A DNA stretch of 64,000 nucleotides from Alphaproteobacteria bacterium (GCA_025360605.1 JANYBV010000057.1:2033-66032); one strand, 5' to 3'. Shown: positions 1-64,000, numbered from the stretch's first letter. The notes: generated from the letters alone by a model not told the origin. A program made the numbers and translations.

Positions 1-456
1 GACTATCCCTTCACCACACTGACCCCGCAGCTGGGTGTTGTCTATGTGGATGAGCGCGAGTTCGTACTCGCCGATATCCCCGGACTGATCGAAGGTGCGC
101 ATGAAGGCGTAGGGCTGGGCCTTAAATTTTTAGGCCACGTGGAACGCGCAGGGATTTTACTGCACCTGATCGACGGCACGCAGGAAGACGTGGTGCTGGC
201 CTACAAAACCATTCGCAAGGAACTCAAAGCCTATAGCCCCGAGCTGGCAAAAAAACCGGAACTGGTGGCACTCAACAAGTGCGATGCGCTGACAGAAGAT
301 GAGATCAAAGAAAAAGCCGCCGCCTTAAAAAAAGCTAGCAAAAAGAAAATCTGGAAAATTTCCGGCGTGTCGGGTGAAGGCGTGAAGGACGTACTGCGCG
401 AGATGATGAAGGCGATTGACGAAAGTAAAGCGGCGGAAGAAGGCGCAGGCGTATAA
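1..456 (+). CDS. obgE: GTPase ObgE/CgtA, C-terminal part (5' truncated by window edge)
   Basis: Frame open from base 1: DYPFTTL (G2), DIPGLIEGA (G3), NKCD (G4); lies upstream of proB as usual in Proteobacteria. Confidence 0.95.
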
Positions 457-465
457 AAAGCTGAT

Positions 466-1650
466 TTACACGGTGCGCGGGCGTTTTTCCCGTGCCCTGA
501 TTTCATAATCCAGCTCCGCTTTGATCTCTTTCGATGGATTACGAATAGTGAGTGTTTCACGCACGATTCTATGTCCCACCTGATGGGATGTCCGCGGCTC
601 GTACGCCAGCAGGCCTTTTTCCAGTGCTTCCAGTAGATCACGTTTTTCTGCAGGAGGCATTTTAGGGTCGGGGAGGCTGATATGATATTCCCCACGTTTG
701 TTGATGACTTGCGATTCTTCTAAAATGCTTTTGGCTGTTTCAATCTGCAATAAACGTTCCATAATTTTAATCGATTTGTCTGCGACTTCAAATCCACTGG
801 GATAATAACCATCAGCAACAGCCATGGCGAGTATGTTGCCTTTGCCGTGTTCGATATTGGCAACAAATTCATTGGTAAGATTATCTTTGCTGCCATCGAT
901 AATAGCGGACATGTTGATTCCGTGGGCGATATTATCGGGGGATATTATTTTCCCTTCCTTGTAATGTTTGATAGCCATGGCTTCTTCCATAGCCTGCACA
1001 TCTTTTTCATCCGTAGGATAGGGGTCTGGATAGGGCTTGAATATACCGTCGGAAGCCAACAGCAGATGTGTTTTTAATGTCGATCTATCCAGACCGTGTT
1101 CCGTTACGGCTTCTTGGATGAGTGTGTCGAGTTCAATGACGCCTGTAAAGCGCGGGTTATTACCAATTTGATAGGTGGCTTCGCGTGTCGGTTGTTTATG
1201 CAGCGGTGTAGTGAGGGAGTTATATATGACTTCACGTTTGGCATCTTCTCCGGAAGCAATCGACACGGCCACCGATTTTTTACCATCATCTAAAATAATA
1301 AAGGCGGGGCTATCGCCGCGGCTGGCAATGCTGATAGTAAAATGCTCAGGGTCGTAGAGTAGAATAGTGCCTGTGCTTCCTCCAGTCTTTCCTTCACTTT
1401 CTAATTGATCGGAGGTGGCTGTGGCAACCTGTGTTGCAGCTATCATGGCGATGTTGAGGAGTTCTTTCAGGCGTTTGGGTGCTACTTTGGGAAGTTCGGC
1501 AACAAATCCTCTGTCATGCTGAAGGGGTTCATCGTTAGCATCGCGGTACTTAGTGTTGGGATTAGGATTAATGGAGAAATGCACTTCATGTCCCCCCATC
1601 ACTTTTTGTATAAGCTGGGTCTCCGTCTGGCCTTCATTCCAAATGGGCAT
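466..1650 (-). CDS. PP2C/PPM-like Ser/Thr phosphatase domain protein with rearranged motif order
   Basis: Motifs GGST, SRGDSP, LLLASDG, GSKDNLT, then AVADG; start placed at ATG 1650 because AGGAGG lies 4 nt upstream. Confidence 0.65.
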   Translation of the reverse strand: MPIWNEGQTETQLIQKVMGGHEVHFSINPNPNTKYRDANDEPLQHDRGFVAELPKVAPKRLKELLNIAMIAATQVATATSDQLESEGKTGGSTGTILLYDPEHFTISIASRGDSPAFIILDDGKKSVAVSIASGEDAKREVIYNSLTTPLHKQPTREATYQIGNNPRFTGVIELDTLIQEAVTEHGLDRSTLKTHLLLASDGIFKPYPDPYPTDEKDVQAMEEAMAIKHYKEGKIISPDNIAHGINMSAIIDGSKDNLTNEFVANIEHGKGNILAMAVADGYYPSGFEVADKSIKIMERLLQIETAKSILEESQVINKRGEYHISLPDPKMPPAEKRDLLEALEKGLLAYEPRTSHQVGHRIVRETLTIRNPSKEIKAELDYEIRAREKRPRTV

Positions 1651-1845
1651 TGGCCCTCCTGATGTATGGGCATTCAGTGGTTCATGGTCCCCAGTATACC
1701 CATTAAATATGATTAATGCATTAATGAATTGGGTAATAGAAATGAAAATAACCAAGAAAAACAATATGATAAAATACAGTGAACGGAGTATCGACATTTT
1801 GGGTGCCTGTGTTAATGGTGAACCCTCTGAAATCACTAACAATGG

Positions 1846-2970
1846 TTGTCACCTCCTGCCATGCTCGCAAAAGCCAAACGTATTGTCATTAAAGTAGGTT
1901 CCTCGCTCTTAACCGATGAGGTGAAAGGCAGTGTGCGTGAGGGCTGGCTGGCCGCCCTTGCCGACGACATCAGTGCCGCCCGCGCGCAGGGAAAGGAAAT
2001 CGTCATCGTCACATCCGGTGCTATTGCGCTCGGGCGTTTACAGCTTGGCCTCAAAGCCAAAGCCCCATTGCATCTGGAAGAAAAACAGGCAGCTGCCGCT
2101 TGTGGTAATATCGCCCTATTTTCTGCATGGGCAGCTGCTCTTGGCCGTCACGGGTTGAAGGTTGCACAATTGCTTCTGACGGCCGAAGACAGTATCGAGC
2201 GCGACCGTTATCTCAATGCCCGCAACACGATTGATACGCTGCTGGAGTTAGGGGCGATTCCCATCATCAACGAAAATGACACGGTGGCGACCGCTGAAAT
2301 CCGCTTCGGCGACAATGACCGTTTGAGCGCCCGCATCGCTCAGATGGCGGGTGCCGATCTGTTGATTTTATTCTCCGATATTGATGGCCTCTACAGTGCT
2401 GATCCTACCACAAATCCGGACGCGAAATTCTTCCCCGAGGTGAATGAAATTACGCCAGCCATCGAGCGTATGGCGGGTGGTGTATCGTCTGGTGTGGGTA
2501 CGGGCGGCATGGTGACCAAGCTGGCCGCGGCTAAAATTGCCATGAGTGCAGGATGCCACATGATTATTGCCCGTGGAACAATCAATCATCCGCTCCAGGC
2601 GTTGATGCAAGGCGGTATATGCACGCGTTTTATTGCGTCCGGAAGCCCGCTGTCGGCACGCAAGCACTGGATTGCCGGTTCACTCCATCCGGCGGGCAGC
2701 ATTACGGTTGATGACGGTGCGGCCAAAGCGCTGAAATCCGGTAAAAGTTTGCTTCCTGCGGGGGTGGTTGCGGTTGAGGGCGAGTTTGACCGCGGCGATG
2801 CGGTACTGATTCGGAATTTACAACATGTAACCATTGGCAGAGGACTGATTTCCTATTCGTCCGAGGATGCGCGGCGCATTCAGGGTAAACAGAGTCAGGA
2901 TATTGAATCCATCATCGGGTTTAAGCGGCGTGATGTGCTTATCCACCGTGATGACATGGTGCTGGAATAA
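1846..2970 (+). CDS. proB: Glutamate 5-kinase
   Basis: RIVIKVGSSLL, NENDTV, FGDNDRL, GTGGM.TK, C-terminal PUA domain; ATG 1861 is an alternative start. Confidence 0.97.
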   Translation: MSPPAMLAKAKRIVIKVGSSLLTDEVKGSVREGWLAALADDISAARAQGKEIVIVTSGAIALGRLQLGLKAKAPLHLEEKQAAAACGNIALFSAWAAALGRHGLKVAQLLLTAEDSIERDRYLNARNTIDTLLELGAIPIINENDTVATAEIRFGDNDRLSARIAQMAGADLLILFSDIDGLYSADPTTNPDAKFFPEVNEITPAIERMAGGVSSGVGTGGMVTKLAAAKIAMSAGCHMIIARGTINHPLQALMQGGICTRFIASGSPLSARKHWIAGSLHPAGSITVDDGAAKALKSGKSLLPAGVVAVEGEFDRGDAVLIRNLQHVTIGRGLISYSSEDARRIQGKQSQDIESIIGFKRRDVLIHRDDMVLE

Positions 2971-3052
2971 ATAATCAAAACATTGAATAAACGCAATTTA
3001 TTGGCTATCGTAGGCTAATGATAGATATCTGTGTGCGAATAGATTATAATAG

Positions 3053-4342
3053 GTGGCTATGAAATCGAAAGTCGTGACCCTCAATAGTGAAATTCATGAG
3101 CAGATGCAGGCGATTGGGCATCGTGCCCGCGCGGCCTATGCTATTACTGCCGATGCCTCCAACCAGCAAAAAGACATGGCGCTGGTGAAGGCTGCTGCTG
3201 CCTTGCGTGATAACATGGCAAAAATCCTTGAAGCGAACGCCGAGGACATTGAATTTGCCAAAGGTAAAAAACTCGATCCCGCGCAGATCGACCGCCTGAC
3301 ACTGGATAAAAAACGCATAGAAGCAATGGCAGCAGGGTTGGAAACGGTCGTCACGCTTCCTGATCCGGTGAATAAAAAACTCGATGAGTGGACGCGCCCG
3401 AACGGCCTCGTCTTGCAACGTGTGAGCATTCCGCTTGGGGTGATCGGCATTATTTATGAATCACGCCCGACGGTGACGGCGGATGCGGCGGCACTCAGTT
3501 TAAAAGCGGGTAACGCCAGCATTTTACGCTGCGGTTCGGAATGTATTTTATCGTCCAAGGCCATTATCGCCTGCCTGCATGAAGGCCTCAAGGCTGCGGG
3601 CCTGCCCATCGAAGCGATTCAGCTGGTGCCCACGCGTGACCGCGCGGCGGTGGGTGAAATGCTGACCATGGTCGGGCTGATTGATATTATCGTTCCGCGC
3701 GGTGGCAAGTCGCTGACCAAGCGCGTGGTGGAAGAAAGCCGTATCCCTACCATCCAGCATCTGGACGGCAATTGCCACACCTACATCCATAAAAAAGCCG
3801 ATCTTAAAATGGCGCTGAAGGTACTCATGAATGCCAAGATGCGTCGTGTCAGCATTTGCGGAGCGACCGAGTCGCTTTTGATTGATGAGGCGGTTGCCGA
3901 AAAAATACTGCCACCTCTTGCTGACGCGCTGGCGGAAGCAGATTGTGAAATGCGTGGGGATGACAAGTCGCGTAAACTCGACAAGCGCATCACGAAAGCG
4001 ACTGACGAGGATTGGGACACCGAATATCTCGCCCCGATTATTTCTATCAAGCTGGTAAAGGATGTCGATGAGGCGATTGACCACATCAACCGCCATGGCT
4101 CGCACCACACCGAAGCGATCATCACCAAGGACATGAAAGCGGCGCGTGCGTTCCTGCGCCGTGTCGATAGCGCGATTGTCATGCACAATGCCTCGACCCA
4201 GTTCGCCGATGGTGGTGAATTTGGCTTTGGCGCGGAAATCGGCATTTCCACAGGGCGTTTGCATGCTCGCGGGCCGGTGGGTGCGGAGCAGCTAACAACC
4301 TATAAATACGTTATTTACGGTTCTGGCCAGACACGCGCCTGA
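3053..4342 (+). CDS. proA: Gamma-glutamyl phosphate reductase
   Basis: PLGVIGIIYESRP, HLDGNCH, catalytic C in SICGATE, NASTQFADGGEFGFGAEIGIST. Confidence 0.97.
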   Translation: MAMKSKVVTLNSEIHEQMQAIGHRARAAYAITADASNQQKDMALVKAAAALRDNMAKILEANAEDIEFAKGKKLDPAQIDRLTLDKKRIEAMAAGLETVVTLPDPVNKKLDEWTRPNGLVLQRVSIPLGVIGIIYESRPTVTADAAALSLKAGNASILRCGSECILSSKAIIACLHEGLKAAGLPIEAIQLVPTRDRAAVGEMLTMVGLIDIIVPRGGKSLTKRVVEESRIPTIQHLDGNCHTYIHKKADLKMALKVLMNAKMRRVSICGATESLLIDEAVAEKILPPLADALAEADCEMRGDDKSRKLDKRITKATDEDWDTEYLAPIISIKLVKDVDEAIDHINRHGSHHTEAIITKDMKAARAFLRRVDSAIVMHNASTQFADGGEFGFGAEIGISTGRLHARGPVGAEQLTTYKYVIYGSGQTRA

Positions 4343-4425
4343 GCTGGCTCGCTGCCTAATCCAAAATTAATGATTATATGGGAAGATGGTATCATCATCT
4401 AACCTCAAAACATTCCAGAAAAACC

Positions 4426-5790
4426 ATGCAAACCGCCATCAATCCCACCACCGGTGAGGTCATTCAGACCTATCCAGACCACACACCCGAGCAAGTGCAG
4501 CAGATCATCGCGCAGTCGCACGAATGTTTTTTGAAGTGGAGACGCATTTCGATTCCGGAACGTTCCGCCGCACTCAAAAAAGTACATGCGGTGATTATGG
4601 CGAATAAAGCGAAATATGGGCGCATTATTAGCGAAGAAATGGGCAAAACGCTCAAAGAAGCGGTCACCGAAGTTGAAAAATGTGCCTCTGCCGCTAATTA
4701 TTTCGCTGAAAACGGCCTAAAACTCCTCGCTGATGAGCATATCGTCACCGAATACAGCAAAAGCTATGTCAGCTTTCAGCCATTGGGCATTATTTTCGGT
4801 GTGATGCCGTGGAACTTTCCGTTCTGGCAGGTGCTGCGTTTTGCATTGCCATCCCTCATGGCCGGAAATGTAGGCATTTTAAAACACGCCTCCAACACCC
4901 CCGCCTGCGCGCTGGCGATTGAATCGATTTTCAAAGAGGCTGGACTACCGGAACACGCATTCCGCTCGTTGTTGATTCCCGGAAGCCGCGTGGAAGAAGT
5001 CATATCGAACCCGAAAATAGTAGCGGTAACGCTGACGGGCAGCACACCGGCAGGTAAATCGGTGGCGGCACTATCAGGGAAGTATCTGAAGAAGACAGTG
5101 CTGGAGCTGGGCGGCAGCGATGCCTATTTGATACTGGAAGATGCCGACATTGACCACGCGATTAAAACCATTGCCGCAAGCCGGATGCTCAATTGCGGCC
5201 AGTCCTGCGTGTCGGCGAAACGGTTGATCGTCCATGAAAGTCTGAAGGAACGTTTTGAACGTGGAATCGTCGAGATATTTTCGAAGCAAACCATTGGTAA
5301 TCCGCTGGACGAGGCTACGAATGTCGGGCCGATGTCACGCGCGGATCTGCGTGACGAACTGCATGAACAGGTTCAGCGTTCGATTGCGGCGGGGGCAAAA
5401 TGTTTGCTCGGTGGCAAGGTGCCGGAAGGCAAGGGCGCATTCTACCCGCTGACGGTGTTGAGTGATGTGAAAAAAGGTACACCGGCCTATATGGAAGAAA
5501 TGTTTGGCCCCGTGGCCGTCATTATTCCAGCGAAGGACGAGCTGGACGCGATTACGATTGGCAATGATTCGGTGTTTGGCTTAGGCGGGGCGGTGTTCTC
5601 GAAAGATGTGGCGCGCGCCGAGAGGATTGCACGCGAGTGGATGGAATCGGGCGCGTGTTTCGTCAACATGATGGTGCGTTCCGACCCGAGGATGCCGTTT
5701 GGCGGCATCAAGGAAAGCGGGTACGGGCGCGAGCTGTCGGCGTATGGCATGCGCGAGTTCGTGAACATCAAGACCATCATAGTCGCCTGA
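4426..5790 (+). CDS. sad: NAD-dependent succinate-semialdehyde dehydrogenase (Sad/YneI-like ALDH)
   Basis: PWNFP, TGSTPAG, LELGGSD, NCGQSC, EEMFGP, PFGGIKESGYGRE. Confidence 0.8.
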   Translation: MQTAINPTTGEVIQTYPDHTPEQVQQIIAQSHECFLKWRRISIPERSAALKKVHAVIMANKAKYGRIISEEMGKTLKEAVTEVEKCASAANYFAENGLKLLADEHIVTEYSKSYVSFQPLGIIFGVMPWNFPFWQVLRFALPSLMAGNVGILKHASNTPACALAIESIFKEAGLPEHAFRSLLIPGSRVEEVISNPKIVAVTLTGSTPAGKSVAALSGKYLKKTVLELGGSDAYLILEDADIDHAIKTIAASRMLNCGQSCVSAKRLIVHESLKERFERGIVEIFSKQTIGNPLDEATNVGPMSRADLRDELHEQVQRSIAAGAKCLLGGKVPEGKGAFYPLTVLSDVKKGTPAYMEEMFGPVAVIIPAKDELDAITIGNDSVFGLGGAVFSKDVARAERIAREWMESGACFVNMMVRSDPRMPFGGIKESGYGRELSAYGMREFVNIKTIIVA

Positions 5791-5891
5791 TTTTCAAGCT
5801 TTTTCCATTTTTACGCATTATAGGGTTGTGAAATGCCGAATAATCGGTATTTTTTGCCAGCATAGCTCTTGTTTAAGAGAGTGGATATATT

Positions 5892-5910
5892 GTGGAAGTG
5901 TGGCCGAGTG
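5892..5910 (+). repeat. 19-bp copy of the tRNA-Ser 5' end
   Basis: GTGGAAGTGTGGCCGAGTG identical to 5982-6000, 90 bp downstream. Confidence 0.9.
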
Positions 5911-5983
5911 CCATTAGCTTGCGCGAGCAAGCGAAGTTTTTTATAAGATTAACCACTCGCTGTGAGGTGGGTGGGGTTATAGT

Positions 5984-6073
5984 GGAAGTGTGGCCGAGTG
6001 GTTTAAGGCACTAGTCTTGAAAACTAGCGAGGGTGCAAGCTCTCCGTGAGTTCGAATCTCACCGCTTCCGCCA
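5984..6073 (+). tRNA. tRNA-Ser (anticodon TGA)
   Basis: Acceptor GGAAGTG/CGCTTCC, anticodon arm CTAGT-CTTGAAA-ACTAG, long variable arm, GTTCGAATC T-loop, encoded CCA; 90 nt. Confidence 0.97.
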
Positions 6074-7063
6074 ACATATTGTTATTTACGGTTTTGGTTC
6101 CACTAGCGAACTCATATCGACTATCTTTTGAAATTGCGTCAGGAACTCAGGGTGATGGAGCGCGAGGTATTTTACGACCCGCGTATTATTGAGCAGTGTG
6201 CTAAGGTAGGTTTTGGCGAGGGTATCTTCGGCCTTAAGCTATCGTTCTGCCTGTTTTCACCCCTACTAAAGCAATCGCCCCAAATTTTTTCTTCAATACA
6301 TCGTCTACGCATTGCATTCCCAGCCGGATGCAAGCTTCCCCATCCTTGCCAACGGCAGTGGCAGCGGCGGTGACTTCATTTGCTTCCACATCAAGACGTT
6401 CTTGAAATGCCGCCTTGTCCTTCGGGTAGGTAAAGCCCGAGTCCCCAGTGCGGTAGGCAAGGTAAGAAACAGTAAAATCAAATATCTTCGTTGCGAGCAC
6501 CTGCTCATTTAAAGGGCCTTTGAAACGGCTCGGGAGACCCTGTTGCTGCATCGCATGAGGCAGTCTTTTACCCAGCGTCAGAAATGCCAGTGTAGCAAGG
6601 CTCGTCTGCTTGCCATCTGGAAACACCGGCAATTCATCAGATAGCGGTAGGGGATCGGGATATGAGCGTTTCATATAAGTGGACCTCCTGAAGTGCACCC
6701 AAGCATGAGCCTTGGGAACCATAAGGCAGAATTATCGCATAATTTCCCTGTTAATTCACTGCCAAACAGTGAATAGATGTCAGAGGCAGGTTCGCAGCAG
6801 ACTATCTCCACCGCCAAATCTTTCGCTACTAGCGTTGGCGGCTCTTATTTTCAAGGGATTTAGTATGTTTAATTTACGCGCCATTCCAGCCCCCCTTTCA
6901 GCCCCCCCTTTAGTTCCCGCTTAGGGTAAAACAGCGGGGGCCATACAAAAATACCCACAAACCAATTGCAATGCAAGCTTATGATAATGAAAGGAAAAAT
7001 CAAACAGTGGCGAATATCGGCGAATCGCGATAAACATGAGTTAGGCGGCCACCGCTTCCGCCA
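6060..7063. mobile_element. Degenerate ~1 kb island relic at tRNA-Ser 3' end
   Basis: 14-bp direct repeat CACCGCTTCCGCCA at 6060-6073 and 7050-7063; one orphan gene; tandem CAGC(n)TTT repeats at 6887-6911; no integrase. Confidence 0.55.
6234..6674 (-). CDS. Hypothetical protein (146 aa)
   Basis: ATG 6674 with upstream AGGAGG; no recognisable motif. Confidence 0.6.
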   Translation of the reverse strand: MKRSYPDPLPLSDELPVFPDGKQTSLATLAFLTLGKRLPHAMQQQGLPSRFKGPLNEQVLATKIFDFTVSYLAYRTGDSGFTYPKDKAAFQERLDVEANEVTAAATAVGKDGEACIRLGMQCVDDVLKKKFGAIALVGVKTGRTIA

Positions 7064-7264
7064 CATATAAAACAAGCCCCCCCAAGGGCTTTTTTTGTAT
7101 GTGGCTTGTGTGGTAGGAGATGAGAACGTAGTTCGTAAATTTTGCAGGAAGCAAAATTTGACGGTATAGCCGCCCGAAGGGAGCGAAGCCAGTAGGCGAG
7201 CGTCAATCTCACTTCTCCGCTATTTTTAGTTGGGTTTATTAAAACCCTCTGAGTTCGAATCTCA
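7050..7264 (+). repeat. tRNA-linked structured repeat built from tRNA-Ser 3' fragments
   Basis: tRNA 3' end copy plus hairpin (7060-7105); GTTCG...AATCTCACTTCTCCGCTA split by hairpins (7131-7222); TGAGTTCGAATCTCA at 7250-7264 identical to 6047-6061. Confidence 0.6.
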
Positions 7265-7363
7265 GTCTCGGCTCACGTAGGTTCGCAAATAGTATTTCCC
7301 TTTTTAAAGCCGCCGAGATATAGGCCATGAGTCAATCTTACCCACACTCCAAACAGGAACACC

Positions 7364-7606
7364 ATGAAACTCATCGTCCTTAATCTCCCGCGTACCTTCA
7401 GCGAAAATGATCTCGCGAAGCTGTTTAAAACCTACGGCAATATCAAAGGCTGCAACATCGTGATGGACGAGAAGACGAGCGCGTCGAAAGGCTTCGGCTT
7501 TGTCGAGATGGCGCTTGCGCATGAGGGCGAAAAGGCCATGAACGCACTCAACGGCCACATGGTCGACCAGAGAAAAATCCGCGTAAAACTTTCCACCAAA
7601 GCATGA
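7364..7606 (+). CDS. Single-RRM RNA-binding protein
   Basis: RNP2-like LIVLNL and RNP1 KGFGFVEM. Confidence 0.92.
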
Positions 7607-7824
7607 CGCAGCAGCCGAACAATCCGCTGCACGGGGTGACGCTGAAGGCGATCGTGGAAACGCTGGTGGAGCAGCATGGCTGGGAAAAACTCGGCCAGCT
7701 GATTGACATACGCTGCTTTACCCATGACCCCAGCGTGAAGTCGTCTCTGACATTTCTGCGTGCCACGCCGTGGGCGCGGACGAAGGTGGAAGAGCTATAT
7801 GTGCGCGCTTTGCCGAAAGGCTAA
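7603..7824 (+). CDS. VF530/DUF2132-family small protein
   Basis: NPLHGVTL...GW..L...[24 protein letters not shown] signature. Confidence 0.9.
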
Positions 7825-7833
7825 GCGGGTGGC

Positions 7834-7977
7834 TTAGTGGGTTGCGGCTGCGTCGGCGTGAATGGTTTCTGCAACGGCAGACTGCATGAGCATGTGGCCA
7901 ACGATTGGCGGCAGACCCAACATTAGTACAAGAGCCACCAGCATCCAGATGCCGTTATAATTCTTTTCAGATGTCAT
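7834..7977 (-). CDS. Small single-pass membrane protein (47 aa), absent from the ORF track
   Basis: GGAG upstream of ATG; MTSEKNYNGIWMLVALVLMLGLPPIVGHMLMQSAVAETIHADAAATH; fills the intergenic gap without overlap. Confidence 0.5.
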   Translation of the reverse strand: MTSEKNYNGIWMLVALVLMLGLPPIVGHMLMQSAVAETIHADAAATH

Positions 7978-8154
7978 ACACTTCTCCCAAAGTTAATAGT
8001 TAGGAGTAAGCGTCCTGTGCATACCGGAGCCGTGAACCGACCCTCGTCTGTTCTTTTAATAATATTCCCAGCACCTGCGGCTGTCAATAAATACTCTTGC
8101 GGCAGGGGCGTTCCTCGATTACTCCTAACCTATCAAACTAACAGGAGAATCGCC

Positions 8155-8871
8155 ATGGCACGTAAACATAGCCCTATCAAAATCATAGTATTACTGGCGG
8201 TGGCGCTGGGGGTCGGGTATGTCGCCCTCAATTTCGGCAGCCTGCTGACGCGCACGGCGGAGAAAATCGCCAGTGACGCACTCGGCGTGAAAGTCACCAT
8301 CGGCAGCATCGACGTGTCGCTGTCGGACAAGAAAGTCACCGTGCGTAAAGTCGAGATAGCCAACCCGCCCGGATACAGCAAGCCTAATGCCATGACGGTG
8401 GAGTCTATCCTGATCGGGCTGAATACGGCGAGCAAACAGCTCATCGATTTCAACGATATTCAGGTGAAGGGCTCGGTGGTGAATCTGGAAGTGAACGAAA
8501 AGGGCATGAACCTGAATGACCTGAAGGCGCTGGCTGGCCGGAAAAAACAAAAAGAAAGCGTTGGCAGTGAACAAATCCGCGTGATCGTGCAGCATATGGT
8601 GATTGACGCGTCCACCATCAACCCTACCATTACCCTGATTAAAGGCGATATCCCGCCGATCCACATGCCGGCGGTGAATGTGTCGGGTATCGGTACGGGC
8701 GGGGGAGTCAACGCCGGTGATGCGATTGGTCAGGTGCTGACCCAGTATTTATCCGAAGTGCAAAAAAGCGCGCGTGACGGCGGTATGCTCAACGGCCTTC
8801 CGAACCAGCTGGGGGATGTGAAAAAGACCATCGATAATGCCGCGGGTAAGCTCAAAGGATTGCTTAGGTAG
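8155..8871 (+). CDS. AsmA-like/DUF748-like membrane-anchored protein
   Basis: AGGAG before ATG 8155; N-terminal TM helix; GVKVTIGSIDVS...IANPPGY pattern. Confidence 0.65.
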   Translation: MARKHSPIKIIVLLAVALGVGYVALNFGSLLTRTAEKIASDALGVKVTIGSIDVSLSDKKVTVRKVEIANPPGYSKPNAMTVESILIGLNTASKQLIDFNDIQVKGSVVNLEVNEKGMNLNDLKALAGRKKQKESVGSEQIRVIVQHMVIDASTINPTITLIKGDIPPIHMPAVNVSGIGTGGGVNAGDAIGQVLTQYLSEVQKSARDGGMLNGLPNQLGDVKKTIDNAAGKLKGLLR

Positions 8872-8929
8872 GCGTGCGTAGCTGCACAACGTTTTGCATT
8901 CAAAAGCCGTATACGTTACATGAGTTACT

Positions 8930-10747
8930 ATGAACAACGATTTTCTCTTTAGTGTGTTTGTGTTTCTCGCGGCGGCGTGCATCGTTGTGCCGTTGGCTAG
9001 CCGTGTGCGCATGGGGTCGGTTCTGGGGTATCTGGCGGCGGGGGTGCTGGTCGGGCCGTATGGGTTCCGGTTGATCGGTAATGCCGAGCAGGTGATGCAT
9101 TTTGCCGAGTTCGGTGTGGTGATGATGCTGTTTGTCATCGGGCTTGAACTGGAACCGGTCATGCTGTGGCGGATGCGTAAATCCATCGTCGGGCTCGGCG
9201 GGTTGCAGGTGGCGGTTACGAGTGTGGCATTTGCAGCCGTTGGAACTGCGCTTGGTTTTAGCTGGCAGGTGAGTCTGGTGGTGGGCATGGCGCTGTCGCT
9301 GTCGTCGACGGCGTTGGTGTTACAGATGCTGAACGAAAAAAATCTGATGAACACGCATGTGGGTGAAACCTCGTTTTCCGTCCTGTTGTTTCAGGACATT
9401 GCCGTCATTCCGATTCTGGTGATCATTCCGCTGCTGGCTGTGGAAGGGCAGGTGCCTGTGGCTTCTTCACACGACATGTTCTCGGGCATGTCGGGCTGGG
9501 CGCACGCGCTGCTGGTGGCGCTGGTGATCGGGATGGTGGTGGCACTGGGGCGGTATTTTTCGCGGTACCTGTTTCATTTTATTGCCAAGACCAACCTGCG
9601 GGAAATTTTCACCGCTACATCGCTGATGCTGGTGGTGGGGATTACGCTGCTGATGCAGCTGGTGGGGGTGTCGCCGGCGCTGGGGGCGTTCGTGGCGGGG
9701 CTGGTGCTTGCCAATTCGCAGTATAAACACACGCTCGAAACCGATATCGAGCCGTTCAAGGGATTACTGCTGGGGTTGTTTTTTATCTCGGTGGGCATGG
9801 GCATGAACTTCACCCTGTTCGCGCAACAACCGGTGACGCTGATGGCGGCGCTGGCCATTGTGATTGCCGTGAAAGCCATGATCTTATTCACCCTTGGCCG
9901 CTGGTTCAAAATCGGGGCCATGCATAATATCGGCTTTGCGTTCGCGCTGTCGCAGGGCGGGGAATTCGCCTTCGTGCTGTTCCAGTTTTCCGGTGCGCTG
10001 AATATTCTCTCGGCTCAGCAGGTGGCGTTTTTAACGCTGCTGGTGGCGCTGTCGATTGTGTCCACGCCGATTCTGATGTTTTTCTATTCGCGTTATATCA
10101 CACCGCGTTTCATGAGTCTGCTGCCGGACCATGCCTATGATGTCATCGAGGAAAAAAATCCAATTATTCTTGCAGGATTTGGCCGCTTCGGCCAGATCAT
10201 CGGGCGGTTCATTGGCGGGCAGGGAATTAAACTGACCGTGCTTGAAAATAATCCCGACCAGATCGAGATGCTGCGCAAGTTCGGTTTCAAAGGCTATTTC
10301 GGTGATGCCTCGCGGCTTGACCTGTTGCATAGTGCCGGTGCTGCGCAGGCACGTATACTGGTGGTGGCGGTGGATGATGCGGATGTGTGCCTGAAAATTG
10401 TCACGCTCGCACGCGAGAATTTCCCACACCTTAAAATATTTGCCCGTGCGCGCAACCGCCGCCATGCCTATGAGCTGCACAAAGCAGGTGTTGATTATTT
10501 CAAACGCGAAACATTTGACTCTTCGCTTGCCATGGCACAGGAAATTATGGTGACTCTCGGCTTTAGAGAGTCAGATATGAACTATAAAGCCTCACGATTT
10601 TTACGCCATGATGAGTCGGTGCTACGTAAATCGTTTGAGTTTTTTGACAGCGAGCCTGATCTCATTAGTTTTGCGCGCCAGTCACGCGGCGAACTGGAGC
10701 GTATTTTACAGGAAGACAGTGTCAGTAATGATGAAAAAGTGGCTTGA
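8930..10747 (+). CDS. kefC: CPA2-family K+ efflux antiporter with KTN domain (KefB/KefC-like)
   Basis: LSSTA, LLFQD, DIEPFKGLLLGLFF, QGGEFAFV, GFGRFGQ. Confidence 0.85.
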   Translation: MNNDFLFSVFVFLAAACIVVPLASRVRMGSVLGYLAAGVLVGPYGFRLIGNAEQVMHFAEFGVVMMLFVIGLELEPVMLWRMRKSIVGLGGLQVAVTSVAFAAVGTALGFSWQVSLVVGMALSLSSTALVLQMLNEKNLMNTHVGETSFSVLLFQDIAVIPILVIIPLLAVEGQVPVASSHDMFSGMSGWAHALLVALVIGMVVALGRYFSRYLFHFIAKTNLREIFTATSLMLVVGITLLMQLVGVSPALGAFVAGLVLANSQYKHTLETDIEPFKGLLLGLFFISVGMGMNFTLFAQQPVTLMAALAIVIAVKAMILFTLGRWFKIGAMHNIGFAFALSQGGEFAFVLFQFSGALNILSAQQVAFLTLLVALSIVSTPILMFFYSRYITPRFMSLLPDHAYDVIEEKNPIILAGFGRFGQIIGRFIGGQGIKLTVLENNPDQIEMLRKFGFKGYFGDASRLDLLHSAGAAQARILVVAVDDADVCLKIVTLARENFPHLKIFARARNRRHAYELHKAGVDYFKRETFDSSLAMAQEIMVTLGFRESDMNYKASRFLRHDESVLRKSFEFFDSEPDLISFARQSRGELERILQEDSVSNDEKVA

Positions 10748-10816
10748 GCCAAGTTGCATTTTGACAATCATGGCCTGCATGATAAGCTGCCAAAAAATAA
10801 TACAAGGTGAAAAACT

Positions 10817-11038
10817 ATGGAAATCAAAGTCAAAGACAGTAACGGCGCAACGCTGGCCGAAGGCGATAGCGTGCAGGTGATAAAAGACCTGAAGGTAAAA
10901 GGTACCTCGGTGACGCTGAAGCGCGGCACGGTCATCAAGAATATTCATCTGACTGATGACGAAGAGAATATCGAGTGTAATGCCGAAAAAGTAAAAGGTT
11001 TGGTGCTCAAAACCTGCTTCCTGAAAAAAGTCAGCTAA
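10817..11038 (+). CDS. PhnA/YjdM C-terminal domain protein
   Basis: DSNG..L.EGDSV..IKDLKVKG....LKRGT..KNI.L; no N-terminal Zn ribbon. Confidence 0.85.
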   Translation: MEIKVKDSNGATLAEGDSVQVIKDLKVKGTSVTLKRGTVIKNIHLTDDEENIECNAEKVKGLVLKTCFLKKVS

Positions 11039-11106
11039 CTTTATTCTTTTGAGGTGATCTCCATGCTGCAAAGGAATTTTGGCAATCTAGGCATAATTCG
11101 GTCTGT

Positions 11107-11757
11107 ATGATAAATTCACTGATAGTCCGGCCAAGGCTTTTAATTGCGACGGTGGTTGGCGTGGCATCGTGGTTTGTATTGCCTGAACATATGCGCGAGG
11201 CTACGCGCCTTCTTGTTGCGTGGGATTTCGGCACCGCATTGTATATTATTCTCGTCGCGCTGATGATTATGCAATCCACCACGGAAAAAATACGCTGCCG
11301 CGCTGCTGCACAGGACGAAGGGCAAATACTTATTCTGATGCTTACCATCTTTACCGGTATCGCAAGTTTGGCGGCGATTGTGGTGGAGCTTTCCACCGCG
11401 AAGGAACTGCACGGGATTCTACGCACGATCCATATCGGATTGGCGGGAGTGACGGTGTTTTTGTCGTGGACATTTATGCAAACCATGTTCGCGTTGCACT
11501 ATGCCCATGAATTTTACATGGAAGAGAATGGAAAAATTGTCGAGGGACTCGAATTTCCCGCCGGCTGCCACACACCGGATTACTGGGATTTTATCTATTT
11601 TTCCTATGTGATTGGCACGGCTGCCGCGACGGCGGATATTAATGTTACGTCAAGCCTGATGCGTAGAATTGTTACCCTGCATTGCATGGTTTCTTTTTTC
11701 TTCAATACAACGGTTCTGGCCTTGACCGTCAATATTGGTGCAAGTTTGTTTGGGTAA
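11107..11757 (+). CDS. DUF1345-family membrane protein
   Basis: FALHYAHEFY, PDYWDFIYFS, SFFFNT..LAL.VN. Confidence 0.9.
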   Translation: MINSLIVRPRLLIATVVGVASWFVLPEHMREATRLLVAWDFGTALYIILVALMIMQSTTEKIRCRAAAQDEGQILILMLTIFTGIASLAAIVVELSTAKELHGILRTIHIGLAGVTVFLSWTFMQTMFALHYAHEFYMEENGKIVEGLEFPAGCHTPDYWDFIYFSYVIGTAAATADINVTSSLMRRIVTLHCMVSFFFNTTVLALTVNIGASLFG

Positions 11758-11761
11758 ACGT

Positions 11762-12676
11762 ATGATGAAATACCTGATGCTAGGAATGCTTGGTGTTGTC
11801 GTATCAGCCAATGCGGCGGGCGCTAGTGAACGGCATGTTATTATGTGGGAAGGGCAGAAGCGCTCCTATGAGATGGTTATCCCTGACCACGCAAAGCGTC
11901 TGCCGCTGGTGATTTTGTTGCATGGGCACCATATTAATCCCGAAATTATCTTAAAAGCGGGAAATTTCCCCTTCCTAGCCTTCAGGGAGCCTTTTGTGCT
12001 TGTGGCTCCTGAAGGAATGAACCGTACATGGAATGACGGACGTTCGGTGATGGAGGATGGGCAACCACCATCAACGGCCGATGATGTTGGATTTATTATT
12101 AAAATCATTGAATTGCTTGATAGTAGCCGCTCTCTTATTAATCCAAAGCGAATCTATGTTGTTGGTGTTTCCAATGGCGGGCTCATGACACTGAGGTTAG
12201 CGTGCGAACGTCCGGATGTATTTGCTGCCGCGGCGGTTGTGAGCGCTACTATGCCCGAAGCACTCCCTCATCATTGCCGTGCCAAACCCATATCGATCTT
12301 GTTTATGCTTGGTACCGAAGATCCTATAATACCGTGGCATGGCGGGGATATCATGAAAGGCAATAAAGTCGATCCCATGCTATCGGGACCTGATACCGTG
12401 GCGTGGTGGGTAAAACATAACAATTGCAATGAGCGGGTTGTTTATGATGTGCCACACATTGAAGATGACGATGATACGACTGTTACACATATATTCTATA
12501 AAGATTGTGCGGACTCTAAGTCTGTCGAATTTTATCGTATCAATGGTGGGGGGCATGAATGGCCGCAGTTTGGCACGCAAAGACGCATGGCTTTGCCTAA
12601 AGTCTCTGCGCATGGCAAAGTGAACGGCGATATTGATCCAGCGGAAGTGATATGGGCCTTCTTTAAGCGCCAGTAG
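11762..12676 (+). CDS. Secreted alpha/beta-hydrolase esterase (PHB depolymerase/LpqC-like)
   Basis: Signal peptide, LHG, DDVGFI, GVSNGG nucleophile, GTEDP, GGGHEWP. Confidence 0.85.
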   Translation: MMKYLMLGMLGVVVSANAAGASERHVIMWEGQKRSYEMVIPDHAKRLPLVILLHGHHINPEIILKAGNFPFLAFREPFVLVAPEGMNRTWNDGRSVMEDGQPPSTADDVGFIIKIIELLDSSRSLINPKRIYVVGVSNGGLMTLRLACERPDVFAAAAVVSATMPEALPHHCRAKPISILFMLGTEDPIIPWHGGDIMKGNKVDPMLSGPDTVAWWVKHNNCNERVVYDVPHIEDDDDTTVTHIFYKDCADSKSVEFYRINGGGHEWPQFGTQRRMALPKVSAHGKVNGDIDPAEVIWAFFKRQ

Positions 12677-12680
12677 ACGA

Positions 12681-13229
12681 ATGAGTAAAGCCTTTATGAA
12701 AGAGACGGATAATGATGATGAGGCAGATGAAATCGAATCATCATCAGTAGCTCTTAAAAATTATATGACCCCATCCGGCTTTGCTGCGTTACAGGCAGAG
12801 CTTAAACATCTGCAACGGGAAGAACGTCCCAAGGTGGTTGAAATTGTAGCATGGGCGGCGGGTAATGGCGACCGTTCGGAAAATGGGGATTATATTTACG
12901 GTAAAAAACGCCTGCGGGAAATTGACCGCCGCCTGCGCTATCTGGGTAAAGCGCTAAGAACTGCGGAACTGGTGGATCCCAAGCGTCAGCAGGGATTGGA
13001 CAAAGTATTCTTTGGTGCCACCGTGACCTACGCCACATCCGATGGTACAGAACATAGGGTGATGTTGGTGGGTTTAGATGAGGCGGACTTAAAACAAAGT
13101 AAAATCAGCTGGATATCGCCTATTGCCAAGGCGTTGATGAAATCGCAGGTGGGGGATGTGGTGGAGTTTCGCACTCCTTCAGGGAGTGAAACGCTGGAGG
13201 TATTACATATCAAATATAAGTTGGATTGA
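12681..13229 (+). CDS. greB: Transcription elongation factor GreB
   Basis: WAAGNGDRSENGDYIYGKKRLREIDRR, ISWISP. Confidence 0.95.
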   Translation: MSKAFMKETDNDDEADEIESSSVALKNYMTPSGFAALQAELKHLQREERPKVVEIVAWAAGNGDRSENGDYIYGKKRLREIDRRLRYLGKALRTAELVDPKRQQGLDKVFFGATVTYATSDGTEHRVMLVGLDEADLKQSKISWISPIAKALMKSQVGDVVEFRTPSGSETLEVLHIKYKLD

Positions 13230-13310
13230 TTTCGTATAATTGTTGCCCTCTTACCGTAAAATCCAGTATACTCAGCCGCGTTTTATAAAAATTACAATAA
13301 TTATTTCAAT

Positions 13311-14558
13311 ATGATAAAGTTTAGGCAACCTGCTCGCTCTTCCTATCTCATAACACTACGCTCCTTCTCACACTGGCTGAAACGCAAGCCTTTGGTTATG
13401 GCTGCTGTCGTTGCTGGTTTGGGGTACTGGCTTTTTTTTGCTGGCGGCAGTGGCAAGGACCACAAAAAGCAGGATATACCCGTCACTATTGCGAAAGCGG
13501 TGCAAAAAGAGGTGCCAGTCTATCTTGATACGCTAGGAACGGTGCAGGCCTATAACACTGTAACGTTACACTCGCAGATTGATGGTCGTCTGGAATCGGT
13601 ATTGTTTCAGGAAGGTCAGGACGTACATGTCGGTGATGTGCTGGCGAAAATTGATCCGCGCACGTATCAGGCGCAATACGATCAGGCGATGGCTAACAAG
13701 GCCAAAGATCAGGCGCTGCTGGATAATGCGAACCGCGATCTGAACCGTTACCAGACATTGGGCAAAAGCGTATCCGACCAGACGAGAGATACCCAGCATT
13801 CCACCGTTCACCAGCTGGAAGCTGTCGTGGCGGCAGATCAGGCGGCGGTTGATAATGCCAAGGCACTGCTAAGCTACACCGTGATTAGCGCTCCGATTGA
13901 CGGGCGCACAGGGATTCGTCAGGTAGATGCAGGCAATATTGTCCGTGCGGGTGATGCAAATGGGTTGGTGGTGCTGACGCAATTGCAGCCTATTTCCGTA
14001 GTATTTAGTTTGCCGCAACAAAACCTTCCTGTCATCAACGAGCAGATTAATGCCGGAAAAATACTCAAGGTGATGGCGATGGATGCCGACAACCGTGAGG
14101 CGGTCGATAACGGAACCCTTGATCTGGTAGATAACCAGATTGACCAGAACACCGGTACCATCCGCCTGAAATCCACATTCCCGAATGCGAAGCGTTCGTT
14201 GTGGCCGGGTGGATTTGTGAATGTGCGTTTGCTGGTAACAGTGCGCGAACATGCGGTGGTGATACCAGCATCAGCGGTGCAGCGCGGCCCAAAAAACACG
14301 TATGTATTTTTGTATAAAGCGGAAGACAACACCGTGTCGATCAAACCCGTCAAGGTTGCGATGATGCAGGATCAGGATGCTGTGATCGATGAAGGCATCG
14401 CTGAAGGCGATCAGGTGGTGACGGACGGTATTGCCAAGCTTCAGGAAGGCTCACATGTCAGCCTGCCCGAAGTTAAAAGCAACGAGACAAAAGATGCGCC
14501 TAAAGAAGGCAGCAAAGAGGAAGAGAAAAAACCTAAATCTCATCCTAAAAAAGGATAG
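13311..14558 (+). CDS. mdtA: RND periplasmic adaptor MdtA-like
   Basis: LGTVQA, FQEGQ.V..GD.LA.IDPR, APIDGRTG, DNQIDQ.TGTIRLK, LWPG.FVNVRL. Confidence 0.88.
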   Translation: MIKFRQPARSSYLITLRSFSHWLKRKPLVMAAVVAGLGYWLFFAGGSGKDHKKQDIPVTIAKAVQKEVPVYLDTLGTVQAYNTVTLHSQIDGRLESVLFQEGQDVHVGDVLAKIDPRTYQAQYDQAMANKAKDQALLDNANRDLNRYQTLGKSVSDQTRDTQHSTVHQLEAVVAADQAAVDNAKALLSYTVISAPIDGRTGIRQVDAGNIVRAGDANGLVVLTQLQPISVVFSLPQQNLPVINEQINAGKILKVMAMDADNREAVDNGTLDLVDNQIDQNTGTIRLKSTFPNAKRSLWPGGFVNVRLLVTVREHAVVIPASAVQRGPKNTYVFLYKAEDNTVSIKPVKVAMMQDQDAVIDEGIAEGDQVVTDGIAKLQEGSHVSLPEVKSNETKDAPKEGSKEEEKKPKSHPKKG

Positions 14559-14565
14559 AAAAACC

Positions 14566-17500
14566 ATGAACGTCTCCGCACCGTTCATTGCCCGTCCGGT
14601 TGCAACGTGGCTTCTGGCTATTGCCCTGATGCTGACGGGGATTTTGGGATACAGCAACCTTCCGGTATCTGCGTTGCCACAGGTGGACTTCCCTACCATT
14701 CAGGTAACAACCCAGTTGCCAGGGGCAAGCGCCGAGACCATGGCATCGCTGGTGACGACTCCGCTGGAGCGGCAATTCGGGCTTATCGCCGGACTGAGTT
14801 CCATGCTTTCAACCAGCTCGGAAGGCCTGAGTGCGATTACGCTGCAGTTCGACCTAAGCAAAAATATCGACGTGGCTTCCGAGGATGTGCAGGCGGCGAT
14901 TAACGCGGCTAAAGGCGTGTTGCCGGTGAATCTTCCTTATCCACCGGCCTACTCTAAAGTGAATCCTGCCGACCCACCGGTGATGACTCTTTCCCTCACC
15001 TCGGAAACCCTGCCTATGACCACCGTCAACGACATCGCCGATACGCTTCTGGCGCAGAAGCTGTCGCAGGTGACAGGGGTCGGGCGTGTGCTGACTGAAG
15101 GTGGGCAGCGCCCTGCGTACCGCGTGCAGATTGATCCGGCGCGGCTTTCGGCGTATAACATCAGCATCGAAGATGTCCGCAATGTGCTGGCCAAAGCCAA
15201 CGTGAATTTTCCCAAAGGCAGTTTTGACGGGCCGCTGCAATCGCTGACGCTGGGGGTTAATGACCAGATTGACAGCGCCGATACGTTCCGTTCGCTGGTG
15301 ATCGCCACGCATAACGGCAATGTGGTGCGCGTGCGTGATGTTGGCGACGTGGTCGAAAGCGTCGAGAATATCAAAGTGGGTGGTTGGGTGGCGGGTAAAC
15401 CCGCTGTCATTGTCGATATCCAGAAACAACCCGGTGCCAATATTGTCGCGACCGTGGAGCGCATCAAGCAGGCATTACCACAGCTGGTCAGTTCTATTCC
15501 CTCAGGCATCAAGCTGGATATCCTTGCCGACCGCACCGAGACGATACGCTCTTCCGTAGCCGACGTGCAGTTCACGCTGGTGCTGACAATTGTGCTGGTG
15601 ATTGGTGTGATTTACCTGTTTTTACGTTCGCCGCGTGCGACGTTTATTCCGGGGGTGGCGTTACCGCTGTCACTGATAGGCACCTGCGGCATCATGTATT
15701 TATCCGGCTTCAGCCTTGATAATCTGTCGCTGATGGCGCTAACGATTGCATCGGGTTTTGTGGTGGATGATGCGATTGTGATGATTGAAAATATTGTCCG
15801 CTATATTGAAAAGGGTGAAAAACCCATGGATGCGGCGTTCAAGGGCGCGAAGGAAATTGGCTTTACGGTGATATCGCTGACCATATCCTTGGTGGCAGTG
15901 TTTATTCCGTTGCTGTTCATGTCGGGGATTGTTGGAAGATTGTTCCGCGAGTTTGCGCTGACGCTGACCATTGCCGTGCTGGTGTCGATGGTGGTGTCGC
16001 TGACGCTTACGCCGATGATGTGCGGGCATATGTTGCGTGCGGGCACGTTACGTCACGAAGAACATGAGGACGATCTGTTTTCGCGCGTGCGCCGCTGGTA
16101 TGAAAAAACGCTGAGGTGGGTGTTGCGCCATCAGCGCGCCACCTTATGGGTGGTGCTGGCGACCTTTGTGCTGACCGTGGTGTTGTATGTGGTGGCTCCC
16201 AAGGGATTCCTGCCGCAACAGGATACCGGACAGATTATCGCCACGACCGATGCGGCAGAAACGGTTTCCTTTCCCGAGATGAGCCGCTTGCAACACAAGG
16301 TGGCGGAGATTATTCAGGCTGACGAAGACGTGTCGGGTGTGGCTTCCTTCCTTGGGGTAGGCACCATCAACATCACGCCCAACAGCGGGCACATCACGAT
16401 TGTGCTTAAACCCCGTAAACAGCGTGTTTCGGCGCAGCAGGTGGCGGCACGACTGACACAGAAGCTTTCGCAGGTGGTGGGTATTTCCGTGCATATGCAA
16501 CCGGCGCAGGACATTCAGATAGGCGCGCGCGTCAGCCGTACACAATATCAATATACACTCACCGATCTGGATGCGGTGGAGCTTTCGCAGTGGACGGAGC
16601 GTGTGCTTGCTAAAATAAAAACGCTGCCCATGATTACCGATGTCGCCACCGACCAGCAGGAAAGCGGATTAAAAGCGGATATCCAGATCGACCGTGATCA
16701 GGCTTCACGCCTCGGGATTTCCACGCAGGCGATTGACGACACGTTGTATGATGCGTTTGGCCAGCGGCAGATTTCTACCGTCTACACACAGGTCAACCAG
16801 TATCATGTCATCATTGAAGTGGCTCCGAATTTCCAGCGTGATCCGGCGTCGCTGTCCAGCCTGTATGTGCGTTCGGCGAATGGTATGCTGGTGCCGATTG
16901 GCTCATTTGCTATGGTTCGTTTCCTGCCCGCACCGCTGACGGTTACCCATCAAGGGCAGTTTCCGCAGGTGACGTTAAGCTTCAATCTGGCGGCAGGAGC
17001 CAGCCTTGGCAGCGCGATTGACGCGATCGACCGCGCACAGGCAGAGCTGGGTATGCCTGATACGATTGCCGGAAATTACAGTGGTGATGCGGCGGAATTT
17101 CGCCTGTCGCTGGCGAGCGAGCCTTTGCTGATTTTTGCTGCCATTCTGGTTATCTACATCGTGCTGGGAGTGCTGTACGAAAGCACCATTCATCCGCTCA
17201 CGATTTTATCTACGCTGCCATCGGCAGGTATAGGTGCATTGCTGGCATTGATTGTTACGGGCAATGATTTATCGCTGGTGGCGCTGGTGGGCATTTTATT
17301 GCTGATGGGTATCGTCAAGAAAAACGCGATCATGATGATCGACTTTGCCCTTCAGGCCGAACGTGACGAGGGCCTGTCGCCAACGGATGCGATTTTTAAA
17401 GCCTGCCTGTTGCGTTTCCGTCCGATCATGATGACGACCATGGCGGCATTGCTGGGCGCGGTGCCGCTGGCGTTTGACCATGGTATCGGTTCGGAATTGC

Positions 17501-17652
17501 GCCGTCCGCTGGGTATTTCCATTGTGGGTGGACTGGTGTTGTCGCAGATGCTGACGCTTTACACCACGCCAGTGATCTATCTGGCGATGGAACGCCTGAA
17601 GCAACGCTTTGCCCCTACGCCGCCGCAACATGCGCAGGAGCTGCCTTCATGA
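14566..17652 (+). CDS. mdtB: RND permease MdtB-like
   Basis: LPVSALPQVDFPTIQV, GFVVDDAIVMIENI, GIVKKNAIMMIDF, RFRPIMMTT; start at MNVSAPF. Confidence 0.9.
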   Translation: MNVSAPFIARPVATWLLAIALMLTGILGYSNLPVSALPQVDFPTIQVTTQLPGASAETMASLVTTPLERQFGLIAGLSSMLSTSSEGLSAITLQFDLSKNIDVASEDVQAAINAAKGVLPVNLPYPPAYSKVNPADPPVMTLSLTSETLPMTTVNDIADTLLAQKLSQVTGVGRVLTEGGQRPAYRVQIDPARLSAYNISIEDVRNVLAKANVNFPKGSFDGPLQSLTLGVNDQIDSADTFRSLVIATHNGNVVRVRDVGDVVESVENIKVGGWVAGKPAVIVDIQKQPGANIVATVERIKQALPQLVSSIPSGIKLDILADRTETIRSSVADVQFTLVLTIVLVIGVIYLFLRSPRATFIPGVALPLSLIGTCGIMYLSGFSLDNLSLMALTIASGFVVDDAIVMIENIVRYIEKGEKPMDAAFKGAKEIGFTVISLTISLVAVFIPLLFMSGIVGRLFREFALTLTIAVLVSMVVSLTLTPMMCGHMLRAGTLRHEEHEDDLFSRVRRWYEKTLRWVLRHQRATLWVVLATFVLTVVLYVVAPKGFLPQQDTGQIIATTDAAETVSFPEMSRLQHKVAEIIQADEDVSGVASFLGVGTINITPNSGHITIVLKPRKQRVSAQQVAARLTQKLSQVVGISVHMQPAQDIQIGARVSRTQYQYTLTDLDAVELSQWTERVLAKIKTLPMITDVATDQQESGLKADIQIDRDQASRLGISTQAIDDTLYDAFGQRQISTVYTQVNQYHVIIEVAPNFQRDPASLSSLYVRSANGMLVPIGSFAMVRFLPAPLTVTHQGQFPQVTLSFNLAAGASLGSAIDAIDRAQAELGMPDTIAGNYSGDAAEFRLSLASEPLLIFAAILVIYIVLGVLYESTIHPLTILSTLPSAGIGALLALIVTGNDLSLVALVGILLLMGIVKKNAIMMIDFALQAERDEGLSPTDAIFKACLLRFRPIMMTTMAALLGAVPLAFDHGIGSELRRPLGISIVGGLVLSQMLTLYTTPVIYLAMERLKQRFAPTPPQHAQELPS

Positions 17653-20600
17653 GCCTGTCCGAACTGTTTATCCGCCGTCCGGTGGGGACAACATTGTTGG
17701 CGCTGGGGATTTTTTTAAGTGGTGCGATGGCGTTTATGTATTTGCCGGTAGCGCCGCTGCCGCGTGTTGATTTTCCTATCGTCAACGTATCTGCGAAACT
17801 ACCCGGGGCTGACCCGACCACCATGGCGGCGACGGTGGCGTCTCCCTTGGAGCGCCGGTTGGGGCAGATTGCTGGTGTGTCCGAACTTACTTCGGTCAGC
17901 ACGCAAGGCAACACCAACGTCACCGCCATGTTTGATTTTGATCGTGAGATTGAAGGGGCCGCGCGTGATGTGCAGGCGGCGATCAATACCTCGGGCACAG
18001 ATCTTCCGGTCGACCTGCCCAATCCGCCGACCTACCGTAAGCTGAATCCTTCCGACGCACCGATTCTGATTCTTGCCGTTACGTCCTCGGTGTTACCGCT
18101 CAGTAAACTCTATGATGCGAGTGATGCGATTCTGTCACAGCGTATTTCGCAGATTGAAGGCGTGGCGGATGTGACCGTCAACGGTGCGGATAAGCCCGCT
18201 GTGCGCGTTCAGGTCAATCCGCAGGCGCTGGCGGCGACAGGGCTTGATCTGGAAGATGTGCGCAGCATACTTTTCAAGGCCAATGTCGATCAGGCCAAGG
18301 GTGGATTCGAAGGCCTTTTGCAATCCAACATCATTGGCAGTAATGACCAGCTCACCAAAGCCTCGCAATATGCACCTCTGATCGTCAATAGCTCGGCAGG
18401 CAACGTGCTGCGGCTTTCCGATATCGCCATTGTCAGAGACAGCGTGGAAAATAACCGTCAGGGCGGTTGGTATAATCTTGGAAAGGCCGTTATTATTATC
18501 ATTCGCAAGCAGGCGGATGCGAACGTCATCGAAACGGTGGAGCGTATCAAATCCATCCTGCCGCAGCTGGAAGCGTGGATGCCTAAAGGTTCCACCCTGT
18601 CGATTCTGGCAGACCGCACACAGACCATTCGTGCCAGCGTGCATGATGTAGAAGTGACGTTGGTGATTTCGGTCATACTGGTGGTGTTGGTGGTGTTATT
18701 TGCGTTGGGGCGTTTTACGCCCACACTTGCAGCATGCATTACTGTGCCGCTGTCTTTGGCGGCAACGTTTAGTGTGATGTGGCTGCTGGGCTATAGCCTC
18801 GATAATATTTCGCTGATGGCGCTGACAGTGTCTGTCGGGTTTGTGGTGGATGATGCGATTGTGATGATCGAAAACATTACCCGCCATGTCGAGGCAGGCG
18901 ACCCACCGCTGGAAGCCGCGATCAAAGGAGCCAAGGAAATTAGTTTCACGGTTATTTCCATCAGCATTTCGCTGATTGCGGTGTTTATTCCGCTGCTGTT
19001 TATGGGTGGGATTATCGGGCGTATGTTCCGTGAATTTTCGGTAACGCTGTCCGTCGCGGTGGCGGTGTCACTTTTAATTTCCCTGACAGTCACACCCACT
19101 CTCTATGCGCACCTGATGGTGTGGCGGCGCAAACACGGGCATCCCACCAAGACTGTTGCCCACATGGGTGAACGGCTCTTTGATGCCATGCAGCGCGTGT
19201 ATGAAAAAGGGCTTACATGGGCTTTGGCGCGTGAACGTTTCATGCTGCTGGTGATGATGGCGACGATTGTACTCACCATCTTGATGTATTACGGCTCACC
19301 GAAAGGTTTTATCCCGCAGCAGGATACTGGCATGGTGATGGGCACCAGCGAAGCGCGCATTGATGTGTCGTCCAAGCAGATGATCAACAAGCAGATGGAA
19401 GCCAACGCCATTGTGCTGGCTGATCCGGCGGTAGAATCGCTGGCATCGTTTATTGGTGCAGGCCGTGGGCCGAACACGCAGAATCAGGGCAGCATGTTCA
19501 TTACTCTCAAGCCTTTGAAGGAACGTAAAATCAGCGCAGATGCGGTGATCGGTCGATTGCGCCCCAAGCTTGCCAAGGTTGAGGGGATTGATACCTTTTT
19601 ACAGGCGGCGCAGGATTTGCGGGCAGGTGGGCGGGCGAGTAAAGCGCAGTTCCAGTACACACTGTCGGATGAATCGCTCGACGAGTTGCGTATCTGGATG
19701 CCCAAACTGATCAAACGCCTGAAAGAAGAACCCGGAATTACCGATGTGTCGAGCGATCAGGACAGCGCCGGACAGCAACTGAACGTGGTGGTCGACCGCG
19801 ACAAGGCGGCACGTCTGGGTGTGTCCATGCAATCGGTGGATAATATCTTGCAAGATGCGTTTGCCCAGCGGCAGGTGTCGACGATTTACACCGAGCGCAA
19901 CCAGTATCATGTGGTGATGGAGCTGTTGCCGCAATATCTTGAAAATGAAAACGCACTCGACCATGTCTTTATCAAAAGCAGCAATGGTAAGTTAGTACGA
20001 TTAAATGAGATCGCCCATATGGAACCGGATGTCACGCCAGTGTCGGTGCTGCATCAGGGGCAGTTTCCGGCGGCCACCCTGACGTTTAATCTTCCTGCGG
20101 GGATGTCCCTCGGTGATGCGGTGGACCGCGTGAATGCGATTGCTCTGGAAATCGGAATGCCGCCTTCCATCCATGGTGGCTTTGCCGGTAACGCGAAGGC
20201 TTTTGCCGACAGCCTGAAAAATGAACCCATCCTCATCGGGGCGGGGTTGCTGTCCATTTATATTGTACTCGGGGTTCTGTATGAAAGTCTGCTGCACCCG
20301 CTGACTATTCTTTCCACGTTACCATCGGCGGGGATTGGCGCGTTGATTGCGCTGCGCTTTGCATCCAAGTTTGATACGACGGGGCGCTTCGACCTCAACA
20401 TCATCAGTGTGATCGGCATTATCCTGCTGATGGGGATTGTGAAAAAGAACGGTATTATTCTGGTGGATTTTGCTATCGAGGCCGAACGGCGTGAAAAGTT
20501 GACTCCGGCGCAATCGATTGCGCTGGCCTGCCATCACCGTTTCCGCCCGATCATGATGACGACTATGGCTGCCTTGCTGGGGGCGTTGCCGCTGGTAATG

Positions 20601-20879
20601 TCAACAGGACACGGTTCGGAGTTGCGCCAGCCGCTGGGGGTTACTATTATCGGCGGGCTTCTGGTGTCACAGATGCTTACGTTGTATACGACGCCGGTGG
20701 TGTATCTGGCGCTGGAAAAATGCAAGCGACGTCTGAGTGCGTATCCGGTATGGATACGGATGATAGCTATTGTTGCCATTATCGCTGGTGTGATCCTGTC
20801 AGTGATCCTCACGGTGATGGCGATTATTTATGCGGGCAATGCAGTGTCAGGTTTGTTTAGTAGTAAGGGTGTGTCATGA
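17649..20879 (+). CDS. mdtC: RND permease MdtC-like
   Basis: Second paralog coupled by ATGA overlap; LPVAPLPRVDFP, GFVVDDAIV, GIVKKNGI. Confidence 0.9.
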   Translation: MSLSELFIRRPVGTTLLALGIFLSGAMAFMYLPVAPLPRVDFPIVNVSAKLPGADPTTMAATVASPLERRLGQIAGVSELTSVSTQGNTNVTAMFDFDREIEGAARDVQAAINTSGTDLPVDLPNPPTYRKLNPSDAPILILAVTSSVLPLSKLYDASDAILSQRISQIEGVADVTVNGADKPAVRVQVNPQALAATGLDLEDVRSILFKANVDQAKGGFEGLLQSNIIGSNDQLTKASQYAPLIVNSSAGNVLRLSDIAIVRDSVENNRQGGWYNLGKAVIIIIRKQADANVIETVERIKSILPQLEAWMPKGSTLSILADRTQTIRASVHDVEVTLVISVILVVLVVLFALGRFTPTLAACITVPLSLAATFSVMWLLGYSLDNISLMALTVSVGFVVDDAIVMIENITRHVEAGDPPLEAAIKGAKEISFTVISISISLIAVFIPLLFMGGIIGRMFREFSVTLSVAVAVSLLISLTVTPTLYAHLMVWRRKHGHPTKTVAHMGERLFDAMQRVYEKGLTWALARERFMLLVMMATIVLTILMYYGSPKGFIPQQDTGMVMGTSEARIDVSSKQMINKQMEANAIVLADPAVESLASFIGAGRGPNTQNQGSMFITLKPLKERKISADAVIGRLRPKLAKVEGIDTFLQAAQDLRAGGRASKAQFQYTLSDESLDELRIWMPKLIKRLKEEPGITDVSSDQDSAGQQLNVVVDRDKAARLGVSMQSVDNILQDAFAQRQVSTIYTERNQYHVVMELLPQYLENENALDHVFIKSSNGKLVRLNEIAHMEPDVTPVSVLHQGQFPAATLTFNLPAGMSLGDAVDRVNAIALEIGMPPSIHGGFAGNAKAFADSLKNEPILIGAGLLSIYIVLGVLYESLLHPLTILSTLPSAGIGALIALRFASKFDTTGRFDLNIISVIGIILLMGIVKKNGIILVDFAIEAERREKLTPAQSIALACHHRFRPIMMTTMAALLGALPLVMSTGHGSELRQPLGVTIIGGLLVSQMLTLYTTPVVYLALEKCKRRLSAYPVWIRMIAIVAIIAGVILSVILTVMAIIYAGNAVSGLFSSKGVS

Positions 20880-22273
20880 GTTCTAAAATAGCCGTTGTCA
20901 TCGCGTTGCTTCTTCCGCTGAGTGCCTGTGCTTTATGGAATGATTTCGAGCGTCCTGAAACAGAAGCTCCCACCGCATGGAAAGTGGATGCCGATAAGGA
21001 TGCGAAGGCGCAGTGGCCGGATAACCAGTGGTGGGACAGCTTTAAATCGCCACAACTTTCCAAACAGATCGAACAGGCGGTGAACGAAAACTTTGACATG
21101 AAGGCTGCCATCGCACGCGTGCAACAGGCAGACGCGCAGGCGCAGATTAATGGCGCGGCCCTGCTTCCGAAACTGGATGGTTCAGGCTCAGCCGAGCGCA
21201 ACCGTTCGGCCGGTACGAAAACCACAAGGCCACGTCTGGCCAATGCCTATAACGGCAATCTCACGGCGGCGTATGAGCTGGATTTCTGGGGTAAGAACAA
21301 GGCGGCGGATGAATCGGCGCAGGCTCTGGCGGATGCCAGCCGCTTTGCACAGGAAACGGTGCGCCTGACGACGCTGGCTTCGGTGGCGAATACCTATTTT
21401 GATATTCTGGGCACGAAGGAGCGCCTGAAAGTGGCGCGTGAAAACCTGAAAAATGCCGAAACGCTGATGGATACGATCCGCAAACGTTTCAAGGTAGGGG
21501 TGGCGACCGCGCTTGATCTTGCCCAGCAGGAAAGTGTCGTGGCTACCCAGCGTGCTACCATTCCTCCACTTGAGCAGCGGTTACAGCAATTGCTGGATGC
21601 GCAGGCGATCTTGCTGGCGACGATGCCGGAAAAGATTGAACTGCCCGACAGCGACCTCAAGGACATTACGCTGCCGACGGTGGTGTCGGGGTTGCCATCC
21701 GAATTATTGCAGCGCCGTCCCGATGTGCAGAATGCCGAAGCGCAGCTTGCCTCGGCCCATGCTGATATCATCAACGCGCGCGCTGCCTTTTTCCCCAGCA
21801 TCCAGCTGACGGCGACAGGCGGTTACCAGAGCGCGGCATTGTCGCAGCTTTTCCGCCCTGACAGCATGTTATGGTCGGCAGCAAGCTCATTGACCCAGCC
21901 TATTTTTGAAGGCGGCCGCCTGCGCGGAGCGCTGGACGTGAAAAAAGCCCGTTATGATGAGCTGCTGGCGGATTACCGTAAATCGGTTGTCTCTGCGTTT
22001 TCGGATGTGGAGGATGCGCTGGTAGGGGTAAAACAGACGTCTGCCGAGGAAGAGGTGCAGCAACTGGCGGTGAAGACCGCCCGCAACGCCTATGGGTTGA
22101 CTCAACAACAGCTTAAGGGCGGCATCATCGATATCACCACGGTGCTGAACACCCAGCGTACGCTATTCTCGGCGGAAGACGCGCTGGTGCAGTCACGCAT
22201 ATCGCACTTACAGGCGATGGTAAGTCTCTATAAAGCACTCGGTGGTGGCTGGAAAGTAGCGGCTGCACAATAA
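20876..22273 (+). CDS. Efflux outer membrane factor lipoprotein (NodT/OprM family)
   Basis: Lipobox LSAC, YELDFWG, PSELLQRRPDV, LYKALGGGW. Confidence 0.92.
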   Translation: MSSKIAVVIALLLPLSACALWNDFERPETEAPTAWKVDADKDAKAQWPDNQWWDSFKSPQLSKQIEQAVNENFDMKAAIARVQQADAQAQINGAALLPKLDGSGSAERNRSAGTKTTRPRLANAYNGNLTAAYELDFWGKNKAADESAQALADASRFAQETVRLTTLASVANTYFDILGTKERLKVARENLKNAETLMDTIRKRFKVGVATALDLAQQESVVATQRATIPPLEQRLQQLLDAQAILLATMPEKIELPDSDLKDITLPTVVSGLPSELLQRRPDVQNAEAQLASAHADIINARAAFFPSIQLTATGGYQSAALSQLFRPDSMLWSAASSLTQPIFEGGRLRGALDVKKARYDELLADYRKSVVSAFSDVEDALVGVKQTSAEEEVQQLAVKTARNAYGLTQQQLKGGIIDITTVLNTQRTLFSAEDALVQSRISHLQAMVSLYKALGGGWKVAAAQ

Positions 22274-22308
22274 AAAACCGCCCGCTACAGTGATGTAAGC
22301 GGGCGGTT
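22272..22308 (-). terminator. Intrinsic terminator after dksA (possibly bidirectional)
   Basis: AACCGCCCGCT/AGCGGGCGGTT inverted repeat with A-run on its left (U-tail on minus strand). Confidence 0.75.
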
Positions 22309-22332
22309 GATAACCAGAGTTAAGAGTAATGC

Positions 22333-22752
22333 TTACTCTTCGTCGATATATTGTTTTTCCATACGCTCGTGACGTTCCTGAGCCTCGATGGTCATGGTAG
22401 CGATAGGGCGGGCTTCCAAGCGCTTGATGCCGATAGGTTCGCCGGTTTCTTCGCAGTAACCATACGTGCCGTCTTCGATGCGCTTGAGGGCGGCATCGAT
22501 CTTGCCGATCAGTTTCAGGTAACGGTTGCGGGTACGCAATTCAACACCGGCTTCGGTTTCCAGCGATGCGCGATCGGATAGATCAGGCTCGCGCCAGTTT
22601 TCCTCTTTGAGGTTGTTAATGGTTTCTTGCGATTCAGCGAGTAATTCGTCGCGCCATGTGACGAGCTTGTTGCGGAAGTATTCCAGCTGCTTATCGTTCA
22701 TGTACTTTTCGGATTCGGTAGGCTGGTAATTTTTAGCAGGTTTAGCGGTCAT
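22333..22752 (-). CDS. dksA: RNA polymerase-binding factor DksA (single-Cys alphaproteobacterial type)
   Basis: YMNDKQLEYFR, PDLSDRASLE, YGYCEETGEPIG..RLEARP. Confidence 0.95.
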   Translation of the reverse strand: MTAKPAKNYQPTESEKYMNDKQLEYFRNKLVTWRDELLAESQETINNLKEENWREPDLSDRASLETEAGVELRTRNRYLKLIGKIDAALKRIEDGTYGYCEETGEPIGIKRLEARPIATMTIEAQERHERMEKQYIDEE

Positions 22753-22866
22753 TCGAACCTCAACTTTCACGCAAAAGTTAAAGAATTAATAAAAACGAGA
22801 GAGGGGCTGTATAGCTAAATAAGGGGGAAAAAGCAATCATTACTTCGATCTGGTGCAGACCTGCAT

Positions 22867-23310
22867 CTACCACGTGTTTTTCATATATTGCCGTAATTTA
22901 GCGGCTTCTACGGCGGCACGCAGTTCAATTTCAGAAATAATTTCAAGCAATTTGGGGTCGTCTACGGCTTGCTTTTGCGTGGCGATTTCCTGCTCGATAT
23001 TTCTTAACGTCTGGAAGGTGATAGGCCCCATGAGCAGCTGCCTATGAAGTTTATCAAGCGTATCCAGCATGTTATTGCCCTGCTGGAGTAATTTTTTGCG
23101 GTTGAGATATTCCTCCGGCACTTCCTGTAGGGCGAGCAGGCTGCTCATGGCGGCAGGAGCTATAACGTCGCTGGCGGCAGCGGTCTGGTTGGCCTCGGCG
23201 GTATCCTCGCTGGCGGCGAGCAGCTCGGCAAAATTACCAGCCGTAGATACACCTTTGCGCTTGCTGGTGCCGCTGGTTGAGCCGATAGAGCCAAATCCGT
23301 CAATTTTCAT
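22867..23310 (-). CDS. fliX: Flagellar regulator FliX
   Basis: MKIDG..., LLALQE, LD.L...LL.G, EIELRAAVEAAK; divergent from flgI and upstream of dksA as in Caulobacter. Confidence 0.85.
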   Translation of the reverse strand: MKIDGFGSIGSTSGTSKRKGVSTAGNFAELLAASEDTAEANQTAAASDVIAPAAMSSLLALQEVPEEYLNRKKLLQQGNNMLDTLDKLHRQLLMGPITFQTLRNIEQEIATQKQAVDDPKLLEIISEIELRAAVEAAKLRQYMKNTW

Positions 23311-23418
23311 AGGGAAACACTTTAGGTGATACTGCCTATCCATAATAAACCTTGGGTATAGATACACAAGGCGTTTTCGTTTATTTTTTTACATTTTCTC
23401 TTTGATTTTCTGGCACAA

Positions 23419-23431
23419 GGCAAAAAATGCC
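23419..23431. promoter_or_regulatory. Putative FlbD enhancer (ftr-like) site
   Basis: GGC-N7-GCC palindrome GGCAAAAAATGCC about 110 bp upstream of the flgI sigma54 site. Confidence 0.5.
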
Positions 23432-23537
23432 GACCATCATAAACCCTCGGGGAAAATCGCTATTTATGAAGATGGATGCCCATGGCGGTAATGGAATATA
23501 AGGCTGTATTCCAAAGATCTTTTTGAACCCGTCCTGT

Positions 23538-23553
23538 TGGCACAGGAATCGCT
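23538..23553 (+). promoter_or_regulatory. Sigma54 promoter of the flgI operon
   Basis: TGGCACAGGAATCGCT, GG-N10-GC. Confidence 0.7.
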
Positions 23554-23587
23554 TAGCATATAGGCAAAGAATATATGGGGGCGATGT

Positions 23588-24838
23588 ATGCCGAAACAAA
23601 CGACCATGACAGAGGCAACGAAGCTATGGCGCAGCAGCACTGGACGCGCGCCTGTTTCGGTGGCAAAAAAAGCGTCCGTCGATGTGGCATGGACCGCTTA
23701 CCAGTTTATTTACCTGACCATCATCTTCGCACTCGTTCTTGGCTACTATCTGCTGGCCTTTGCCGATGATGCCCGCGCCGATGCCCGCATCAAGGACATC
23801 GTGACCTTCGAAGGCGTGCGCGACAACATGCTGATGGGGTATGGGCTGGTGGTTGGGTTGAACGGCACCGGTGACAAGCTGACCAATAACGCCTTCACCG
23901 AACAAAGCCTGATTGCCTTTTTAGAAAGGCAGGGGGTTAATACTCGCGGTACGTCACTCAAAACCAAAAACGTGGCTGCTGTTACGATTACTGCCCGCTT
24001 GCACGCTTTCGCCCGCAGCGGTTCGCAAATTGACGTGACTGTCAGTGCCATGGGTGATGCCAAGGATTTAAGCGGCGGCACGCTGCTTGCCACACCTTTA
24101 TACGGTGCAGACGGGGATGTGTACGCTGTAGCACAGGGACAGATTTCTATTGGCGGCTTCAAGGCTGGCAGTGATTCGGCGGGTGTTACCGTGACCAAAG
24201 GTGTGCCTACCTCGGGATTTATTTCCAATGGCGGCATTGTGGAAAAAGAAATCAACTTTGCACTGAACGATCTGCCTGAACTCAAAATGGCGCTGCGCAA
24301 TCCTGATATTACAACCGCACAGTCCGTTGCGGCGGTGATTAATGAACAGGTCGGCCCAGGGCTGGCGGCGGTGACTGATCCGGGGACAGTGACGCTTTCG
24401 GTTCCGGGGGCGTACCATAATAATGTCACCTTATTGCTGGCGGATATTGAAAAGCTGTCCGTGCCCACCGATCAGGTGGCCCGAATCATCATCGATGAAT
24501 CTTCCGGTACCATCGTGATGGGTGAGAATGTACGCATTGACACCGTGGCGGTATCGCAGGGCAACCTGACGGTTAAGGTCGAGGAAACACAGGCTGTGTC
24601 GCAACCTTCAGGTTTTGCACCTGAAAGCGCGCAGACGGCGGTCACCACGCAGGCCAGTGTTACTGTCGATCAGGGGGCAGGCCCAGGCAAGCGCATGGCG
24701 GTGATGCAACGCGGGGCAACGCTTAAGGATCTGGTGGCAGGGCTGAACGCGCTCGGCGTCGGGCCGCGTGACCTCATCACTATTTTACAAAACATCAAAG
24801 CAGCCGGCGCATTGCAGGCTGATATCCAGACAAGGTAA
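23588..24838 (+). CDS. flgI: Flagellar P-ring protein
   Basis: ARIKD..., GYGLVVGLNGTGD, LQNIKAAGALQA; long signal n-region, start uncertain. Confidence 0.95.
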   Translation: MPKQTTMTEATKLWRSSTGRAPVSVAKKASVDVAWTAYQFIYLTIIFALVLGYYLLAFADDARADARIKDIVTFEGVRDNMLMGYGLVVGLNGTGDKLTNNAFTEQSLIAFLERQGVNTRGTSLKTKNVAAVTITARLHAFARSGSQIDVTVSAMGDAKDLSGGTLLATPLYGADGDVYAVAQGQISIGGFKAGSDSAGVTVTKGVPTSGFISNGGIVEKEINFALNDLPELKMALRNPDITTAQSVAAVINEQVGPGLAAVTDPGTVTLSVPGAYHNNVTLLLADIEKLSVPTDQVARIIIDESSGTIVMGENVRIDTVAVSQGNLTVKVEETQAVSQPSGFAPESAQTAVTTQASVTVDQGAGPGKRMAVMQRGATLKDLVAGLNALGVGPRDLITILQNIKAAGALQADIQTR

Positions 24839-24841
24839 TTC

Positions 24842-25186
24842 ATGGCAGCGATCGATAGTTATTCTGCATTGGTTGCAAAGAGTTCCGTTAGCAGTACGGA
24901 CGCGGGTGCCTCCTTGAGTTCGGCGGTAATAGCGGCAAAATATAGCAAAATGACACCGGAAAAAGCCGAGGGTGCTGCTAAGGACTTTGAATCCATGTTC
25001 ATGAGCCAGATGCTGGAGCAGATGTTTGGTGAATCCTCCGGCGAAGAAGCTTTTGGCGATAGCGATACCAATGATGTCTATAAAAGTTTGCTTATGGATC
25101 AATATGGTAAGGTCATTTCACGCTCTGGTGGCATAGGAATTGCATCGTTTGTTAAACGGGAACTTCTGAAACAACAGGAAGTATGA
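24842..25186 (+). CDS. flgJ: FlgJ-like rod-binding protein without muramidase domain
   Basis: AAKDFESMFMSQML..MF, GGIGIA; follows flgI. Confidence 0.8.
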   Translation: MAAIDSYSALVAKSSVSSTDAGASLSSAVIAAKYSKMTPEKAEGAAKDFESMFMSQMLEQMFGESSGEEAFGDSDTNDVYKSLLMDQYGKVISRSGGIGIASFVKRELLKQQEV

Positions 25187-25638
25187 ATATGAGCATGCAA
25201 CAAAGCCAACCCGGTACCCAGCTTAAGATCAAAGATACCATCACGCTGACCGCCCGCCTTGCCCAGCTTTTAGCCGAAGAAGTCGACTTGTTGGGTGACA
25301 TGAAAGTGTCGCGGATTGAAGCGCTCCAGCAGGAAAAAATATTCATTACCAATGCACTGGAGGCGCAGCGCAAACTGGTCGACAAGCATCCCTACCTTCT
25401 GGAAACCATTCCCTCGCAGGACAAGCATGATCTGGAGGAGGTGGTCAATGTATTCAATGACATCCTTCAGGAAAATCATCGCAAGCTAATGGTGGCCAAG
25501 GAAATTAACCATAAGATCGTTCAGGCGATCAAGGCCGTTGTGAAGGACCAGAGTATGAGTCGGGTGTATGACGGTAAAGGTTATACCGGTAACCAGCCCT
25601 ATGTAACGCTTTCGGTGACTTTAAATAAGAAAGTTTAG
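25183..25638 (+). CDS. FlgN-like export chaperone
   Basis: Helical, L..LL.EE..LL.....I..LQ.EK pattern; precedes flgK. Confidence 0.6.
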   Translation: MNMSMQQSQPGTQLKIKDTITLTARLAQLLAEEVDLLGDMKVSRIEALQQEKIFITNALEAQRKLVDKHPYLLETIPSQDKHDLEEVVNVFNDILQENHRKLMVAKEINHKIVQAIKAVVKDQSMSRVYDGKGYTGNQPYVTLSVTLNKKV

Positions 25639-25647
25639 GAGCTTGGA

Positions 25648-28380
25648 ATGAGCGTATCGATTGCTTTAAATAATGCGCTTACCGGCCTGAATGTGAATCA
25701 GCAGGCGCTGACTGTATTGTCGCAGAATATTGCCAATGCGAACACGCCCGGTTACAGCAAGCAGTCGATTAATCAGCAGTCGGTTACTATTAATGGTCAG
25801 GGCGAGGGCGTTAGCATTCAAAGTGTGACGCGTAAAGTAGACGAATATCTTGTCAGGGCGGCGCAGGATCAGACATCGCAAGTCGGGCAGGCCAGCACTC
25901 TTAATGACTACTATACGAAGATTCAGCTGCTGCTTGGTTCCCCTGGCAATAAAAACAGTATCGATTCGTATGTGAATACCTTTTTTAATTCAATCCAGTC
26001 ACTGGTACTCACACCGGATAATACCACCTTACAGCAGTCAGTCGTCAACGGCGGTATTGCGGTCGCCAAGCAGTTTAATCAATTGGCGCAGGGGTTGAAC
26101 GGGCTTCAGTTTCAAGCCGATCAGGATATTACCTCCGCTATCAACACGGTAAATATCGACCTAAAAAATGTCTTCAATCTAAATAAAAATATTGCTCAGG
26201 ACACGGCTCTTGGCAGGTCGGTGGCTGATCTGGAAGATCAGCGTGATAATCTGATTAGAGATATTTCTAGTTACGTGAGTGTTAAATCATTCAAGAAGTC
26301 TGATGGTTCTATCTTCCTGACGACATCGAACGGTATCAGCATGCTTGATAGCAACCTTTACCAGATGTCCTATTCGCCGGCTACATCCGCTGACAGCTTC
26401 GGGCGTGATTCGGTCGTGTCGCCGATTACGCTGTCACCCGTGGATCAGCAGGGTACTATTATCGGAACCACCACAAACCTGACCACCAGCGGACCGCCTT
26501 CTCAGGTTACCACCGTTTTGGATAATGGTAAGTTATTCTCTTTATTAAACCTGCGCGATAAAGACATTCCGAACATCAACAGCCAGTTGGATTCTGTTGC
26601 CGCCAACCTGCGCGATCAATTTAATGCGGTTCATAATGCCGGTAGCGGTTATCCTGGCACCAACACACTAACGGGTACGCGTTCGGTGAATGCGTCCGAC
26701 TACAGCGAATGGAGCGGCAAGGTCCGCATTGCCCTGTTGGATACCAATGGTCAACCGGTGCAGTCTGTTTACTCTGATGAAACTTATGGCCAGCAGTCGT
26801 TAAACCTTGATTTATCGAAGCTGGATTCTGGTAATGGTCCGGGCTCTCCCAGCGTGCAGGGTATCATCAATGCGATCAACCAGTATTACGGTGGGGCGCA
26901 GAATAAAGTCGAGCTGGGTAACCTCAATAACGTGCAGTTGATTTCGGACAACTCTATGCTACCGAACGCAGCAGCCGATTTTAAGTTCGACTTTAACCTG
27001 AATAATATTTCGTCGAAATCGTCGAATGTTTATGTGACGGGCGTTACCGTGCAGGACAATCTGGGCGTTACGATGCCAACCACGTCTACCATTCCGTCCT
27101 TTACGCTTAATGCGGCCAATACCTACGTGACAACGGCAGCCAGTAGTACGGTTACGGTCAATACCACACAGACGAACAATCTTGTGAATGGCCAGATTAT
27201 CTTTCTGTCCACACCTCCGGCAGGTCCAGTGGCGGGCACATATGACGGTATTAACCCTAGTGCATTAGGTGGCTATTTCAGGGTGTCTAACGTAACGCCA
27301 ACCAGTTTCGATATTGGTGTAACGAATGCGGCGATTATCGGAACCAATTATGGTGTGGCGGGGCAGACGGCTAACCCATCGTATGCGACAGCGCCAGCAG
27401 GAGGCGATACGAGAACCAAAAGCAATGGGTCGGTTACTGCCGACCTGAGTGCTAACTCCGGCGCTGCTTTTTATACGGTTACTGCCAACGTCGGAGTTGA
27501 CGATGGTTCTGGAAATGTGGTGACTTCGCAAATCAGCTATCGGATCAATAACAATCAGCCTTCAGCACTCGGTCTGGCGTATGGCGGCTTAAGTGCTAAC
27601 GGTGCCGGTACTGTGATAAATCCATCCACTTATGCCCAGCGGGTAACCGCTAAACTTGTGGACGCCAATGGTGTTGAGCTGGGTAAGGTTAATGGACAAT
27701 ATGTGGTTTCGCAAAATGGCTTTCTGCAGATTCAGGCCGGTGATTCAAAGATGTTTCTGGCCATTGACAGCCTTGATAGCAAAGAGCTGGGAAAGCCGAA
27801 TGCGTCCCCGTCGGTTGCTGGGACCAATCGTGGATTTTCACATTATTTTGACCTGAACGATTTTTTTACGAGTAATGCGCCGACCAGCACTGGCGACGCG
27901 GTGACCGGCAGTGCTAACAAGCTAACCGTTGCAAGCCGCATTCAGGCCAATAACAGTCTTCTTAGTCTTGGCACATTATCTCTCGGCAATAGTTCCGTCG
28001 TGACGGGGACATCTCCCAATTATACCTACCAGTTGACTCCGGGTGATAACAGCACCGTAGCGAAGCTTGCCGCAGTCGCAAACCAGTCTATCATATTTTC
28101 TCCGGCTGGCGGGTTAGGGGCCACTACTCAAACACTGAGTGGCTATATCGGTCAGGTGATTGGCGGAATCGCAACTAACGCCAGCACCTCTTCAACTGGC
28201 AGCGCTAATGCGCAGGCATTGCTGGATAGCTACAAGCAGCAAAGTTCTGCCGTTAGCGGCGTTAATCTGGATACGGAGCTGGCTAATACGGTGATCTACC
28301 AGAACGCGTACGCTGCCTCGGCACGTATTATTACGGTAACCAATCAGTTGTTTGATTCTTTATTACAGTCAATCCAATAG
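25648..28380 (+). CDS. flgK: Hook-associated protein FlgK (910 aa, large insertions)
   Basis: SQNIANANTPGYSKQ at N-terminus; SGVNLDTELAN...QNAYAASARII at C-terminus. Confidence 0.93.
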   Translation: MSVSIALNNALTGLNVNQQALTVLSQNIANANTPGYSKQSINQQSVTINGQGEGVSIQSVTRKVDEYLVRAAQDQTSQVGQASTLNDYYTKIQLLLGSPGNKNSIDSYVNTFFNSIQSLVLTPDNTTLQQSVVNGGIAVAKQFNQLAQGLNGLQFQADQDITSAINTVNIDLKNVFNLNKNIAQDTALGRSVADLEDQRDNLIRDISSYVSVKSFKKSDGSIFLTTSNGISMLDSNLYQMSYSPATSADSFGRDSVVSPITLSPVDQQGTIIGTTTNLTTSGPPSQVTTVLDNGKLFSLLNLRDKDIPNINSQLDSVAANLRDQFNAVHNAGSGYPGTNTLTGTRSVNASDYSEWSGKVRIALLDTNGQPVQSVYSDETYGQQSLNLDLSKLDSGNGPGSPSVQGIINAINQYYGGAQNKVELGNLNNVQLISDNSMLPNAAADFKFDFNLNNISSKSSNVYVTGVTVQDNLGVTMPTTSTIPSFTLNAANTYVTTAASSTVTVNTTQTNNLVNGQIIFLSTPPAGPVAGTYDGINPSALGGYFRVSNVTPTSFDIGVTNAAIIGTNYGVAGQTANPSYATAPAGGDTRTKSNGSVTADLSANSGAAFYTVTANVGVDDGSGNVVTSQISYRINNNQPSALGLAYGGLSANGAGTVINPSTYAQRVTAKLVDANGVELGKVNGQYVVSQNGFLQIQAGDSKMFLAIDSLDSKELGKPNASPSVAGTNRGFSHYFDLNDFFTSNAPTSTGDAVTGSANKLTVASRIQANNSLLSLGTLSLGNSSVVTGTSPNYTYQLTPGDNSTVAKLAAVANQSIIFSPAGGLGATTQTLSGYIGQVIGGIATNASTSSTGSANAQALLDSYKQQSSAVSGVNLDTELANTVIYQNAYAASARIITVTNQLFDSLLQSIQ

Positions 28381-28409
28381 GCATTCGAGATGAATAGCAG
28401 GAGAAATTT

Positions 28410-29318
28410 ATGTCGGTAAGTCCAATAAGTACCTATTCAGCGGTCCAGTCGACACTGAACGATGTAAGCAAGGTGGTTGCCAACTTACAGCAGGAACAGG
28501 AGCAGGTTTCCAGCGGCAATGCGTCTCAGGATTTTTCTGGTATGAGTAGTCAGGTACAGCAGTATCTTTCGCTTGACGCCGTGTTGTCGAAGACCGACCA
28601 GTATCTCAACAACAATAAAATTATTGAAACCCGTATCAACTCAACCAGCAGTGCCTTGTCGGGCATTGTCAGCAGCGCGACGGATCTGCAGAACCTGATA
28701 TCGCAGCGACGTACAGGTGTCGCTAATTCCGCGGCTTTTGGCATCCAGTTGCAGGGGATATTCCAGCAGTTGGCAGGTCAGTTAAATACCTCGATTGACA
28801 ATCATTTTCTGTTCAGCGGCTCTAAAGTTAACACTCCCGCCATTGACGCCAGCGTATTTCCTACGATTCAGGTATCCGGTGTGCCTGATAAGGGATACTA
28901 TCTCGGTAATAGCAAGGATCTCATTGCCAGCCCGCAGGACAATGTATCCGTGGCGTATAATGTGCCCGGTGATTCGTTGGGATTCCAGAACATCATAGCG
29001 GGGCTTGCCACTGCCAAGGATGGCGATGCCACCAACAGTGATATCAAGCTGAAGAACGCCTATGATCTTGTGCAAAAAGGTATACAGCAGGTGATCAATG
29101 CGCAGGCCACTGTAAATGGAAACAAAGTGCTTTTCAGCACATCCGATACGTATCTGCAAAACAGCAAATTATACTATCAGGGCATCCAGCAGAGTATTGG
29201 CAATACCGACCTTGTTTCCGTTTCGACGCAGGTCGCGACGAATCAAGGAATTTTACAGGCGGCATTTTCTGTGTATGCAAAAATCAGTGCGCTACGACTA
29301 TCAGACTATTTAAAGTAA
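28410..29318 (+). CDS. flgL: Hook-associated protein FlgL
   Basis: QVSSG, LNT...FLFSGS, C-terminal LRLSDYLK; follows flgK. Confidence 0.88.
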   Translation: MSVSPISTYSAVQSTLNDVSKVVANLQQEQEQVSSGNASQDFSGMSSQVQQYLSLDAVLSKTDQYLNNNKIIETRINSTSSALSGIVSSATDLQNLISQRRTGVANSAAFGIQLQGIFQQLAGQLNTSIDNHFLFSGSKVNTPAIDASVFPTIQVSGVPDKGYYLGNSKDLIASPQDNVSVAYNVPGDSLGFQNIIAGLATAKDGDATNSDIKLKNAYDLVQKGIQQVINAQATVNGNKVLFSTSDTYLQNSKLYYQGIQQSIGNTDLVSVSTQVATNQGILQAAFSVYAKISALRLSDYLK

Positions 29319-29380
29319 ATTAACCATGCTATGGTATCTTGTTTTTGAGATACGGTTATGGCAGACAGAGGAAGGTAATT

Positions 29381-29857
29381 ATGCTAAATCAGACAGCACA
29401 CATAACTGCAGTAACTACAATGTCGACCATGATAGAGACGATCAAGACGCGCTTTGGCGATGTAAGCGTGGATACCAGCAAGACAATCATGTTTCCTCTT
29501 GGGTTGCTTGGTATGCCGGAGCGTTTTCACTTCGTCGTCACCAGCTTTCCTAATCCGAAGATGCAGCAATTCATGTTGCTTCAGTCTCTGGATGATAAAA
29601 ACCTCTCCTTTATTACACTGCCGCTGGATAGTAAAAACAGCATCATAGCACCCGATGACATTAAAATTGCGTGCAGGGACATGCAGATGGATGAAGCGAA
29701 TGTTGCAACCCTTCTGATTGTATCGGTGCACCGTAACCTTGACGGGGTACGTTTGTCGGTGAATGCCCGCGCTCCGCTTCTGGTGGATGCCGGACAGAAA
29801 ATCGGCGCACAGTATGTCTTTCAAAACGATCAGTATAAAGTACAACACATGCTATAA
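29381..29857 (+). CDS. fliW: Flagellar assembly factor FliW
   Basis: KTRFG, I.FPLGLLG, LLQSLDD..LSFI, NARAPL...G.Q; GGAAGG before ATG 29381. Confidence 0.88.
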   Translation: MLNQTAHITAVTTMSTMIETIKTRFGDVSVDTSKTIMFPLGLLGMPERFHFVVTSFPNPKMQQFMLLQSLDDKNLSFITLPLDSKNSIIAPDDIKIACRDMQMDEANVATLLIVSVHRNLDGVRLSVNARAPLLVDAGQKIGAQYVFQNDQYKVQHML

Positions 29858-31032
29858 TGGCAACGGTCAAGTGCGCTGATGTTCTGAATACATTTTCTTG
29901 TCTGGGCGAGTCCTGCGAAGACACGTGCTGTCAGGGCTGGTCGATGCAGGTGGATGACGCCACCAAACAACTCTACGAACAATCGGCTCCTGAATTATTA
30001 GATTCGATTGAACCGGCGCAGGAAGCGTCGTGGATTATGCGAAAAAACCCCGCCACAGGTTTTTGTGTCAAATTCGACAATGGCTTATGTGGAATTCACA
30101 AAGAATATGGCGACCGTTTTTTAGGCAATGCCTGCCATTTTTATCCGCGTGCTACACGTGCGCTCGGCTCCCACCTTATTATGACGGCAAGTTTATCCTG
30201 TCCGGAAATCGCGCGGATTGCGTTGATTGAGGGACACACGTCCGCTATGGCGGATAAAGAGATTGAGCGCCTGCCGTTTGGTCTCAAAAATTATCTGCCT
30301 GTGGGCATGAACGAGGACGACGCGCTGGCGGTTCATCAAGTATTTTTATCAGCATGTGCAGATGAATCCGCGAGTGCCGAACAGACATTTTTGCGTATCG
30401 CCAGTGCTGCGCGGTCGCTGGAGCGCATCGATCATGCAGGATGGCCGAGCATGGCTGGCTATTATATTGAACATGCCGATTCGCTCCTGCCGCCGCCCGA
30501 GACAAACGAGGTGGATCCCTTCAACCTGCTGCATGCGTTGTGTGGGTTGATTGTGGCCTCCCATAAGCCCATGTCGGCGCGGTTGCGCAGAACCATTGAA
30601 ACGATGGAAGCGGCGCTGGCGGTGACGCTGGACTGGACGAAGGTACAAATATCAGCGGATGACAGAAGTCTAAATGCCTATCGTCAGTTGCAGCATGCAT
30701 TACATAAAGAAGACACACTTTTCGTGGAGCAGGTGTTGCGGCGTTGGCTGCAGATGCAAATGTCGCTGGCGCTCTTTCCTTTCAGCGGACTGGGAAACAC
30801 CCTGTCAGAGCGCGTTACCGTGATTGGCGTGCGGCTTGCAATAATTCGGCTTGCATTATTTTGCAATTGTAGTATTCGTAGGGAAGAATCGCTACCAAAT
30901 GTAGTGATAAGCGTAGTACAAAGTTTGTCTCGTTTTCTTGACCACCTTGGCGACGCGTCGTTTTCGATGATGATATTCACCGAAACCGGCTGGACGGAAG
31001 AGGCAAGAATGCGCGGGCTTCTAAAAAAATAA
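29857..31032 (+). CDS. fliB: Flagellin lysine-N-methylase FliB
   Basis: FSCLGESCEDTCCQGW, C......LCGIH..YG......C..YPR, LSCPE; adjacent to flagellin. Confidence 0.85.
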   Translation: MATVKCADVLNTFSCLGESCEDTCCQGWSMQVDDATKQLYEQSAPELLDSIEPAQEASWIMRKNPATGFCVKFDNGLCGIHKEYGDRFLGNACHFYPRATRALGSHLIMTASLSCPEIARIALIEGHTSAMADKEIERLPFGLKNYLPVGMNEDDALAVHQVFLSACADESASAEQTFLRIASAARSLERIDHAGWPSMAGYYIEHADSLLPPPETNEVDPFNLLHALCGLIVASHKPMSARLRRTIETMEAALAVTLDWTKVQISADDRSLNAYRQLQHALHKEDTLFVEQVLRRWLQMQMSLALFPFSGLGNTLSERVTVIGVRLAIIRLALFCNCSIRREESLPNVVISVVQSLSRFLDHLGDASFSMMIFTETGWTEEARMRGLLKK

Positions 31033-31108
31033 TAACAAAAAAATTTAAAATAGAATACAGGGAGTTAGGTAGTAATCACTGTTGTTTTCTGCCGCTTTCA
31101 GGGTTTTA

Positions 31109-31124
31109 TTAATCTTATGTTAAC
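31109..31124 (+). promoter_or_regulatory. CtrA-binding box upstream of flagellin
   Basis: TTAA-TCTTATG-TTAAC matches TTAA-N7-TTAAC exactly. Confidence 0.75.
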
Positions 31125-31154
31125 GTTTGAGGGGTAATAATTATTGTTAGTGTG

Positions 31155-31235
31155 GCCGTATCCTCAATGTATGAGGTGTGGCGGCATTACTAGATGAAAG
31201 CATGTAGCTTTCGATTAACAACGTCCATGTAGGAG
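31155..31235 (+). promoter_or_regulatory. Structured flagellin 5' leader with three AUGUA-pentaloop hairpins
   Basis: CCTCA-ATGTA-TGAGG, GAAAGC-ATGTA-GCTTTC, TCC-ATGTA-GGA (last overlaps SD AGGAG). Confidence 0.75.
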
Positions 31236-31241
31236 ATTACT

Positions 31242-33833
31242 ATGACAAGCTCAATTAACACCAACATTGCTGCGTTTTTTGCTCAGGCAAATATCGCGGC
31301 TGCTTCCCAAAACGCTCAATCATCCGTAGCCCGACTTTCAAGTGGTAACGTCATTGTTCAGGCATCTGACAACGTGGCGGCACTTGCAACCGGTACTTCT
31401 CTTCAGGCTCAGGTAAGTGCTCTTAAAACCGCACAGACCAACGCTTCGCAGGGAACCAGCCTTCTTCAGGTGGCTGACGGTGCTCTTGCGCAGATCGGTA
31501 ACATTCTTCAACAACAGCAATCTCTGGCTCTCCAAGCGGGTTCCGGTGCTCTGACGAACACCACTCGCGGGTTCTTGAACCAGCAGTTCCAAGCGCTGAC
31601 AAACGAAATTAACATTCTTTCAACCGGCACATCGTTTAACGGCGTGCAGTTGATCGATGGTTCTATTGCAACAGGCGGTTCTTCTTCGTCTAACGTCATC
31701 CAGAACAATGCTCTCGTTGGTTCTGGCACCACCATTACACCTGCTGGCTTCACCGACTTAACAGCAGTTACCAACCAGTCGAAAGCAGGCTTTACCTACG
31801 TAACCGCCGCTTCTTCATTTACCGGTTCGGCTACCGGCTTTACTGTTGCTACGGTGATCACCCAGCCAACCAACTCGTATGATAAGTCGTTGTACGGTGA
31901 TATTTCTACCACCGGTACCTTTACCACCACCGCAGTGGGTGGCGTGGGTGCGATTACCGCCTACAACATCAACTACACCGCCACCGACGGCACCGTGTAT
32001 AGCGGTTCGATCGCTCCATCGGCTGTGACTGGTACATTGACTTCCGGTAACTTCACGCTGACGGCAACCACCAACGCTTCATCCCATGCTACGTTGAAGT
32101 TCACCGTGGGTGCAACCGGCTTTACCACCGCTTCTGACAACAGCTTGGCAATTGACACGGCTCTGAAAGCCAACGTTAGTGGCTATACCTTTACGTCAGG
32201 TACGTTTGGTTCGGCTCCAGCCATCGTCCAGCCAACCAGCTCGAAAGCAGATGCTTCACTGTATGGTGATTTGTCACAGGGTGCGGTCAGTGTTCAGCTT
32301 GCAGTCGATGCTAACACTACTACGGCCAGCACTGCTGCTGCTAAAGGCTACCTGATCACCTACACGCTGAACGGCACTGCCTATAAAGGCTTCCTTGCTG
32401 GCGATAACAGCACGACCGGTACGGCAGGTCACCTTGGTGTGACGGCGGCTCAGTCGGTGACGTTGTCATCGGGTGATGACGTGAACCATGCAACTATTGC
32501 GTTCACTGCCAACACCCAGTTTGGTGCAACCATTGCTTCAACCGTTGACCAGACAGCCAACATTCTGTCGGCAATTCAGGCCAACCTTGCTGGTTCCACC
32601 GCCTTTAACGCTACGAAGGCTGGTACGGTAACCGGTGAAGTGTCGCAGACCGGTATCGGTTCGGTATCCTTCACCAGTGCTCCAACGAAAAACGATACGA
32701 CGTTCGTTGGTGACCTGAGCAAAGGTGTGTTCGCGGTATCTGGTTCGGCTGTTTCGGGCTACGCTGTGAGCTATGCGCTCAACGGTTCAACCTATCAGGG
32801 TAACTTCTCTGCTTCCGAAGTGACCAATGGTGGAACATTGGCGCTCACCAATGGTACCGGTGTACTTGCATTCAGCATCAGTGCTGGTGCGACCACAACG
32901 GCAAACGCAACTACCCTCCAGACCGCGTTCACCAACCAGTTCTCGGCTGCAACGGCACACGCTAGCCATCTGGTTGCCAACACGCTGCAAAGCAACGGTG
33001 CCGGTGGTACCATTGCTGGTTCTGCCATCACTGCTGCTTCTACTGCCGGTTCCATTCTGAATGGTTTCGATGGTAGCAAAGCAATCCTGAAGTCAGACAA
33101 GTATGGTGCAAGTGCCACTAACCTGCCTCCGGTTTCCAACTTCTCGGCTACCGGCTCAGGGACTTCTGTGGTGTTCTCCGTACAGATTGGTACCGATACC
33201 TACACCACTCAGGGAACGGTTACCACTTCCGGTCCTCTTAGCACAGGTGTGTTCGACGGTTCAACCGGTAAACTGAACTTCTACAAGAACGGTGACAAGA
33301 CCAACAATGCCAACGAAGTTCTGACACTGGATCTTACCGGTCTCGGCGCAAGTGCAAGGTTTGATTCTGCTGCTGCAGTTTCCAATTTTGCAACCGCACT
33401 TAACAGTGCGTTTGGTGGTGGTGGTTCAACCGGTTCAGGTGGTTTGAGCTTCCAGTTGGGTAGCACAACCAGTTCGACCGTTACCGTGAACATCGGTAGC
33501 GCGAAAACTACTGCGCTGTTCGGCTCAACGGCTCTGGACATCTCGACACAGGCAGGTTCAACGACCGCTGCTGGTATCGTGGCAACCGCTATCAGCACTG
33601 TAACGTCCTTACGTGCAGGTGTGGGTGCGCTTGAATCGCAGTTCAACTTCGCCGCTGCGGCTCTGCAAACCAGCGTTCAGAATCAGGATGCTGCTCGCGG
33701 GCAGTTCCTTGATACTGACATCTCAACTGAGTCCACCTCGTATGCTACCTCGCAGGTTAAACTGCAGGCTGGTATCTCGGTGTTAGCTCAGGCCAACCAG
33801 TCGCTTCAGGCCCTCCTGAAGCTGATTCAGTAG
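31242..33833 (+). CDS. fliC: Flagellin (863 aa)
   Basis: SINTN, RLSSG, LQVADGAL, FNG; C-terminal LRA.VGA, D.DI..E, SVLAQANQ. Confidence 0.95.
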   Translation: MTSSINTNIAAFFAQANIAAASQNAQSSVARLSSGNVIVQASDNVAALATGTSLQAQVSALKTAQTNASQGTSLLQVADGALAQIGNILQQQQSLALQAGSGALTNTTRGFLNQQFQALTNEINILSTGTSFNGVQLIDGSIATGGSSSSNVIQNNALVGSGTTITPAGFTDLTAVTNQSKAGFTYVTAASSFTGSATGFTVATVITQPTNSYDKSLYGDISTTGTFTTTAVGGVGAITAYNINYTATDGTVYSGSIAPSAVTGTLTSGNFTLTATTNASSHATLKFTVGATGFTTASDNSLAIDTALKANVSGYTFTSGTFGSAPAIVQPTSSKADASLYGDLSQGAVSVQLAVDANTTTASTAAAKGYLITYTLNGTAYKGFLAGDNSTTGTAGHLGVTAAQSVTLSSGDDVNHATIAFTANTQFGATIASTVDQTANILSAIQANLAGSTAFNATKAGTVTGEVSQTGIGSVSFTSAPTKNDTTFVGDLSKGVFAVSGSAVSGYAVSYALNGSTYQGNFSASEVTNGGTLALTNGTGVLAFSISAGATTTANATTLQTAFTNQFSAATAHASHLVANTLQSNGAGGTIAGSAITAASTAGSILNGFDGSKAILKSDKYGASATNLPPVSNFSATGSGTSVVFSVQIGTDTYTTQGTVTTSGPLSTGVFDGSTGKLNFYKNGDKTNNANEVLTLDLTGLGASARFDSAAAVSNFATALNSAFGGGGSTGSGGLSFQLGSTTSSTVTVNIGSAKTTALFGSTALDISTQAGSTTAAGIVATAISTVTSLRAGVGALESQFNFAAAALQTSVQNQDAARGQFLDTDISTESTSYATSQVKLQAGISVLAQANQSLQALLKLIQ

Positions 33834-33852
33834 TAGTTAGGGAAAAGGTAAC

Positions 33853-33876
33853 CCCGGGGCGCTAACCCGCCCCGGG
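33853..33876 (+). other. GC-rich intercistronic hairpin after flagellin (mRNA stabiliser or weak terminator)
   Basis: CCCGGGGCG-CTAACC-CGCCCCGGG with no U-tail. Confidence 0.55.
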
Positions 33877-33896
33877 CGAACCGATAGGAGGATGTC

Positions 33897-34253
33897 ATGG
33901 TAGACGTAGGAATACCCCAACTAATTGTACCGGCGCCTGCGGTTCCGCAGGTGAGATCGGCGCCAAGCGCACCTGTCGCTGCGTCTGAAGTGTTACCACA
34001 ACCTGCTGCTCAGGTGACCTTTGATCCGTTGAATACGGAACAAAAGCGTGCTGAGGCAGTGAAGGTATTGTCACAGCAGGTGGTGAACGATTTTGTACTC
34101 GGTGATACGTCCTTTACGATCTTTAAGGACTCTACCGGCAAGTACGTTACGCGCTTCACCAGCCTAAGGGACGGGAAAGTGACTTATATTCCTGAGCCTT
34201 CGCTGTACAAGCTCGGTAGCTCTTCTGCGCCAACAGTGCAGATCAATGCGTAA
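33897..34253 (+). CDS. FlaG-like protein
   Basis: Between flagellin and fliD; C-terminal F.I.KD.TG.YV.....DGKV..IPE resembles FlaG; AGGAGG SD. Confidence 0.55.
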   Translation: MVDVGIPQLIVPAPAVPQVRSAPSAPVAASEVLPQPAAQVTFDPLNTEQKRAEAVKVLSQQVVNDFVLGDTSFTIFKDSTGKYVTRFTSLRDGKVTYIPEPSLYKLGSSSAPTVQINA

Positions 34254-34256
34254 TTA

Positions 34257-34272
34257 AGGCACGATTATTGCT
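34257..34272 (+). promoter_or_regulatory. Sigma54 promoter of fliD-fliS
   Basis: AGGCACGATTATTGCT, GG-N10-GC. Confidence 0.75.
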
Positions 34273-34317
34273 TTAATTGTGGTATACTGATCACTAATAA
34301 AAAAATGGGGGCACACA

Positions 34318-36099
34318 ATGGGTGTTACAGCGGTGACGCTTGGGAGTTTTTACACTACAAGTAGTGGGAAAACCCTGTTGGGCGGTGCAGGCGGTTCGGG
34401 TCTTGATACCCAGTCGCTCATCAAATCGCTCACTGACGCAAAAAGTATAGGTGCAACTCAGGATCAGGCGCAAATAAAAACCAACGACTCTAAGAGCTCC
34501 GCATTCACGCAGCTCCAGACGTTGCTGTCAACATTTCAAACGGCCGCTGACGCGTTGCGTAACCCTCCGGGCGTAAACAATGCCGCCAGCGATGCCTTCA
34601 AACTTACTACTGCCAACGTGGGTAACGGTGGCAGTAACTATATCGGCGTACTTGCCCAGCCAGGTGCCGCCTTACAATCCTATAATATAAGTGATATTAG
34701 CAGCGTGGCTTCTGCCGCAACACAGGGTACGGGTACCTTTGCGATCGCCAGTGCTAATGCGGATGCCACTGTTGGCGCGGTGAAATTTAATGCCGGAACC
34801 ATCACTTTTGCTGGTGGTGCAACCGTAACGGTTGCCAATGGCGATAGCCTAGCCACTATTGCTGCCAATTTTAATGCCGTATCTTCAAGCACGGGTATCA
34901 ATGCTTCTATCATTCAGGTAGACAGCACCCATTACCAGCTGTCTTTTGTTTCGACCAAAACCGGAACCAATGCGAATTTTGATCTTACAGGGGCTCCGAC
35001 TGTCACCGGTGGTGGCGCAGTATTGGCCAATATCGGGTTGGGAGCCGCGGCGTCTGGTACGAATGCCATATTTAAGGTCAACAATGTCCAGATTACAAGG
35101 CAAAGCAACAATGTGGATGATGTGCTCAGTGGCGTTACGTTCAAGATATTTCAAACGACTCCTGATGCCGTTACCAATTATTCGGTCAATGTGATTCCTG
35201 ACGCCACCACCATTCAGAATTCCATTGTGAATTTTACAACTGCCTATAATGCGATTAAAACTTTCGAGTCCCAGCAAACGCAGTTGGGTGCCGACGGAAC
35301 CTACGCGACCAACGCGGTATTGGTGAATGATCCAACCTTTCAGGCCGTATTAAGCGATGTGAACCGCACGGTGAATACACAGGTTCTGGGGATTACCGGT
35401 ACTGATCCGGCCAGCTTGTCCGATGTGGGCATTACCTTTACCAAGCAGGCCGCCACCAGCACGGCACCGGAAGTTGATAATATTCTGACGGTTGACGATA
35501 CCAAGCTGGCTTCCGCGCTCACGACGAATTTTAACGGGGTCAGAAACCTGTTCCAGTTTAACCTGACATCCTCTAACCCGAACATTGCTATTTATTCCCA
35601 TAGCCTTCCGATCGGGATCACGGATTTTAGCGTAAATATTGTGACAGGGGCTAACACCTTTACCGCTACCTACACGCAAAATGGTAGTCCCGTTACCACC
35701 AATTTAACTGCACAGGTATTTACCAACGGCACCCCTGGTTATACGCTGGTGGGCGCTGCGGGTTCTCCACTTGAAGGCGCAACCTTTATTTATGGCAGCA
35801 ACGCGGATGCAACGTTTAATGTGCACCTTACCCAAGGCATCGCTGATCAGGTTTATACCAGTGCAAGCTCTGCGCTGACCGACAAGACGGGTAGTCTGGC
35901 TGTGGCTTTGAAGGGCCTCAAGGATAGTGACACTAAACTGAATGATGACATTAAAAATATTAATGCTCAGGTGACCATATACCAAGACCAGTTGCAGCAA
36001 AAATTTGCAGCCCTTGAAAAGGCGATTTCCAGTGCGAATACGTTGTTGCAAAGCTTAAATGCTAATTCGAACGCGCAGTTGACTTCTTCAGGACACTAA
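34318..36099 (+). CDS. fliD: Flagellar filament cap
   Basis: SGLDTQSLI..L, I.RQSN.VDDV..GVT, F..AYN, LSDVGI, L.VDD.KL..AL, KFAALEKAI. Confidence 0.9.
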   Translation: MGVTAVTLGSFYTTSSGKTLLGGAGGSGLDTQSLIKSLTDAKSIGATQDQAQIKTNDSKSSAFTQLQTLLSTFQTAADALRNPPGVNNAASDAFKLTTANVGNGGSNYIGVLAQPGAALQSYNISDISSVASAATQGTGTFAIASANADATVGAVKFNAGTITFAGGATVTVANGDSLATIAANFNAVSSSTGINASIIQVDSTHYQLSFVSTKTGTNANFDLTGAPTVTGGGAVLANIGLGAAASGTNAIFKVNNVQITRQSNNVDDVLSGVTFKIFQTTPDAVTNYSVNVIPDATTIQNSIVNFTTAYNAIKTFESQQTQLGADGTYATNAVLVNDPTFQAVLSDVNRTVNTQVLGITGTDPASLSDVGITFTKQAATSTAPEVDNILTVDDTKLASALTTNFNGVRNLFQFNLTSSNPNIAIYSHSLPIGITDFSVNIVTGANTFTATYTQNGSPVTTNLTAQVFTNGTPGYTLVGAAGSPLEGATFIYGSNADATFNVHLTQGIADQVYTSASSALTDKTGSLAVALKGLKDSDTKLNDDIKNINAQVTIYQDQLQQKFAALEKAISSANTLLQSLNANSNAQLTSSGH

Positions 36100-36105
36100 T
36101 TGATC

Positions 36106-36579
36106 ATGGCGGACAATATGCAAAAACAAAAATATCAGGCCTACGCCGCAGCTACCCAAACCGTTGCAAGGACAAAACAAATTGTCATGCTATATGACGG
36201 GCTTGTGCGTTTTATGCAGCAAGCCAAAGAAGCGGCACGCGATAAACGTATTGAAGACCGTTATAAAGCCCTGATTAAATCCAGCGAAGTGATCATGGGG
36301 TTGCAAGGTTGTCTCGATTTTGAAAAAGCGCCGGAGATAGCCCGCGTGCTCTATAGTTTTTATTCATCCATTGACGCGCGTATTTTTTCTGTTCACCGGA
36401 CGAATAATATTGAAACATGCGACGAGGTGATTGCGGAATTGAAACAGATGCGTGATGTCTGGCACGAAATAGACCAGAATAATGTAGAAGATGCATCAGA
36501 GGGCTCTGCCCCGCTGGCGGCGGTAGCACCGGCGCCTTCAGAAGGCAATTCCGATCAAAATATCACACTTTCTGCCTAG
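36106..36579 (+). CDS. fliS: Flagellin chaperone FliS
   Basis: IVMLYDG, L...LDFE...EIA..L..FY, L..MRD.W. Confidence 0.9.
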   Translation: MADNMQKQKYQAYAAATQTVARTKQIVMLYDGLVRFMQQAKEAARDKRIEDRYKALIKSSEVIMGLQGCLDFEKAPEIARVLYSFYSSIDARIFSVHRTNNIETCDEVIAELKQMRDVWHEIDQNNVEDASEGSAPLAAVAPAPSEGNSDQNITLSA

Positions 36580-36701
36580 TCTTACCTGTCGCTTTTCTCG
36601 TCTCTTTTGTTTTTGCCCTTGCCCCTTCGATCGGGGATTTTAGCGCGTTTCCAGACTGTAAAAATCAATAAAAATCAATAAAATGCCCTCGTTTTGCGGA
36701 T

Positions 36702-36717
36702 TGGCACGGCACTTGCA
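36702..36717 (+). promoter_or_regulatory. Sigma54 promoter of fliK-flgD-flgE
   Basis: TGGCACGGCACTTGCA, near-perfect consensus; tandem AAAATCAATA (IHF-like) at 36661-36680. Confidence 0.88.
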
Positions 36718-36753
36718 TAGTGTTTACCAATACAAATGTAACTTGGTGTTATT

Positions 36754-38829
36754 ATGTCGACTGCATCTATTCCAGCTACCACAACGTCAGCACAGGCAGG
36801 TGTTCCTGATGCGTCGGCGTCTAAGCAGATAGATCATCATAGTGCGGCTGATTTTCTGGCGGTGTTAACCGGTTCGGTTAATCAGCTGAATGGCTCTGAT
36901 TTTTCGGCTAATAATTCAGGTGTAGACCTGAGCGCACTGGTGCATAAAGATCAAGCGCCTGCTCGTGACCAGCAATCGGCACAAACCAATTCACAATCAC
37001 AAGACCAACGAGCCAATGATGTAAAGCCTGCCGTTCAGCCTTCTATCCAGAAGATATTGGAGCAGCCGTCATCGTCTGCTTCCAGACAGGCGTCCAACAA
37101 GAACGATAGCAATGCGTCAGCGAACACTGAAAACGACCCAAAAAATTCGCGTGATACCGTTTCTGATTCGCAAAAAAGTGATAAAACCAGCGATGTAAAT
37201 GCTCAAGATAACAGTACGGATCCACAGCAATCACAAAAGCAGTTGCATTCAGCACTTCAGGATGAGCTGAGCCGTCTGGACCAAATTCTTTCTTCTATTA
37301 TTCAGCTCTTGACACCGGCGCCAATACAGCCACAAGCCACAACGGGATCTAATACCAATAATAACACTCAGAACGGCGATGTTACCATCACTGCCGCAGT
37401 GGGTGAAAGCATCACCACAAACTCTGGCAGTATTTCGATTCTTGCTTTAGCTACCGAGCAATTTAGTTCTTTACCAAACGTAGCGGGCAACCAGCCACAG
37501 GCTTCTGGGACAGCGGCTTCCGGTGAATTGCCGCTGCTTCATGATATTCAGTCAATCCTCGAACAGTTGCAGCAGGCATTTCAGGGGAATGTAGGTGCTC
37601 CGGCGGCCTCTGCGATCGATTGGTCAAAAATTACCCAGAATACGGCACCGGATCAGAATCTGGCCGGTATACTCTCTGCGCTTACTCTTCCAAGCGCTTC
37701 CATTGCAACGCCACTTGCGACTAATGCCGTACCGCAAGATACTTCTGTGGCATTACCGGTGGCAGCAACGCCGACTCCGGTTGATGCGCTCCAGAATGCG
37801 CTGGATCAATTGGCGCAGTTGCTCGCACCAGCGGCCAACACTAATCAACAGGCTGCGCCGGTAGTAACTGATGCAGCGAATACGCCGTCATTACCATCAG
37901 CACCGGTAGCAAATACAACTGCCACTCCAGCTGCGCCTAAAGATGAACTTGTCGCCTTCATTAAATCAGGTATCGCGGATGTTCGTCAGCAGTTGCAAAA
38001 ACTGAAGGGGCAGAATGAGGCAATTTTTTCCCAGGTAAAAAATGATACGCAGGCTTTAGGCTTTAATCCTGAAGCATTGTTTAAAGATACGTTATCGGCA
38101 AATGGTCTTACACTGAAGGACACTGTTGCTCAGACGCCTGTTGTGTACGCGGGTGTGATTGCAGCACCTGCACAGAATACACCTGTGGGACAAACAACTG
38201 CAGGTACGCAGAGTGATACGCTGTTTGCGAATGGTATTGCATTGGTTCAGCAGGCAACAGCGAATTCTGACACATCAGATTTTAGCGGCAATCAGCAGGA
38301 TAATGCTCCCGCAACGCCGATTGTGCTGACGGGTGCGTCGCAAACCCAATCCAATACCGCTGCTAATGGTGCTAATTTTTCCCGCGCATTACAGCAAACG
38401 GTGCCACAGCCTCTGTTAGAGCAGGTGTCCTTTCAGGTTAAAACGGCACTCAAAGATGGCAGCAGTAAGATTACGATTCAGCTCCATCCCGCTGATTTAG
38501 GCAAAGTCGATGTAAAACTCAGCGTCGATGCGAGTGGAAAGACCAGTGTTGTCGTAACTGCAGATAAGCAGCAGACACTGGACTTGTTGCAGCGTGATGC
38601 GCAGGGGCTTGCGCGGGCATTGACCGATGCCGGCTTGAGCACTGACAGCGGAAGCCTTAGTTTCAATCTTGGTGGCGGCCAGAATCAGAACAGCGGCCAG
38701 AACAATGCCACGCAGTCCGTCAGCACCTACCAGAAATTACAGCCCGATGATGAGCACGAAACCAACTTGAGTATTCTAAGCCGCAGCTACGTTGTGAACG
38801 TAGCTCAGGGGCTGGATATAGAAATATAG
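36754..38829 (+). CDS. fliK: Hook-length control protein FliK
   Basis: Long low-complexity N-region; C-terminal IQLHPADLGKVDVKL...TLDLLQRD...L.RAL.DAGL. Confidence 0.9.
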   Translation: MSTASIPATTTSAQAGVPDASASKQIDHHSAADFLAVLTGSVNQLNGSDFSANNSGVDLSALVHKDQAPARDQQSAQTNSQSQDQRANDVKPAVQPSIQKILEQPSSSASRQASNKNDSNASANTENDPKNSRDTVSDSQKSDKTSDVNAQDNSTDPQQSQKQLHSALQDELSRLDQILSSIIQLLTPAPIQPQATTGSNTNNNTQNGDVTITAAVGESITTNSGSISILALATEQFSSLPNVAGNQPQASGTAASGELPLLHDIQSILEQLQQAFQGNVGAPAASAIDWSKITQNTAPDQNLAGILSALTLPSASIATPLATNAVPQDTSVALPVAATPTPVDALQNALDQLAQLLAPAANTNQQAAPVVTDAANTPSLPSAPVANTTATPAAPKDELVAFIKSGIADVRQQLQKLKGQNEAIFSQVKNDTQALGFNPEALFKDTLSANGLTLKDTVAQTPVVYAGVIAAPAQNTPVGQTTAGTQSDTLFANGIALVQQATANSDTSDFSGNQQDNAPATPIVLTGASQTQSNTAANGANFSRALQQTVPQPLLEQVSFQVKTALKDGSSKITIQLHPADLGKVDVKLSVDASGKTSVVVTADKQQTLDLLQRDAQGLARALTDAGLSTDSGSLSFNLGGGQNQNSGQNNATQSVSTYQKLQPDDEHETNLSILSRSYVVNVAQGLDIEI

Positions 38830-38841
38830 GAGTAAATAATC

Positions 38842-39558
38842 ATGACTGCGGCCATTAACAATGTCACTAATACTACGAATACGACAAATACAACGGGGAC
38901 TAGCAGCGCTAGCAATTCAAACACTACTGCCTCGGCACAAAAAGGACTGAATAATGATTATGACCAGTTCCTTAAACTGCTCACCACACAGCTGACCAAT
39001 CAGGATCCGACCGCGCCTTTGGATACCAACCAGATCACCCAGCAGATTGCGCAGCTCTCACAGGTGCAGCAGAGCATCAATACCAATACCAAACTCGATC
39101 AGCTGATTTCTATCTATAATGGCACACAGGCAAATGCAGCGGTGTCATATATTGGCAAGCAAGTCGATGCTATCGGCAATCAGGTGGATCTGAGTAACAG
39201 TCAGGCGACACTGGTCTATAATTTGCCTAACGGTGCAACCACTTCGACCGTAACGATTAAAGACAGCACGGGCGCAACGGTATTTACCGGACCAGGCACG
39301 ACTGTATCCGGACGTAACCAGTTGCTCTGGAAAGGCACGGACACGTCGGGGAATAAAGTGCCTGATGGGACCTACACTTTCTCGGTTGCGGCGCAAGATG
39401 CCAATAAAAAAGACGTAACTGCAACTGCTTTCACGACAGGAATTGTAACGGCAGTGCTGACACAAAATGGCGAGAATAAACTTTCGCTGGGACAAATTTC
39501 TGTACCGTTAAGTTCAGTTCAATCGGTTTATACTTCCGGAACTAATCCGGGTGCGTAA
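38842..39558 (+). CDS. flgD: Hook capping protein FlgD
   Basis: FLKLLTTQLTNQDPTAPLD, W.G.D..G..VPDGTY. Confidence 0.95.
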   Translation: MTAAINNVTNTTNTTNTTGTSSASNSNTTASAQKGLNNDYDQFLKLLTTQLTNQDPTAPLDTNQITQQIAQLSQVQQSINTNTKLDQLISIYNGTQANAAVSYIGKQVDAIGNQVDLSNSQATLVYNLPNGATTSTVTIKDSTGATVFTGPGTTVSGRNQLLWKGTDTSGNKVPDGTYTFSVAAQDANKKDVTATAFTTGIVTAVLTQNGENKLSLGQISVPLSSVQSVYTSGTNPGA

Positions 39559-39589
39559 CTAACAATTAAAGTAATAAAGGAGTTATGAT

Positions 39590-42124
39590 ATGACTTTATA
39601 TGGAGCATTATACGCAAGCGTCGCGGGTCTTAGTGCACAGAGTAATAAACTCGGTGTTATTTCCGACAACATCGCCAACGTGAACACTGTTGGTTACAAG
39701 GCAGCGTCTTCGACGTTTGCCGCGCTGGTAACCGGAAGCGGTAACGTCAGTGCATACACACCAGGTGGTGTATTGGGTGGCAGTCAGGCACTGGTGACAA
39801 CACAGGGGTTGTTGCAAACAACCACTTCCGCTACTGATATTGCCATATCTGGGCAGGGTTTCTTTGTAGTGAACCAAAAGCCAGATCAGACGGGGCAGGT
39901 TCTCTACACACGTGCAGGATCATTTACGCAGGATGCGCAGGGCAATTTTACGAATACGGCCGGTTTATTCCTTCAGGCATGGCCTCTGGACAGGAATGGC
40001 TTGCTGCCAGGCCAACCAGGCAATCTGAACACTGTTTCAAGCGCCAACTTATCCAGCTTGAACACGGTAAACGTGCAAAATCTGGCAGGTACTGCATCGG
40101 CAACGTCTTTAGTCTCTATCGGTGCTAATCTTAAATCATCACAATCCGTTTTATTAGGTGCGGGTGGTACAGCTACTTTGGATAAACTGGACACATCCAA
40201 CTATCCCGTCAATGGAGCTGCGCTTATTGTTCCTACGGCGGTTGATAGCATTGTCAGGGGAGATAAAATCAATATCTCTACGGGTGCCAACTCCGCAGGT
40301 TACACCTTCACCTATGGTGGTATCAGCCAAGGCCGCGACATTATTTCAGGCGCTAATGGTGACTTGGCGGTGGCGCTTAAAGCAGGCACCAAATCAGCAA
40401 ATGCTGCAGCCGGTTTTGACACTACCAACGGTAGTAACGTGATTACCGTTCACGCGACAGGCCATGGGCTTGCAACCGGAGATGCGATTACATTTTCTGC
40501 ATTCCCGCAAGCCACTCTTAGCAACGTTCCGGCAGCTATATTCTTAAGCAACCAGTTTAAGGTAAACGTGATTGACGCTAACAACTTTACCATCACGCTT
40601 CCCGTTGGCACCACCCCGCCAAACGCGACTACGGGTGCACCGACTGGCGATGCTACGATTGTAACGCGTCCTTATGCAGGGAATATCCTTGATGCAACCA
40701 ATGCATCGTCACCGCTGCTTGGGGTTACAGGGACAACGAATATTGATCCGAACGGGCTCTCATTCACCATCTTTACTCCGGCTTCAGGCACAGTAAAGTT
40801 TACCTACACCGCATCCACGCCAAACGCATCCCTGCATCAGTTTAGTACCCTCAACAACCTTGCGGATGCCATTAATGCGACCACAGGGCTCACTTCACGT
40901 GTCGTAGCCAACAGCCATTTATGGATTGGTGCGACCGATGCGACACAGGCGGTCACCTTTGCAAACGTGCAATCCACCACTAGCGGTGGCGCACCAGCAG
41001 CAACTCCTGTGCTTGCAGGGGTGGACTGGGTGCGTGAATTAGGATTGAGTAACGTTGCAAGTGGTGCCAATCGCTTCTCGTCACTCAACTCGCTTGCCGC
41101 GCTTGTAAACGCATCGGCGGGCTTAACCGGAGCTGTAGAAAACCCTCTGGCGACAGCGGATCTGAAGATCAACGTGGTTGATCCAACGGATACGATTACA
41201 TTTAAAGATGTCAATACCAATACCGGCAGTCTTATTTCGCAATTAGGTCTGGCTAATTCACAAAACAGTGGTGCTGTCAGCTTGCAGACTGTCGGACCAA
41301 CCGGTCCTGCGTATAACGCACAGGTGTCAGCCAATAACATGGCATCCGGTTCGATTTCACCACAATTCAGCCGTCCGGTAACCGTATATGATGGTTTGGG
41401 AACAGCACATAACCTGAACGTTGCTTTTGCAAAACTGCAAAACAACACATGGGCAGTAGAAATTTATGCGCAGCCTGTCAGTGATATTGCTGCGTCTAAC
41501 GCTACCTTCATCAACGGTCAGGTCGCTACCGGTACGATTAAGTTCAACGGTGACGGCAGTTTGCAGAACGTAAGTGCTTCACTCACCGCGCCTATCGCGG
41601 TTAACTGGACGAACGGTTCTGTGGCTAGCACTATCAACTTTAATTTCGGAACACAAGGTTTGCCATTTGGTACGCCTAACGCTACTCAGATTGGTAAGAC
41701 CGATGGTTTAAGCCAGTTTGATAGTGGTTACAACGTATCGTTCGTAAACCAGAACGGTGCGCCGGTCGGATCGCTGACCGCGATCGCAATTGATAGTAAC
41801 GGCTATATTACGGCTAGTTACAGCAATGGTGAAACCCAGAAACTGTACAAAATACCTCTGGCCTCGTTCACTGATGCTAACTTGTTGCAAGCTGCCTCCG
41901 GCGATGCGTATGCGCAGTCGAATGGCTCGGGTATCGTCAACCTGAAACAATCAGGGCAAAGCGGCGTGGGGTCTATTTCGTCAGGTGCATTAGAGTCGTC
42001 CAACGTGGAATTGGCTTCGCAGCTTACGGATATGATCGTTGCGCAGCGTGCGTATCAGGCGAACAGTAAGGTCATTCAGACCGCAGATAACCTGTTGCAA
42101 AGTTTGGATCAGATTATTCAGTAA
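39590..42124 (+). CDS. flgE: Hook protein FlgE (844 aa, large insertions)
   Basis: SDNIANVNTVGYK, DIAISGQGFFVV, YTRAGSF, LESSNV.L...LTDMIVAQRAYQAN. Confidence 0.95.
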   Translation: MTLYGALYASVAGLSAQSNKLGVISDNIANVNTVGYKAASSTFAALVTGSGNVSAYTPGGVLGGSQALVTTQGLLQTTTSATDIAISGQGFFVVNQKPDQTGQVLYTRAGSFTQDAQGNFTNTAGLFLQAWPLDRNGLLPGQPGNLNTVSSANLSSLNTVNVQNLAGTASATSLVSIGANLKSSQSVLLGAGGTATLDKLDTSNYPVNGAALIVPTAVDSIVRGDKINISTGANSAGYTFTYGGISQGRDIISGANGDLAVALKAGTKSANAAAGFDTTNGSNVITVHATGHGLATGDAITFSAFPQATLSNVPAAIFLSNQFKVNVIDANNFTITLPVGTTPPNATTGAPTGDATIVTRPYAGNILDATNASSPLLGVTGTTNIDPNGLSFTIFTPASGTVKFTYTASTPNASLHQFSTLNNLADAINATTGLTSRVVANSHLWIGATDATQAVTFANVQSTTSGGAPAATPVLAGVDWVRELGLSNVASGANRFSSLNSLAALVNASAGLTGAVENPLATADLKINVVDPTDTITFKDVNTNTGSLISQLGLANSQNSGAVSLQTVGPTGPAYNAQVSANNMASGSISPQFSRPVTVYDGLGTAHNLNVAFAKLQNNTWAVEIYAQPVSDIAASNATFINGQVATGTIKFNGDGSLQNVSASLTAPIAVNWTNGSVASTINFNFGTQGLPFGTPNATQIGKTDGLSQFDSGYNVSFVNQNGAPVGSLTAIAIDSNGYITASYSNGETQKLYKIPLASFTDANLLQAASGDAYAQSNGSGIVNLKQSGQSGVGSISSGALESSNVELASQLTDMIVAQRAYQANSKVIQTADNLLQSLDQIIQ

Positions 42125-42151
42125 TTTCTTATTAGGAATCATTGACTTCAT

Positions 42152-42199
42152 AACACTGCTGCAATTTCCTCTAAAAAAGGAGATTGCAGCAGTGTTTTT
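42152..42199 (+). terminator. Intrinsic terminator after flgE
   Basis: AACACTGCTGCAATTTCCT/AGGAGATTGCAGCAGTGTT stem followed by T-run. Confidence 0.8.
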
Positions 42200-42420
42200 G
42201 GTGGGCTGCGCAGGCATAGCTTTACGGAAACTCAATTGTTAACAAACTGTTCTTAATAGTAAATTCTTTGTTGATAGAAGTTGACAAACGGATGGAAATT
42301 ATCTACTACAGTATGCGTAACGTGACAAAGGTGCGGCCATATATAGTTTTTTACTATGCATTGCCATATCATCGTGATAGTTAATAAACAAAGTTAACCT
42401 TTCTATTTTGCAAGGACACT

Positions 42421-42753
42421 GTGATGAAAAAAATTGATCTGACGTCCAAGCGGATTACTTCGCATATCACGAAGAAATCAGCTGAGGCAGAACCAGAGAT
42501 TACCAACATGATGCTGGATGCCCGTTACTTGCGTCAATCGTCGTCACTAATTCAGGATTCTTTGCAAAAAGGTTTTGACGTGTTGCAACTGGCTAACGGC
42601 GATATCGTCGCTACCGGAACTAAAACGGTCGTGTATCATTACAGCTGGGATCAGGAAAAAGGCAAACTGGTCAAATCAAAACCGGATGCAGGCCGCAAAC
42701 AACGCCGCGCTAACGTTGAAGAAGACGAAGAAATCGAAAGCGAAGACGCATAA
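42421..42753 (+). CDS. DUF2671-like protein
   Basis: Y...SSSLI.DSLQKG.DV.QL.NGDI......V.Y.Y.WD.EKGKLVK resembles the Rickettsiales DUF2671 family from memory. Confidence 0.7.
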   Translation: MMKKIDLTSKRITSHITKKSAEAEPEITNMMLDARYLRQSSSLIQDSLQKGFDVLQLANGDIVATGTKTVVYHYSWDQEKGKLVKSKPDAGRKQRRANVEEDEEIESEDA

Positions 42754-42782
42754 TACCTGCTTCCTTCGTACAATTTCCCTAT

Positions 42783-43049
42783 CTAGTGAATATTGAATTC
42801 GCCCTTACAGAAGGTGAGCTTTGCGGGCATTACCAGCTCTACGGTTGCGATCTTGACTGAGTGGAGCTTGCCCTCAATTTCTTTTTCCCAGAACGATAAA
42901 AATTTATTCAGTACAGGAAATTTTGGGGCAATGTCGAGCTCTTGCCAGATAAAGCTTTGCAGCAATACGGGGTGGTCAGGCATATGATACAGAATCTCTG
43001 CTGTGGTCAAACGGTAATCATGAAGCAGCATTTGCTCGAAATCAGACAT
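42783..43049 (-). CDS. usg: Usg-family protein
   Basis: YRLTTAEILYHMPDHP.LLQSFIWQ..D.AP.FP.L..FL.FW...IEG.LHSV. Confidence 0.9.
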   Translation of the reverse strand: MSDFEQMLLHDYRLTTAEILYHMPDHPVLLQSFIWQELDIAPKFPVLNKFLSFWEKEIEGKLHSVKIATVELVMPAKLTFCKGEFNIH

Positions 43050-43343
43050 CGTATACTCCCATAGTATTGGGCCATAATTTTGGGAAAAAATTATCTTCCC
43101 TCCCTTGTATTATACCCTAAAAAACAATGAGAATCAGCAATAAATTGAATGGCGTTTTTCGATAAGAGGCTGATTATGAAGACATTAAATACAATAAGAA
43201 CTGGATCAAAAAACCAAATCATGCTACACTCTTTAACCTCCTGAAACAGATGAATCTCAGAAAACCTGTTTACATCTGCCTCTCTTTCGCATAATAGCAG
43301 AAGACCTTGAGTTGTAGTTATACTCTAAATCCCAATTTTCTAA

Positions 43344-43419
43344 GGGCCGTTAGCTCAGTTGGTAGAGCGGTTGACTCTTAATCAATAGGTCACTGGTTCG
43401 ATCCCAGTACGGCCCACCA
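43344..43419 (+). tRNA. tRNA-Lys (anticodon CTT)
   Basis: GGGCCGT/ACGGCCC acceptor, GTTGA-CTCTTAA-TCAAT anticodon arm, GGTTCGATCC, CCA; 76 nt. Confidence 0.97.
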
Positions 43420-43463
43420 TTTAATTCAATGCCTTACCAAAAGGCATCACATCAAAAAATATT

Positions 43464-43485
43464 CTGTGTCCGTCTAGTGTCCGCC
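43464..43485 (+). repeat. Putative integrase arm-type sites, left end
   Basis: Two GTGTCCG copies 11 bp apart; 20/22 identical to 51904-51925. Confidence 0.7.
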
Positions 43486-43773
43486 TCAGGCGTAAACTAA
43501 GCGCTGCATTCATTCATGCGCTTTGTCGCAGTGACTGCCAATTACAGCTGCAATACCCTGCATATGCAGCTTTAGCGATCCCACCCCCTGGGGGTAGGGT
43601 GAATGGCAATCTCGCAGGCACGCGCACCCCGTCCGACTAATTTGCGGTCAAAAGCTAAATCTGCCGACTTGGAGAAATCCGGCTTATTTCTCCAAATGTT
43701 TTCACATTCTCTTTGTGCAGTAATCTTGAGGTTGCTTATTGCAACTCCAGTCAATTCATAAGGAGTGAAATAT

Positions 43774-43986
43774 ATGTCGATAGATTTATTGGGTGATGAA
43801 TATCTTGAGGAAGCTGAAACAGCTACTGCTCTAGGTAGGAAAGTCAATACGCTGAGAGTGTGGTCAGTACGTAGAAAGGGGCCACCCCGGATAAAGGTCG
43901 GCAGGAAAGTATTTTACAAGAAAAGTTCCTTAAAAACCTACCTGGACAGTCAAGAGACTCATCAACCTCTTTTGGATGGGAGGTAA
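43774..43986 (+). CDS. AlpA/excisionase-like HTH protein
   Basis: YL.E.E.A..LG.KVNTLR.W..RRKGPP.IKVGRKV.Y; AGGAG SD. Confidence 0.85.
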   Translation: MSIDLLGDEYLEEAETATALGRKVNTLRVWSVRRKGPPRIKVGRKVFYKKSSLKTYLDSQETHQPLLDGR

Positions 43987-43991
43987 TAGCA

Positions 43992-44771
43992 ATGACGAAA
44001 GAATCCCAAAATCCTAGCGACTCAGTCATTGCATTGAGCATATTTGAAAATGATGGCCATGCAACATTAAGCAAACGTCTTGTCTTAAACGATGCAGGAA
44101 AGTTAGATAAATTCGCCGTTGCTAATCTGGTTCATGGGCGCGTGCGACGCGTGGAATGTGCTTCGCTACGCGAAGTATGTTCCCTGATGCGGAATTTGCC
44201 GCCGCACAAAGCGGCAGCTTTTGGCGTATGTGACCATACTGAGGCGTTGGTGCTTTCGCAGCGGCGGGCAGTAGATTATAACGGAAGTGAAATAATGGTA
44301 ACGCGAACGCGGGGCAATTTTCATTGGCCGGATGGCCCAGGCGTTATTCTCTTTGACTATGATCCTCCTCCCAACACCTCCGCACTGGATGCTGAGAATC
44401 TGGTAAAGGTATTACGCCAGGCGGCTCCTGAATTGCGGTGGGTAGAATTAGCAGTAAAGCCAAGCACCTCAAGCTGTATTTATAGAGAGGATGGTACAGA
44501 GCTGCGTGGTGTGCGCGGGCAACATGTTTTCGCCATTGTAAAAAATGCTCATGAAATACCGGAAATAGGCCAGATAGTAGCGGATCGTTTATGGCTGGCA
44601 GGACATGGATATATTGCCATCGGCGGTAGTGGCAATCTTCTTGAAAGAACTATTACGGATACCAGCGTTTGGCAGCCCGAGCGCCTGATATTCGGAAGCG
44701 CGGAATGTGGGCACGGCATAATGCAACGTTTTCCTGAGCTTTATATTTCGCCGGGCATGGAGATGATATGA
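43992..44771 (+). CDS. Archaeo-eukaryotic primase-like domain protein
   Basis: hhhDxD (ILFDYD), S..S...G.H (PSTSS...GQHVF), distal D (TDTSVWQPERL). Confidence 0.65.
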   Translation: MTKESQNPSDSVIALSIFENDGHATLSKRLVLNDAGKLDKFAVANLVHGRVRRVECASLREVCSLMRNLPPHKAAAFGVCDHTEALVLSQRRAVDYNGSEIMVTRTRGNFHWPDGPGVILFDYDPPPNTSALDAENLVKVLRQAAPELRWVELAVKPSTSSCIYREDGTELRGVRGQHVFAIVKNAHEIPEIGQIVADRLWLAGHGYIAIGGSGNLLERTITDTSVWQPERLIFGSAECGHGIMQRFPELYISPGMEMI

Positions 44772-46552
44772 TGGAAGAAGAAGGCTGGATCGGGTCAGGT
44801 TCCATTAGCTCGCTGACCAATGAAGAACATACACTGATAGGTAAAATTAAATCTGGTGCCAAAGCTCTTAAAGAGATTGAGGCAAAAGCGAAACGTGCAG
44901 CATGGGCGCAGAAACGTGCTGAGGAGGCCGCAAAGCGTGATGGTAAAGAGAACGATGCGGAAACTATCACATCGTATCGTGAGCAATTTTATAAAGCTGC
45001 TGAGGAGGGAAACGCTCTTCCTCCCGATTTAGTGCTTTACCCGCAGAGCGGAGGTACGGTAACGGTGGCTGAAATTCTAGCGAATCCCGATAAATGGGAT
45101 AGTGAGCGATTTGCTGACCCGCTAGAACCGGATTATGGCAATGATCCCCGCATTGCCTTCGCAGTGCTTAAGAATACGCCAGTGCCATATATATATTCGC
45201 ACGCACATGGCGAAATACGCCATTACCTAGAACGTCAGCCGGATGCTTCTGAGGAATTTGCAAATGTTGACAGTAACTATGAGAATTCGACAGAAAAGGC
45301 GCAGGATTTTGACTTAGGATTCGATCCGGCAAAATTGCCTGGCCTGATAGGTGATACGGTACGGTGGATAATTTCCACCTCTGACCAGCCCCGTGCCGAT
45401 ATCGCTCTATATAACGTTCTCGCCTTTGCGGGTGCAGTGTTTGGGCGCCAGTACGAATCACCTAAGCGTACACGAACAAATGTGTATGTTGTAGGAACCG
45501 GTGAAACCGGTGCTGGCAAGAACCACAGTCGCCAGGCGGTTACGCGATTGGCCAAAGAGTCAGGATTATTGGACTTCCTTGGAGGGAATTCCATACGATC
45601 CGATACCGGCATGTTGCGCGGGTTAATGCGCATTGGGTGCCGAGTGCTTATGCTCGATGAATTTGGTCAATTACTAAAAGCTATTAGCGACACGAATGCA
45701 TCGCCACATCACCGAGCGATTATGCGAGTCTTAATGATACTTTATTCCGATTCAAACAGCACATATCACCATGGGGATTACGCTGATCGAAAAGAAGAGC
45801 CTATTATTATCCATGATCCGAATCTTTGCATTTTTGGCACGACGACCGAATCCGAATATATTCGAGCATTAAATAAATCGGCCATCGAAAGCGGAGAGTT
45901 AAATCGCTTCATCGTGCTGCCTATGGATTCCAGCAAGCGCCAACCTCTGAGGAATTTACCGCCGCAACATATCCCGGACGAACTGATACAAGCATGGAGC
46001 GTGTTTTCTCCTGACTTTGCATGTTTTCGCGGTATCGTGGATAGCGATAGGGGAAGCACATCGCCGTTTGTTATACCTTGGGGGGAGTGCGATGATTCGC
46101 AGTACCGCGTCCGCTGTGAGCAGGAAGAGATACGGTGCGGTTCGTCGCCAACACGTTCCTTATGGAGCCGGTTCCATGAAAATACAATAAAAATAGCGAT
46201 GATATTATCTATTGGAAGGAATGTAAAAAACCCGACGTTCTATATGGATGATTTTATTATTGCAGAGAAACTGGTGCGGGCTTCAATTAGGTATATGGAA
46301 AACTTAGCTGAAAACCATATGGCGGAAACACCGCACGAGGCTCAGCAGCATGAGATGCTAAATTATATCAAGCAATATTCAAACGGCGTATCGCGTGAGC
46401 AGCTCGGTAGAAAGTTTCGTAGGTTGCAGGGGCGGGAGATCGGGAATCTCTTATCGGATATGCTTGCCCAGGGCGTAATAACAGAGATCAAAATTAATGA
46501 ACGTCAACAAGGCGGCGGTAAACCGCGAACAATTTATAGATTTAAAGGATAA
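44768..46552 (+). CDS. Replication helicase-like NTPase (DUF3987-like) with C-terminal winged helix
   Basis: Walker A GETGAGKN, Walker B VLMLDEFG, G.LNRF arginine finger. Confidence 0.75.
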   Translation: MMEEEGWIGSGSISSLTNEEHTLIGKIKSGAKALKEIEAKAKRAAWAQKRAEEAAKRDGKENDAETITSYREQFYKAAEEGNALPPDLVLYPQSGGTVTVAEILANPDKWDSERFADPLEPDYGNDPRIAFAVLKNTPVPYIYSHAHGEIRHYLERQPDASEEFANVDSNYENSTEKAQDFDLGFDPAKLPGLIGDTVRWIISTSDQPRADIALYNVLAFAGAVFGRQYESPKRTRTNVYVVGTGETGAGKNHSRQAVTRLAKESGLLDFLGGNSIRSDTGMLRGLMRIGCRVLMLDEFGQLLKAISDTNASPHHRAIMRVLMILYSDSNSTYHHGDYADRKEEPIIIHDPNLCIFGTTTESEYIRALNKSAIESGELNRFIVLPMDSSKRQPLRNLPPQHIPDELIQAWSVFSPDFACFRGIVDSDRGSTSPFVIPWGECDDSQYRVRCEQEEIRCGSSPTRSLWSRFHENTIKIAMILSIGRNVKNPTFYMDDFIIAEKLVRASIRYMENLAENHMAETPHEAQQHEMLNYIKQYSNGVSREQLGRKFRRLQGREIGNLLSDMLAQGVITEIKINERQQGGGKPRTIYRFKG

Positions 46553-46726
46553 CCATGCATCCCATACTATCCATACCACCTATGCATAACCTTTTCTCTC
46601 TTTTCTTAAAGAAAACCGGATTAAGGAATTATGGGAAGTATGGGATGTATGGAAATATATATTAAAATCATTATTAAAATACAGTATTTTGTAATTATGC
46701 CATACATCCGCCATAGTCACCCATAC
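46553..46726. repeat. Putative replication origin with CCATAC iterons
   Basis: CCATAC at 46562, 46571, 46700, 46721; inverted GTATGG at 46638, 46647; AT-rich core 46653-46697; directly after the helicase gene. Confidence 0.6.
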
Positions 46727-46809
46727 ACAACGTTTTCTGAATCGGTTTCTTTAAGATGCGGCAAGTGTTGTGCCGAATATATCAAACCCTACTAACGGAG
46801 GCCGTAAAC

Positions 46810-47085
46810 ATGACCATTAATGAATTTGGTTTTCCTACCAAGCCGGAGATAGGCATCTTTTACCTGATGAAAAGTTGGTATTATGTACTTATACGGGCGC
46901 AGCGATATACACGCAAAGACGGGCAGCCGAGTGCTATATTAACGTGGGGTAGTACCTGCACAACCTGCTGTAGGCATTTTACGGTTACAACGACGGTTAG
47001 GGGACAGCAATATGTTACCAGAAAATGCCCGCTTCATCGCAAGCACCGCGGCCGTGTCCGTAAAATCAAAGTTGAAGTTTTATAA
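46810..47085 (+). CDS. Small basic Zn-ribbon-like hypothetical protein
   Basis: GGAGG SD; CTTC...F...RKCPLH. Confidence 0.6.
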   Translation: MTINEFGFPTKPEIGIFYLMKSWYYVLIRAQRYTRKDGQPSAILTWGSTCTTCCRHFTVTTTVRGQQYVTRKCPLHRKHRGRVRKIKVEVL

Positions 47086-47093
47086 ATGAAATA

Positions 47094-47632
47094 CTAATAG
47101 GCCGTTCCTTCGTCCCAAAGCTTTTGCCAGTTCTCAATAAATTCCGTCGCCAGTTTCTTATTGTTCTTGATGACTACCACGTTTTCGGCATTTCGGCGCT
47201 CGGCGCTGGCGGTGTAGTTGAAACTACCGGTTTCGACTGTTTTACCATCAATGACGAGGTATTTGTTATGCATGATGGCGTAGTGGCTATTGATGCGGAT
47301 GGGAATACCGGCGTCCTGCATGTCTTCGATGGCGCGGTAGTGGCGGCTGCCTTGCCCTTTATCCAGTAATACCCTCACCTCCACCCCGCGCTGGCGGGCG
47401 TCGATCAGTGCGTCGGCAATCTTGTAGGACGTGAATGAATAGCTGCCACGTCGATGCTGACCTTTGCATGGTCGATGGTGCGCTCTATCAGCTTAATGGC
47501 ATCCGGCGAAGGTAAAAAGGCTGCCTGCGTCGATTGCCGGGCGTGGGCCTCCCCTGCGCATGAAAGGGATAACAGGAGGCAAAGCAGGGAGACGGTAGAC
47601 CGTGTTATTAGCTGCTTCAATAGTGTTGTCAT
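47094..47632 (-). pseudogene. Frameshifted Nuc-like phospholipase D-family endonuclease
   Basis: Signal peptide and IDVAA in one frame; YSFTS.KIADAL..A.QRGVEVRVLLD and HNKYLVID...TGSFNY in the other; one base missing near 47441. Confidence 0.8.
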
Positions 47633-47667
47633 TGACACATGCACCGGCTCCTAGGTCTTTTTAATTT

Positions 47668-48423
47668 TCAGCAATTATTTTCGACACTGATTTCTTCCCC
47701 GCCAATGGCGGTTGGCAATGGTTCCAAATTCAAAAGTTTCTTATATAAAAGGCAAAGTGCGATGGCGCAATATGCCACTACAATATAATAAGTTACACTT
47801 AAAAATATAATCTGAACTGTTTCAGATCGTACTGATAAGATCACGTATTTATCGAATAAAGAAAACCCAATCCTAGGAACCGCCATAACCCAGAACAGTT
47901 TCCAAAATATTCCTGCACCTAATTGAGTGCCAAACGATATTGGGTGCGGTTGCTCATCAGCAGTAGCTGGAAGTATAAGTAAGAACCGAGGCAAAAGAAA
48001 GACGACACTAATTGCGGTGATGATTAGCACGAATAAAATCCGACCATCTAGCATCAGCAGCGAGGTATGAGATATGGTCAGAAAAGCGACAACACAGTAA
48101 CTAATAGCTGTGTAAGTGAGAAAGTAGACCTCCCGCTTACCAAAGCGTAATCTCAACAGCCGTCTTGTTTTATCGTTCCACTCCAGCAAGCGATAACGAT
48201 GTACTGCCAATATAAAAAGAGTGCTTGCAAACCACAATGCAATGGCGTCGCCGAATGTCTGTAGCCATTGCGCCCCACTCGCTACTACAATGAACGCTAA
48301 AACACAGCTTAAAATAATGGTAAGGACGTAAGATTTTATTGCCAAGATACAAAGTTTGTTAAAATCTTTAGCAAAGATGTCCCATGCTTCGCCCAGGATA
48401 TCACTTACCACAATTTCTTTCAT
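47668..48423 (-). CDS. Multi-pass membrane protein, AT-rich cargo
   Basis: About six hydrophobic segments; visibly lower GC than the flanks. Confidence 0.7.
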   Translation of the reverse strand: MKEIVVSDILGEAWDIFAKDFNKLCILAIKSYVLTIILSCVLAFIVVASGAQWLQTFGDAIALWFASTLFILAVHRYRLLEWNDKTRRLLRLRFGKREVYFLTYTAISYCVVAFLTISHTSLLMLDGRILFVLIITAISVVFLLPRFLLILPATADEQPHPISFGTQLGAGIFWKLFWVMAVPRIGFSLFDKYVILSVRSETVQIIFLSVTYYIVVAYCAIALCLLYKKLLNLEPLPTAIGGEEISVENNC

Positions 48424-48578
48424 ATACCCCCCGCAGAATATTTTAAAATCACTAGGCGTCCTGGTGCCGGAGAGTTTGCAAACCTATCATGTGAAAGTTT
48501 GCGTATATCTTGCCGCGAACCTGATAGTACATTGATGCAGGCTTGCCTTCTGGTCATGTTCTGTTGCGCTGCCATGTG

Positions 48579-48980
48579 CTACCTCTCCAAATCGCGTACA
48601 TGTGTTTCAGCGATGAGATTGTCCAAGTATTCATTGATTTCTTTGTCGGAGCGCTCTTCAGGAATCTGCTTATTATCTAACTCCTGTAGTATTTCTAGGC
48701 GCTTATCGGTGAACTCTTTTACTAAATCCATATAGGGGAATTTGACGCGCTTGAAGGCGGCAATTATTTGGGGATTAGAGCACTTGGCGGATTCCGCGTA
48801 TGTTTTGAATATCCCGGCATGACGCTGGTCTATACATATCCTTTTTCCGGGTACTGCCAAAGCCAGGGCATCATCAATTTGCTCATCGCGTTCTTTTCGC
48901 TGAAGTTCTGCCTGCTGCTGGATCGTGGCGCATCCGCAAAGCATGATAAGCGTGATAATTGAAACGATTCTATTCAGCAT
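48579..48980 (-). CDS. Hypothetical lipoprotein
   Basis: MLNRIVSIITLIMLCGC lipobox; GGAG SD. Confidence 0.7.
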   Translation of the reverse strand: MLNRIVSIITLIMLCGCATIQQQAELQRKERDEQIDDALALAVPGKRICIDQRHAGIFKTYAESAKCSNPQIIAAFKRVKFPYMDLVKEFTDKRLEILQELDNKQIPEERSDKEINEYLDNLIAETHVRDLER

Positions 48981-49306
48981 AACAGTCTCCTGAACATTGG
49001 AACGAAACCACCGAAATGTTAATCTCGGTGGCGTCGGGCTGTTCAAAAGCTGCGATAAAGTACAGCTACGGCGTTTTCGACCGAAGCCTGTTATATTTGC
49101 GCCGTCAACCCGACCTACACAGGTCGAGAGACGGCACCAATCACGGTTTGATGCCGAACCGCTTTATCAAGGGCTTTTGAAATCCCGGAGCTAGAACGAC
49201 TAGCTCTATGGCCAGCCTAGGATATTTTGAAGCGCTTGAAAAGCCGTTTTAAGGTGGTCTAGGGGGGTGAAATCTGTTAAAGTCTTGGCCTATAGAGGAA
49301 AATAGT

Positions 49307-49738
49307 ATGTCCGAATTGACCGATAAGCAGAAAGCCTTCGTACTGGACTACGCCAGTAACGGCGGAAACGCCACGGCGGCGGCTAAGAGCGCCGGTTACA
49401 GCGAGAAATCAGCCCATGAGCAGGGCAGGCAAAACCTTGAGATTCCGCATGTGCAGGACGCTATCCACCGGGAGCTAATGCGTCAGCGTTTCCGCTCCGG
49501 CGCGGTCGGCATTAATGTCCTGATTCAGATTGCCAACAATGAAAAAACTCCCGCCGCTGCCCGTGTGTCGGCGGCACGGACGCTGCTTGAACATGCTGGC
49601 CTGGTGGGTGCGGCAAAAGAAATGACGGAAGCCCGCACCGCCGCCGACGATCAGGCCGGACGTGTTATCGATTATACTGAAATCCTCAAACAGATTGGTC
49701 AGGCTGGCCGGGGTGATTTATGGCCCGCCGTACACTAA
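49307..49738 (+). CDS. terS: Terminase small subunit
   Basis: LTDKQKAFV..Y...GNATAAA..AGYSEKSA...G..NL..P.V..AI HTH signature. Confidence 0.85.
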   Translation: MSELTDKQKAFVLDYASNGGNATAAAKSAGYSEKSAHEQGRQNLEIPHVQDAIHRELMRQRFRSGAVGINVLIQIANNEKTPAAARVSAARTLLEHAGLVGAAKEMTEARTAADDQAGRVIDYTEILKQIGQAGRGDLWPAVH

Positions 49739-50052
49739 AGCCATTCGCGGAGAAAACCGTCTCTGAGATGAATAATGAAGAATTGCGTAAATACATGGAA
49801 AAGGCGAGCGGCCTTCCAAGCCCACCAGATAATGCGTCTCAAGAAACGTTCGAGAAATATTTCGTCGCCTACGTTTTCATGATTGCCATTAGAAACCGTA
49901 AAGATAAGGCTGCGGCAGGCATTTGGGCGGCTAATACTCTCTTGGAAGATTCTGCTTATCAGGGAATGCTCCCGCACATTGAAGAGGCGTTTGGCAGGAA
50001 GCTGGCGCCGGAGGAAATAGCGGCGCGGCATATTGTTTCGATTCAGGATTGA
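49720..50052 (+). CDS. Hypothetical protein coupled to terS
   Basis: Overlaps terS end by 19 nt; no motif. Confidence 0.55.
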   Translation: MARRTLKPFAEKTVSEMNNEELRKYMEKASGLPSPPDNASQETFEKYFVAYVFMIAIRNRKDKAAAGIWAANTLLEDSAYQGMLPHIEEAFGRKLAPEEIAARHIVSIQD

Positions 50053-50660
50053 TTATGATGAGTTGAGGCGATTGCCTTCCTAACCGCTCTTAAACACCTT
50101 GCGCGCCTATCTCGCGGTTTTTGATTCCAGCGCACATTCGCGTCATTCAGTCCTGTATTTAGCTGGCGCTGCTCAAGCCATGCCTCTCTAAAACCCAGCT
50201 CTTTTATCCAGTTTTTTATCGAATTATAATCAGCACCGCAGGCTATTTGAATTTGGTTGGGAATACCGCGTGGTAAAGGCTCTCCTATAGGCCATTCGCT
50301 TACTAATTCCGCTGCTTTTCTAACAGCTATTTGATATTGTTTTGTCGAGTCAGTATGCTGCTTGTCTTTCCGGTAAGGAGATTTAATTACAAGAGCAGTT
50401 TCTTTGGAGAATGCTCCGTCAGATTGCTTGGTTTTACGGTATTCTGCCGTTCGAATTCCAAGTTGGATTAATCTTACCAAGGATCGCGGTGGAGATATTC
50501 CTATATCACAGCATTGTTTTATCGCGTTGCTCACCCAGAGATTTTGCGAAGCTGTAGGGTATTTCTCTGCGGTAATGCAACCATCTAAAAAGATTTTCGC
50601 CTTTGCTTCCATTGCAAGCCATTCAGGTGATGCGGCAATACCGAGTGGATCAATAGTCAT
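50043..50660 (-). CDS. Hypothetical protein coupled to integrase
   Basis: ATGA overlap with integrase stop; basic and helical. Confidence 0.6.
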   Translation of the reverse strand: MTIDPLGIAASPEWLAMEAKAKIFLDGCITAEKYPTASQNLWVSNAIKQCCDIGISPPRSLVRLIQLGIRTAEYRKTKQSDGAFSKETALVIKSPYRKDKQHTDSTKQYQIAVRKAAELVSEWPIGEPLPRGIPNQIQIACGADYNSIKNWIKELGFREAWLEQRQLNTGLNDANVRWNQKPRDRRARCLRAVRKAIASTHHNQS

Positions 50661-51901
50661 TCCTGCCCCACTAATATCGGCAGTTTGACCACCTTTTCCC
50701 TCTCCTGTTTCCGCTGTAATGCCGCGTTTTCAAACATGACGCCGAAGCGGGTGGTTGCATCCCGGAGCGGATCGTCGGCAAGGTGAGCATAACGGGCGGT
50801 GGTGGAGGTTTGTGTATGGCCTAGCAGGCGGCCTACGATTGGCAGGCTCAGGCCGCTCGATACCAGATGCGAGGCGAAGGAATGACGGAGGTCATGGATA
50901 CGCACCTCAGCAAGCTCGGCTTTTTTACATACGTCTTCCCATGTCCGGCGTATTTCTTGTAATGGCTTTCCTGCGGCATCGCCGGGGAAAATGTGAGGGA
51001 TACCTACTATGCGTTGTTCGTGCATCTTGGTAAGCAGGGCAAGCGCTGGTGGGCTTAACGGGACGTGTTCAGTTTTCTTCTGCTTTGTATGCGCAGAAGG
51101 CTTGCGCCATACGCCACGCTCGAAATCTATATCTTCCCATTTGGCGGTCAGGACTTCGCCTTTGCGGGCGCCGGTCAGGAGTAGTAAGCGCAGGGCGTTT
51201 ACAGAGCGTTCGTTAGCATGTTTGTCGAGTTCCTCACATAACCGGCCTATTTCGCTTGATGACAACCAGCGGTCGCGCTTCTGCTCATGATAGCGTTCGA
51301 TACCTTTGACAGGGTTGGAGTCGCACCATTCCCACTGCATCGCTAGCGAAAACATTTTGCTTAATAGGGCCAATACCCGATTTGCCCGGTACGGAGTATC
51401 GATAAGAGCGCGGTGCATTTCATGGATATGACCGCCGGTAATCGATGCCACCTTAAGGTTGCCTATGTGGGGGATTACGATTTGCTCCAAAGTGCTTTTA
51501 TCTATCCGGGCAGAATCAGGCCGCTTCTTTGGAAAGGCGTGCTTTTCAAGGTATTCATTAGCTAACTGCTCTACCGTCGCGGCCTTATAGGCGCGTTCCT
51601 TGGCCTCCAGAGGATCAAATACCTCCGAAGGATCGAACTTGTTTTTGCTGCCGGTTATCTTGCCTTTTATTTCTTGCGCCCGTGCCCGCGCTGCCGTGGT
51701 ATTGAAGCCGGGAGATGGGCCGAATTCTCCGATAGTGTAACGGCGCTCCAGCCCATTGATGGTATAACGCAGCACAAACGCCTTATGGCCGGATGCGGTG
51801 ATGCGGATGCCTAGCCCTGTAATCTCATCATCCCAATAAACGCGATTGGCCTTGGCTGGGAGAGACAATGAGCGAATAAGTTTGTCGGTGATAATGGGCA
51901 T
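50657..51901 (-). CDS. int: Tyrosine recombinase/integrase with N-terminal arm-binding domain
   Basis: WD.EI.GLGIRI...G.K arm domain; TGARKGE, HDLRHSFAS, LLGH, T.RYAHL. Confidence 0.95.
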   Translation of the reverse strand: MPIITDKLIRSLSLPAKANRVYWDDEITGLGIRITASGHKAFVLRYTINGLERRYTIGEFGPSPGFNTTAARARAQEIKGKITGSKNKFDPSEVFDPLEAKERAYKAATVEQLANEYLEKHAFPKKRPDSARIDKSTLEQIVIPHIGNLKVASITGGHIHEMHRALIDTPYRANRVLALLSKMFSLAMQWEWCDSNPVKGIERYHEQKRDRWLSSSEIGRLCEELDKHANERSVNALRLLLLTGARKGEVLTAKWEDIDFERGVWRKPSAHTKQKKTEHVPLSPPALALLTKMHEQRIVGIPHIFPGDAAGKPLQEIRRTWEDVCKKAELAEVRIHDLRHSFASHLVSSGLSLPIVGRLLGHTQTSTTARYAHLADDPLRDATTRFGVMFENAALQRKQEREKVVKLPILVGQE

Positions 51902-51903
51902 GT

Positions 51904-52048
51904 CTGTGTCCGTCCTGTGTCCGCCGTGTCCGTATTTTCAGATGCTGTGTCCGTGCATTTTCGTGAATCATAATCAATTGGTCGCTTTATAATGTCAATT
52001 GAAAATAGATGCTTATAAATTCAAAATACACGGACATGAACCGGACAC
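51904..52048. repeat. Putative integrase arm-type sites, right end
   Basis: GTGTCCG at 51906, 51917, 51926, 51947; inverted CGGACA(C) at 52031 and 52042. Confidence 0.7.
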
Positions 52049-52062
52049 AATCGGCAGGATTG

Positions 52063-52112
52063 GACTCTTAATCAATAGGTCGCTGGTTCGATCCCAGCAC
52101 GGCCCACCATTT
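52063..52112 (+). repeat. attR: displaced 3' half of tRNA-Lys
   Basis: 48/50 identical to 43373-43422, starting in the anticodon arm. Confidence 0.93.
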
Positions 52113-52220
52113 CCCTCAATAGTTTATACTGAAACTGACCATTTCAGCACTCTGGCGGCCTTACTTGTATTTGAGTAAAAAACTGCCTGACATCTAGGGG
52201 TATAACCGGATCGGTCAAGA

Positions 52221-53561
52221 TTAATGCGCCTCCTGAGCGTGAGCTAACAGACCGCTACCGGTCTTGTAATTGAGTACAGCGCGATTGATTAAGTATTCAT
52301 AGGTTGCGTTCGCACCTTCGATCTGTGCCTGCGTCTGGCTTAGCTGCGCCTGACTTAAATCGACGATGGAGCTGCTACCGATATTGTAACGCTCCTGCGT
52401 CAGGTCGAGTGCTTCATCGGCATTTTTCACCAGTTCCTTCGTCACGCGGATGTTTTCCCATGCGGTCTGCACGTTGCCGAAGGCAATGCGTATATCACGC
52501 AGGAGCTGGTTTTTAAGCGTGATCATGTCCTGCTGCGCGATATCGGCTTTGTCGGTAGCCTCATGCTCTATCGCCGACAGCCTGCCGCCGGTATAAAACG
52601 GGATGCTGACATTGATGCCACCTGCCAGTGAATGCGAGCTGATCGGCTGGCTGTTTTCGCTGATTGGCGTACTGCCCGCATAGCCCAGCGCGCTGACGGT
52701 TGGGTAATGCGCTTCTGCCTCGGCTTCAGCACGTTTTTTCGCCGCATTCGCCTGTGCTTTAAGTGATGCTAGTTCAGGATTCTTATCCATCGCCTGATCT
52801 ACCAGTGTATTGAGATTGGCGGGTGGGGGAGCCATATCGGTATGCTTGGCCAACGTGAAGGTTCGTAACTCGCTATAGCCCAGCGCTTCCGAAAGCGTTG
52901 CCTGCGCATCATCGACGCCGCTTCTCGCCTTGAGCAGCAATAGATTGGCTTCGGCCACCACTTGGTTGGCGATACTGACATCGAGATTGGATTTCAGCTT
53001 GGCATGACGCAGCGAGGAGATTTGTTCCAGAAAGGTTTTACGCGCCTTGACGGTGGTTTGCGCCACCTTCAGCAGCGCCTGCGCACGTAGCAGGTTGAAA
53101 TAGCTTCGCGTGGCATCAAGCAGCACCGTTTCCTTCGTCAGGTTGCCTCGCGCTTTTTGCGCCTCCAGCTCCAGCTTCGAGGATTCGATCAGGTCGCTGG
53201 TACGCCCAAAATCAGTAATGAGCTGACTGGCGCTGATTCCCGCGGAACCACGGTCGAGCACCAGCGGATTGTTCAAGCCTCCCGGAGCGCTTATGCGCGT
53301 ACTCTGACCGGCGAAGGCGCGGACGGCATTGCCCGTCACCTGCGGCAGGTAATAGGAACGCTGTACTTTGACATGTTGCTTGGCAGCCTTGGTCTCGGCT
53401 TCGGCGGCAAGTATCTGCGGGTAATTTTGTAAGGCGATGCGTTGCGCATCTTCCAAGGTGAGTTGCTGCGGAGCTGTATCATCGACAGAGGAATCAGCGG
53501 CAATGGCGTTCACTCCCCACAGCATTCCGGATATTATAACGATAGAAAACCAGCGGATCAT
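52221..53561 (-). CDS. TolC-family outer membrane efflux protein
   Basis: Signal peptide, LTLEDA..IALQN.P, two OEP repeats, ERY.IG.SSIVDL. Confidence 0.9.
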   Translation of the reverse strand: MIRWFSIVIISGMLWGVNAIAADSSVDDTAPQQLTLEDAQRIALQNYPQILAAEAETKAAKQHVKVQRSYYLPQVTGNAVRAFAGQSTRISAPGGLNNPLVLDRGSAGISASQLITDFGRTSDLIESSKLELEAQKARGNLTKETVLLDATRSYFNLLRAQALLKVAQTTVKARKTFLEQISSLRHAKLKSNLDVSIANQVVAEANLLLLKARSGVDDAQATLSEALGYSELRTFTLAKHTDMAPPPANLNTLVDQAMDKNPELASLKAQANAAKKRAEAEAEAHYPTVSALGYAGSTPISENSQPISSHSLAGGINVSIPFYTGGRLSAIEHEATDKADIAQQDMITLKNQLLRDIRIAFGNVQTAWENIRVTKELVKNADEALDLTQERYNIGSSSIVDLSQAQLSQTQAQIEGANATYEYLINRAVLNYKTGSGLLAHAQEAH

Positions 53562-56500
53562 GCTTCACCTCGCTTTTGGTACACCAGCAAATACGCCACC
53601 GGAACGATAAATACGGTGATAATCACAGAAAAAGTCAGCCCGCCGATAATCACCCTCGCCAGCGATGCATAGGCTTCCGAACCGGCGCCAAGAGCCAGCG
53701 CCATGGGGATCAGGCCAATGATGGTAGCCAGCGATGTCATCAGCACTGGGCGCAAACGCACGCGGCAGGCAACGGCGACCGCTTCCTTGAGCGGCGTACC
53801 TTCCTCGATCAGGCGATGGGTGAATTCAACGATAAGAATTGAATTGGAGACGGAAATACCAACCAGCATCACCACACCCATCAGCGACATGACGTTAAGC
53901 GTCGTGCCGGTGATTAGCAGCGTCAGCAGTACACCGGTAATACCTGGTGGCACGGCGAGTAGGATAATGACCGGATCGATGAAGGATTTGAACTGCGCCA
54001 CCAACACAAGATAGACGAGCAATACCGCCAGCAACAATCCTGCACCAAAGCTGTTAAAGGACGTGTGCATCGCCTCCACCGAACCGCGCACATTGATGCG
54101 CTCGTTTTCCGATAATTTGGTACCCTCGATAATTTTATCGATGGCGCTGGCCGTGCGGCTTAAATCCTCCGGCTTGGTGGCCACGTAAATATCGACCATG
54201 CGGCGAATCTGGTAATGGCTCACGACGCTTGGCGACTGGATATTTTTGATATCGACCACGTTATCCAGCCGCGTGGAGTTTTTGATACCGGGGCCGCGAA
54301 TGGGAATGGCTTTCAGGTCTTCCAGCGACTTGATCGTATTCTCCGGATATTGCACAGTGAAGAAATACGGATTGCCACTTTTGGGGTCGTTCCAGTAACT
54401 CGGTGCAAGCATCTGGTTGGACACCAGCGCGGTGATGATGTTACCAATGATTTCCTTCTGGCTCAGCCCCAACTCGCTGGAATGGATGCGGTTGACGTCG
54501 AGTTTATAAGCAGGCGCATCAATATCCTGCGGAATGAACACATCGCTGACGCTGCTTATGCTGCGGATTTTTTGCGCCAGTTCGGTGGCCGTTTTGAAAT
54601 CCTCCGGCAGGTTCGAGCCGCTGACCTGAATATCAATTGGTGCGGGCATGCCCATATTAAGCACTGCGTCCACCAGCCCGCCGGTTTGGAAATAGGCGGT
54701 CACTTCGGGCACTTCCTCCGCCAAAGCATGGCGCACTTTTGCCATGTATTCATAGCTGCCAGTGGCATGGCCTTCCCGAAGGCTTACCTGAATGAAGGCG
54801 TTATGGGAGGCGTTGTTGCTGGTGTACATAGCGGAAAAACCCGGCGTTATGCCGATATTGGCCATGATAACGTCGCGCTCATTCTCTGGTACAATGCGGC
54901 GGATAATGTCCTCGACCTTGGCCACTTCTTTTTCGGTTTCCTCTACTCGCGTGCCGCTTGGTGCTTTGATATTAATTATGAACTGGCTGGGGTCGGTGCG
55001 GGGGAAATAGGAAAATCCGAGCAGCGGGTAAATAGCGAGGCTCACGACGAACAGGCCAAGCAGCAGTGTCAGCGTAAAAGCCGGTGCCTCCAGCGCCCTG
55101 CCTGCCCAATGATCGTAGCGCACCAGTAACCACTCGAATTTTGCATTAAACCAGTGATTGAATCGTGCGAATGGACCATGCTGTTGCGGTGGCATTTCAT
55201 GCATGTGCGCATGGCCTTTGATGTATTTGGCGCAAAATAGTGGCACCACCGTCATCGCCACCACATACGAGGCGAAAAGAGCAATGACCACGGAGAGCGC
55301 CAGCGCAGAGAATAAATAACGGCTGACACCGTAAAGAAAAGTCACCGGAAAGAATACGATGGCGGTGGTAAGTGTTGCCGCCAACACCGGCAGCGCCACT
55401 TCGCGCCCGCCGGTTTCCGCCGCCGTTTGCGGATCTTTGCCTAATTCCAAATGGCGGAAGATATTTTCCAGCACCACCACCGAATTGTCGATAAGCCGAG
55501 AAAACGCCAGTGCCAGCCCGCCCAGAATCATGGAGTTGACCGAGTTGCCACACAGCGCCAGCACGATGAAGGTCGTCATCACCGAGAGGGGAATAGAAAA
55601 TAATACGCCGAGCGTGGCGCGTAACGAACCCAAGAAAATCAAAATCATCAGGCCAGTCAGCACCAGCCCGATTGCACCTTCATGCAGCAGGTTTTCAATG
55701 GCCTGCTTGACGAAAATGGATTGGTCGAACACCACTTTCGTCACCAGTTGTTTCGGCACATCGAGCAGGTTGGCCACAGTCTGCTTCACCCCATCGACGA
55801 TGGCGATGGTGTTGGAATCACCGCCCTGTTTCAATACCGGCAGATACACCGAATCCTGCCCATCCACACGCACGATATTATACTGAATCTGCGTACCGTC
55901 CTTAGCGTAGCCGACATCACCTACAGTAACCGAGGAATTGCCTACTGTTTTGAGTGGCACACCGTTGATTTCCTTCACTGTGTTGAGCTGATTATTGGTG
56001 AATATATTATAATCGAACGGCCCTACTTTTACGTCTCCGGCAGGCAGGATGAGGTTGGATTCATTGATGGCACGCACCACATCCATCACCGAAAGCTGGT
56101 TGGCTTCCAGTTTCAGCGGATCGACATAGACCATGATCTGGCGGTAGCGCCCACCGAACGGCGGCGGAATGGACGCACCGGGGATGCTGGCCAACTGGTT
56201 ACGGATGACAAACTGGCCGTAATCACGTAGCTCAGATTCATTTAGTCCCGCCGCTTTCAGCGTAATCAGGCATACCGGCAAGCTGGAAGCGTCGAATTTC
56301 AATACCACGGGCGGCAATGTGCCGGGAGGTAGCGAGCGCAGATTCGCCATGGCGAGGTTAGAGATGCCGGAAGCCGCCGCATCGGGATTGGTTCCGGGCT
56401 GGAAGGTGATTTTGATCAGGCTCACGCCGGGAAGCGATTTTGATTCGATGCGGTCGATGCCGCTGCCCAGCGTGAAAAAGCGCTCGGACGGGCTGGTGAT

Positions 56501-56680
56501 TGACGCCTCCACCTGTTCGGCGGGCATGCCGGAATAGAGTGTCATAACAACGACGGTCGGGATTTTAATGTCGGGAAACAGATCGACCGGCATGCGCAGC
56601 AGGCTGGATACGCCAACCACGCAGGCTATCAGGCAGCAAACGACGATGAAGTAGGGATAGAGGAGAGAAAAACGTGACAT
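53558..56680 (-). CDS. RND efflux permease
   Basis: MPVDLFPDI, ENIFRH, RLRPVLMT; 1040 aa with RND topology. Confidence 0.92.
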   Translation of the reverse strand: MSRFSLLYPYFIVVCCLIACVVGVSSLLRMPVDLFPDIKIPTVVVMTLYSGMPAEQVEASITSPSERFFTLGSGIDRIESKSLPGVSLIKITFQPGTNPDAAASGISNLAMANLRSLPPGTLPPVVLKFDASSLPVCLITLKAAGLNESELRDYGQFVIRNQLASIPGASIPPPFGGRYRQIMVYVDPLKLEANQLSVMDVVRAINESNLILPAGDVKVGPFDYNIFTNNQLNTVKEINGVPLKTVGNSSVTVGDVGYAKDGTQIQYNIVRVDGQDSVYLPVLKQGGDSNTIAIVDGVKQTVANLLDVPKQLVTKVVFDQSIFVKQAIENLLHEGAIGLVLTGLMILIFLGSLRATLGVLFSIPLSVMTTFIVLALCGNSVNSMILGGLALAFSRLIDNSVVVLENIFRHLELGKDPQTAAETGGREVALPVLAATLTTAIVFFPVTFLYGVSRYLFSALALSVVIALFASYVVAMTVVPLFCAKYIKGHAHMHEMPPQQHGPFARFNHWFNAKFEWLLVRYDHWAGRALEAPAFTLTLLLGLFVVSLAIYPLLGFSYFPRTDPSQFIINIKAPSGTRVEETEKEVAKVEDIIRRIVPENERDVIMANIGITPGFSAMYTSNNASHNAFIQVSLREGHATGSYEYMAKVRHALAEEVPEVTAYFQTGGLVDAVLNMGMPAPIDIQVSGSNLPEDFKTATELAQKIRSISSVSDVFIPQDIDAPAYKLDVNRIHSSELGLSQKEIIGNIITALVSNQMLAPSYWNDPKSGNPYFFTVQYPENTIKSLEDLKAIPIRGPGIKNSTRLDNVVDIKNIQSPSVVSHYQIRRMVDIYVATKPEDLSRTASAIDKIIEGTKLSENERINVRGSVEAMHTSFNSFGAGLLLAVLLVYLVLVAQFKSFIDPVIILLAVPPGITGVLLTLLITGTTLNVMSLMGVVMLVGISVSNSILIVEFTHRLIEEGTPLKEAVAVACRVRLRPVLMTSLATIIGLIPMALALGAGSEAYASLARVIIGGLTFSVIITVFIVPVAYLLVYQKRGEA

Positions 56681-57763
56681 CTATTTTTCACCGACCAATT
56701 TAGGGATGACTTTCATGCCGACGGCGAGCGATCCCCGACTGCCGAATATCACCTGCTCACCTTCATTCAGCCCTTGCATGATTTCCACCTTATCCGGCGT
56801 TTGCAACCCTACGGTAACGGGGCGTTCCTCGATTTCATCCTGCCCGTTCACCAGCCAGACATTGGGCTTATCCCCCATCGTTACTGCCTGCACCGGAAGC
56901 GCCAAAACATTGTTCTTTTGTTCCAGATCAATCACCGCCGTCGCATACATGCCAGGAGTGATGCGTAAATCCTTATTGTCGATATCGACCTCGGTTTCCA
57001 TAGTGCGGGTATTGTCGCTGATGTTGCCGGTAGTGCGCACGACTTTAGCCGGAATCACCTGTCTTGTTGACTGCACCGTAACCTGTACCGGTGTTCCAAC
57101 ATGAATCTGCGGCACCGCCGCCTCCGGTACGGGGAAATCAAGCCGCAGCAAAGTATTCTCCGCGATATGCACCAGCGGCAGCGTTTGCGTACTGGAACTG
57201 GTGCTGGCCTGAATCAGCGCACCGGGATCGACATAACGCTTAGTAACAATGCCATCGAACGGTACGGTGATAGTAGCATAGTCGAGCAGGGTTTTTGCAT
57301 GCTCCATATTCGCCTTGGCGATTTCATACGTGGCCTGCGCCTTATCGACCTCAGCCTGCGCCAGTAAGCCGGGCTTACGTTTTATCACTTCGCTTATGCG
57401 GTCGTAATCCAGCTTGGCGTTGTGATAATCGGCAGTGGTACGGTTGATATCGTCTTTCAGTTCCGGTATTTCCAGCGTGGCAATGACCTGACCGGCCTTC
57501 ACCTGATCGCCTATATCGACGGTAATGCTCTTTAGATAACCAGCGACCTTGGCATGCAGATCAGCCTCAGCATAAGGGCGGAATTCAGCAGAAAGCGTGA
57601 TGCGGCTGGCTAAGTCGCCGCGTTTGGCGATAGTGACCGCAGCGGGTCTTGTATCGGAAGTTTTTTCAGCCGCCTGAGAACTCGATCCGGTTGCTTTGTA
57701 CAAAGTAAGGAAAGCCGTTGCCGACGCCAGAAGAATCATGCAGGTTTTCTTGCGTATTCTCAT
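56681..57763 (-). CDS. RND periplasmic adaptor
   Basis: AKVAGYL..I.VDIGD.VK.GQ, PFDGIVT.R.VDPG, PGMYA. Confidence 0.92.
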   Translation of the reverse strand: MRIRKKTCMILLASATAFLTLYKATGSSSQAAEKTSDTRPAAVTIAKRGDLASRITLSAEFRPYAEADLHAKVAGYLKSITVDIGDQVKAGQVIATLEIPELKDDINRTTADYHNAKLDYDRISEVIKRKPGLLAQAEVDKAQATYEIAKANMEHAKTLLDYATITVPFDGIVTKRYVDPGALIQASTSSSTQTLPLVHIAENTLLRLDFPVPEAAVPQIHVGTPVQVTVQSTRQVIPAKVVRTTGNISDNTRTMETEVDIDNKDLRITPGMYATAVIDLEQKNNVLALPVQAVTMGDKPNVWLVNGQDEIEERPVTVGLQTPDKVEIMQGLNEGEQVIFGSRGSLAVGMKVIPKLVGEK

Positions 57764-59175
57764 GCTGCCTGCTCTTGCGTATTCATAATTAAGGGCAATT
57801 CCACCGTGACTGTCGTGCCATGGCCTTCCTTGCTCGCTATTTTGATATCCCCTCCATGCGCATGAACGATGGAATGTACGATGGCGAGTCCAAGCCCTGC
57901 GCCACCCATTTCGTGTGATCGCGCCTTGTCGGTGCGATAGAAACGCTCGAAGACATGTGGCAGCGCCTTAGCCGGAATGCCGATACCGTCATCGTAGATT
58001 TCCAATACGGCCTTTTGTTGCATCGCCGCTGTTTTTAACCATATATTCCCATCGGCGGTCGTATATTTGATCGCATTATCCAACAGATTGACGATGATCT
58101 GCTTGATTCGTTCTGAATCGCCATGCACCCATACCGGCTCCACCGCCTCAACATGCAGGGCAATATGCTTTACCTCGGCCAGCAATGCCATCTGCTCGGC
58201 GATATTCTGCGCCATGGCCGCCAGATCGCATGACGCATACTCCATCTGCACTTCTCCGGCATCGAGGCGGGAAATGGTAAATAAACTGGTGGTAATGCGC
58301 GACAGGCGCTCGATTTCTTCCAGAACGCTGCCAATTTTTTCCTGCCAGTTGAGCGCCTCCCCCTTGTCATGCAGCAACGCTTCCAACTCGCCGCGCATGA
58401 TGGTCAGCGGCGTGCGTAGTTCATGGCTCGCATCGGCAGAGAAGCGTTTAGCCTGATCGTAGGCGACTTCCAGACGATCGAGCATCTGGTTGAGGGTGAC
58501 AGACAGATGTTCCAGTTCGTCGCCGGTGGTGGCAACCGGCAGGCGATTGCTTAAATTGCCGAAGGTAATCTGCTCGGCGGTGAAGCGTATGTTCTCTACC
58601 GGCTGCAATGCTCGATTGACCAGCCTGTACCCGCCGCCGGAGACGAGGAGGATAATCACCGGCAGGCCGTAAAGCAGCGTCATCAGCAGGTTGTGCAGCG
58701 TCTGCTCGATATCGTTGGTCGGTACGCCCATCTCGACCAGATAGGTTTTTCCACCTGCTTCCGCCTTGGTCGCAGTAATCAGTATATCGTTGCCATAGGA
58801 AAGCGATTCGATACGCGAGGCTGGCGGATCGCCTTTGATTAAAGCAATATCATTAGGATTGAATCTCCCATCATGTGGCACTCCCGACACATAGAGGATG
58901 GAACCGTCAGGATTCAATATACGAATGAAGCGATTATTTGCCTCAGGCGTATAAACAGAGTGAATCTGACTGGCGATGGCGGTAGGATTAAAGTTATCCA
59001 CCAACATATTCGCATCGATCTGCTGGGCGCGATGGGTCAGTGTGTGCTCCATATCGGCATAGAGCTGCTGGCGCAAGCCGTGATAGGTATAGAAGGCGAA
59101 GGCCAATAATACGACAACAATAAGGCAGCTATACCAGACGATCAGGCGGAACTGTATGGAGCGAGCATTGATCAT
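57760..59175 (-). CDS. HAMP sensor histidine kinase (CusS/CzcS-like)
   Basis: Two TM helices, HAMP, FSADASHELRTPL, NLLDNAIKY, D.G.GI, G.GLGL. Confidence 0.92.
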   Translation of the reverse strand: MINARSIQFRLIVWYSCLIVVVLLAFAFYTYHGLRQQLYADMEHTLTHRAQQIDANMLVDNFNPTAIASQIHSVYTPEANNRFIRILNPDGSILYVSGVPHDGRFNPNDIALIKGDPPASRIESLSYGNDILITATKAEAGGKTYLVEMGVPTNDIEQTLHNLLMTLLYGLPVIILLVSGGGYRLVNRALQPVENIRFTAEQITFGNLSNRLPVATTGDELEHLSVTLNQMLDRLEVAYDQAKRFSADASHELRTPLTIMRGELEALLHDKGEALNWQEKIGSVLEEIERLSRITTSLFTISRLDAGEVQMEYASCDLAAMAQNIAEQMALLAEVKHIALHVEAVEPVWVHGDSERIKQIIVNLLDNAIKYTTADGNIWLKTAAMQQKAVLEIYDDGIGIPAKALPHVFERFYRTDKARSHEMGGAGLGLAIVHSIVHAHGGDIKIASKEGHGTTVTVELPLIMNTQEQAA

Positions 59176-59849
59176 GCTGCCCCGTCATTCAGGCCGTAGC
59201 CGATGCCGCGCACTGTTTTGATCAGCTTATATTCATGCCCTTCATCGATCTTGGCACGCAGCTGGCGAATATAAACATCGACAATATTGGTCAGACCCTC
59301 GAAGCTGGCGTCCCAGACATGCTCGATAATCATGGCGCGCGATAATACACGGTCGCTATGCAGCGCCAGATATTCCAGCAGCCCATATTCTTTGGCGCTT
59401 AGGTCGATACGCTTTCCAGCACGCTTGACCTGCCGCAGCATCCGGTCGATTTCCAGATCACCGACGCGCAGCGTATTGCTGTGCTGAACCGGCGCACGCC
59501 GAAGCAGCGCTCGGATACGCACCGTCAGTTCGGCGCAGGAGAATGGCTTGGTCAGGTAATCGTCGGCGCCAGCGTCGATATGTGTGACCTTGTCCCCCAC
59601 TGCATCACGCGCTGTTAGCATGATGATGGGAACCTGATTATTTTTCTCGCGGATGGCGCGAAGCGCCTCGGTGCCGCTACGCTTGGGCAGCATGATGTCG
59701 AGGATGATGGCATCGTAAGCATGAGAAAACGCCATTTCCGTTCCGAGCATACCGTCGGGCGCACTATCGACCGCATAGCCTTCGGCCTTTAAGCCTTGGA
59801 CGATAATATTGGCCAGTTTCTCTTCATCTTCGATTACTAATATACGCAT
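59172..59849 (-). CDS. OmpR-family response regulator (CusR/CzcR-like)
   Basis: ILVIEDE, LDIMLP, GADDYLTKPF, N.VDVYIR.LR.K.D, TVRG.GY. Confidence 0.95.
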   Translation of the reverse strand: MRILVIEDEEKLANIIVQGLKAEGYAVDSAPDGMLGTEMAFSHAYDAIILDIMLPKRSGTEALRAIREKNNQVPIIMLTARDAVGDKVTHIDAGADDYLTKPFSCAELTVRIRALLRRAPVQHSNTLRVGDLEIDRMLRQVKRAGKRIDLSAKEYGLLEYLALHSDRVLSRAMIIEHVWDASFEGLTNIVDVYIRQLRAKIDEGHEYKLIKTVRGIGYGLNDGAA

Positions 59850-59894
59850 CACTTACCCCATAATGGCCTTAACTATACAGGACAAATTGGCGAT

Positions 59895-59939
59895 CATCAT
59901 CAAAACCCAGTGAAATATACATTAAAATTCACTCATAAT
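59895..59939 (-). promoter_or_regulatory. Upstream element duplicated at 61445-61489
   Basis: 36/45 identity between copies; contains TTAAT-N6-TTCA(C/T) on the minus strand. Confidence 0.6.
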
Positions 59940-59956
59940 AGGGTTTTTTTCTTTAG

Positions 59957-61384
59957 TTACAGAAGAATACCCTCTGATCGCAAGATCTCCTTTAGCGGTT
60001 CGATATATGATTCGTAATGCCGCCACCGCTCCAGTGAGCGCGTATAAACGGGTTGCCTCACCTGCCAGACGCTGGCGGTACGGACGGGGTGGGGATTCTT
60101 ATGCGGCGACAGGCAACGTTCGTCCCATTCAAGCCCAAGGAAATCAAGCATAGTGCGGGCTGTTTTTTCCGTGTCCGTTACCGCGTCCTCATAATGAATT
60201 TCCAGTATCCTGTCGGGAAGCACACTACGCCAATGCGCCATTAGTTTGTGATACTGGACATAGAAATGACTGATATGACGCAGGTCGAATGAATAGCCGT
60301 AACTATGGTCGAAATACTGGAAATAGTTGGACAGGCAGGTATCGAGAGGATGACGCATGCAATGTATAATTCGCGCATTAGGAAATAGCATGGCAATGAG
60401 TCCCAGATTCCAGAAATTGGTCGGTTGCTTATCAATGACGTAACGTTTGGACTTACTGCTTCTTGCATTCAGTTCCGCCTCGTAATTACAGGTTAGTTCG
60501 CGTATCACGGCAGGCGGCTGTGTAAGGACGGATTGCGGATAAGGGGAAGTTTTCACTAGCGTACTTACTATTTCCGGAAAGGTAGGCAATTCGCTCGCCG
60601 CTCCGATATCACGGTGACTGGACAGGATATTGGCTAGCAGCGTTGTGCCGGAACGCGGCATGCCGACGATAAACAGCGGTCGGGCGCTGTTGGAAGCAAA
60701 AGAAAAACGCTGCGTCAGGAATTCTTTAGTGAAGTTCTGGCTATAGTGGATGTAATTTTGCTCTTCCGTAACGGGTTCATAGGAAGCGGTTGCGCTGCAA
60801 AAACGGTTGGCCTGCTCATAATAGGCGAACGCCTTGTCATAGGCTCCGCAATCATCGGAGATTTTTGCCAGCGCGAAATAGAGATACTGTTTTTCCGACT
60901 GCGTATCCTGACTCTCCAGAAGCGCACGGGCATGGGCAGCATCGTCATTATTCTCTGAAGTATAGTTGCGTATGCGCGTCAGGCTATACAACGCCTTGGA
61001 GTAGGTAGGCGCAAGCGACAACACTTTCATGAACGCCTTTTCAGCTTCGGCGATCTGCCCCTTGCTCAAAAACGCATTGCCAAGATTATTCCACGCATGC
61101 ACGTATTCCGGCTGATATTTAATAACGCGGCGATACAACGCGATGGCATCATCGATATCGTAGTTTTGATACAGTATATATCCCAGATTATTCATGCTAT
61201 GCACATGGTTCGGCTGCTTCGCAATAATGAGCCGGTAGAGTGTCATCGCTGTTTCGTTGTTACCGGCTAATTGCGCTTCGACCGCAATACGGCACGCATC
61301 CTCGATAGTGTAGGCGATACCGTTCCAAACAACCTGTGCTTCCTTGTGCTTGCTGGCTAAACGCCGTTGGTTGCGGTTGCTCAT
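59957..61384 (-). CDS. TPR-containing sulfotransferase
   Basis: TPRs (NNLG..A...Y), PAPS-binding IVGMPRSGTTL, DK.P.N, RHPLD.CLS, TAS..QVRQP. Confidence 0.9.
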   Translation of the reverse strand: MSNRNQRRLASKHKEAQVVWNGIAYTIEDACRIAVEAQLAGNNETAMTLYRLIIAKQPNHVHSMNNLGYILYQNYDIDDAIALYRRVIKYQPEYVHAWNNLGNAFLSKGQIAEAEKAFMKVLSLAPTYSKALYSLTRIRNYTSENNDDAAHARALLESQDTQSEKQYLYFALAKISDDCGAYDKAFAYYEQANRFCSATASYEPVTEEQNYIHYSQNFTKEFLTQRFSFASNSARPLFIVGMPRSGTTLLANILSSHRDIGAASELPTFPEIVSTLVKTSPYPQSVLTQPPAVIRELTCNYEAELNARSSKSKRYVIDKQPTNFWNLGLIAMLFPNARIIHCMRHPLDTCLSNYFQYFDHSYGYSFDLRHISHFYVQYHKLMAHWRSVLPDRILEIHYEDAVTDTEKTARTMLDFLGLEWDERCLSPHKNPHPVRTASVWQVRQPVYTRSLERWRHYESYIEPLKEILRSEGILL

Positions 61385-61444
61385 CTGTACTGCCTATTCA
61401 AAGCCATCATTTACTATGGCTCATTATACGCAGCCGCTGGCAGG

Positions 61445-61489
61445 CATCATAAATGCCTGATGAAATTCACATTAAAATTCGCTCATAAT
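61445..61489 (-). promoter_or_regulatory. Second copy of the upstream element, before the sulfotransferase
   Basis: 36/45 identity to 59895-59939. Confidence 0.6.
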
Positions 61490-61566
61490 GGCACGTCCTC
61501 ACGGTATTTTTATGAGACAACCGTTTTTATGTCCGTATTGGATATGAAAATAGGGACTTGGCAGGA

Positions 61567-62280
61567 TTATTTTAAATATCCGATGGAATCACGACCTTCA
61601 TTGAATAAATGATAGCCTGCTGCACTTAGAATGCTCATCGCCAATTTTTTGTCCTGTTCATTGAGATGCTGGTTCTCATATTTAATAAGCGAGGGTTTGA
61701 ATTTTGAGAAGTCGATCATTTTTATAATCTCTAAATCAAAGCCTTCCGTGTCAATTTGCAGATAATCCGCATCCAGCATATTATAATTTTTTAGTACGCC
61801 CATAAGAGGAGCGCAGGCCACTTCTTCTTCAATAATCATTTCATTTTTTACTACACCGGTTTTCAGGAGATGATCCCTTATAAAAGACGCTATACCCGCA
61901 GTCCAGTCGGGCAGTTCTCCAAGTCTGGCAGGATCAACTCTGTAAATAATGGCTTTATCGGCGGTAGGGTGAATGGCAAGATTTACGGGTATTACTTCCG
62001 GATAATCCTGATAATTTATTCGCAAGCGCGCAAACAAGTCGGGTAAAGGCTCTATGGCTATGCCCGCACATCGATGTTCAGTGACTCTAAAATAGAGGCT
62101 ATCAAACCTAATGCCGTCATTAGCGCCAACCTGTACAAATTTTATTTTTTTATTTTTTAGTAATTGCTCAAATAAGTGCTGAAATTTCGAGAATTTCTGT
62201 AAATTAAGACCGATCGGGCGCAGAAAAATATTAGAAAGCTTTATGGTTGTTTTCTTAAAACCCATTTCAATACTTACCAC
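61567..62280 (-). CDS. FkbM-family methyltransferase
   Basis: FVQVGANDG, IEP, N.AI, LQIDTEGFD. Confidence 0.88.
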   Translation of the reverse strand: MVSIEMGFKKTTIKLSNIFLRPIGLNLQKFSKFQHLFEQLLKNKKIKFVQVGANDGIRFDSLYFRVTEHRCAGIAIEPLPDLFARLRINYQDYPEVIPVNLAIHPTADKAIIYRVDPARLGELPDWTAGIASFIRDHLLKTGVVKNEMIIEEEVACAPLMGVLKNYNMLDADYLQIDTEGFDLEIIKMIDFSKFKPSLIKYENQHLNEQDKKLAMSILSAAGYHLFNEGRDSIGYLK

Positions 62281-62370
62281 ATTATGAGTTGTTATTTGCG
62301 GGAAGAACTCTAAACCCGCAATTTACAACCAGCAACCATAAACTAACGCTATATTCTTTGATACGCGCGC

Positions 62371-63732
62371 TTAAACTGTTTTCATACGCGTAAGGATGTC
62401 TTCCATCGTTACCATGCGTGGCAGGGATTTATGACGCAGGAACATCAAATCTTGTTTGTTGAATGCGGCAAAAAAAGCTTTGAATTCTGTTTTCAATTCT
62501 TCCAGCGTCGGTTTTTTTTCCGTTGCCGAATACGACATCCTGACCTCTTTAAAAATAGCATCAAGACTTTTATCGCCATCCATGGCTTTGCATATACGAG
62601 ACAGATTTGGTGTATTGACGAATTTCACCTCATGAACATAAATTTTACAGCTAAAAACGTCTCCTATCTTGGCATTGGCCGCAATCTGGTAAAGGTCGTG
62701 ATACATCTGTTTATTCACGATCATATATAAAAACGGCACATTATCGGTGTCATCTGGGCTGGGTGTGACAGGTGTGTGCTTTGAGGCGTAGAAATTATGT
62801 TTGATAATTCTTCCGTTCATGAGTTCAGCTGCCGCCTGACTTTCCTCCACGCTCAGTCGCTTGCTTGCATCGGAAAGATTGCTGCCCTCTAAATAGGCTT
62901 CTATTTTGTAAAGGTCGTTACCCATGGGCTGGGTCTCAAAAAAGAAATGGGTAGGTTGCAGGCCAGATCCCGCCAGAAACCGGTAGATGTCCGGAACCGA
63001 ATAGGCGACATCATGCGAGTGCAGGAATAAATCGTAAATTCCAATGTCGCCAAAATTAGCAACATCACTGAAGATATCTTGCGCACGTATAAATGCGTTG
63101 CTTTGCGGCGCATGCGACAGGACGGTTTTGCAATTGTCGACTTTGCGCTGCATGTCGGCTTCATTTTTATTTATAATCCGCATAAGGCGTTGTATCTGGT
63201 AGATAGATTCCCTGCCATAGCTGGCATAGAGCATGATATTCATAACGCCGTCATCTTTTAATACCGTCGTCAAGGCCGCCAGTCCGGCGGCCGGATTTTC
63301 CAGATGATGCAGTACGCCTACAGATTCAATGAGATCGAACGGGTCATTAAAAAGTTTTTCAGCGTCGAGAATAGAGCCGTGGATCCATGTAATATTATCG
63401 AGTCCCCGCACGGTTGCTCTGGCTTTGGCTATCTGCATAGAGTTGAGGCTGAGATCAAGATGGACAATCTCGGCATCCAGCCCTCTGAATTGTTCCGCAA
63501 GCGCTATGGTGGTGTCACCGGTACCTCCGCCAGCTACCAGCGCGCGGAACCCTTTGGTGAAGTTGCGTTGACCGGCATAGTGATAATAATTGAGCGCATC
63601 CAGCGAACAGGAGCGCACGCAGAAAAAGTTTTGTCTTTCTCTTTCGGGATCGCGCGGCGGATACGGATAATTTTCGTATTGTTCGCGGACTTCTTTGAGA
63701 TAATTTGAGTCGGTAGCAAGCTTTTGCAGCAT
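62371..63732 (-). CDS. Class I SAM-dependent methyltransferase
   Basis: VREQYENYPYP, LVAGGGTG, DLS..S, FDLI..VGVLHHL..P..GL. Confidence 0.88.
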   Translation of the reverse strand: MLQKLATDSNYLKEVREQYENYPYPPRDPERERQNFFCVRSCSLDALNYYHYAGQRNFTKGFRALVAGGGTGDTTIALAEQFRGLDAEIVHLDLSLNSMQIAKARATVRGLDNITWIHGSILDAEKLFNDPFDLIESVGVLHHLENPAAGLAALTTVLKDDGVMNIMLYASYGRESIYQIQRLMRIINKNEADMQRKVDNCKTVLSHAPQSNAFIRAQDIFSDVANFGDIGIYDLFLHSHDVAYSVPDIYRFLAGSGLQPTHFFFETQPMGNDLYKIEAYLEGSNLSDASKRLSVEESQAAAELMNGRIIKHNFYASKHTPVTPSPDDTDNVPFLYMIVNKQMYHDLYQIAANAKIGDVFSCKIYVHEVKFVNTPNLSRICKAMDGDKSLDAIFKEVRMSYSATEKKPTLEELKTEFKAFFAAFNKQDLMFLRHKSLPRMVTMEDILTRMKTV

Positions 63733-63848
63733 GTGAATACTTTTTCTATGAGAAATCTTATATTAAGGAATATCACCGATTCCAGAAATCAAAATAGAAA
63801 AAATCAATAGGGGATCGTCAGACGTTTTTTGAGCGTAATGAAAGGGCG

Positions 63849-63998
63849 CTATTTCCCGCGGGGTTTTCTCGGCATCCTTGGGCCGTTCAGGCCGGAGGAG
63901 GGGTCACCTTCCACACCGGACGCTTGCAGGGCAGGGTTGGGCGGCGCATCACCTTGCATGCCTGCTACAGGTACCCTTCTTGGAATGATAGGCTCAAT
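63849..63998 (-). CDS. Possible 3' end of a gene entering from beyond the window
   Basis: Open frame IEPIIPRR...MPRKPRGK-stop(63849); Pro-rich and basic; short, so weak evidence. Confidence 0.35.
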   Translation of the reverse strand: MEPIIPRRVPVAGMQGDAPPNPALQASGVEGDPSSGLNGPRMPRKPRGK

Positions 63999-64000
63999 CG

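Follow-up and report, generated by a model that had tools for sequence, protein, structure and literature searches.

The flagellin gene in a 64,000-nucleotide window of alphaproteobacterial DNA (the whole stretch analysed) is preceded by two conserved stem-loops with ANGUA pentaloops, the second of which lies over the Shine-Dalgarno (SD) sequence. We regard it as likely that these stem-loops, hairpins 2 and 3 of the leader, are the operator of a flagellin-FliW-CsrA switch in which an alphaproteobacterial CsrA has shifted to accept ANGUA. As far as sequence can tell, the element is real, is conserved, and fits a flagellin CsrA operator but lacks the GGA of a canonical site. Three features expected of a partner switch are present, namely csrA, fliW, and flagellin in one genome, a CsrA tail with N55 alongside the N55-proximal residues of FliW, and two leader hairpins with one over the SD. 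Measured against the canonical A(N)GGAX site, the element has the C-G closing pair, the first A, the free N, the first G, and the last A; the loop GGA itself is replaced, and 74 of 76 pentaloops in Rickettsiales leaders read ANGUA.

All three AUGUA hairpins described in an earlier note on this DNA are present, each within the 209 bases that separate a FliB-type methylase gene from the flagellin gene. The core of hairpin 1 (CCTCA-ATGTA-TGAGG, 31162-31176), thought to be extendable, folds out to the limits given in the table; TCC-ATGTA-GGA of hairpin 3 (31224-31234) does overlap the SD AGGAG (31231-31235), which lies seven bases from the flagellin ATG (31242); and fliW is two genes upstream of flagellin, as a PF02623 match establishes, with the methylase gene between them. 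The 2.68-Mb genome contains 60 AUGUA-loop hairpins, the flagellin leader is the sole cluster of two or more, and density predicts about 0.006 ANGUA triples genome-wide; the leader trio therefore exceeds chance. The folding energy of the leader as a whole was unremarkable (z = -1.05) and was set aside as uninformative. In the predicted ensemble, the closing pairs of hairpins 1 and 2 form with probabilities of 0.87 and 0.95-0.98, against 0.06-0.07 for hairpin 3, a weak structure in naked RNA. Several proteins of this locus are unusually long: FlgK (25648-28380, 910 aa), the hook protein (39590-42124, 844 aa), and flagellin, whose open frames in relatives reach about 1,670 aa.

Features of the flagellin leader and its neighbours, in window coordinates
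Feature	Position	Strand	Basis
fliW, 158 aa	29381..29857	+	Pfam PF02623, 56 bits (cut-off 25)
FliB-type flagellin lysine-N-methylase; neighbour, outside the switch	29857..31032	+	NCBIfam NF038110, 138 bits (cut-off 85)
CtrA box TTAA-N7-TTAA(C), likely flagellin-promoter activator site	31109..31124	+	TTAA halves invariant in 26/26 family leaders
Putative -10 region TAATAAT, AT-rich	31135..31141	+	Suggested by consensus in family-leader alignment
Hairpin 1, likely 5'-terminal stem-loop	31148..31189	+	Outer stem conserved, apex variable
Hairpin 1 AUGUA loop, optional third site, A-U closed	31167-31171	+	ANGUA apex in 5/30 family leaders
Hairpin 2, upstream site GAAAGC-ATGTA-GCTTTC	31196..31212	+	C-AUGUA-G pentaloop, 6-7 bp stem, pair covariation
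Hairpin 2 loop	31202-31206	+	C-AUGUA-G pentaloop
Hairpin 3, SD-overlapping site UCC-AUGUA-GGA(G)	31224..31235	+	Pairing in 78 distinct sites
Hairpin 3 loop	31227-31231	+	AUGUA
Flagellin, 863 aa	31242..33833	+	Pfam Flagellin_N + Flagellin_C

The flagellin gene is likely transcribed from a CtrA-box promoter, with the box defined as in 10.1101/739516, and its start site would lie near 31145-31151. A sigma-70 scan of the leader returned no convincing promoter and did not pick up TAATAAT, and no FliA scored over the cut-off in the genome. A ctrA gene did (G000:C17:159570-160241, G000 being the source genome), and it is preceded by two CtrA boxes of its own (C17:160266 and 160321). Direct control of flagellin by CtrA would be unlike sigma54 or sigma28 schemes.

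Multiple observations bear on the operator reading. First, the two-hairpin element is conserved in Rickettsiales, the order to which we infer the source genome belongs from the label of its closest leader and flagellin matches in a scan of GTDB. A search of 61 genomes gave a flagellin-type match in 52 and leaders from 43, 42 after one duplicate was dropped; the nine left out had best flagellin matches that were weak, truncated, or hook-protein-like. Of these 42 genomes, 41 have an ANGUA hairpin no more than 30 bases from the start codon, 35 have at least two ANGUA hairpins, and one has an ANGGA hairpin near the start. Expressed by loop, 74 of the 76 C-ANGNN-G pentaloops end in UA. Alignment of 26 family leaders left as invariant columns the two TTAA halves, GCA.(G)TAGC, TCCA.GTAGGAG, and the ATG. 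The earlier note's three-loop design shrinks accordingly to a conserved unit of two sites, hairpins 2 and 3: hairpin 1 keeps its outer stem and has an ANGUA apex in just 5 of 30 family leaders, and was rejected as an essential third site. Its invariant AUGUA loop also gives way, since any of the four bases can stand at loop position 2 and the conserved form is thus ANGUA. The loop-to-loop spacing of hairpins 2 and 3 is mostly 19-30 nt, and the closing pair is C-G in 47 of 57 upstream sites and 71 of 78 SD sites. In one genus (L012, L013), the upstream loops are AAUUA or AUUUA and have lost the G at position 3.

Conservation of the loops with covariation of the stems, which the earlier note had proposed as a check, holds for hairpins 2 and 3. 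At 57 distinct upstream sites, chosen like the SD sites by loop sequence alone, pairs 1-5 are paired in 49, 48, 49, 47, and 41 cases, with several pair types, and exceed in every instance the maxima from column shuffles (48, 42, 42, 38, and 32), which ignore kinship and hence are not probabilities. At 78 distinct SD sites, pairs 1-3 are paired in 74/78, 78/78, and 71/77, with pair 2 represented by C-G (63), U-A (7), G-C (4), and A-U (2). The joint presence of fixed, asymmetric loops and covarying stems tells against hairpins that act without a protein, as mRNA stabilisers, an RNA-only translation brake, or a DNA-level motif, and despite the structure-only look of hairpin 1 and the stability of hairpin 2 by itself we give this idea very little credence, as hairpin 3 is too weak alone and the distance to the start codon is kept under differing promoter types.

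Second, the element extends well beyond Rickettsiales. A blind pattern scan covering 12 of the 64 parts of GTDB yielded 120 hits, of which 27 stood directly before flagellin (25 by tblastn, two by inspection); the other 93 did not and look like chance. The flagellin-linked loci bear the labels Rickettsiales, Midichloriaceae, tick endosymbiont, Rhodovibrio, Rhodospirillaceae, Azospirillaceae, Geminicoccales, and Hyphomicrobiales; others are listed as unclassified Alphaproteobacteria or Pseudomonadota, and a single bin is labelled 'Gammaproteobacteria'. When 21 of these genomes were tested, csrA was present in 20 and a CsrA of the clade described below in 19, the exceptions being G066, with ordinary CsrAs only, and G062, in which no csrA was found. 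G066 is the bin labelled Gammaproteobacteria, and its ANGUA leader (L089) could be a misbinned contig or a true exception. The promoter preceding the element varies, being of CtrA type in 35 leaders and of sigma54 type in 12.

We also drew 401 genomes evenly over the Alphaproteobacteria, a sample that includes unpublished G287 as one FlbT-positive row. CsrA scored over the cut-off in 82, FlbT in 153, and both in five, so the idea that CsrA is rare in this class finds no support at the lineage level, and the CsrA clade and FlbT are almost mutually exclusive (5/401 shared). Among 78 CsrA-positive genomes, 62 had FliW and 57 a flagellin match. From 54 CsrA-positive genomes (G477, which has both systems, one partial match, and one duplicate excluded), we read 93 leaders, which does not cover every paralogue. 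Outside Rickettsiales, an SD-proximal ANGUA hairpin was present in 35 of these 54 genomes and in 26 of 36 families, usually on one flagellin paralogue per genome; an ANGUA hairpin lay within 100 bases in 40, and the fetched leaders of 14 had none. One leader (L365, G132:C1:889110-889710) has three tandem SD-site units CCA(T/A)(A/G)TAGGAGATAT 3' of an upstream AGGUA hairpin.

Control groups behaved differently. For FlbT-only genomes, 30 of 40 searched and represented by 34 leaders, one had an SD-proximal ANGUA hairpin and none had two hairpins. In a Bacillota-type outgroup, where 30 csrA loci gave 13 flagellin leaders, ANGUA hairpins were found in 0/13, ANGGA in 12/13, and two ANGGA in 9/13, and the layout GC-ANGGA-U-GC ... 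UUC-AAGGA-GGA puts ANGGA at both places that match the ANGUA sites. This two-site architecture bears out the view that the leader is laid out like a flagellin-mRNA operator of CsrA. In FliW-positive genomes from other classes of this phylum, ANGUA hairpins occurred in 1/19 and 0/6, a weak control because ANGGA hairpins passing the same filter were also scarce (2/19 and 3/6).

Third, ANGUA leaders travel with a distinctive CsrA. The binder was expected to be encoded outside the window and a search for csrA elsewhere in the genome was advised; three csrA genes exist, and the presumed binder is a flagellar csrA adjoining flgB/flgC (G000:C17:67071-67340). Its product scores 72.5 bits against Pfam PF02599, over the cut-off, and 69.4 against TIGR00202, just below the cut-off of 70.1, and it has the C-terminal tail and N55 of FliW-binding CsrAs, N55 aligning with that of 5DMB. 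It has F36 and A40 in place of the Ala36 and beta-branched residue 40 that every sampled outgroup CsrA has at the second-G pocket. The two other genes (G000:C32:176-358 and G000:C45:4433-4630) are of ordinary type, with Ala36 and no N55 tail, and are missing from most relatives; one is just upstream of rimP and one at a contig end. Relatives have CsrA in 50/60 and FliW in 48/60, most with a single csrA of clade type. FlbT and FlaF gave no match over the cut-off in the source genome, which is 100% complete.

In a tree, 135 distinct alphaproteobacterial CsrAs fall on one side of a branch with SH-aLRT support of 96, and support was 95/91 after removal of trait columns 3, 15, 34, 36, 40, and 43, using a 65-row subset with few columns, a rough bootstrap, and long-branch rows excluded. 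The CsrA clade and the loop go back to a single origin, and their co-occurrence thus counts as one event rather than many. Residue 36 in 72 CsrAs from ANGUA-leader genomes is Phe (65), Tyr (5), or Ser (2) and never Ala, whereas Ala36 is found in 86/86 other CsrAs (35 outgroup, 12 ordinary paralogue, 39 same-phylum). Residue 40 is mostly Ala in the clade versus Val/Ile elsewhere; R44 (135/135), N55 (127/135), L2, and L4 are conserved. Neither F36 nor Y3 survives as a sole determinant, since carriers G050 and G423 have S36 with ANGUA loops and five carriers have Leu in place of Tyr at residue 3. A monomer model of CsrA (pLDDT 60, pTM 0.34) was set aside.

These substitutions fall where the second G of the loop is bound. 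According to PMC3791407, RsmN hydrogen-bonds both Gs through the backbone of Ala54, Val58, Ile60, and Arg62; with Arg62 given as the equivalent of Arg44, these are residues 36, 40, 42, and 44 in CsrA numbering. In docking work (PMC5668361), Ala36 sits at the G11 site. The core bases of A(N)GGAX are described as being read by backbone atoms and as irreplaceable (PMC4005645), so the side-chain changes of the clade must act indirectly. Replacement of Ala36 by Phe, Tyr, or Ser and of Val40 by mostly Ala, with Tyr3 and Phe34 nearby, may reshape the second-G pocket, which has likely been altered in a manner that would change specificity.

The earlier note's notion of a CsrA variant with a new code thus keeps its altered pocket but loses strictness, because CsrAs of the same clade also face AGGA(A/U/C) loops. 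Such pentaloops occur in 24 of the 54 CsrA-positive class genomes; they stand at both sites alongside an F36 CsrA in G089, G246, and G443, they are the only kind in those three and in G191, G317, and G364 (three of the six with F36), and in eight leaders an upstream loop of this kind is combined with an ANGUA SD site. C-G-closed pentaloops in the class sample end in UA (61), AA (25), AU (11), or AC (5). Those ending in AA, AU, or AC have G at position 2 in 32/41 cases and by sequence are ordinary AGGAX loops, and ANGGA pentaloops number 2/113. The clade therefore probably reads two pentaloop types, ANGUA and AGGA(A/U/C), and rarely the classic ANGGA(X) loop; for ANGUA two registers are conceivable, one with U in the second-G pocket and one with G3 there and U flipped out.

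Coexistence of these loops leaves some room for a view in which no real recoding has happened, clade CsrA preferring GGA and ANGUA being a tuned low-affinity site tolerated through two-site cooperation. AGGA(A/U/C), a CsrB-type site in the account of PMC7652899, sits at the same places in those 24 genomes, some of the CsrAs reported in PMC13443453 tolerate a hag leader with GAA in place of GGA, and the SD supplies a GGA adjoining loop 3. We nonetheless judge this view unlikely: a base that is merely tolerated would not stay fixed over 26 families, the upstream site is without any GGA, the UA ending (74/76 in Rickettsiales) and the scarcity of ANGGA in the class sample point the other way, and Ala36 is gone in 72/72 carriers.

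Another protein, or an ordinary csrA paralogue, might instead read the loops and leave clade CsrA to other targets, as could be argued from the 14/54 CsrA-positive genomes whose fetched leaders lack the motif and from G066 and G062, which carry it and in which clade CsrA was not found. This seems improbable to us given that the source genome has neither FlbT nor FlaF, that the only csrA of most relatives is of clade type, that position and layout equal those of the outgroup CsrA operator, and that no GGA-type flagellin target remains for clade CsrA in Rickettsiales (ANGGA 1/42).

Finally, FliW itself fits a flagellin-FliW-CsrA switch. P46, N128, A131, and Q144 are invariant in 49 FliW homologues and are spaced as P26, N108, A111, and Q124 of B. 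subtilis FliW, a cluster described as contacting CsrA N55 (10.1101/2020.07.02.184341). In the switch that we favour, one CsrA dimer would span the loops of hairpins 2 and 3 on a CtrA-driven flagellin transcript and would stabilise the weak 3-bp hairpin 3 over the SD, blocking ribosome entry. Hook completion would allow flagellin export and free FliW, which would bind the CsrA tail at N55 so that the mRNA is released, and rising cytoplasmic flagellin would recapture FliW. Such relief by FliW upon flagellin export has been documented in B. subtilis and C. jejuni (PMC7652899, PMC4894983). In the source genome, no two-site target other than flagellin was found. The search for other SD-proximal ANGUA targets there gave a single candidate (C24, 3 bp, one hairpin), two non-flagellar ANGUA pairs are of uncertain meaning, and a sequence-only leader model, applied to the question of a wider regulon, matches the window once. 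A small RNA with multiple AUGUA loops, which the earlier note had suggested seeking, was not found in this genome. A strong GGGCGGGC-AGGTA-GCCGCCC hairpin lies outside the flagellar locus, on the minus strand of G000:C35 near 67663.

It is possible, although we lean slightly against it, that the system is an ancestral alphaproteobacterial FliW-CsrA checkpoint in which CsrA prefers ANGUA over ANGGA and is for the most part orthogonal to CsrAs of the E. coli and Bacillus types, a few residues around 36 and 40 set the code, and FlbT/FlaF displaced it in most lineages. Half-dismantled intermediates, with CsrA but no FliW or N55 and one leftover ANGUA hairpin, would then persist. In four genomes with FlbT and no FliW (L391, L392, and L394, from G151, G293, and G424, and G307), the clade CsrA has lost N55 and the leader its SD site, and these may be intermediates of regulator replacement. 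Two of the four retain a single GTTC-ATGTA-GAAC hairpin some 65 bases upstream of flagellin.

Neither ANGUA sites nor a FliW-CsrA system of Alphaproteobacteria turned up in the open literature, subscription papers being outside the scope of the search. Rfam, one of the checks proposed earlier, gave only chance-level matches to window positions 30900-31400 (E 1.6-9.9; no family) and no matches among 20 related loci. In the study of PMC13443453, 555 CsrAs were assayed against a leader with GGA; its list has five Alphaproteobacteria plus Jidaibacter bearing the clade CsrA signature, and the string 'GUA' is absent from its main text. No treatment of ANGUA or clade CsrA was found in PMC7366521, PMC13277936, or PMC13063649. 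Clade-type CsrAs of cultured Thalassospira, Ferruginivarius, and Hypericibacter are, by the supplement of PMC13443453, already in an expression library. If the reading is correct, a CsrA code described as fixed by the protein backbone would have been rewritten in nature, and the pairing of clade and ANGUA would show a route by which the CsrA fold changes its code. Regulons of clade CsrAs would then escape GGA-based target prediction, and an orthogonal translational repressor could result. The Alphaproteobacteria, including free-living Rickettsiales and Midichloriaceae, would have a second and probably older flagellin checkpoint.

In Caulobacter, FlbT and FlaF provide a post-transcriptional flagellin checkpoint that acts on the leader; these proteins are unrelated to CsrA and FliW, and neither is present in the source genome. 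The flaA 5' UTR of C. jejuni (SL1, SL2), as presented in PMC4894983, is similar in having two leader stem-loops, the second over the ribosome-binding site, with compensatory stem changes and FliW present. It differs in its loops (ANGGA versus ANGUA in the source genome) and in its promoter (sigma28 versus CtrA type or sigma54 type for ANGUA leaders), and the flagellar CsrA of the source genome, unlike that of C. jejuni, lacks Ala36. The Hag-FliW-CsrA switch of B. subtilis, as portrayed in PMC7652899, 10.1101/2020.07.02.184341, and PMC13443453 (PDB 5DMB), shares the CsrA tail with N55, the N55-proximal cluster of FliW, and flagellin as apparent sole target. Unlike in B. subtilis, fliW and csrA are unlinked in the source genome, and loop base 4 is U in ANGUA leaders, unlike in hag. 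ANGUA sites are also pentaloops, whereas removal of the sixth loop base is reported to abolish B. subtilis CsrA activity (PMC13443453); AAGGA and AGGGA pentaloops are listed as high-affinity Rsm sites (PMC4005645). With the A(N)GGAX sites of RsmE and RsmN as described in PMC4005645 and PMC3791407 (PDB 2JPP), the ANGUA loops have in common C-G closure, A at positions 1 and 5, a free position 2, and G at position 3, and R44, L2, and L4 are kept in the protein; the second G, described there as irreplaceable, is U in ANGUA, and pocket residues 36 and 40 differ.
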